Below, one piece after another: positions 1 to 32,000 of a stretch of 32,000 nucleotides of DNA. The notes under the pieces were generated by a model, which did no database searches, was not told where the DNA came from, and saw only the letters and a program-made list of their open reading frames with translations. Location: the NCBI RefSeq assembly GCF_001735745.1, contig NZ_CP017260.1, forward strand, positions 1,050,001 to 1,082,000. The letters run 5' to 3'. Every line of letters starts with the position of its first letter. Position 1 is the first letter of the stretch. This DNA comes from Formosa sp. Hel1_33_131 (GTDB taxonomy: Bacteria; Bacteroidota; Bacteroidia; Flavobacteriales; Flavobacteriaceae). The position numbers were made by a program, and so were the translations under genes.

Positions 1-27
1 ACTAGAATTGAAAACGAAATAAAATCA

Positions 28-573
28 ATGAAAAAAGGGCGTATTCTATTCCCATCTAACTTTGATGATATAGGAAATGTTGAAGTTGTGAAAAAATCAT
101 TATTAAGACTTGAAAACAAAAAATTCTTAGTAAGACTAGCTCATGGAATATATTTATATCCAAAACAAGACAAACTTTTAGGAGTTTTATGTCCTACAAT
201 AGAAGAAATTGCAGTTGCAATTGCAGAACGAGATAAAGCACGAATTATCCCAACAGGAACAACAGCTCTTAATAAATTAGGATTATCAACTCAAATTCCA
301 ATGAATATTGTTTTCTTAACTGACGGAGCTCCAAGAAGTATATTGGTTGGTAAAAGAACAATAAAGCTCAAGCGAACATCTCCAAAAAACTTAGCTGTAA
401 AAGGAGAAATTACAAGTTTAATTATTCAAGCTCTTAAGGAAATTGGAAAAGACAATGTAACAGCAGCCCAATTAGAAAAAATTAAAATACATCTTGAAAA
501 AGAAAAACAAGAAATTATAAAACATGATGCTAAACTAGCTCCTGTTTGGATATCAAAAATCATGAAGAATTAA
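28..573 (+). CDS. AbiEi-family antitoxin (type IV toxin-antitoxin / abortive infection), winged-helix type
   Basis: The 181-aa ORF has an N-terminal pattern (F..F......V...L.RL...K.LVRLAHGIYLYP) typical of AbiEi/DUF6088 antitoxins. Its stop (571-573) lies 2 nt before the ATG of an AbiEii-type gene. Confidence 0.7.
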   Translation: MKKGRILFPSNFDDIGNVEVVKKSLLRLENKKFLVRLAHGIYLYPKQDKLLGVLCPTIEEIAVAIAERDKARIIPTGTTALNKLGLSTQIPMNIVFLTDGAPRSILVGKRTIKLKRTSPKNLAVKGEITSLIIQALKEIGKDNVTAAQLEKIKIHLEKEKQEIIKHDAKLAPVWISKIMKN

Positions 574-575
574 AT

Positions 576-1589
576 ATGAAAGCGTTTATACAACTTAATA
601 ATAAAGATAAACTAAACATATTCAATCAAGTCAGTGAAAAAACTGGACTTCCATCCTCTGCAGTTGAAAAGGATTGGTGGGTAACTTTATCATTGAATAT
701 TATATTTTCATTGTCTTATTCAAAACACATTGTTTTTAAAGGTGGTACATCTTTAAGTAAAGCATGGAATTTAATTGAACGTTTTTCAGAAGATATTGAC
801 TTGGTAATTGACAGAAAACATTTAGGTTTTGAAGGCCAATTGAGTAAAACTCAAGTTAAAAAATTACGCAAAGTATCCTGTTCCTTTATTGGGAATGAAT
901 TCTATAATGACATTAATCATGCTTTAATTAAACTAGGTGTTACAGATTATGAATTAGTTATTCAAGAAACAAAAGATACAGACACCGATCCCTTAGTTAT
1001 TGAATTACGATATAAATCTTTAACAGAAACATCTGACTATTTAAGACCTAGAGTGTTGATAGAAGTTGGCGCACGTTCCTTAATGGAACCTGTAGAAAAT
1101 AAAGCCATTATTTCTATGGTATCTGAAGGATTTAGAGAACTCCCATTTGCTGAAACAGAAATAACAATACCTGTTGTTTCTCCTAAGCGAACCTTTTTGG
1201 AGAAAATATTCCTATTGCATGAGGAATTCCAAAAGGACACTAAGTTTATAAGAGTAGAAAGAATGAGTCGTCATTTGTATGATTTAGAAAAACTAATGGA
1301 TACAATTCACGGTACAGATGCTTTGAAAGCTATTGAATTATACGATACAATTATAGAACACAGAAAGAATTTCAATGCAATAAGAGGAATTGAGTACGCA
1401 AACCACAGCCCTCAATTAATTAACATTCTACCACCAGAAAAAACAGTTAAAGATTGGGAAAAAGACTATAGAACCATGCAAGAAAGTATGTTTTATGGGA
1501 CTACTTTATCTTTCGGCAAATTAATGGAACGCATAGCTGAATTAAACGACAGAATTAAAACAATTTCATCATCATTACCACGATTTTAA
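576..1589 (+). CDS. AbiEii/AbiGii-family nucleotidyltransferase toxin
   Basis: It contains the FKGGTSLSKAWNLIERFSEDIDL motif characteristic of the DUF1814/AbiEii nucleotidyltransferase fold. I chose the ATG at 576 because the tracked ORF start at 546 is a TTG overlapping the upstream gene. Confidence 0.8.
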   Translation: MKAFIQLNNKDKLNIFNQVSEKTGLPSSAVEKDWWVTLSLNIIFSLSYSKHIVFKGGTSLSKAWNLIERFSEDIDLVIDRKHLGFEGQLSKTQVKKLRKVSCSFIGNEFYNDINHALIKLGVTDYELVIQETKDTDTDPLVIELRYKSLTETSDYLRPRVLIEVGARSLMEPVENKAIISMVSEGFRELPFAETEITIPVVSPKRTFLEKIFLLHEEFQKDTKFIRVERMSRHLYDLEKLMDTIHGTDALKAIELYDTIIEHRKNFNAIRGIEYANHSPQLINILPPEKTVKDWEKDYRTMQESMFYGTTLSFGKLMERIAELNDRIKTISSSLPRF

Positions 1590-1626
1590 TTTAAGGTTAT
1601 TTCTGTTTTGCTAATCTAAAGGCTAC

Positions 1627-1677
1627 CGCACGAATCCATTCGTGTGCTAACACATCCCAACCACGCTATAGCGTGGT
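1627..1677. repeat. Two adjacent hairpin/palindrome elements in the AbiE-aro spacer
   Basis: CACGAAT/ATTCGTG forms a hairpin at 1629-1644. A perfect 18-bp palindrome ACCACGCTA|TAGCGTGGT lies at 1660-1677. Confidence 0.6.
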
Positions 1678-1721
1678 GGCAACATTATTACCAGCTGCAA
1701 AGTCCTGACTTAGCAGAACAT

Positions 1722-1751
1722 AAAAAAAGGCCCGCATCGCGAGCCTTTTTT
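1722..1751. terminator. Bidirectional rho-independent terminator between convergent abiEii and the aro operon
   Basis: The sequence is AAAAAAA-GGCCCGC-ATC-GCGAGCC-TTTTTT. The 7-bp stem has one mismatch, with an A-run on one side and a T-run on the other. Confidence 0.7.
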
Positions 1752-1754
1752 GTT

Positions 1755-2837
1755 TTATTTATTCAAGATCAATTCTTGATGGTTGATCGATTCTTGGTGT
1801 ACTGCTTTAAACAGTTTGAGAATAAACTCTTCACTCAAATTGTGTTGTTCTCCTTCAAGAACCATCTTCCCTAAAATCTCATTCCAACGTTTGCTTTGTA
1901 ACACCGCCACGTTTTCTTGTTTTTTAAGAGCGCCAATACTTTCAGAAACTTTCATTCGCTTTCCTAAGGTTTCAAGCAATTGGTTGTCCATCACATCTAT
2001 TTGAGCCCGTAAATTTTTAAGCTGATCGTTGTAAGCCACTTCTGGGGTCGATTCTTTTCTGATTTTTAAATCTTTCATAATTTGAACCAATGATGCTGGC
2101 GTTACTTGTTGTGCCGCATCACTCCAGGCGTTGTCAGGATCAAAATGGGTTTCGATCATCAGACCATCAAAATTCAAGTCCAATGCCGTTTGAGATACAT
2201 CAAAAATCATATCGCGATTTCCTGTAATATGAGAAGGATCGTTGATCAATGGAAGGTCTGGAAACTTTGTTTGCAGTTCAATCGCCATTTGCCATTCTGG
2301 CGTGTTTCTGTATTTTGTTTTTTCATACGATGAAAATCCTCTATGAATCACTCCTAAATTTTTAATATCCGCTGTTGCCAAACGCTCCACGGCACCTAAC
2401 CACAAAGCTAAATCTGGATTCACTGGATTTTTAACCAGTACAATTTTGTCCGTACCCTGTAAGGCATCCGCAATTTCTTGTACAATAAATGGGCTCACTG
2501 TAGAGCGAGCGCCAATCCATAGCAAATCGATGTCGTGTTCCAAAGCCAATTCTACATGGGCTCTGTTGGCAACTTCCGTTGCTGTTTTTAAACCCGTTTC
2601 CGCCTTTACTTTTTGAAGCCATTTGAGACCCAATGCGCCCACACCTTCAAAATTTCCTGGACGGGTTCTCGGTTTCCAAATTCCTGCACGGTAATAGCTT
2701 ACATCGGTATCTTTAAGCTCATGCGCAATTCGCAATACTTGTTCTTCTGTCTCGGCACTACAAGGGCCAGCGATTACTAAAGGGTGGTCGAGATTTAACT
2801 CATTTAACCAATTTCCTAGTTCTTTTTTGTTTTCCAT
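1755..2837 (-). CDS. Bifunctional 3-deoxy-7-phosphoheptulonate (DAHP) synthase / chorismate mutase type II
   Basis: The N-terminal PLVIAGPCSAETEEQ and TIM-barrel body are typical of KDO8PS-like (class I-beta) DAHP synthases. The C-terminal ~90 aa (LRAQIDVMDNQLLETLGKRMKVSESIGALKK...) resemble the AroQ chorismate mutase fold. It is the last gene of the Phe/Tyr operon. Confidence 0.85.
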   Translation of the reverse strand: MENKKELGNWLNELNLDHPLVIAGPCSAETEEQVLRIAHELKDTDVSYYRAGIWKPRTRPGNFEGVGALGLKWLQKVKAETGLKTATEVANRAHVELALEHDIDLLWIGARSTVSPFIVQEIADALQGTDKIVLVKNPVNPDLALWLGAVERLATADIKNLGVIHRGFSSYEKTKYRNTPEWQMAIELQTKFPDLPLINDPSHITGNRDMIFDVSQTALDLNFDGLMIETHFDPDNAWSDAAQQVTPASLVQIMKDLKIRKESTPEVAYNDQLKNLRAQIDVMDNQLLETLGKRMKVSESIGALKKQENVAVLQSKRWNEILGKMVLEGEQHNLSEEFILKLFKAVHQESINHQELILNK

Positions 2838-2849
2838 TTTTTGTTATTA

Positions 2850-3701
2850 TTAAGCAATTCCTTTTAATATTTGTTTTATATGATTTGTGTTTTTCATTTC
2901 GTTGTGTACAGCTTCAAAATTGTCTTGCTCCATATAAGCTTTAAATTGATTTAAATTCTGAATGTACTCTGTAAGCGTCTCTATAACATTGGCTTTATTT
3001 TGTTCAAAAATAGGCGTCCACATATCGGGTGAACTTTTAGCCAATCGCACGGTAGATTCAAATCCACTGCCTGCCATATCAAAAATATCGCGTTCGTTTT
3101 TTTCTTTATCAATCACCGTTTTCCCCAGCATAAATGAACTGATGTGTGACAAATGCGACACATACGCAATGTGTTTATCATGGTCTTTCGCCGGCATAAA
3201 ACGCAGATGCATTCCCATATTTTTAAACAGTGTTAAAACCACTTCTCCTAAAGCTGGCAAGGTTTTTTCGACCTCACAAATGATGTTGGTCTTATTCTCA
3301 AACAAGCCTTTGATCGCTGCGGAAGGCCCTGAGAATTCAGTTCCCGCAATGGGGTGTGTTGCTAAAAATTGAGTCCGTTTTGGATGTGTGGACACCGCCT
3401 TGCAAATCGCTTCTTTGGTAGAACCCATATCAATCACGACTGCTTGGTCTGAGATTAAATTTAAAACCTCAGGCAATACTTCTAGTGCTGCATTTACGGG
3501 AATTGCCAACACCACGAGATCTGCGTCCACAAGGCTGTTTAAATCCCCTATTTGGTCAATGATCTCAAGTTCTAAAGCTTCTGATAAATGCGTTTCATTT
3601 TGATCAATTCCTGTGATGCGAACTCCTGAAATATAGTGTTTTAAATCCAACGCAAAACTGCCACCAATCAATCCAATCCCTATGATGCTTACCTGTTTCA
3701 T
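2850..3701 (-). CDS. tyrA: Prephenate dehydrogenase
   Basis: It starts MKQVSIIGIGLIGGSFALDL, a Rossmann GxGxxG motif, followed by a prephenate dehydrogenase body. The ATG at 3701 overlaps the upstream stop as ATGA. The longer tracked ORF (to 3875) is read-through into the preceding gene. Confidence 0.85.
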   Translation of the reverse strand: MKQVSIIGIGLIGGSFALDLKHYISGVRITGIDQNETHLSEALELEIIDQIGDLNSLVDADLVVLAIPVNAALEVLPEVLNLISDQAVVIDMGSTKEAICKAVSTHPKRTQFLATHPIAGTEFSGPSAAIKGLFENKTNIICEVEKTLPALGEVVLTLFKNMGMHLRFMPAKDHDKHIAYVSHLSHISSFMLGKTVIDKEKNERDIFDMAGSGFESTVRLAKSSPDMWTPIFEQNKANVIETLTEYIQNLNQFKAYMEQDNFEAVHNEMKNTNHIKQILKGIA

Positions 3702-4840
3702 AAGACGCGTTTTATGGCAGATTGAATACTCTCTTTTGGCGCACACAATGAGAACCGAACGTAGCCTTCGCCATTGCTGCCAAAAATGGTCCCTGGCGCA
3801 ATAAATACATGATGCTCTTGTAATAGAGTGTCGATAAATGTTTCTGATTTCAAACCCGATGGTAATTTGGCCCATACAAACATTCCTGAAGTTGAAGTTT
3901 CAAACGTACAGTTGAGAGCGGTGGCTAATTCCCACACAAGCTGACGACGTTCCGCATAGATTTTATTTAAATCCGTAAACCAATTTTTTGAACTGTTGAG
4001 GGCTTCAATCGCGCCTTTTTGAATCCCGTAAAACATTCCCGAATCCATATTACTTTTAACTTTAATGACATTCTGTAAATGTGCTGCTGAACCTGTTAAC
4101 ATTCCCACACGCCAGCCGGCCATATTGAACGTTTTACTTAAAGAATTTAGTTCTAAACAGACGTCTTTTGCACCTTCAATATTGAAAATACTAGAAGGAT
4201 GTTCATTTAAAATAAAACTATAAGGGTTGTCATTGATGAGTAAAATAGAATGTTTTTGAGCGAAATCAACCAATGCTTTTAATACGGTTTGATCGCCTAA
4301 AGTCCCTGTCGGCATGTGTGGATAATTGACCCACATGATTTTTACCTTGGACAAATCCATCGCTTCTAAAGCTGCTAAATCTGGTTGCCAATTGGAGCTT
4401 GCTTTTAAATCATAAAAAACAGGGTCCGCACCTACTAATTTCGTGACCGAAGTGTAGGTTGGATAGCCTGGATTTGGAATTAAAACGGCATCGCCTTCAT
4501 TGAGGTACGCCATTGAAATATGCATAATTCCTTCTTTACTCCCTATGAGAGGTAAAATTTCATTTTCAGAATTTAGACTTACGTTGTAATGGGTTTGATA
4601 AAAATCTGCCATGGCCGATCGAAGTTCTGGAAGTCCTTGATAACTTTGATATTTATGAGCTGAGGCGTCCGTCAGACTGTCTGTAATGGCAGAAATGACG
4701 GCTTTTGGTGGCGCCAAATCAGGACTTCCGATGCCTAAATTGATGATGGGAGCACCGGCAGCCTTCATGGCATTGACCTCTCTTAATTTTTTAGAAAAGT
4801 AGTATTCTTCAACGGTATGTAATCGATTGGCAGTAACCAT
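3698..4840 (-). CDS. Class I/II PLP-dependent aminotransferase (probable aromatic/prephenate aminotransferase by context)
   Basis: It carries NPGYPTY and the SLSKTFNMAGWRVG PLP-lysine motif. It sits between pheA and tyrA with 1-nt and 4-nt overlaps. Confidence 0.8.
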   Translation of the reverse strand: MVTANRLHTVEEYYFSKKLREVNAMKAAGAPIINLGIGSPDLAPPKAVISAITDSLTDASAHKYQSYQGLPELRSAMADFYQTHYNVSLNSENEILPLIGSKEGIMHISMAYLNEGDAVLIPNPGYPTYTSVTKLVGADPVFYDLKASSNWQPDLAALEAMDLSKVKIMWVNYPHMPTGTLGDQTVLKALVDFAQKHSILLINDNPYSFILNEHPSSIFNIEGAKDVCLELNSLSKTFNMAGWRVGMLTGSAAHLQNVIKVKSNMDSGMFYGIQKGAIEALNSSKNWFTDLNKIYAERRQLVWELATALNCTFETSTSGMFVWAKLPSGLKSETFIDTLLQEHHVFIAPGTIFGSNGEGYVRFSLCAPKESIQSAIKRVL

Positions 4841-5667
4841 TATTTTTTTGCGTTTTTATATTCCCCTAAAATTTTAAATTCTTCCGCCATGAGTTTCATA
4901 ATGGCTTTGCCCTTTTCATAATCGGAGAACTTCTCAAAAGTGATGTCCACAAAAAAGGCATATTTCCAAGGGGTATCAATTTTTGGTAAGGATTGTATTT
5001 TTGTTAAATTCAAATTACAATCACTCATCACATTCAGCATTGCTGCCAAGCTTCCACGTTTGTGATCCAATAGGAATTTGACAGAGGCTTTATTTGTTGT
5101 TGCTGTATTTTGTTCAATTTGGTTTCTTTCTACAATGACAAATCGAGTTTCGTTGTGCTTTATCGTTTGAATGCTTTTTGCGAGAATCTCCAACCCAAAT
5201 AGTTGAGCGGCTTGTACACTCGCAATGGCGGCAACGCCTTGAAGTTGACCCTCTGAAATTCGTTTGGCAACCTCGGCAGTATCGGTGTCTTCAATTAATT
5301 TTATATGGGGGTATTGTTTGAAAAATTCTTTACATTGTAACAACGCCATGGGATGCGAAAAAACTTCTTTGATGTCTTGAATCGATTGTCCTTTGAGTGC
5401 CATTAGATTGTGTTGTATTTCTAAAAAACACTCTCCTGTAATGTGTAAATCCTGATCGTTGATGTATGCATAATTCGGAATGATGGAGCCCGCAATGGAA
5501 TTCTCTAACGCCATGATAGCCACGTCCGAGGTTTTGGAAATTAAACTCTCCACAACTTCACTAAATGAAAGATAGGGTTGTACCTCAACGGATTCCTCAA
5601 AATATGTTTGAGAAACAATGTGATGGAACGACCCTTCAACTCCTTGTATGGCTACTTTTTTTGTCAT
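4840..5667 (-). CDS. pheA: Prephenate dehydratase
   Basis: The N-terminus is VAIQGVEGSFHH and a C-terminal ACT-like region ends the 275-aa protein. It is the first enzyme gene of the operon. Confidence 0.85.
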   Translation of the reverse strand: MTKKVAIQGVEGSFHHIVSQTYFEESVEVQPYLSFSEVVESLISKTSDVAIMALENSIAGSIIPNYAYINDQDLHITGECFLEIQHNLMALKGQSIQDIKEVFSHPMALLQCKEFFKQYPHIKLIEDTDTAEVAKRISEGQLQGVAAIASVQAAQLFGLEILAKSIQTIKHNETRFVIVERNQIEQNTATTNKASVKFLLDHKRGSLAAMLNVMSDCNLNLTKIQSLPKIDTPWKYAFFVDITFEKFSDYEKGKAIMKLMAEEFKILGEYKNAKK

Positions 5668-5696
5668 AAAAAAAAATCCCGATGTTTACATCGAGA
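5668..5696 (-). terminator. Intrinsic terminator (candidate attenuator) immediately 5' of the pheA ATG
   Basis: The minus strand reads TCTCGATG-TAAA-CATCGGGA followed by nine T and then ATG. The stem is 8 bp including one G.U pair. Confidence 0.65.
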
Positions 5697-5723
5697 CTTA
5701 TATTTAAAATTTATATTGATAAA

Positions 5724-5804
5724 TTACATACACAGTGCTTCGATTTCTTTTCTGAAAAAGAAATAATAAAAGCTATAAAAAATGTAATTTACTGTTGTCA
5801 TCAT
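5724..5804 (-). CDS. Putative Phe/Tyr-rich leader peptide MMTTVNYIFYSFYYFFFRKEIEALCM
   Basis: This is my manual translation of the minus strand; the ORF is not in the supplied track. Five Phe and four Tyr fall within 11 consecutive codons. It lies between the upstream spacer and the terminator in front of pheA. Confidence 0.5.
   Translation of the reverse strand: MMTTVNYIFYSFYYFFFRKEIEALCM
5743..5764 (-). promoter_or_regulatory. Perfect 9-bp hairpin overlapping the FFF codons of the leader ORF
   Basis: The minus strand reads ATTTCTTTT-TCAG-AAAAGAAAT. The 5' arm contains the codons TTC TTT TTC. Confidence 0.4.
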
Positions 5805-6021
5805 TTTGTAATTGGAAGCTAAAGTATATATATTTTCTACATAAAAAAACTTAATTTCTTTTTTTTGTGACTTGTTTAGAAAATTTATTGATAATTCAAT
5901 GAAAATAGGCCTGAAATCGATAAAATATATTTTTAAGACCTTTTTTTGGAGAATTGATTTTAGGTGTTTTTGGACGACTCCGCTTAGAACAACTTCAAAA
6001 TGTGCTATTTAGTGAATCTAA

Positions 6022-6768
6022 TCAATCCAAAAACAGCAAGCGACCGGTGTAATACTCCTGAACTTCAACCACGGGCGGGGTATGAATACTAATGACATCC
6101 CCTGTACTTCTGATATCGACGTTTAAAGATTGTTGAGGATTTACAATGATATCGTGGCTACTTCTTTGGAATATAGTGACGTCTTGTGCAATGAGGTCCG
6201 CGCCCTTAAACTCACAGAGTCCAGCCGCAAAAAATACAGACAGCGTTTCTGTATCTCCTGAAATTGTGAATGTTGATAAATTATTAGCAACGACTCTGAT
6301 GCTTTGTGTATCTACAGTCATATTAAAATCCCCAATACTTAGATAACTCGAATTATAATCCTCAGAAACAAGAGATAGACTTTCAAAGCTTAAGACTCCA
6401 TCTGAGGATGTCAAATACTGAGTGTTACTCCTTATTGCTTTCAGAACAGGGGTGGTTACGATCATTTTGGTAATTCCATAGTCTCTGACGTAGTTACAAC
6501 TGTTAGGATCTGTTAATTGTAGTTCATTATCTACAACGATGACTTCCATCGTACCAAGCAGATTTTCCCCTGTTTGAATTTCAACTTTATAATCTGCTCC
6601 TTGTTTAATCACCAATTCAATATCTCTATTGACAAGTATTTTTTCAAAAGGATCAACAATCAGTTCTTGAGTTACTGGCGCTCCTGAAGTTTGAATGCAC
6701 CCCCAAGCATCTTCTTTATCGCAAGAAAAAAAGACCAATAACACTAGTGTATAAAATAATCTGTTCAT
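6022..6768 (-). CDS. Lipoprotein with DUF2807 / head GIN-like beta-helical domain
   Basis: The signal peptide has a lipobox (LLVFFSC). A repetitive beta-strand pattern (FEKILVNRDIELVIKQGADYKVEIQTGENLL...VVDNELQL) is typical of DUF2807 proteins. Confidence 0.55.
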   Translation of the reverse strand: MNRLFYTLVLLVFFSCDKEDAWGCIQTSGAPVTQELIVDPFEKILVNRDIELVIKQGADYKVEIQTGENLLGTMEVIVVDNELQLTDPNSCNYVRDYGITKMIVTTPVLKAIRSNTQYLTSSDGVLSFESLSLVSEDYNSSYLSIGDFNMTVDTQSIRVVANNLSTFTISGDTETLSVFFAAGLCEFKGADLIAQDVTIFQRSSHDIIVNPQQSLNVDIRSTGDVISIHTPPVVEVQEYYTGRLLFLD

Positions 6769-6769
6769 A

Positions 6770-7861
6770 TTACAATCGTATTCCTATTCCAAATTCAAGG
6801 GTTTCTGCTTTCGCTAAATGGGATTTGACAGAAAAAGCCCCAAACCATTTTTCATTAAAATAATATTTTAAACCGATTCTATTATAGATACGTCCTTCAA
6901 ATTCATAGGGGTAATACAGGTAATATCCCGCCTGAGTGACAAGCGACCAGTTATTTATAAATAATTCATAACCCAAAAATCCACCAATGCGTTTATAGTC
7001 GGCATCCGGGTCTGATGGTTGTTCAGGAAATGCAACACTTCGGTAGTGGATTTCTTCTTGTAAAGCCTTTGAAAAGAACGCTTCTACCCCCACTTGAAAT
7101 GCACTGAAAAAATTAATACGCTTGTCCACATAGGCTGAAAGTGTATAAAATGGAAATTGTTCACTTCCTACCACATCTGTTTGACTGAGACCAGAGCGCA
7201 GGACAAAATTGTATTTGAACGCTGTGGAGACCGCTGGGTGTTCTACGGACTCTTCGTAGACGATTTCCTTTGTATCTAAATCATAATTCAAGCCAATATT
7301 TAATGAGATGGTATTTACACTTGTGTTGGGAGATTTAAAACTTCCATTGGAGGCGTGAAAGAACACCAATCCTGTTTGAAGTCCGATAGGACCTAATAGG
7401 TTTGGTTTTTTATAGTTTAACATCAGATAGGGACTGCCTAATAATTTGGATCCAAATGCAACGTTTTTTGGGTTTGAATTTTTATCATACGGGTTTGACG
7501 CAACTACAATCCCTTGCCCAACGCGCAGCATCAATCGGCGTTTGAAGAAGTAAAAATTAAAATGACCGTAAAACCCAAATGTATTTCCGAGTACCTCATT
7601 TTTTAGATCTTGATACATAAAAGAGGCTCCATAATCTGGGTAATTATAGCGTTGCTGCCACTCCTTTTTTCCATCTGTTCGGTGGTTCCATCCCAGTATA
7701 ATTCCTTCTGGATGGCCTTTAATAAGATGTAATATATTGGTATTATGAACCGGAATGTTTCCTTTGAAATAATTAACATCTACAAAGCTGCTGCTTTGAT
7801 TTTCCTGCGAAAAACCAAAGAAGACCATACATCCAAAAAAACAACCTAGAAACCGATTCAT
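6770..7861 (-). CDS. Acyloxyacyl hydrolase / lipid A deacylase (PagL-like) outer-membrane protein
   Basis: A signal peptide is followed by GHPEGIILGWNHRTDGKKEWQQRYNYPDYGASFMYQD and YGHFNFYF, which resemble the flavobacterial acyloxyacyl hydrolase family. There is a 1-nt gap to the downstream lipoprotein gene. Confidence 0.6.
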   Translation of the reverse strand: MNRFLGCFFGCMVFFGFSQENQSSSFVDVNYFKGNIPVHNTNILHLIKGHPEGIILGWNHRTDGKKEWQQRYNYPDYGASFMYQDLKNEVLGNTFGFYGHFNFYFFKRRLMLRVGQGIVVASNPYDKNSNPKNVAFGSKLLGSPYLMLNYKKPNLLGPIGLQTGLVFFHASNGSFKSPNTSVNTISLNIGLNYDLDTKEIVYEESVEHPAVSTAFKYNFVLRSGLSQTDVVGSEQFPFYTLSAYVDKRINFFSAFQVGVEAFFSKALQEEIHYRSVAFPEQPSDPDADYKRIGGFLGYELFINNWSLVTQAGYYLYYPYEFEGRIYNRIGLKYYFNEKWFGAFSVKSHLAKAETLEFGIGIRL

Positions 7862-7953
7862 TTCAAAATAATAAGACCGTAAAAGTAAAGTAAATATTTA
7901 AATACCTATTGTAGAGATGTGGAATATAACTTTTTTATTCATCCAATATTTAG

Positions 7954-7961
7954 TAAGTTTG
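7954..7961 (+). promoter_or_regulatory. Candidate Bacteroidota -7 promoter box TAAGTTTG upstream of metK
   Basis: It is an exact match to TAnnTTTG, 117 nt upstream of the metK ATG. I saw no clear -33 TTG at the expected spacing. Confidence 0.4.
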
Positions 7962-8078
7962 TGGCTTAATACCGAGGACAAATTTGATCTGATTGCAACC
8001 TCATTAAAAAAAGCTAAAGCAGTACGTACTACTCCATTAGCCCGCAATCCTATTTTTTGTTCTCATAAAACACTGTTT

Positions 8079-9329
8079 ATGAGTTATTTATTTACATCCG
8101 AAAGCGTTTCAGAAGGCCACCCAGACAAGGTTGCCGACCAAATTAGTGATGCTTTAATCGATCATTTTTTAGCGTTTGACCCAGACTCAAAAGTAGCTTG
8201 TGAAACTTTGGTGACCACTGGTCAAGTATTTTTAGCTGGAGAAGTTAAATCTAACACCTATCTGGATGTGCAAAAAATTGCACGCGATACCATCAACAAA
8301 ATTGGTTATACCAAAGGAGAATATATGTTTGATGGCAACTCTTGTGGAGTGCTTTCAGCAATTCATGAGCAATCCGAAGACATCAACAGAGGGGTGGACA
8401 GAGGCGCTGAAGAACAGGGTGCTGGCGATCAAGGAATGATGTTTGGATATGCCACAAATGAAACCGAAAACTATATGCCGTTGGCATTGGATTTATCGCA
8501 CCGTATCTTAATTGAACTCGCAGCCATGCGCCGCGAAGGCACCGATATCACTTATATAAGACCCGATTCTAAAAGTCAGGTGACCATTGAATATGATGAT
8601 GATAATACACCAAATAGAATTGATGCGATTGTGATTTCTACCCAACACGATGATTTTGACGAAGAGACGGCTATGTTGGCAAAAATTCGAGAGGATTTAA
8701 AAACAAAATTAATCCCTAGAGTGGTTGCAAAACTGCCTTCGCATATTCAAGATTTATTTAATGACCAGATTACGTATCACATCAACCCAACAGGTAAGTT
8801 TGTGATTGGAGGGCCTCATGGCGATACAGGTCTTACGGGTCGAAAAATTATCGTTGATACTTATGGCGGTAAAGGCGCGCATGGTGGCGGTGCATTCTCT
8901 GGAAAAGACCCAAGTAAGGTGGACCGTAGTGCGGCTTATGCCACGCGTCACATTGCTAAAAATATGGTAGCAGCAGGACTTTGTTCGGAAGTCTTGGTGC
9001 AAGTGAGTTATGCCATTGGCGTTGCAGAACCTATGGGTGTTTTTGTGGATACTTATGGCACCAGCCCTTTTAATTTAACGGATGGTGAAATTGCAGATCA
9101 CATCTCAAAACTATTTGATTTACGTCCGGCAGCGATCGAAAAACGTTTAAAACTCCGCAGGCCCATTTATAGCGAAACAGCGGCTTATGGTCACATGGGT
9201 CGTGAACACAAGACAGTGACTAAAACCTTTCATCAACCGAATGGCGAAAGTTTGACTTTGGAGGTTGAATTGTTTACGTGGGAAAAACTAGATTATGTCG
9301 ATGTGATTAAAGAGGCTTTTGGAATTTAA
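8079..9329 (+). CDS. metK: S-adenosylmethionine synthetase
   Basis: [24 protein letters not shown] is the canonical MetK N-terminus, and [19 protein letters not shown] is also present. The tracked ORF start at 7917 adds a non-homologous 54-aa extension. Confidence 0.95.
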
Positions 9330-9335
9330 CTGTTT

Positions 9336-10586
9336 TTAGTTAAAATAATTCATTAAAAAATCTTCCGAAAAATAGGGGTAGTTTAATTGCGTACTTAGGT
9401 CGGTATAGTTCTTCTTTATGAGTTTCTTTTTGGAGGTCGTTTTCGTAGTTCCAAATACATAAATTTGATGTATAATCGTGATAAATTCTTGATAGCTATA
9501 GTGACAATCGTCTAGACTAAAAAGACGGATGTATTTTTTCTCGTTCAACGTATCTTCCTGTATTTTGTAATAAAATGCACACATCAAATAGCAGAAATTC
9601 AAGTGGTTTTTTTGATAATAAAAATCAGGCTTCTGATCTATGGCCATTTTATCAATTAGAAACACCATCAGCTGTTGGTTCTTAGTGAGTATCGCCGTGG
9701 TGTGCAACTCGTAATAATAGTCTAGTTTATTAGATTTTTTTAAGTGAACTTTATGATAGGTGTTTAAAATTTCCGATGTGTTTTTGGGTTCATTTACCAG
9801 TAGTTTTAAGGCTAACAAACGACTGCACAGAATAGGATTTAAATCCGTTGAGAAAATTAAATCTTTGTGACGATCCACCACCTTTTTATGATTTAGAAAA
9901 TTTTTAAACTCTAAAATTGCAGAGGTGAATACCGTTATTTCTTTTGTGGGGGGATTGCGGTCAATGGTTTCTGTCCAACTCCCATAATAGCCATTCAAAT
10001 TAGAATAATCTACAAAGGTTAAATAGACACATTGTAAAAAATTGGTATTTTTAAGCAATACCGTGTCAAGTTCAGGTTGCTTTCGTACTAACAATCCTAA
10101 TGAATTTCCTAAATACAATACTTCTGAATAGGAAAAATTCTCAAAAGCGAGCTCTTTCAATTTGAACAACTCATCTATTAAACGGTAGCTTCTAACATGA
10201 AGCAATTCTCTAATTAATAAGACGATAAAACCCGTGAAATCTTCAAGACTTTTTTTGGTGGATTTCACTAAGGCAATAATTGCGGCTTCATCCCCATCGT
10301 AAACCGCTTTGTAGGTGATCTGAGACAAATCAATTTTCTCTTTATACAGATGCGTTTGCGTAAAATGAATGTAGTTTTTATATCCAATAAATTGAGCTAA
10401 GGTGTTTGTCGTTTTAATGTTTGGCTTGGTGTAAGGAGCCAAACCATACAAGCGTCTAATGGTACTGTAACTTATGTCAATATCTAGCGTTTCAGTAATC
10501 GCATTCGAAACCAATTCACAATCGCCCCGAGTTGCTACGGATCTTCCAATTTTTTCTTCAATTCTTTTTTTTAGAACATCAATCAT
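9336..10586 (-). CDS. Hypothetical protein with probable N-terminal helix-turn-helix and a long alpha-helical body
   Basis: In this 416-aa ORF the N-terminal ~75 aa (CELVSNAITETLDIDISYSTIRRLYG...LAQFIGYKNYIHF) resemble an HTH module seen in Bacteroidota proteins. I recognised nothing in the remainder. Confidence 0.5.
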   Translation of the reverse strand: MIDVLKKRIEEKIGRSVATRGDCELVSNAITETLDIDISYSTIRRLYGLAPYTKPNIKTTNTLAQFIGYKNYIHFTQTHLYKEKIDLSQITYKAVYDGDEAAIIALVKSTKKSLEDFTGFIVLLIRELLHVRSYRLIDELFKLKELAFENFSYSEVLYLGNSLGLLVRKQPELDTVLLKNTNFLQCVYLTFVDYSNLNGYYGSWTETIDRNPPTKEITVFTSAILEFKNFLNHKKVVDRHKDLIFSTDLNPILCSRLLALKLLVNEPKNTSEILNTYHKVHLKKSNKLDYYYELHTTAILTKNQQLMVFLIDKMAIDQKPDFYYQKNHLNFCYLMCAFYYKIQEDTLNEKKYIRLFSLDDCHYSYQEFITIIHQIYVFGTTKTTSKKKLIKKNYTDLSTQLNYPYFSEDFLMNYFN

Positions 10587-10600
10587 AGCTGATTTTTGGT

Positions 10601-10622
10601 ATTATGAATCAATTATGAACCA
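10601..10622. repeat. Tandem 11-mers ATTATGAATCA ATTATGAACCA in the divergent promoter region
   Basis: Read directly from the sequence. The repeat lies 15-36 nt upstream of the 416-aa gene ATG and abuts its candidate -7 box. Confidence 0.8.
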
Positions 10623-10628
10623 AATATA
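10621..10628 (-). promoter_or_regulatory. Candidate -7 box TATATTTG for the 416-aa gene
   Basis: The plus strand reads CAAATATA, which is TATATTTG on the minus strand. It lies 34 nt upstream of the ATG at 10586. Confidence 0.45.
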
Positions 10629-10652
10629 ACATTTATATTGAATATATTTGAG

Positions 10653-10660
10653 TTTTGGAC
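10653..10660 (+). promoter_or_regulatory. Candidate -7 box TATATTTG for the small + strand gene
   Basis: It is an exact TAnnTTTG match 19 nt upstream of the ATG at 10680. Confidence 0.45.
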
Positions 10661-10679
10661 AACAATCAAACTAAATATA

Positions 10680-11045
10680 ATGGTAAGAGGCAACACAACA
10701 TACGCCGTTAAAGGCATCGTAAAAACCCTAAGTAAATCCAGATTGGTTCAGAAAATAGTAGAAAATTATAGTTATAAAACTAAAATGAGTTTTAGCGTGT
10801 TGCAAAAAGTTTGGTTTGATGACTTGCAAGGCGGCAAAGGGGTTATTAGAAAATTGACTGATATTGATAAGAAAAACGAATCAAACTACCATATAAATAC
10901 CCCAATTACATTGGGTGATGGTACTAAAATTGTTGTTTGTAATCAGTGGGAGCAAGAGAATTTATCAAATTTTATTTCACATGCGAGACTGCTAGGAGTC
11001 GATGTCAAAACGGAAGGTACTCACCTAGAGTTGCTTTTAACATAA
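10680..11045 (+). CDS. Hypothetical small protein (121 aa)
   Basis: I took the first ATG of the tracked ORF, because the track start at 10638 is a TTG upstream of the candidate promoter. The C-terminal ITLGDGTKIVVCNQWEQENLSNFISHARLLGVDV is vaguely familiar, but I cannot assign it to a family. Confidence 0.5.
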   Translation: MVRGNTTYAVKGIVKTLSKSRLVQKIVENYSYKTKMSFSVLQKVWFDDLQGGKGVIRKLTDIDKKNESNYHINTPITLGDGTKIVVCNQWEQENLSNFISHARLLGVDVKTEGTHLELLLT

Positions 11046-11076
11046 ATGGAGAAAAACGAGTAGAGTTATTTTTGAT

Positions 11077-11102
11077 GTTATGAACCCATTATGAATCAAT
11101 TA
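11077..11102. repeat. Second copy of the 11-mer repeats (GTTATGAACCC ATTATGAATCA ATTA)
   Basis: The 15-bp string ATTATGAATCAATTA (11088-11102) is identical to 10601-10615. The ACC and ATC variants occur in swapped order relative to the first locus. Confidence 0.8.
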
Positions 11103-11157
11103 CAGAGCTTTATTACCCTACGATCCTTAAACAGGATTTATTTTAAGTTAGTTAGTC

Positions 11158-11188
11158 AAAAAAATCCGACCCACAGTCGGGTTTTTTT
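11158..11188. terminator. Bidirectional rho-independent terminator
   Basis: The sequence is AAAAAAA-TCCGAC-CCACA-GTCGGG-TTTTTTT, between the convergent 121-aa gene and the 903-aa gene. Confidence 0.75.
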
Positions 11189-11210
11189 GGTTTAAATCGT
11201 TGAGCGTCGG

Positions 11211-13922
11211 TTACAATTCATAACGCACTCGAAAGGTCACATAACGGGGTTGTATGAAATATTCCGTCGCACTTACCGAGATGTTGGAGGCGCTGCTCTG
11301 ATTTTGAGAGCGGGTGTCTAACAAGTTCGTTGCTTTGATCTCGTATTCAAATTTGGCATCTTCATCTTTTCTGTACGACAAGGATGCATTCCAAAATTCG
11401 TAGGTATTAATCGTGCGGTCTTCATCGCTAAAGTCGTTGTATGAAAAATCCGTTTTAAACGTAAACGCTTTTAAAATCAGTGCATCAATTTCGATAGAAG
11501 GACTTTTTGTGAAAAACTTGGTAGTGTTAGGTCCCAAATTATTATCCTGAATAGAGTAACGGTAGCTTAGATCGACATTCGGAGCCGTTCTAAAATTGGT
11601 ACGCAATTGTGCTCTGTAGGTTTGTGAGAAGCTTTCGTTCACAGAAGGTCGGCCTTGTACAACCTGATTGAATTTAGAGTAATTCAAATTCGCTCTAACA
11701 GAGGCTCTCAACTTTCCAAAAGTCCGCTGGAAACGTCCATTGGCAGATAAACTTTCATCTGCAAAATTAGAGTTAAAAGGTGTCGATACACGAATCACAC
11801 TTCCTGGTACAAACTCAGACACTGTTCGGACATTGTCGATACTTTTGTTATAATTGATATTCGCAAATACGTTGGTGTAGTTAAACATATTGAAACTATA
11901 ATAAGACAAATTCACATTGTGCGTAAGCGCACTTTGCAAGTCTGGAGACCCCGAAAATAAGGAGTTGTAGTTGTTCAGCACCAAGCCACTCGCAAACTGT
12001 GATACGTCCGTAAACTGTGTCTGCATGCGGTAACTTAAATTCAAGGTTTCACTCTTTTTGATTTGAAAAATTACATTCATGTCGGGTAAAAATCTGAAAA
12101 AATTATCCGTGGTCTTCGTCCCGGTCTGGGTGTTTGAAATCGCATAAGCATGCGCTGCTACGCCTGGCGTAAAGGTGAATTTACCTGACTTTAAACGGTA
12201 ATGAAATCCTAAATACACATCCGAGAAGTTATAAGCTATATCGTTGGTTGCTGCCACACCTGCGACTCCAGGAGTCGGGTTAATTTCAGTTTGGTCGTCT
12301 AAATATTGAAAAATGTGAGAGTCAAATTGTTGGTGACTCAAAATGGTTCCAAGGGTCAGGTTGATGTTGCTTTTTTTGTTTACGATGTTCCAATAATCCA
12401 GTTTGGCATCCACTTGATTGGACTGTACCCGTTTTTCTTGACCAAAGTTATAATCCAGTTGAGCGCCGTCTAAACCCAAACTGTTTGCGGTGCCTTCATA
12501 ATTCAATTTATCTTCAAGAATCGCATTGTAAAAAGGGTCTTCATCTTTTATCAGATGCTGGGCTTCAAAAGCAAAAATATTGGTTTCATTGAGGGTATAA
12601 TAATAATTTAAACTCTGATTAAAACTAAACGGATTGGTGTTTTCCAACTGATCGATATTTCCATTTAAAGAAGAATTGAAGCGTTGGTCTTGGGTGCTTT
12701 TAGACAAGTTTCCAAGGGCTTCATATTCGAGTTGATTACTCGCGTTTGGTTGGTACTTTGTGGTTAGCTTCAGCATGCCTAAATCGTTGTTCTGTGTGGT
12801 ATTACTTTGGGTATCCTCATCAGAGAATCCCTCAGGTGCGTCTGTATATTGAACGCTTCTATTTTCTTGCAGTTCGTTTTTACTGTTCGAAAAAATAGCA
12901 AATCCTCCAATGTCCAAAGTCTTTTTTGGAGACCAACTAAAATTGGCTGCTCCAAACTTTGTCTTGATATCTTTGGCGCGGTTATTTTGAAGCAATAAAA
13001 ATCCAATGTCATTATTCCCTAAACTCAAACTGGTTCCACTGCTTTGACTTGGCGATCGAAAACCACCCGAAAAGTTGAAATAGTCTCGACGAGAAAAGGC
13101 AACCTCTCCGATATTATTGATGTCTCCTATAAAATTGACACTGTATTCGGGACTGTAATAAAACAATTTTGGTTGGACTAAATACAGTGAATTCGCTTCT
13201 GAATCTCCTGCACCAGCGGTGATATTTCCAAACCAGAAGTTTTTCTTCCCATCTTTTAATTTGATGTTTATGGCGATGTTGTCTTGGTTATTAGTAACGC
13301 CTCCCAATTGCCCCACCTCAGCATAGTTTTTCAATACTTGTACTTTATCCACCGCACTGGATGGTATGTTTTTAGTGGCTAATTTGGTATCGCCATCAAA
13401 GAAATCTTTTCCTTCGACCATTAATTTATTTACAACCTTCCCTTCGACCTCTACTTGACCATCGTCATTGATTTCGACTCCGGGTAGGTTTTTCAATACA
13501 TCTTCTAGTTTTCGTTCGGTACCCGTATTAAAAGAATCTGCATTGTACACCAAGGTATCTCCACTGATGGTAACCGGCATTTCATACACCAACTCCACTT
13601 CATCCAAGGAATTGTCCTCAAAAAGCGTGAAGTCTTTATCAATGTTTTCTTCTTTCGTTTCTAAGACTTCGTCTAAAGATTTCATTCCAATATAACTGGC
13701 TTGAATGGTATAGATGGTATTCTTTTTTAAATCCAAACGGAACCTCCCTTTGTCATTGGTGATGCCATAGGAATCTAAGGATTTAGTCGCTTTATTAATG
13801 GCGATGACATTTGCTAATTCTAAGGGACTTCCTAGGCTGTCTTTAATAACACCTTCTAGTTTTACCTGAGAAAACCCGGCAATACTGATTGACAGGAATA
13901 TGGTTGTAATAAAATTCTTCAT
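11211..13922 (-). CDS. Outer-membrane beta-barrel protein with N-terminal carboxypeptidase-regulatory-like domain (TonB-dependent-receptor-like)
   Basis: A signal peptide ending FSQ is followed by a CarboxypepD_reg-like start (VKLEGVIKDSLGSPLELANVIA). A plug-like segment (LEDVLKNLPGVEINDDGQVEVEGK) and a long alternating beta-strand C-terminal region follow. Confidence 0.7.
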   Translation of the reverse strand: MKNFITTIFLSISIAGFSQVKLEGVIKDSLGSPLELANVIAINKATKSLDSYGITNDKGRFRLDLKKNTIYTIQASYIGMKSLDEVLETKEENIDKDFTLFEDNSLDEVELVYEMPVTISGDTLVYNADSFNTGTERKLEDVLKNLPGVEINDDGQVEVEGKVVNKLMVEGKDFFDGDTKLATKNIPSSAVDKVQVLKNYAEVGQLGGVTNNQDNIAINIKLKDGKKNFWFGNITAGAGDSEANSLYLVQPKLFYYSPEYSVNFIGDINNIGEVAFSRRDYFNFSGGFRSPSQSSGTSLSLGNNDIGFLLLQNNRAKDIKTKFGAANFSWSPKKTLDIGGFAIFSNSKNELQENRSVQYTDAPEGFSDEDTQSNTTQNNDLGMLKLTTKYQPNASNQLEYEALGNLSKSTQDQRFNSSLNGNIDQLENTNPFSFNQSLNYYYTLNETNIFAFEAQHLIKDEDPFYNAILEDKLNYEGTANSLGLDGAQLDYNFGQEKRVQSNQVDAKLDYWNIVNKKSNINLTLGTILSHQQFDSHIFQYLDDQTEINPTPGVAGVAATNDIAYNFSDVYLGFHYRLKSGKFTFTPGVAAHAYAISNTQTGTKTTDNFFRFLPDMNVIFQIKKSETLNLSYRMQTQFTDVSQFASGLVLNNYNSLFSGSPDLQSALTHNVNLSYYSFNMFNYTNVFANINYNKSIDNVRTVSEFVPGSVIRVSTPFNSNFADESLSANGRFQRTFGKLRASVRANLNYSKFNQVVQGRPSVNESFSQTYRAQLRTNFRTAPNVDLSYRYSIQDNNLGPNTTKFFTKSPSIEIDALILKAFTFKTDFSYNDFSDEDRTINTYEFWNASLSYRKDEDAKFEYEIKATNLLDTRSQNQSSASNISVSATEYFIQPRYVTFRVRYEL

Positions 13923-13947
13923 AAAAATTTAGTTAATTTGGATGTAC

Positions 13948-14820
13948 TTAATTTCGACGGTTGTTTCTACGACCTCCATACATGGAGCGCATTTCTTCCA
14001 TCTTGTTCTTGACCGTCTCATTGTACTCTTTTCGTGAAACCACATCGCCCTTTTCTGGAGCTTTGATCTCAACTTTTTCTTGTGGGTTGAGTATGATTTT
14101 TGAGCATAAAATAGTGGTCTTATCTGTATTCACTTCAAGGATTAACCCCGGAAGTCCCCAAAAATCTCCTGGGCCTTGACTCACAGGAATTTGTGGCGTG
14201 TACCATGCTGTGACTTCAATTTGTTTTGGAATTTCTAGGTCCTCAGAAACAGCAGTTACGGTAGAATCTTTTTTGACTTCGCCCTCTTTAACTTCTTTGG
14301 ATTTCGGTTTCCTTCGCATACTACGCCAATCGAATTCGTCCACAGTTTTAATGGCGGTGGCTTTCATACAAAGATATTGACCAATTTGTTTTGTTTCGGT
14401 TCCTAATTTCCAATCGAGCTTCGCTAAAGAATCTGTGATTAGAAATTGCTTTCCAAAAAATTCTTGGTCTTGCAAAAATTGTTGAGATTTAATGTTTTTA
14501 TATTGCATTCCCGCAGTAAAACTACTGCCCCACATACCAAACCCACGCCCTCCGCCGGGGGCTTCTAGCAGCTCTTCTTCTTTATAAGTAGAGGCTTCTC
14601 TGTCAAAGGTCAAAATATAGGTTTTCTCTAACATGTTGCGCATGCGGTCTGCAATTTGTTTTTTTTGATCTTCACTCATTTTTCGACCGCCCCAGCCATC
14701 CATATCAGCGGATGTTTTGGAAAAATAATAGGCTTTACCTTGAAAATTTTGTGAGAAGCTAAGGGTTGAGAATAGCAACAGTATAAGCCCAATAAAAGGG
14801 GTTTTAGTTCTAAAAATCAT
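13948..14820 (-). CDS. GLPGLI family protein (paralog 2)
   Basis: It carries the signature VTAWYTPQIPVSQGPGDFWGLPGLILEV. I chose the ATG at 14820 because it yields a signal peptide (MIFRTKTPFIGLILLLFSTLSFSQ). Confidence 0.8.
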   Translation of the reverse strand: MIFRTKTPFIGLILLLFSTLSFSQNFQGKAYYFSKTSADMDGWGGRKMSEDQKKQIADRMRNMLEKTYILTFDREASTYKEEELLEAPGGGRGFGMWGSSFTAGMQYKNIKSQQFLQDQEFFGKQFLITDSLAKLDWKLGTETKQIGQYLCMKATAIKTVDEFDWRSMRRKPKSKEVKEGEVKKDSTVTAVSEDLEIPKQIEVTAWYTPQIPVSQGPGDFWGLPGLILEVNTDKTTILCSKIILNPQEKVEIKAPEKGDVVSRKEYNETVKNKMEEMRSMYGGRRNNRRN

Positions 14821-14903
14821 AATTAGGAATGTTAATTTAATATCTAATTTGTTTAACGAAATTACATATTGTTTAATCATATACCGTTAAATTACTCATA
14901 AAT

Positions 14904-15695
14904 CTAACCTCCTATTTTAAGTTCAATCACGTGATCACCGTCACCACCACGATGGTTTTGAGATTCCATTTCTTTCATCTTTTTGATCATAATGGCATCA
15001 AATTCCGACTGATTTACAGCCGTTCCGCTCGTCGGTTGTTTAATCTTAATTTGTTTTGTGGGGTTTAAAGAAATCTTACTGCATAAAATGATTTGTGAAT
15101 CGTAGCTTATTTCTAAAATAAGCCCTGGCAATCCTTGAAATTCTTCGGGGCCATTACTCACAGGGATTTGTGGTGTGTACCATGCCGTGACTGTTTGCAT
15201 TTTTTTAGAACCGTCGTCCATGTCTGAATCTACTTCGCGCTCGAGTGTTGCTTTAAAGCAGGTATAGGTGCCAATGTTTTTGGTCTCGCCTTGCAGTTTC
15301 CATGCGTTTGTTTTTAAAGAATCCTGAACCAAAAACACCTTTCCAAGCAAGTCGCTTTGTTTGACATAACGCTGCTCCTTCATGTTTTTATACAATTCCC
15401 CAGAACCACCCATAACCGAAACAAATACCATCGCTCCTCCTGTAGATGGTGGTGCTAGAGATTCATCTTCTTTGTAAAGAGATTCCTCTTTATTGAACGT
15501 TAAAATATATGTTTTTTCAAATTGCTTTTTGAGCATTGCCATAATCTGATCTTGCATCCCTTCTGTCTGTGTACTGTCGAGTTTGATGTCTAATTTACGC
15601 TGGGTTTTGTAGGTAGCAACCCCTTGAAAATCTTGGGCTATTAGTGAAGCCGTCGTAAAGAAAAGTAAAAATGCAATTTTGATGTTTGTGTTCAT
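14904..15695 (-). CDS. GLPGLI family protein (paralog 1)
   Basis: It carries the signature VTAWYTPQIPVSNGPEEFQGLPGLILEI and a signal peptide MNTNIKIAFLLFFTTASLIAQ. Confidence 0.8.
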   Translation of the reverse strand: MNTNIKIAFLLFFTTASLIAQDFQGVATYKTQRKLDIKLDSTQTEGMQDQIMAMLKKQFEKTYILTFNKEESLYKEDESLAPPSTGGAMVFVSVMGGSGELYKNMKEQRYVKQSDLLGKVFLVQDSLKTNAWKLQGETKNIGTYTCFKATLEREVDSDMDDGSKKMQTVTAWYTPQIPVSNGPEEFQGLPGLILEISYDSQIILCSKISLNPTKQIKIKQPTSGTAVNQSEFDAIMIKKMKEMESQNHRGGDGDHVIELKIGG

Positions 15696-15784
15696 AGCTT
15701 TTTGATTTGATACATCTATAAGACGAACTAAGTCCTAAAATGTTTCAAATTCGTAACAAAAAAATTTGTACTTTTCGAGTCAGA

Positions 15785-16564
15785 ATGAAACATACTTTAT
15801 ATTTAATACTGTTTTTTAACTGTTTGGGGTTCAGTCAAACTTCCTTAAGTGCCGACCTGACAACGTCCACACCTTTTGAATGGGACACCTTTGTTGGAGT
15901 CGATTCCTTTGAGTCTATTTATTTTCTGAAATCAAATACTCTTTTTAAAAAAAACAGTCAAGGACTTCAAAATTATAGCAATTTAGACAAAGGGGCTATT
16001 GAGGAAGTTTCTGTATTTAATGCGCTCAAACTCGCTCTGTTTTATAAAGATTTTAATAGTGTCACTCTTTTAGATAACCGATTAGCAGAACTGATTACTA
16101 TTGACTTTAATACCTTAAGTCCTTTGCGAACGCTTTCGCACATTTCAAATGGAAATGACACCACTTTTTGGTTGTTTGATTCGAACACCCTTCAATTAGA
16201 GTTGTTCGATTACAACACTTCTAAAACACGGGTTAAAACAGGTCCGTTTCAAAATGAGATTCTCGCATTGGACAGTGACTACAATTATTGTTGGGTACTT
16301 TTAGAAACTGAATTGCATTGCTATAATTATATGGGGAGCTTGATTTCGAAGCTATCACATACGGGATTTACAGATTTAAAACTCTGGAATGGCATTCTAT
16401 TTTTATTGAAAGAAAACATGATTTACTATAAACAAAAAAACAGCGATACGTTTTTGATTTTAAACTTCCCTAAAATTTTAGTAAAACAGTTTTTTGTAAC
16501 CAACCAAACCTTGTATATTTATGACGAAGAATTTCTTCATCACTACCAACTATTAAACAATTGA
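15785..16564 (+). CDS. Hypothetical secreted protein
   Basis: The ATG at 15785 gives the signal peptide MKHTLYLILFFNCLGFSQ. I recognised no domain. There is a 4-nt gap to the downstream kinase gene. Confidence 0.5.
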   Translation: MKHTLYLILFFNCLGFSQTSLSADLTTSTPFEWDTFVGVDSFESIYFLKSNTLFKKNSQGLQNYSNLDKGAIEEVSVFNALKLALFYKDFNSVTLLDNRLAELITIDFNTLSPLRTLSHISNGNDTTFWLFDSNTLQLELFDYNTSKTRVKTGPFQNEILALDSDYNYCWVLLETELHCYNYMGSLISKLSHTGFTDLKLWNGILFLLKENMIYYKQKNSDTFLILNFPKILVKQFFVTNQTLYIYDEEFLHHYQLLNN

Positions 16565-16568
16565 TATT

Positions 16569-17183
16569 ATGCATGTTGCAATTGCCGGAAACATCGGGGC
16601 AGGAAAGACAACCTTAACCCAATTACTCGCGAAACATTACAAATGGGAAGCCCAACTAGAAGATGTGGTGGACAACCCCTATTTAGATGATTTCTATAAC
16701 CAAATGGAACGTTGGAGTTTTAACCTCCAAGTGTATTTTTTAAACAGTAGATTCCGTCAGGTGTTGCAAATTCGCGAAAGCGGAAAAGACATTATTCAGG
16801 ACCGTACGATTTATGAAGACGCCAATATCTTTGCTCCGAACTTACATGCGATGGGCTTGATGACCAATCGCGATTTTGAAAATTACTCCTCTCTTTTTGG
16901 ACTTATGGAATCTTTGGTACAAAGTCCAGATTTGATCATTTATTTGAGAAGCTCTATTCCGAACCTTGTGTCTCAAATTCACAAGCGTGGACGTGATTAT
17001 GAGAATTCTATAAGTATTGATTACCTGAGCCGTTTAAATGAGCGCTACGAAGCTTGGATCCATGGCTACGCTAAAGGGAAGTTACTGATCATTGATGTGG
17101 ATAATTTAGATTTTGTTGAAAATGAAGAAGACCTTGGTTTTATCATTAACAAAATTGATGCTGAAATAAACGGTTTGTTTTAA
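16569..17183 (+). CDS. Deoxynucleoside kinase (dCK/dGK family)
   Basis: It has the P-loop IAGNIGAGKTTL and the DRTIYED motif. At 204 aa it has the typical size for this family. Confidence 0.85.
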   Translation: MHVAIAGNIGAGKTTLTQLLAKHYKWEAQLEDVVDNPYLDDFYNQMERWSFNLQVYFLNSRFRQVLQIRESGKDIIQDRTIYEDANIFAPNLHAMGLMTNRDFENYSSLFGLMESLVQSPDLIIYLRSSIPNLVSQIHKRGRDYENSISIDYLSRLNERYEAWIHGYAKGKLLIIDVDNLDFVENEEDLGFIINKIDAEINGLF

Positions 17184-17205
17184 TAACAGCCTTACTTTAT
17201 AAACC

Positions 17206-17235
17206 AAAAAAATCCCGCAGATGCGGGATTTTTTT
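17206..17235. terminator. Bidirectional rho-independent terminator
   Basis: The sequence is AAAAAAA-TCCCGC-AGAT-GCGGGA-TTTTTTT, between the convergent kinase gene and hppA. Confidence 0.8.
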
Positions 17236-17253
17236 ATGACGTATTTTGTAATA

Positions 17254-19626
17254 CTATTTTATACTATTCTCATTTAAAAACGCATCGACTGCAGCTTCAA
17301 CTTCTTGTTCTGTTCCTTTAAAGGTTTTCTCAACCTCTACAACAGAACCGTTCACCATTTTACTATAAGTGATGTTGGCTTTCGCTGAGTTTACAGAATC
17401 TTCTGAATTGTATATAACTTCTAAATTCACATCTTGAGGATGTTCTGCTTCTAAAGAGTGTCCTCCTAAGATAGGTGCAATCACCAATCCAATAAGACAT
17501 GTCAATTTAATAAGGATGTTCATTGAAGGTCCTGATGTATCTTTAAATGGATCTCCAACAGTATCTCCAGTGACGGCTGCCTTGTGAGCTTCCGATCCTT
17601 TGTAAGTCATGACACCGTTGATCTCAACACCTGCTTCAAAAGATTTTTTAGCGTTGTCCCAAGCACCTCCAGCATTGTTTTGGAAAATAGCCCAAAGTAC
17701 ACCACTTACAGTAACTCCTGCCATATACCCTCCAAGCATTTCAGCAACCAACATATTGTTGTCTTGATATACTAACTTCCCTACCAATACAACTACTATT
17801 GGGAACCCAATTGTTAAGATTCCTGGTAACATCATTTCTTTTAATGATGCCTTCGTTGAAATATCTACACATTTATCATATTCTGGTTTTCCAGTGCCTT
17901 CCATAATTCCTGGAATTTCTTTAAACTGTCTTACCACTTCGTTTACCATTTCCATAGCTGCCTTCCCAACTGCATTCATTGCCAATGCAGAGAATACTAC
18001 AGGTACCATTCCACCTACAAATAACATGGCTAATACCGGAGCTTTAAAGATGTTAATTCCATCAATCCCTGTAAAAGTTACATAGGCAGCAAATAAAGCT
18101 AAAGAGGTTAAGGCTGCTGAAGCAATTGCAAACCCTTTACCAGTTGCAGCAGTTGTGTTACCAACAGCATCTAAAATATCGGTACGTTCTCTTACAATCG
18201 GATCTTGTTCACTCATTTCTGCAATACCACCTGCGTTATCAGCAATAGGTCCAAAAGCGTCGATGGCTAATTGCATCGCCGTGGTTGCCATCATTGCAGA
18301 AGCGGCTAATGCAACTCCGTAAAATCCAGCTAAGGCATAAGACGCCCATATCGCAGCTGCAAATAATAATACAGAAGAGAATGTAGAAATCATCCCTGTT
18401 GCTAAACCAGCAATAATGTTGGTTCCTGCACCTGTACTTGATTGTTGTACAATTTTCAAGATTGGCTTCGAACCTAATCCTGTATAATATTCAGTAAATG
18501 CTGAGATTCCAGCGCCTACTACAAGTCCTACTAAACAGGCATAAAATACGCGTATTGAAGATATCTCTTGAAGACCTTCACCAAAGAATTCCATTTGCAT
18601 TGTTGCTGGTAACATCCAAGTGACCAATCCAAAACATGCTGCAGCAACCATTGCAATAGATGCCCAGTTTCCTATGTTTAATGCTTTTTGTACGTCTGCT
18701 TCTTTTGCATCGTTCGATGAAATTTTAACTAATAAGGTTCCGATAAGAGAAATGATAATTCCAACACCTGCAATTGACATTGGTAATAAAATTGGTCCTA
18801 TTCCGCCAAAAGCATCTGTAATGCTTCCTCCCATATCTTTAATGACATAGTTTCCTAAAACCATGGCTGCTAAAACAGTTGCTACGTAAGATCCAAATAA
18901 ATCGGCTCCCATTCCTGCAACATCTCCAACGTTGTCACCAACATTATCAGCAATTGTTGCTGGGTTTCTTGGGTCATCCTCAGGGATATCCGCTTGAACT
19001 TTTCCTGCTAAATCAGCGCCTACATCAGCCGCTTTGGTATAAATACCTCCACCAACTCTTGCAAATAATGCAATAGACTCCGCTCCTAAAGAGAACCCTG
19101 CTAATGCTTCTAAAACAATTGTCATATCACTCGTGTTCGTCCATTCACCTCCCATAAACAACTGAAAGAATATAATAAAGAACATTGTTAAACCTAAAAC
19201 CGCTAAACCAGCAACACCAAGTCCCATCACCGTACCACCACCAAAAGAAACTTTTAATGCATTTGGTAAACTTGTTTTTGCAGCTTGTGTGGTTCTAACA
19301 TTTGTTTTGGTTGCAATTTTCATTCCCATGTTTCCTGCAAATGCAGAAAATATAGCCCCTATCACAAAGGCGACTACAATTAGATATGTACTGTTCATAT
19401 AGAAAGCAACGCCGGCTAAAACAATACTTGCTCCAATAACAAAGAACGTTAATAATCTGTATTCTGCTTTTAGGAACGCTAAAGCGCCTTCGTAAATATG
19501 CTCTGAAATTTCTTTCATTTTCCCATCTCCAGCATCTTGTTTCATTACCCAGCTTTTTTTAATTAGCATGTAGATAAGACCTAAAATTGCCATGCCTATT
19601 GGCATATAAATCATCATTGATTCCAT
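17254..19626 (-). CDS. hppA: Membrane-integral K+-dependent-type pyrophosphatase (H+/Na+-translocating PPase)
   Basis: Multi-pass membrane protein with [31 protein letters not shown] and [21 protein letters not shown] motifs. It carries a ~70-aa hydrophilic C-terminal tail. Confidence 0.9.
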
Positions 19627-19770
19627 AGTGTAATTTTGTTTATTTTTACGGGCGTAAATGTAGTAAAATGCTAAGGAACTAAAAAACCTAATTTAACATA
19701 ATTGTAACAGGTGTTTTTTAACCGATACTCTATATCAAAACAAGATGGCGAATTGAAGCCGTTTTACTTC

Positions 19771-22269
19771 TTAAAAATCAGGAGATATTTTTAGTCGAAC
19801 TCCAAAATTGGGGGTCGAACTATTTAGGTTGACAAATTCCGAACGCCATATACAGTCAATCCGAAATATTCTCAAGTTTCCAAAGCCAATATTTTCAATT
19901 CCAAAACCATATTCATAGTATAAATCTGTAGGAGTGTTGTAAATAATAGACGATCGATTGATGCTTCTATTTCTGTCGGATACATTTCCAATAATACCTC
20001 TAAAGGTGATGACACTTCTTAGTTTAAGTTTTTTAATGAGAGGTATTCTATTTAAAATAATGCCATTAAAATGATGTTCGAAATGTCCAACCAGAAATTG
20101 ATCGACCACAAAATCGTAATAATTTAAGAGCGAAAATGTTTTAGGCACTAGCGAGTAAGTCTGATTGGCTGGCACGGGACTCAACACTGATAATTGTGCA
20201 TCTCCAAAGATTTTACCTGCTGAAATGGTATTTCTTAAGAGGCCAAACTTTCCAAGTTTTAAGGGTTGATTATAGGAAAATAAAAGTTTTGAATACTCGG
20301 TCTGTCCTGCACCAACTTTCAATCCTTTTTGAAAGCTTAATAAAAAAGTGGGGTGTAGATTGACCTCGAATTTTCTTTCAACTCCATATCCAAATGCGTT
20401 TCGTGTTGGAGTGTATACTAGATAAAGTTCTGCACTGTTATCCACTAAACTCGATTTAACCTTTTGTTGTGCGTCATCAAAGTAATCAATTGAAAATTCG
20501 TCCGGTGCTGCGGATTCGATGTGATTGTTTGAGTAGTTGGCTCCAACCAGAACGTTTTTATAAACCTCAATATTTATATTAGCAGACACTTTTTTGATAC
20601 GTGACAAAAAATAATTTTCTCCTCTGCTAAAAAGGGAGGAACTCCCAAACCTACTTGATGTACTGCCATTGCTATCTATAATCTTAGCCCCCAATTGTTC
20701 TGTGTCATTCAAATAACTAAGCCCTACCGAAATTCTTGGCTTATAACTGAGCAAGTACTTTGTGTCTAAAAAATACTTGAACTGCTCATCCTTGGTTCCA
20801 TAAGCTACTTTTCCTTTCACTCTAAATCGATCGTCTAAGGATTTGAACGATCTAAATCCTACGGATAGCTTCAATCCTTCAACATCGTTCACCGCGATTG
20901 TATTCCAAATAGATCCAAATTCAATGAAATTAGAAACTTTAAAATAGCCACTTGACAGGGTTCTTATCAAACCTGTTATGTTTTTAATTTTTTTATTGTC
21001 ATTTAGGTTTGAAAGTACAGACTCTGAATCACTGTTATTTATATTCTCTGGTAAATTCTCCTCCCAATAGGCATCGCTTTTTTCAAACTGATCTTGTCTG
21101 TATTGTACAACTTTTCCATCGTAAAATTCAGCTGTTTTTTTATTTGTGAAATCGTAATTTTCGAAGGTTTCAGTACGCTTTACATACAACCCTTTTTCTT
21201 TATCGTTTTTGGTCAACAAAGTAATATCCGCTTCATATACATTGTTTTGAGGCAAAAACACACTGTCATTTTCAATCGAAAATGTTTTTTCAAAATAGAG
21301 ATTCCGAATGAGGTTCAAATTGATTTTAGAATTGACCTTCATACTGATGGCGTTCACAGCAAAGATGCTATCAGTCACTACAAAATTTCCTTCAAATACT
21401 AAATCTCCTTCTTTACGTGGGAAAAAATAAATTCGATATTTAGTTCTTTCATTAGACACAATACTGTCCTGCAACACATAATCATAAGAGCCAAAACCTT
21501 CGGTTGACAGCGGGCTCACAAACGACCTGTTTAAGAGTTCTATATTATTATCATAAACATTAATCTCTTTGAAAATATTACTAATGCGATCAAACACAAA
21601 TCCATCTTGTTGGATTCCAATCTGTTTTTCTGCCTGTATAAGTTCTAGTGTTTTATTTAGGGTGTTATCGCCATAAACATTCTGTATCTTTTCATTTAAG
21701 TAGATGGGAACAAAGAATTTTTTATTTCGCTTGTCCTGTTTTATGATCGAAACTACGGAGTCATAATCATCTCTTAAAAGTGTTTTTAAAAATTTCTGAT
21801 CAATATTATTGAGTCCAATTTCTGTAGAAGCGTATTTTTTGTATTCGTACTGCTCAATAAGGCTGAGTCCATTCTTTTTTTTATGAGCCCAAATACCTCT
21901 CATTATCTTATAAGCAGGATTTTCTTTCTTTTTTAAACGTTTTTTTGGCTTGTTAACAATTAAAATCTCATCCAACGCAAAGCCCGTTTGTAGAACAATC
22001 TCTAGTCCTGTACTTATCTTGCTTTTAAGGTTTAATTCCGTCGTTTCAAATCCGACAAAAGACACCACAATTGCGGAATGGTCATTTTCAGATTGCAATA
22101 AAAAATTACCATCAAAATCGGAGATCACCCCTTCCGTAGAATTCTTGAAAAGGACATTTGCAAATGCAACGGGCTGCTTGTCTTGGTCGTAAACCGTACC
22201 ACTAACTTTCGTTTGTGCAGAAATATGTATTGATAGCATCAACACTATACATAGTAGGTAGTATCTCAT
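19771..22269 (-). CDS. DUF5686-like protein with N-terminal carboxypeptidase-regulatory-like domain
   Basis: The ATG at 22269 gives a signal peptide MRYYLLCIVLMLSIHISAQ. This is followed by VSGTVYDQDKQPVAFANVLF...DFDGNFLLQ and a large beta-rich body. Confidence 0.65.
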   Translation of the reverse strand: MRYYLLCIVLMLSIHISAQTKVSGTVYDQDKQPVAFANVLFKNSTEGVISDFDGNFLLQSENDHSAIVVSFVGFETTELNLKSKISTGLEIVLQTGFALDEILIVNKPKKRLKKKENPAYKIMRGIWAHKKKNGLSLIEQYEYKKYASTEIGLNNIDQKFLKTLLRDDYDSVVSIIKQDKRNKKFFVPIYLNEKIQNVYGDNTLNKTLELIQAEKQIGIQQDGFVFDRISNIFKEINVYDNNIELLNRSFVSPLSTEGFGSYDYVLQDSIVSNERTKYRIYFFPRKEGDLVFEGNFVVTDSIFAVNAISMKVNSKINLNLIRNLYFEKTFSIENDSVFLPQNNVYEADITLLTKNDKEKGLYVKRTETFENYDFTNKKTAEFYDGKVVQYRQDQFEKSDAYWEENLPENINNSDSESVLSNLNDNKKIKNITGLIRTLSSGYFKVSNFIEFGSIWNTIAVNDVEGLKLSVGFRSFKSLDDRFRVKGKVAYGTKDEQFKYFLDTKYLLSYKPRISVGLSYLNDTEQLGAKIIDSNGSTSSRFGSSSLFSRGENYFLSRIKKVSANINIEVYKNVLVGANYSNNHIESAAPDEFSIDYFDDAQQKVKSSLVDNSAELYLVYTPTRNAFGYGVERKFEVNLHPTFLLSFQKGLKVGAGQTEYSKLLFSYNQPLKLGKFGLLRNTISAGKIFGDAQLSVLSPVPANQTYSLVPKTFSLLNYYDFVVDQFLVGHFEHHFNGIILNRIPLIKKLKLRSVITFRGIIGNVSDRNRSINRSSIIYNTPTDLYYEYGFGIENIGFGNLRIFRIDCIWRSEFVNLNSSTPNFGVRLKISPDF

Positions 22270-22316
22270 ATTTTGTACTTCATCAACAATCAAACCAAGA
22301 AAGAGTGATCAGCAAT

Positions 22317-23294
22317 TTATTTATATAATACTTTCTTTACCGCCTTTACAACATCATCGCTATTAGGCAACCATTCTTTTAATAAATTAGGTGAGTAAGG
22401 AGCCGGTGTATCGGCTGTGTTGATTTTTATAATTGGAGCATCTAAGAAATCAAATGCTTTTTCCTGAACTTGATAAGTGATCTCTGTCGATACATTCCCA
22501 AAAGGCCATGCTTCTTCAAGAATTACCAAGCGGTTTGTTTTTTTAACAGATTCCAAAATAGTATTGATATCCAATGGACGAACGGTTCTTAAATCGATCA
22601 CCTCACAAGAGACTCCCTCCTTTGCTAATACATCCGCAGCCTTATAAGCCTCTTTGATGATTTTTCCAAAAGACACAATGGTCACATCGGTTCCTTCACG
22701 CTTGATTTCAGCAACTCCAATCGGTAAAACATATTCGCCTTCTGGAACTTCGCCTTTATCGCCATACATTTGCTCACTCTCCATAAAAATAACTGGATCG
22801 TCATCGCGGATCGCTGCTTTCAATAATCCTTTTGCATCGTAAGGATTAGAAGGCACAATCACTTTAAGACCTGGGCAGTTTGCAAACCAGTTTTCAAAAG
22901 CTTGTGAATGCGTCGCTCCTAATTGGCCTGCAGATCCTGTTGGACCTCTAAAAACAATCGGACAGTTAAACTGTCCGCCAGACATCTGTCTGATTTTCGC
23001 CGCATTATTTATAATTTGATCAATTCCCACTAATGAGAAGTTAAACGTCATGTATTCAACAATGGGACGGTTTCCTGTCATGGTCGATCCCACCGCAATT
23101 CCTGAAAACCCTAATTCAGCAATAGGGGTGTCAATAACACGTTTAGCACCGAACTCATCCAACATTCCTTTGGAAGCTTTATAAGCACCATTGTACTCGG
23201 CAACTTCTTCACCCATCAAATAAATGCTTTCATCGCGACGCATTTCTTCACTCATCGCTTCACATATTGCCTCTCTAAACTGAATTGTTTTCAT
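22317..23294 (-). CDS. pdhB: Pyruvate (2-oxoacid) dehydrogenase E1 component, beta subunit
   Basis: The 325-aa protein has a transketolase-like pyrimidine-binding and C-terminal domain pattern (VIDTPIAELGFSGIAVGSTMTGNRPIVEYMTFNF). Confidence 0.85.
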   Translation of the reverse strand: MKTIQFREAICEAMSEEMRRDESIYLMGEEVAEYNGAYKASKGMLDEFGAKRVIDTPIAELGFSGIAVGSTMTGNRPIVEYMTFNFSLVGIDQIINNAAKIRQMSGGQFNCPIVFRGPTGSAGQLGATHSQAFENWFANCPGLKVIVPSNPYDAKGLLKAAIRDDDPVIFMESEQMYGDKGEVPEGEYVLPIGVAEIKREGTDVTIVSFGKIIKEAYKAADVLAKEGVSCEVIDLRTVRPLDINTILESVKKTNRLVILEEAWPFGNVSTEITYQVQEKAFDFLDAPIIKINTADTPAPYSPNLLKEWLPNSDDVVKAVKKVLYK

Positions 23295-23314
23295 TAATTG
23301 AATTTTATGAGGGA

Positions 23315-23322
23315 CAAAAATA
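23315..23322 (-). promoter_or_regulatory. Candidate -7 box TATTTTTG for pdhB
   Basis: The plus strand reads CAAAAATA. It lies 20 nt upstream of the ATG at 23294. Confidence 0.45.
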
Positions 23323-23359
23323 AAGAATAATACTCAATTATAATTACAAGATTTCACTA

Positions 23360-23387
23360 AAATTTCCTATGCATGCATAGGAAATTT
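23360..23387. repeat. 28-bp perfect palindrome AAATTTCCTATGCA|TGCATAGGAAATTT
   Basis: I verified it base by base. It lies in the divergent pdhB-etfB intergenic region. Confidence 0.9.
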
Positions 23388-23434
23388 AAAGTTTTTTATT
23401 TACTTTCGTACACTATTATAATAAGAACAAAAAA

Positions 23435-24181
23435 ATGAAACTATTAGTCTGCATTAGTCATGTTCCCGACACGACTTCTAAAATTAATTTCACCGAAGGA
23501 GATACCAAATTTGACACCAATGGGGTGCAATATGTCATTAATCCAAATGATGAGTTTGGACTGACCCGTGCGATGTGGTTTAAAGAAAAACAAAACGCAA
23601 CAGTAGATGTCATCAGTGTTGGTGGCGCAGAAACGGAGCCTACACTCCGAAAAGCCCTTGCTATTGGCGCAGATGCAGCAATTCGTGTGAACGCAGAAGC
23701 GATAGACGGCCATACGGTAGCTACTTATTTAGCCGCCGCTGCAAAAGAAGGGAATTATGATCTTATTATTGCAGGTCGCGAATCTATTGATTACAATGGA
23801 GGCATGGTGCCTGGAATGTTAGCAGCAATGCTAGACGCCAATTTTGTAACCAATTGTATTAGTTTGGAAATTGACGGCACAAATGCCACGGCAGTTCGTG
23901 AAATTGACGGCGGCAAAGAAACCATCTCAACTGTTTTACCCCTTGTCATTGGGGGACAAAAAGGATTGGTAGAAGAAAGTGACCTAAGAATCCCGAACAT
24001 GAGAGGGATTATGATGGCTCGAAAAAAGCCGCTCACCATTGTAGAACCCACCAATGAAGCGTCCGAAACGCATTCTGTTTCGTTTGAAAAACCAGCCCCG
24101 CGTGGTGCTGTTAAATTAGTGGAAGCCGATAACATTGATGAGCTTATCAACCTTCTTCACAACGAAGCAAAAGTTATTTAA
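23435..24181 (+). CDS. etfB: Electron transfer flavoprotein, beta subunit
   Basis: MKLLVCISHVPDTTSKI... is a typical EtfB N-terminus. The 248-aa gene is followed by etfA. Confidence 0.9.
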   Translation: MKLLVCISHVPDTTSKINFTEGDTKFDTNGVQYVINPNDEFGLTRAMWFKEKQNATVDVISVGGAETEPTLRKALAIGADAAIRVNAEAIDGHTVATYLAAAAKEGNYDLIIAGRESIDYNGGMVPGMLAAMLDANFVTNCISLEIDGTNATAVREIDGGKETISTVLPLVIGGQKGLVEESDLRIPNMRGIMMARKKPLTIVEPTNEASETHSVSFEKPAPRGAVKLVEADNIDELINLLHNEAKVI

Positions 24182-24202
24182 TTCATTTTAAAAAAAAGAA
24201 AC

Positions 24203-25159
24203 ATGTCCGTTTTAGTATATACAGAATCTGATCAAGGAAATTTCAAAAAAGCAGCTTTAGAAGCTGCATCATATGGCAAGGCTGTAGCAGAAGCTATAGA
24301 CACCAACTTAGTAGCACTTACCTTCAACGCAAGTGAAGCTTCTGAATTGGGAACTTATGGCGTAGAAAAAGTGTTAAACACAAATTCCGTGAATGGGTTT
24401 AATGCCAAAATTTATGCAGATGCCATCAAACAAGCCGCAGAAAAAGAAGGGGCAACGGTTGTCATCTTAAGCGCAAGCGCCGACAGTCGTTATATTGCAC
24501 CTCTTTTAGCCGTTGGTTTAAAAGCGGGCTACGCATCAAACGTGGTTGAAGCGCCTTTAAGTTTAAGTCCTTTTGTCGTAAAGCGCACTGCTTTTACAAA
24601 TAAAGCCTTTTGTAATACTGAAATTTCCACTGCTGTGAAAATTGTAGGCGTTTCTAATAACTCCTTTGGATTGGTAGAGAATTCGACCACTGCACAACTG
24701 GAAGACTTTTCGCCTAATTTAATAACTTCGGCAACTACTGTCACCTCTATTGACAAAGCAAGTGACAAAGTCACCATTGCAGATGCAGAAGTAGTGGTAT
24801 CTGCAGGTCGTGGATTAAAAGGCCCTGAAAACTGGGGAATGATTGAAGAATTAGCAGATGTGCTTGGGGCTGCAACCGCCTGTTCAAAACCTGTTTCTGA
24901 TTTAGGTTGGAGACCACATAGCGAACATGTTGGGCAAACAGGAAAGCCTGTGGCGACAAACTTATACATCGCTATTGGAATTTCGGGAGCCATTCAGCAT
25001 TTGGCAGGCATCAATTCGTCCAAAATAAAAGTCGTCATTAATACGGATCCTGAAGCACCGTTTTTTAAAGCTGCCGATTACGGAATTGTAGGGGATGCTT
25101 TTGAGGTGGTTCCTAAATTGATAGAAAAATTAAAAGTTTTCAAGGCTCAAAATTCATAA
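24203..25159 (+). CDS. etfA: Electron transfer flavoprotein, alpha subunit
   Basis: The C-terminal FAD-binding region reads VVSAGRGL...YIAIGISGAIQHLAGI. Confidence 0.9.
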   Translation: MSVLVYTESDQGNFKKAALEAASYGKAVAEAIDTNLVALTFNASEASELGTYGVEKVLNTNSVNGFNAKIYADAIKQAAEKEGATVVILSASADSRYIAPLLAVGLKAGYASNVVEAPLSLSPFVVKRTAFTNKAFCNTEISTAVKIVGVSNNSFGLVENSTTAQLEDFSPNLITSATTVTSIDKASDKVTIADAEVVVSAGRGLKGPENWGMIEELADVLGAATACSKPVSDLGWRPHSEHVGQTGKPVATNLYIAIGISGAIQHLAGINSSKIKVVINTDPEAPFFKAADYGIVGDAFEVVPKLIEKLKVFKAQNS

Positions 25160-25273
25160 AATTGACAACTTGCAGTTCGATTTAAAATAATCTGAGTTCG
25201 TGTTTTAATCCAAAACTTATTTGTCAAGGGTTTGGTACTTTACGAATTAAAACTGTTCTTTGTGTTATAACTT

Positions 25274-25894
25274 ATGAGTTTAGTTCGTCTCAACATAAAA
25301 GGTATTTCATACAGCCAAACTCAAAGCGGTGCTTACGCTTTGATTTTGAGTGAAGTGGATGGGCAACGGAAACTTCCAATTGTCATTGGAGCTTTCGAGG
25401 CGCAGTCCATTGCTATCGCTTTAGAAAAAGAAATCCAACCTCCAAGACCTTTAACGCACGATTTATTTAAAAACTTTTCCGATCGTTTTGACATTGTTGT
25501 AAAACAAGTCATTATTCACAAACTAGTTGATGGTGTTTTTTATGCCTCTCTTATTTGCGAACGCGACAAAGTGGAAGAAATTATCGATGCTCGAACTAGT
25601 GATGCGATTGCACTCGCATTGCGTTTTTCTGCACCCATATTTACCTATAAAAACATTTTAGAAAAAGCTGGAATCATATTAAAAACGGATTCCAGAAAAG
25701 AAGATGACGAAGATCAGCCTGAAGATGTGTTGTTATTTAACGATTTAGAATTTGAAACCGAGGAAGTAGAAATTTCCGACGACGGCTATGCCTCTAAATC
25801 TATTAAAGAATTACAAGAATTACTAACGAAGGCAGTTGCGGATGAAGATTATGAAACGGCTGCTAAATTAAGAGACGAAATCTCTAAACGCTAA
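25274..25894 (+). CDS. Bifunctional nuclease (DUF151/BFN) family protein with C-terminal UVR motif
   Basis: LPIVIGAFEAQSIAIALE...RPLTHDL is the BFN core. The C-terminal ELQELLTKAVADEDYETAAKLRDEI resembles a UvrB/UvrC-type UVR helix pair. Confidence 0.75.
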   Translation: MSLVRLNIKGISYSQTQSGAYALILSEVDGQRKLPIVIGAFEAQSIAIALEKEIQPPRPLTHDLFKNFSDRFDIVVKQVIIHKLVDGVFYASLICERDKVEEIIDARTSDAIALALRFSAPIFTYKNILEKAGIILKTDSRKEDDEDQPEDVLLFNDLEFETEEVEISDDGYASKSIKELQELLTKAVADEDYETAAKLRDEISKR

Positions 25895-25905
25895 CAACAG
25901 GCAGA

Positions 25906-27303
25906 ATGAAAAAATTAATGCTCATTGTATTTGTATTATTTACAAATATTCAATCGATTGCTGCGCAGGAATCAACCTCCGAAATCGTATCAAGTCAAGG
26001 GTTTACGCTCAACAGTCTTTTGAGAGGGCTTCTCGGAATGTTTGTGTTAGTTTTGATCTCATATCTTTTAAGTGCCAACCGAAAAGCTATCAACTGGAGA
26101 ACCGTTGGGTTTGGTTTGGGAACTCAAGTTATTTTAGCGATTGGTGTTCTTAAGGTCTCTTTTGTTCAAACCTTTTTTGAATGGGTCGGAAGTTTATTTA
26201 TTGCCGTATTAGATTTTACAATGGAAGGGACAAAGTTTCTATTCGCCTCGTTTTCTACGGGTGAAATTGAAGCACCTTTAGTAACGTTCGCCATTTCAAT
26301 TTTACCAACCGTTATATTCTTTTCCGCTCTAACCTCTGTATTGTTTTATTTAGGCATTATTCAACGGGTTGTAAAAGGATTGGCTTGGCTACTTAGCAAA
26401 CTCCTTCAAGTTTCTGGAGCAGAAAGTTTGAGTGTTGCAGGAAACATCTTTTTGGGACAAACAGAATCGCCCTTAATGATTAAGGCGTACTTAGAAAAAA
26501 TGAACCGTTCCGAAATATTATTGGTTATGATTGGCGGAATGGCAACCGTTGCCGGTGGTGTTTTGGCAGCTTATATTGGATTTCTTGGTGGCGAAGATGA
26601 AGTCTTACGCTTATTTTACGCAAAACATTTATTAACAGCTTCTGTAATGGCAGCCCCTGGTGCGATTGTCATTTCAAAAATGCTCTACCCACAAGTGGAA
26701 GCGATTGACAATGAAATTCATATATCTCAAGAAAAAATTGGTTCAAACATTTTAGAATCTATTGCAAACGGTACTACTGAAGGTCTAAAACTTGCATTAA
26801 ATATTGGCGCCATGCTTTTGGTGTTTTTAGCGTTTATTGCCATGATCAATGGCATCCTTGGATGGGTTGGAGATATAACGACTCTGAACGACTGGGTTGC
26901 TTCAAACACATCTTATAAAGTCTTCTCATTAGAATTTATTTTAGGCTATGCCTTTGCACCCCTCATGTGGTTGATTGGAATTGCGAAAGAAGATGTTGCT
27001 TTGATGGGGCAACTCTTGGGAATAAAACTTGCTGCGAGTGAATTTGTAGGATACATACAATTAGCCGATTTAAAAAATCCATTAAACGTATTGCACTTAA
27101 AATATGAAAAATCCATCATCATGGCAACGTATATGCTTTGTGGATTCGCCAATTTTGCATCCATAGGAATTCAAATTGGAGGAATAGGATCCTTAGCACC
27201 AGGACAACGAAAAACACTTTCGGAATTTGGAATGAAAGCACTTATTGGCGGAACCATCGCTTCTCTTTTATCCGCAACGATTGCTGGCGCAATTATTGGC
27301 TAA
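25906..27303 (+). CDS. nupC: NupC/CNT-family concentrative nucleoside transporter
   Basis: Multi-pass membrane protein with the GNIFLGQTESPL motif and a typical CNT C-terminal region. Confidence 0.85.
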   Translation: MKKLMLIVFVLFTNIQSIAAQESTSEIVSSQGFTLNSLLRGLLGMFVLVLISYLLSANRKAINWRTVGFGLGTQVILAIGVLKVSFVQTFFEWVGSLFIAVLDFTMEGTKFLFASFSTGEIEAPLVTFAISILPTVIFFSALTSVLFYLGIIQRVVKGLAWLLSKLLQVSGAESLSVAGNIFLGQTESPLMIKAYLEKMNRSEILLVMIGGMATVAGGVLAAYIGFLGGEDEVLRLFYAKHLLTASVMAAPGAIVISKMLYPQVEAIDNEIHISQEKIGSNILESIANGTTEGLKLALNIGAMLLVFLAFIAMINGILGWVGDITTLNDWVASNTSYKVFSLEFILGYAFAPLMWLIGIAKEDVALMGQLLGIKLAASEFVGYIQLADLKNPLNVLHLKYEKSIIMATYMLCGFANFASIGIQIGGIGSLAPGQRKTLSEFGMKALIGGTIASLLSATIAGAIIG

Positions 27304-27330
27304 ATAGTTAATAACTTTTAAAATTATTCC

Positions 27331-27365
27331 AAGCTTCAATTTCTTTAAGATTGAAGCTTTTTTTA
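27331..27365 (+). terminator. Rho-independent terminator after nupC
   Basis: AAGCTTCAAT and ATTGAAGCTT form a perfect 10-bp stem around a 9-nt loop, followed by a T-run. Confidence 0.8.
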
Positions 27366-27393
27366 TTTTTAACTTCATAAAATAACACTGAAA

Positions 27394-28218
27394 ATGAAAC
27401 AATACTTAGACCTTGTATCCCATGTACTAGAAACTGGAAATGAAAAAGGAGACCGTACCGGAACAGGCACTAAAAGTGTGTTTGGACACCAAATGCGTTT
27501 CGATCTTAGTGAAGGGTTTCCAATGGTGACCACCAAAAAACTGCATCTTAAATCGATTATTTATGAATTGCTTTGGTTTTTAAAAGGCGATACCAATACC
27601 GATTACCTCACCGAAAATGGGGTTAAAATATGGAATGCTTGGGCGGATGAAAATGGCGACCTTGGCCCTGTATATGGACAACAGTGGCGCAACTGGAACA
27701 ATGATGAAATTGATCAAATTACAGAGGTCATTGAGACCCTAAAAACTAACCCCAACAGCCGACGGATGTTGGTATCTGCTTGGAATCCTTCAGTGCTTCC
27801 CGATACTTCAAAGTCGTTTAGTGAGAATGTAGCGAATAACAAAGCTGCACTCCCGCCTTGTCATGCGTTTTTTCAGTTCTATGTGAGTGATGGAAAACTA
27901 TCTTGTCAACTGTATCAACGGAGTGCCGATATTTTTCTAGGGGTGCCATTTAATATTGCTTCTTATGCCCTATTAACCATGATGATGGCACAAGTTTGTG
28001 GCTATGAAGCTGGAGAATTTATTCATACTTTTGGAGATGCGCATATCTATAGCAATCATATTGAGCAAGTAGAAACACAACTCAGTAGAGAGCTGCGTCC
28101 CCTTCCAACAATGAAACTAAATCCAGAGATAAAAGATATTTTTGATTTCACTTTTGAAGACTTTACTTTAGAAGGATATGATCCACACCCACATATCAAA
28201 GGCGCAGTAGCCGTTTAA
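27394..28218 (+). CDS. thyA: Thymidylate synthase (ThyA type)
   Basis: It contains [26 protein letters not shown] and DAHIYSNH motifs. Confidence 0.95.
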
Positions 28219-28233
28219 TTTAATGGAAATTCT

Positions 28234-28241
28234 TACTTTTG
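28234..28241 (+). promoter_or_regulatory. Candidate -7 box TACTTTTG for folA
   Basis: It is an exact TAnnTTTG match 17 nt upstream of the only plausible folA start. Confidence 0.4.
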
Positions 28242-28258
28242 CGTTCTAATTTATTCTA

Positions 28259-28768
28259 TTGAAAACAACAAACCATCCTTCAAATCTCACTATTATTGTC
28301 GCCGTTTCTGAAAACGATGTGATCGGAAAAGACAATGATTTAATTTGGCATTTGAAAAATGACCTGAAACGATTTAAGGCACTCACTTCTGGGCATTGCA
28401 TTATCATGGGACGAAAAACCTTTGAAAGTTTTCCGAAGCCCTTACCCAACAGAACGCACATCGTGATTACACGACAGGAAAGTTATAAAGCTCCAGAAGG
28501 GGTCATTGTTGTGAACTCTTTAGAAGCCGCTATTGAGCAGGCAAAGCAAGATGCAAATCCATTTATTATTGGAGGTGGCGAAATTTACAAACAGGCCTTA
28601 AATGTGGTGGACACCATCGAATTCACTAGAGTACACCACAGTTTTGAAGGCGATACTTTTTTTCCTGTTATACAAGAAACTATTTGGGAAGAAACCAATC
28701 GTGAAGATCATAAAAAAGACGATTTACATAAATTTGACTTTTCATTCATCACTTATAAAAGACGTTAA
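28259..28768 (+). CDS. folA: Dihydrofolate reductase, apparently TTG-initiated
   Basis: It contains LTIIVAVSENDVIGKDNDLIWHL, IMGRKTFES and IIGGGEIY motifs. An in-frame stop at 28247 leaves only TTG 28259 (or ATT 28253) as a start. Confidence 0.85.
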   Translation: MKTTNHPSNLTIIVAVSENDVIGKDNDLIWHLKNDLKRFKALTSGHCIIMGRKTFESFPKPLPNRTHIVITRQESYKAPEGVIVVNSLEAAIEQAKQDANPFIIGGGEIYKQALNVVDTIEFTRVHHSFEGDTFFPVIQETIWEETNREDHKKDDLHKFDFSFITYKRR

Positions 28769-28788
28769 AAAACAAAAACTATATACAC

Positions 28789-29676
28789 ATGAAGGCATAT
28801 ATATTTCCAGGACAAGGTGCTCAATTTACGGGGATGGGATTACCTCTCTATGAAAATTCAGCCGCTGCAAAATCACTTTTTGAACAAGCCAATGACATTT
28901 TAGGGTTTGACATCACCTCCATCATGTTTGAAGGAAGTGTGGACGATTTAAAAGAAACGAAGGTGACACAGCCTGCTATCTTTTTACATTCTGTGATTTT
29001 AGCAAAAAGCCTAGGGGACAGTTTTCAACCAGATATGGTTGCAGGACATTCGCTTGGCGAGTTTTCAGCGTTGGTTGCCAATGGCACGCTTCGTTTTGAA
29101 GATGGCTTGAAACTCGTTTCTCAACGTGCGCAAGCCATGCAAAAGGCCTGTGATTTAACAAAAGGAACGATGGCCGCCGTATTGGGCTTGGAAAATGAAA
29201 TTGTGGAGGACACTTGCAAATCCATCGATGGGATTGTGGTGGCTGCAAATTATAACTGCCCAGGTCAATTGGTGATTTCTGGTGCCGTTGATGCCATTCA
29301 TCTGGCTTGTGATGCGCTAAAAGAAAAAGGCGCACGACGCGCGCTCGTTCTTCCTGTTGGAGGGGCTTTTCATTCGCCTTTAATGGCACCCGCTAAAGAG
29401 CAATTGGCAGCGGCTATAGAAAACACCACATTCCATACACCTAGTTGTCCAATTTATCAAAATGTGACCGCGATGCCTGTTGTCAATGAAACGGAGATTA
29501 AGACTAATTTAATATCCCAACTGACAGCACCCGTGAAATGGACACAGTCCGTTCAACAAATGATTCAGGATGGTGCGAATGAATTTATTGAAGTAGGCCC
29601 TGGGAATGTACTTCAAGGCTTGGTGAGGAAAATAAACAGAGAAATGAACACAAAAGCAGCAACTTTTGAAAACTAA
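28789..29676 (+). CDS. fabD: Malonyl CoA-acyl carrier protein transacylase
   Basis: It has FPGQGAQ, the GHSLGEFSA active-site motif and GAFHSPLM. Confidence 0.9.
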   Translation: MKAYIFPGQGAQFTGMGLPLYENSAAAKSLFEQANDILGFDITSIMFEGSVDDLKETKVTQPAIFLHSVILAKSLGDSFQPDMVAGHSLGEFSALVANGTLRFEDGLKLVSQRAQAMQKACDLTKGTMAAVLGLENEIVEDTCKSIDGIVVAANYNCPGQLVISGAVDAIHLACDALKEKGARRALVLPVGGAFHSPLMAPAKEQLAAAIENTTFHTPSCPIYQNVTAMPVVNETEIKTNLISQLTAPVKWTQSVQQMIQDGANEFIEVGPGNVLQGLVRKINREMNTKAATFEN

Positions 29677-29681
29677 ACGTC

Positions 29682-30185
29682 ATGAATACTAGAACTATTT
29701 TAATACTTATTCTTGTTATTTTTAATATCGGATTGGATCAAGTTTCAAAAGAACTTGTCCGCGAAAATGTGGTGCCAGGTTCTAGAACGGAAGTTTTGGG
29801 AACACAATTACAGTTAATGAATGTTGAAAATTCTGGAGCATTTTTAAGCATGGGTAGCGACTCCAACCCTACGGTAAAACTTATCTTTTTACTCATTCTA
29901 CCCGTAATTGTTTTAGGGGTTGTATTGTATTATGTATTAACCAATAAAACCCTTGACAACTTATCAGTTATAGGTTTAAGTTGTATCGCAGGTGGCGGGA
30001 TCGCCAATCTTTACGATCGCTTTCTGTATGGTTCGGTAACTGACTTTTTATATATAGATCTAGGGGGCGTACTCAAAACAGGCATCTTTAACAGTGCCGA
30101 TTTATCAGTGACCACTGGTATGATTTTGTTGTTATTGTCGTCCTTCTTAAGTCGTCCTTCAAAAACTGCTGAACCGTCTAATTAA
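29682..30185 (+). CDS. lspA: Lipoprotein signal peptidase (signal peptidase II)
   Basis: This four-TM small protein has the DQVSK, NSGAF, VTDF and FNSADL motifs. Confidence 0.8.
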   Translation: MNTRTILILILVIFNIGLDQVSKELVRENVVPGSRTEVLGTQLQLMNVENSGAFLSMGSDSNPTVKLIFLLILPVIVLGVVLYYVLTNKTLDNLSVIGLSCIAGGGIANLYDRFLYGSVTDFLYIDLGGVLKTGIFNSADLSVTTGMILLLLSSFLSRPSKTAEPSN

Positions 30186-30188
30186 TAT

Positions 30189-31343
30189 TTATTTGGACAG
30201 AAAATCAATGATGGTTGAGGTAATAAAATCGATTTGATCGTCCTCCAATTCGGTATGCATTGGCAATGAAATGACTTCGTCAATTAAGGTATTTGTCACT
30301 TTAAAATCTGCATCATTATAACGGTCATCCACATAAGCTTTTTGCTTATGTAATGGAATTGGATAGTAAACCCCACAAGGAATATCTTTTGATTGCAAAT
30401 GTGCCGCTAAGGCATCTCTATCTGCATTTTGTATTTTTAAAGTGTATTGATGAAATACGTGACAATCACAGTTGTCACAAATTGTTTCACATCCGTTGCC
30501 CGCTTTAGGCGTGATTATATTTTTATGATTTTTAAACGCAGCATTGTATTTTCGAGCAGCAGATTGACGTGCTTTGTTATACGCATCCAACTTTGGAAGC
30601 TTTGCATCTAGAACGGCTGCTTGGATAGAATCCAATCGAGAGTTCACTCCTACCACATCGTGGTGGTAGCGTTTGTACATCCCGTGATTTACAATCCCTC
30701 TGATTGTGTGTGCCAAGTCATCGTCATTGGTGAAAATAGCACCGCCATCTCCATAACACCCTAAATTTTTAGAAGGAAAAAAAGAAGTGGAAGCCACATG
30801 ACCGATTGTTCCAGCTTTGGCTTTTGAACCATTTTTAGAAGTGAAATTCGCGCCAATGGCTTGCGCATTGTCTTCTATTACAAATAAATTATGTGCTTCT
30901 GCCAGTTCCATAATGGCATCCATATTGGCACATTGACCAAATAAATGTACGGGCACAATGGCTTTTGTTTTTGGAGTAATGGCTTTTTTGACGGCTTCTA
31001 TATCGATGTTAAATTTATCTGGATCGACATCCACTAAAACAGGCGTCAGTCCTAGTAAGGCAATTACTTCAACGGTGGCTGCAAAAGTAAAATCGGCGGT
31101 GATGACTTCATCGCCCGGTTTTAAACCAAGTCCCATCATCGCAATTTGTAAGGCATCCGTTCCGTTGGCACAAGGAATCACGTGTTTGATTCCTAGGTAG
31201 GCTTCTAAATTTGCTTGAAATTCTTTAACTTTTGGACCGTTAATGAAAGAGGCGTTATCAATAACTTCTTGAATGGAAGCATTTACAACTTCTTTTATAG
31301 AGGCATACTGACCTTTTAGGTCAACCATTTGAATTTTGTTCAT
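30189..31343 (-). CDS. DegT/DnrJ/EryC1/StrS-family sugar aminotransferase
   Basis: It has NGTDALQIAM, the FFPSKNLG PLP-lysine motif and HVFHQY. It is convergent with lspA across a 3-nt gap. Confidence 0.85.
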   Translation of the reverse strand: MNKIQMVDLKGQYASIKEVVNASIQEVIDNASFINGPKVKEFQANLEAYLGIKHVIPCANGTDALQIAMMGLGLKPGDEVITADFTFAATVEVIALLGLTPVLVDVDPDKFNIDIEAVKKAITPKTKAIVPVHLFGQCANMDAIMELAEAHNLFVIEDNAQAIGANFTSKNGSKAKAGTIGHVASTSFFPSKNLGCYGDGGAIFTNDDDLAHTIRGIVNHGMYKRYHHDVVGVNSRLDSIQAAVLDAKLPKLDAYNKARQSAARKYNAAFKNHKNIITPKAGNGCETICDNCDCHVFHQYTLKIQNADRDALAAHLQSKDIPCGVYYPIPLHKQKAYVDDRYNDADFKVTNTLIDEVISLPMHTELEDDQIDFITSTIIDFLSK

Positions 31344-31383
31344 TTCTTTAAATTACGTTTCGAAGCAATATATTTTGCACAAA

Positions 31384-31399
31384 CAAAAATACAAAATTA
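31384..31399 (-). promoter_or_regulatory. Two adjacent candidate -7 boxes (TATTTTTG, TAATTTTG) for the DegT-family gene
   Basis: The plus strand reads CAAAAATA at 31384-31391 and CAAAATTA at 31392-31399. They lie 40-48 nt upstream of the ATG at 31343. Confidence 0.35.
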
Positions 31400-31433
31400 G
31401 CATTGCTTAGTCATAAAATTAATATAAAGAATG

Positions 31434-31441
31434 TATTTTTG
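31434..31441 (+). promoter_or_regulatory. Candidate -7 box TATTTTTG for waaA
   Basis: It is an exact TAnnTTTG match 17 nt upstream of the TTG at 31459. Confidence 0.4.
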
Positions 31442-31458
31442 CCTCAAATAATAGGCTA

Positions 31459-32000
31459 TTGGGACTTTTTTATAACATCATCGTTGAACTCGCTGCAATT
31501 TCTGTTCGTCTTTTTGGAGGCCTTCACAAAAAAACTCAAAAGGGTCAAGAAGGTCGGAACGAAAGTCTTCAAATTTTAGCACAGGAACTGAAAGAAACGG
31601 ATAAAGTGATCTGGATGCACTGCTCGTCTTTAGGAGAATATGAACAAGGATTGCCTTTCTTTGAACCCTTAACAAAACAGTATAAAGACCATAAATTTGT
31701 GATGACTTTTTTCTCTCCTTCGGGCTATGAAATCAGAAAAAACAATCCCATTGCGGATGTGGTTGTGTACCTTCCTTTGGATCAAAAATCTATTGTAAAA
31801 AAGTTTTTAGACCTCACGCATCCTGAATTGGTGGTGTTTGTCAAGTATGATCTTTGGCCAAATTATTTGTTGGAAATAAAGCGTCGAAATATCACTTCCA
31901 TCTTAATTTCAGCCTTGTTTAGACCGTCTCAAGCGTACTTTAAATTTTATGGTGGGTGGCTCAAACAGTTGCTTTTTACATTTGATCATATTTTTACGCA
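31459..32000 (+). CDS. waaA: 3-deoxy-D-manno-octulosonic acid (Kdo) transferase, 5' partial (runs off the window)
   Basis: This is my manual translation; the gene is absent from the ORF track because no stop falls in the window. It reads ...KVIWMHCSSLGEYEQGLPFFEPL...FFSPSGYE...VKYDLWPNYL, the WaaA glycosyltransferase N-domain signature. The frame is open from 31423 with no in-frame ATG before residue ~53, so TTG 31459 is the tentative start. Confidence 0.75.
   Translation, partial: MGLFYNIIVELAAISVRLFGGLHKKTQKGQEGRNESLQILAQELKETDKVIWMHCSSLGEYEQGLPFFEPLTKQYKDHKFVMTFFSPSGYEIRKNNPIADVVVYLPLDQKSIVKKFLDLTHPELVVFVKYDLWPNYLLEIKRRNITSILISALFRPSQAYFKFYGGWLKQLLFTFDHIFT

Follow-up and report, generated by a model that had tools for sequence, protein, structure and literature searches.

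A predicted leader-peptide attenuator upstream of the pheA operon in Formosa sp. Hel1_33_131 and its conservation across Flavobacteriaceae

A short open reading frame (ORF) rich in Phe and Tyr codons, followed by an intrinsic terminator that abuts pheA, was analyzed in a 32,000-nucleotide stretch of the Formosa sp. Hel1_33_131 genome (the window, to which all coordinates refer). Together, these elements very probably constitute a ribosome-mediated transcription attenuator of the pheA-aminotransferase-tyrA-DAHP synthase/chorismate mutase operon. This reading, which the original prediction had put forward from a single locus, is supported by the sequence elements themselves, their conservation at 80/80 pheA loci, the coding signature of the aromatic codons, a terminated-state fold with covariation in its 1:2 hairpin, alternative pairings found in silico, and the published transcriptome of Flavobacterium psychrophilum. 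An attenuator 5′ of pheA has already been reported for the latter species, and the element in the window is not new in kind.

Family matches assigned the genes downstream of the leader to prephenate dehydratase, an aminotransferase, prephenate dehydrogenase, and DAHP synthase/chorismate mutase, as had been anticipated, such that the codon content of the leader fits the products of the pathway. The operon consists of the following genes:

4840..5667, minus strand: pheA, prephenate dehydratase, first gene of the operon (NCBIfam NF008865, E = 1e-57)
3698..4840, minus strand: aminotransferase, counterpart of F. psychrophilum aspC3, found 3′ of pheA in 80/80 loci
2850..3704, minus strand: tyrA, prephenate dehydrogenase (NF006307, E = 3e-114)
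1755..2837, minus strand: bifunctional DAHP synthase/chorismate mutase (NF009239, TIGR01361, and chorismate mutase domain matches)

The mechanical tyrA ORF extends to 3875, and the NF006307 match begins at its residue 61; the tyrA start is likely MKQVSIIG at 3704.

Reading of the minus strand from 5804 to 5724 as ATG ATG ACA ... TGT ATG TAA confirmed the predicted leader peptide MMTTVNYIFYSFYYFFFRKEIEALCM, as well as the count of five Phe and four Tyr among the 11 codons for residues 7-17. All remaining positions assigned to the leader (stems, loop, T tract, stop-to-stem gap, and the ATCGA/TCGAT pair) were likewise correct upon re-reading. This short 5′ ORF is enriched in codons for the amino acids made by the operon. 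Relatives keep only the second ATG (5801) as a start in the leader alignment (A1), suggesting that the peptide in the window is probably 25 aa long and begins there. The leader and its promoter comprise three features:

5819..5826, minus strand: promoter-like -7 box TACTTTAG, of the Bacteroidetes type TAnnTTTG with one mismatch, in a near-invariant block of A1
5724..5804, minus strand: leader ORF encoding MMTTVNYIFYSFYYFFFRKEIEALCM, with its stop codon (TAA at 5726-5724), from strand reading and conservation
5754..5786, minus strand: codons 7-17 (Y I F Y S F Y Y F F F), forming the regulatory run, from direct translation

The Bacteroidetes-type -7 box was found via the alignment, in which the near-invariant block upstream of the leader reads TTTG...TAC/ATTTAGC; a scan for sigma-70 promoters returned matches at the shuffle expectation and was uninformative. 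A TAnnTT[A/T]G box precedes the leader start by at most 45 nt in 77 of the 80 leaders; its distance from the start codon in those 77 is 8-24 nt. In F. psychrophilum, the transcription start site (TSS) was mapped 6 nt after the G of TATGTTTG (PMC9723704). By analogy, the TSS in the window would be located at about 5813, leaving a 5′ UTR of 9-12 nt.

For the comparative analysis, PheA relatives were sampled at one genome per species, yielding 80 Flavobacteriaceae loci with 68-97% PheA identity from Formosa-like MAGs, Psychroserpens, Winogradskyella, Olleya, Seonamhaeicola, Flavivirga, Tamlana, Gaetbulibacter, Algibacter, Mariniflexile, Dokdonia, and other genera. A wider PheA protein search returned at least 120 proteins, all at least 84% identical among the matches listed, and the sampling became no broader. 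The ortholog alignment proposed with the prediction revealed a short ORF with an F/Y run at 80/80 loci, together with compensatory changes in the 1:2 stems. The element is complete at 79 of these loci and cut by a contig end at one (L020). Each locus combines a promoter-like box with a leader ORF some 25 codons in length and, between this ORF and the first structural gene, an intrinsic terminator located 0-105 nt before pheA. The typical leader reads M-x(3-6)-Y-T-Y-Y-N-W-F-Y-F-F-F-S-K-R-N-E-T-L-Y-V, with Phe, Tyr, and Trp making up 28-50% of its core. A start codon is found in all 80 leaders (ATG in 76, GTG in 4), the length is 25-27 aa in 57 of them (range 16-27), and the distance from the TAA stop to the terminator is 23-28 nt in 72, in agreement with the 27 nt between stop codon and terminator stem that had been noted, and were found again, in the window.

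The alignment shows a coding signature in the aromatic codons, as judged from the pattern of substitutions and gaps. Minor-allele fractions in the aromatic block of A1 amount to 0.022, 0.172, and 0.160 at codon positions 1, 2, and 3, respectively; the underlying counts are non-independent events in related sequences. Changes at position 2 interconvert Phe (TTY), Tyr (TAY), and Trp (TGG), so that substitutions remain within F/Y/W, while changes at position 3 are synonymous (TAT 71/TAC 9; TTT 71/TTC 8). Of 63 gap runs within the ORF, 62 measure 3 or 6 nt, as opposed to mostly 1 nt in the spacer. One Trp codon is present in 50 of the 80 leaders. At this position, the clade of the window has Phe (TGG to TTT), and the TTG (Leu) codon of two leaders (L058 and L060) may represent an intermediate. 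The codon content suggests that the leader family senses all three aromatic amino acids, with a Trp codon in most genera.

The predicted leader RNA of 146 nt folds with -29.4 kcal/mol (z = -3.98 versus dinucleotide shuffles). Numbering its segments 1 to 4 in the manner of classical attenuators, the following elements were delineated:

5719..5792, minus strand: long hairpin formed by segments 1 and 2 (1:2), on which MFE and centroid structures agree and which covaries in the family
5737..5744, minus strand: segment 2, 5′ strand of the antiterminator, AUCGAAGC, from ribosome-masked folds
5708..5725, minus strand: spacer hairpin AAUUUAU-CAAU-AUAAAUU, enclosed by the antiterminator and taking in the last two bases of the stop codon
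5668..5699, minus strand: intrinsic terminator, from the terminator scan and family pairing

In the window, both the MFE and the centroid structure of the 1:2 hairpin contain an outer stem that pairs 5792-5782 with 5729-5719; a middle stem (GCUUU:GAAGC) joins 5773-5769 to 5741-5737. The perfect 9-bp hairpin pairing 5764-5756 with 5751-5743, which had been proposed as segment 1:2, was recovered exactly. As a stem of segment 1:2 it stands; as the entire 1:2 pairing it does not, since both the fold and the family helices indicate a long hairpin that covers the whole ORF. The 1:2 pairing thereby overlaps the regulatory codons and sequesters segment 2. The terminator was also found as described, with an 8-bp stem (TCTCGATG/CATCGGGA), a TAAA loop, and nine T's reaching up to the pheA ATG at 5667. 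In the fold, its full stem amounts to 11 bp followed by U9 (5699-5668), with segment 3 at 5699-5689, the loop UAAA, segment 4 at 5684-5674, and U9 at 5676-5668, adjoining the pheA AUG. A terminator scan of positions 5300-6300 found a single terminator-like site, namely the one at the leader.

At the family level, RNAalifold applied to A1 recovered both the terminator and the 1:2 hairpin independently. In this consensus, UUUC/UUUU of the Tyr/Phe (Y-F-F-F) codons pair with GAGA/ARRA of the purine-rich segment 2, and the Y-T-Y codons pair with Y-V-stop to form the outer stem, which covaries. The terminated-state fold, counting also the short middle stem, is 92.6% paired across the 80 sequences, versus 39-55% for controls in which partner columns were slid by 1-3, and includes 10 covarying pairs with 59 cells changed on both sides, a level reached by 0/500 shuffles, although the AT-rich composition and phylogenetic relatedness of the sequences inflate apparent pairing and shuffle statistics alike. 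The 1:2 helices are 83-97% paired and show compensatory changes (for example, columns 86:146 with UA 38/UG 20/CG 16, and columns 88:144 with CG 56/UA 13), and the terminator helix is 98.3% paired across the 80 leaders. The spacer hairpin is present in all antiterminated folds and is 83% paired in the family (A1 columns 150-154 with 160-164), yet no covariation in it was seen in the 80-leader alignment, and it is not claimed as a structural element.

The antiterminator was the least certain part of the original prediction, which had described it as a complementarity of only 5 bp between ATCGA (5744-5740) and TCGAT (5694-5690). The complementarity is there, but the helix is longer: in the window, AUCGAAGC pairs with GUCUCGAU at 5697-5690 through 5 bp, an A.C mismatch, and 2 bp (AUCGA plus GC), and in relatives CGAGAC:GUCUCG forms 6-8 bp. 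In most genera, CGAGAC (spanning the N-E-T codons) is identical to the 3′ arm of the terminator and pairs with GUCUCG of the 5′ arm (segment 3); in genera with AUCGAGRC, the antiterminator helix reaches 8 bp. The window and one relative (L001) carry a G to A change in segment 2. Judging from these relatives, the 5-bp pairing in the window is a degenerate version of a conserved helix. The antiterminator core CGAGAC:GUCUCG is 89.2% paired in the family versus 24-38% in slid controls. Segment 3 is invariant in all 80 sequences, and accordingly no covariation was seen in this 2:3 helix; such invariance is expected of a strand with two partners, yet it is weaker evidence. Formation of the 2:3 helix, which is weak in the window, precludes that of the terminator.

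The interplay of these pairings was explored by folding transcripts that end before segment 4 with 30 nt masked, corresponding to an assumed ribosome footprint of -15/+14 nt around the A site. When the ribosome was placed on most of the aromatic codons, segment 2 paired with segment 3 (index positions 69-77 in the window). With the ribosome on the last Phe codon or on the stop codon, segment 2 was at least partly masked, and segment 3 was wholly or partly free of it. This pattern is common to the window, L003, L041, L016, the early-stop variant L033, and F. psychrophilum. In ribosome-free folds before segment 4, the long hairpin retains segment 2 in the window and in L041, while the 2:3 pairing is already the MFE structure for L003, L016, and F. 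psychrophilum, three out of five leaders folded, suggesting that in these three, termination without a ribosome depends on the 1:2 hairpin forming first. The antiterminated fold of the window has about -9.6 kcal/mol, compared to -9.6 to -12.4 kcal/mol for the terminator hairpin alone and -14.9 kcal/mol for the full 8-bp antiterminator of L003, one of the close relatives that have it; thus, read-through may be harder to achieve for the copy in the window. Every full-length MFE structure retains the terminator, and the switch must therefore be kinetic (co-transcriptional), as in the classical model.

Under the proposed mechanism, transcription would start at about 5813 from the Bacteroidetes-type promoter, and a ribosome would translate the leader of 25-26 codons behind RNA polymerase. 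With charged tRNA-Phe and tRNA-Tyr plentiful, the ribosome would advance as far as the stop codon or the last Phe codons, thereby covering segment 2 (AUCGAAGC, 5744-5737); if no ribosome is loaded, segment 2 would instead be held in the long 1:2 hairpin. With segment 2 covered or locked, segment 3 (5699-5689) would pair with segment 4 (5684-5674), and transcription would terminate at U9, just ahead of the pheA start codon. Scarcity of Phe or Tyr would stall the ribosome in Y-I-F-Y-S-F-Y-Y-F-F-F, melting the 5′ side of the 1:2 hairpin; segment 2, now free, would pair with segment 3 before segment 4 is transcribed, allowing the polymerase to read into pheA. The Trp codon of most related genera would add Trp to the sensed amino acids. 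For the organism of the window, the position of the TSS, ribosome stalling, termination at U9, and responsiveness to amino-acid supply are postulated by analogy, with support from the F. psychrophilum transcriptome.

In that species, the region 5′ of pheA was called a leader-peptide attenuator by Guerin et al. (2021, ISME Commun; PMC9723704; Table S7/SI D9), who mapped a TSS upstream of the leader ORF, detected a 171-nt 5′ segment expressed separately, and observed read-through and operon induction in minimal medium. The same study reported new structured 5′ elements, including that of pheA, as conserved in other Flavobacteriaceae genera and absent from Rfam; its description of the pheA element is one line of a supplementary table, without a structural model or comparative analysis (PMC9723704). 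The F. psychrophilum element shares with that of the window its site 5′ of pheA-aminotransferase, a 27-aa leader (MNTNNTFYSNNSFYFYWNIGRDCYMVI) with an F/Y/W run, and the logic of 1:2, 2:3, and 3:4 pairings, and it is collinear with the family HMM (positions 9-133 of 134, nhmmer E = 1.8e-5). It differs in having fewer consecutive Phe codons and a longer 5′ UTR (20 nt), whereas the element in the window has no Trp codon. The stems also differ: GGGAUU/AAUCCC/GGGAUU in F. psychrophilum correspond to CGAGAC/GUCUCG/CGRGAC in the 80-locus family. Seen in one outgroup only, this three-way compensatory stem swap supports the 2:3 and 3:4 alternatives better than any other evidence at hand. A metagenome scan with the F. 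psychrophilum core pattern TTYTATTTCTAYTGGAAY returned at least 120 stretches, and none of those listed had prephenate dehydratase nearby (tblastn); the pattern was too unspecific, and additional outgroups for 2:3 covariation were not obtained from metagenomes.

A covariance model (R1) was built from L016-L080, leaving out the window and its 15 closest relatives. It matched the window element at full length (5668-5810, minus strand) with 108.5 bits (E = 2e-17), compared to 22.6 bits for the next-best match in the window, and gave exactly one match, directly before pheA, in each held-out locus. The weak matches elsewhere in the window (at most 22.6 bits), at gene ends or inside a long ORF, are attributed to ordinary terminators or noise. 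On these comparative grounds, and with the location, aromatic ORF, terminator, and sequence similarity of the Flavobacteriaceae pheA 5′ element all present, the window element is assigned to the Flavobacteriaceae pheA leader family. The 80-species alignment, the three-state structure, and the covariance model are sufficient to propose an Rfam family, none existing yet, and genome annotators could label the small ORF and terminator 5′ of pheA.

The closest counterpart in function is the pheL-pheA attenuator of E. coli and other gamma-proteobacteria (RF01859), with which the window element shares a short ORF with a Phe run, alternative hairpins, a terminator before pheA, and the mechanism class. 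The pheL leader is Phe-only and has about 15 codons, whereas Tyr codons are equally abundant in the window leader, a Trp codon is often present in the Flavobacteriaceae family, and the whole ORF forms one long hairpin. In addition, the operon in the window also holds tyrA and DAHP synthase/chorismate mutase, and translation in its host, unlike in the enterobacterial hosts of pheL, initiates without a Shine-Dalgarno sequence. The window element thus works like the enterobacterial pheL and is not a member of Rfam Phe_leader. Integration of several amino acids made by one operon is familiar from the enterobacterial thr operon (Thr and Ile) and ilvGMEDA (Leu/Val/Ile) leaders, which differ from the window leader in the amino acids sensed, are unrelated in sequence, and belong to another phylum. 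Vitreschak and coworkers are said to have predicted attenuators in Bacteroidetes/Chlorobi in 2004. Marine Flavobacteriaceae are major degraders of polysaccharides in the ocean and initiate translation without Shine-Dalgarno pairing; the present analysis extends textbook enterobacterial leader-peptide attenuation to aromatic synthesis across this group, while the understanding of attenuation itself is unchanged and conceptual novelty is low. Gurvich et al. (2011; PMC3082878) suggested that Bacteroides may use a pheL gene. Also in Bacteroidetes, the Bacteroid-trp leader (RF01692; Weinberg et al. 2010, PMC2864571) is likewise of the leader-peptide type and serves an aromatic operon, but it lies upstream of the trp operon and contains Trp codons, whereas the window leader precedes pheA and contains F/Y codons.

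Attenuation might be complemented, rather than replaced, by a second level of control in which the same hairpin also gates translation of pheA; this addition is considered unlikely. The terminator stem and U-tract fill positions -1 to -32 relative to the pheA start, 0-6 nt separate the T-run from pheA in 54 of the 80 leaders, and the full-length MFE structure always re-forms the terminator. Bacteroidetes initiate translation on unstructured A/U-rich leaders instead of through Shine-Dalgarno pairing. A terminator refolded on read-through transcripts would hinder 30S binding, and in the antiterminated fold, segment 4, the U-tract, and the AUG would all remain unpaired. However, the terminator lies 38-105 nt from pheA in 21 of the 80 leaders, so that abutment is not required. 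A correspondingly speculative extension is that, in Bacteroidota lacking Shine-Dalgarno pairing, the leader acts as a two-level switch that controls both completion of the transcript and access for pheA initiation, with one leader integrating Phe, Tyr, and mostly Trp, and with its input rewired in some lineages.

By contrast, it is highly improbable that a trans-acting factor, either a TRAP/PyrR-type protein or uncharged tRNA as in T-boxes, switches the hairpins while the ORF is incidental. Rfam 15 contains no family that matches the leader, either at the gathering threshold or in a cmscan of 5400-6200 at E values up to 10. Phe_leader (RF01859) gave no match at the gathering threshold or in this cmscan at E up to 10, and Bacteroid-trp (RF01692) and T-box gave none in the searches of the window. 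The one hint of such a factor, a PyrR-site match with an E value of 0.19, stayed at 26.9 bits, below the gathering score of 54, and can be traced to its generic arrangement, three hairpins plus a terminator; like the STnc430 and snoRNA matches, which are also sub-threshold, it reflects only hairpins and a U-tract. Furthermore, the 3-nt periodicity, the substitutions that preserve F/Y/W, the in-frame indels, and the universal start codon would be unexpected in an RNA that binds a protein or tRNA, and the identity of the codons fits the pathway products.

An equally poor prospect is that the ORF encodes a functional small hydrophobic peptide, the hairpin being merely its terminator, or that of the upstream gene on the same strand, with no link to pheA. 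The peptide is indeed conserved and hydrophobic, and the gene upstream of the leader in the window (6022-6768), which lies on the same strand as pheA, has no terminator-like site of its own in a scan that took in the whole spacer. However, in five loci (L031, L033, L043, L059, and L072) a stop codon directly follows FFFS, and the downstream nucleotides AACGAGRCGTT...TATGTATAA are unchanged, indicating that the peptide tail KRNETLYV is conserved as RNA and not as protein; the leader of L021 is frameshifted, and the C-terminal third is thus dispensable as peptide. The upstream neighbor is encoded on the opposite strand in 57 of 77 loci, yet the element is always directly 5′ of pheA, which ties it to pheA instead of to that neighbor. 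Finally, a constitutive terminator at the start codon, with no promoter in between, would silence an essential biosynthetic operon. For ribosome-mediated attenuation, these early stops, together with the Trp to Phe replacement and the swapped stems in Flavobacterium, are natural variants that provide ready-made mutants for tests of the model.

That the F/Y run is a chance outcome of a T-rich spacer (76% A+T, 37% T) beside an ordinary terminator has virtually no probability left and is already refuted by the comparative data, given that 9/11 F/Y was reached in only 0.09% of 20,000 trials with Markov-1 spacers of matched composition, that the leader is the single site with at least 9 F/Y in 11 stop-free codons across all six frames of the 32-kb window, that 80/80 loci carry the coding signature, and that the covariance model matches the element as strongly as noted above. 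A second F-rich spot, at 507-475 on the minus strand, is an antisense frame within the ORF at 28-573, is bounded by stops, and was attributed to chance.

In L031, L033, L043, L059 and L072, all among the 80 Flavobacteriaceae pheA loci compared with the window (L001-L080), a TAA codon follows directly after FFFS (columns 123-125 of A1, the alignment of pheA leaders), and the leader peptide is only 16-18 aa long; the RNA sequence 3′ of the stop is still conserved, and simulated folding of the L033 leader retained the attenuator logic. These leaders are natural early-stop variants. The L021 leader (L021:2355-2488) has lost 4 nt after FF, placing its tail in a different frame (FFSRETRPCMC), while RNA segments 2-4, which form the antiterminator (2:3) and terminator (3:4), are preserved. 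L021 is a further case showing that the tail of the leader peptide is not what is under selection.

A single Trp codon (TGG) occupies A1 columns 102-104 (window 5771-5769) in 50/80 leaders. TTT (Phe) takes its place in the window clade and in several other genera, and TTG (Leu) does so in L058 and L060, a distribution that suggests repeated loss of a putative Trp input, possibly via a Leu codon.

The distance from the T-run of the attenuator to pheA is 38-105 nt in 21 of the 80 leaders, several of which contain one or two extra hairpins, each lacking a T-run, in the following stretches:

L041:2439-2500, L050:2439-2500, L058:2439-2500, L076:2439-2500, extra-hairpin stretch
L068:2432-2494, extra-hairpin stretch
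L024:2430-2500, L042:2396-2500, extra-hairpin stretch

From 5′ to 3′, the first hairpin is GTTCAAC...GTTGAAC and the second is CCTCAAT-GAAG-ATTGAGG, the latter having compensatory variants in L068 (TCCCAAT/ATTGGGA) and in L024 and L042 (ATCCCGAAC...TTCGGGAT). These hairpins could constitute a second regulatory or stabilizing element. Mostly, it is loci with additional sequence 3′ of the terminator in which tblastn alignment places PheA residue 1 on TTG (GTG in L068), as found in 23 loci and giving these putative starts:

L022, L041, L045, L049-L054, L057-L059, L062, L063, L066, L070, putative TTG pheA start
L073, L074, L076, L078, L080, putative TTG pheA start
L068, putative GTG pheA start

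Elsewhere in the window, the automatically called tyrA ORF (2850-3875, minus strand) is overlong by ~57 codons. Both its family match and the motif MKQVSIIGIGLIGG point to 3704 as the likely start, which puts the first 7 nt of tyrA inside the 3′ end of the aminotransferase gene. Neither gene upstream of the leader (6022-6768 and 6770-7861, both minus strand) had a match in NCBIfam; the former, encoding 248 aa, is conserved close to pheA in 47/80 loci, although at a variable distance. Ranking second in the window for F/Y content, the stretch at 507-475 (minus strand; FFFFKMYFNFF, 8/11) was judged a chance occurrence, being an antisense frame within ORF 28-573 with stops on either side. Separately, a SAM-II riboswitch (RF01726; window 7968-8027, plus strand; 58.3 bits versus a gathering score of 44) sits within the 5′ end of the automatically called ORF 7917-9329, so the true start of this gene is probably downstream of 8027.
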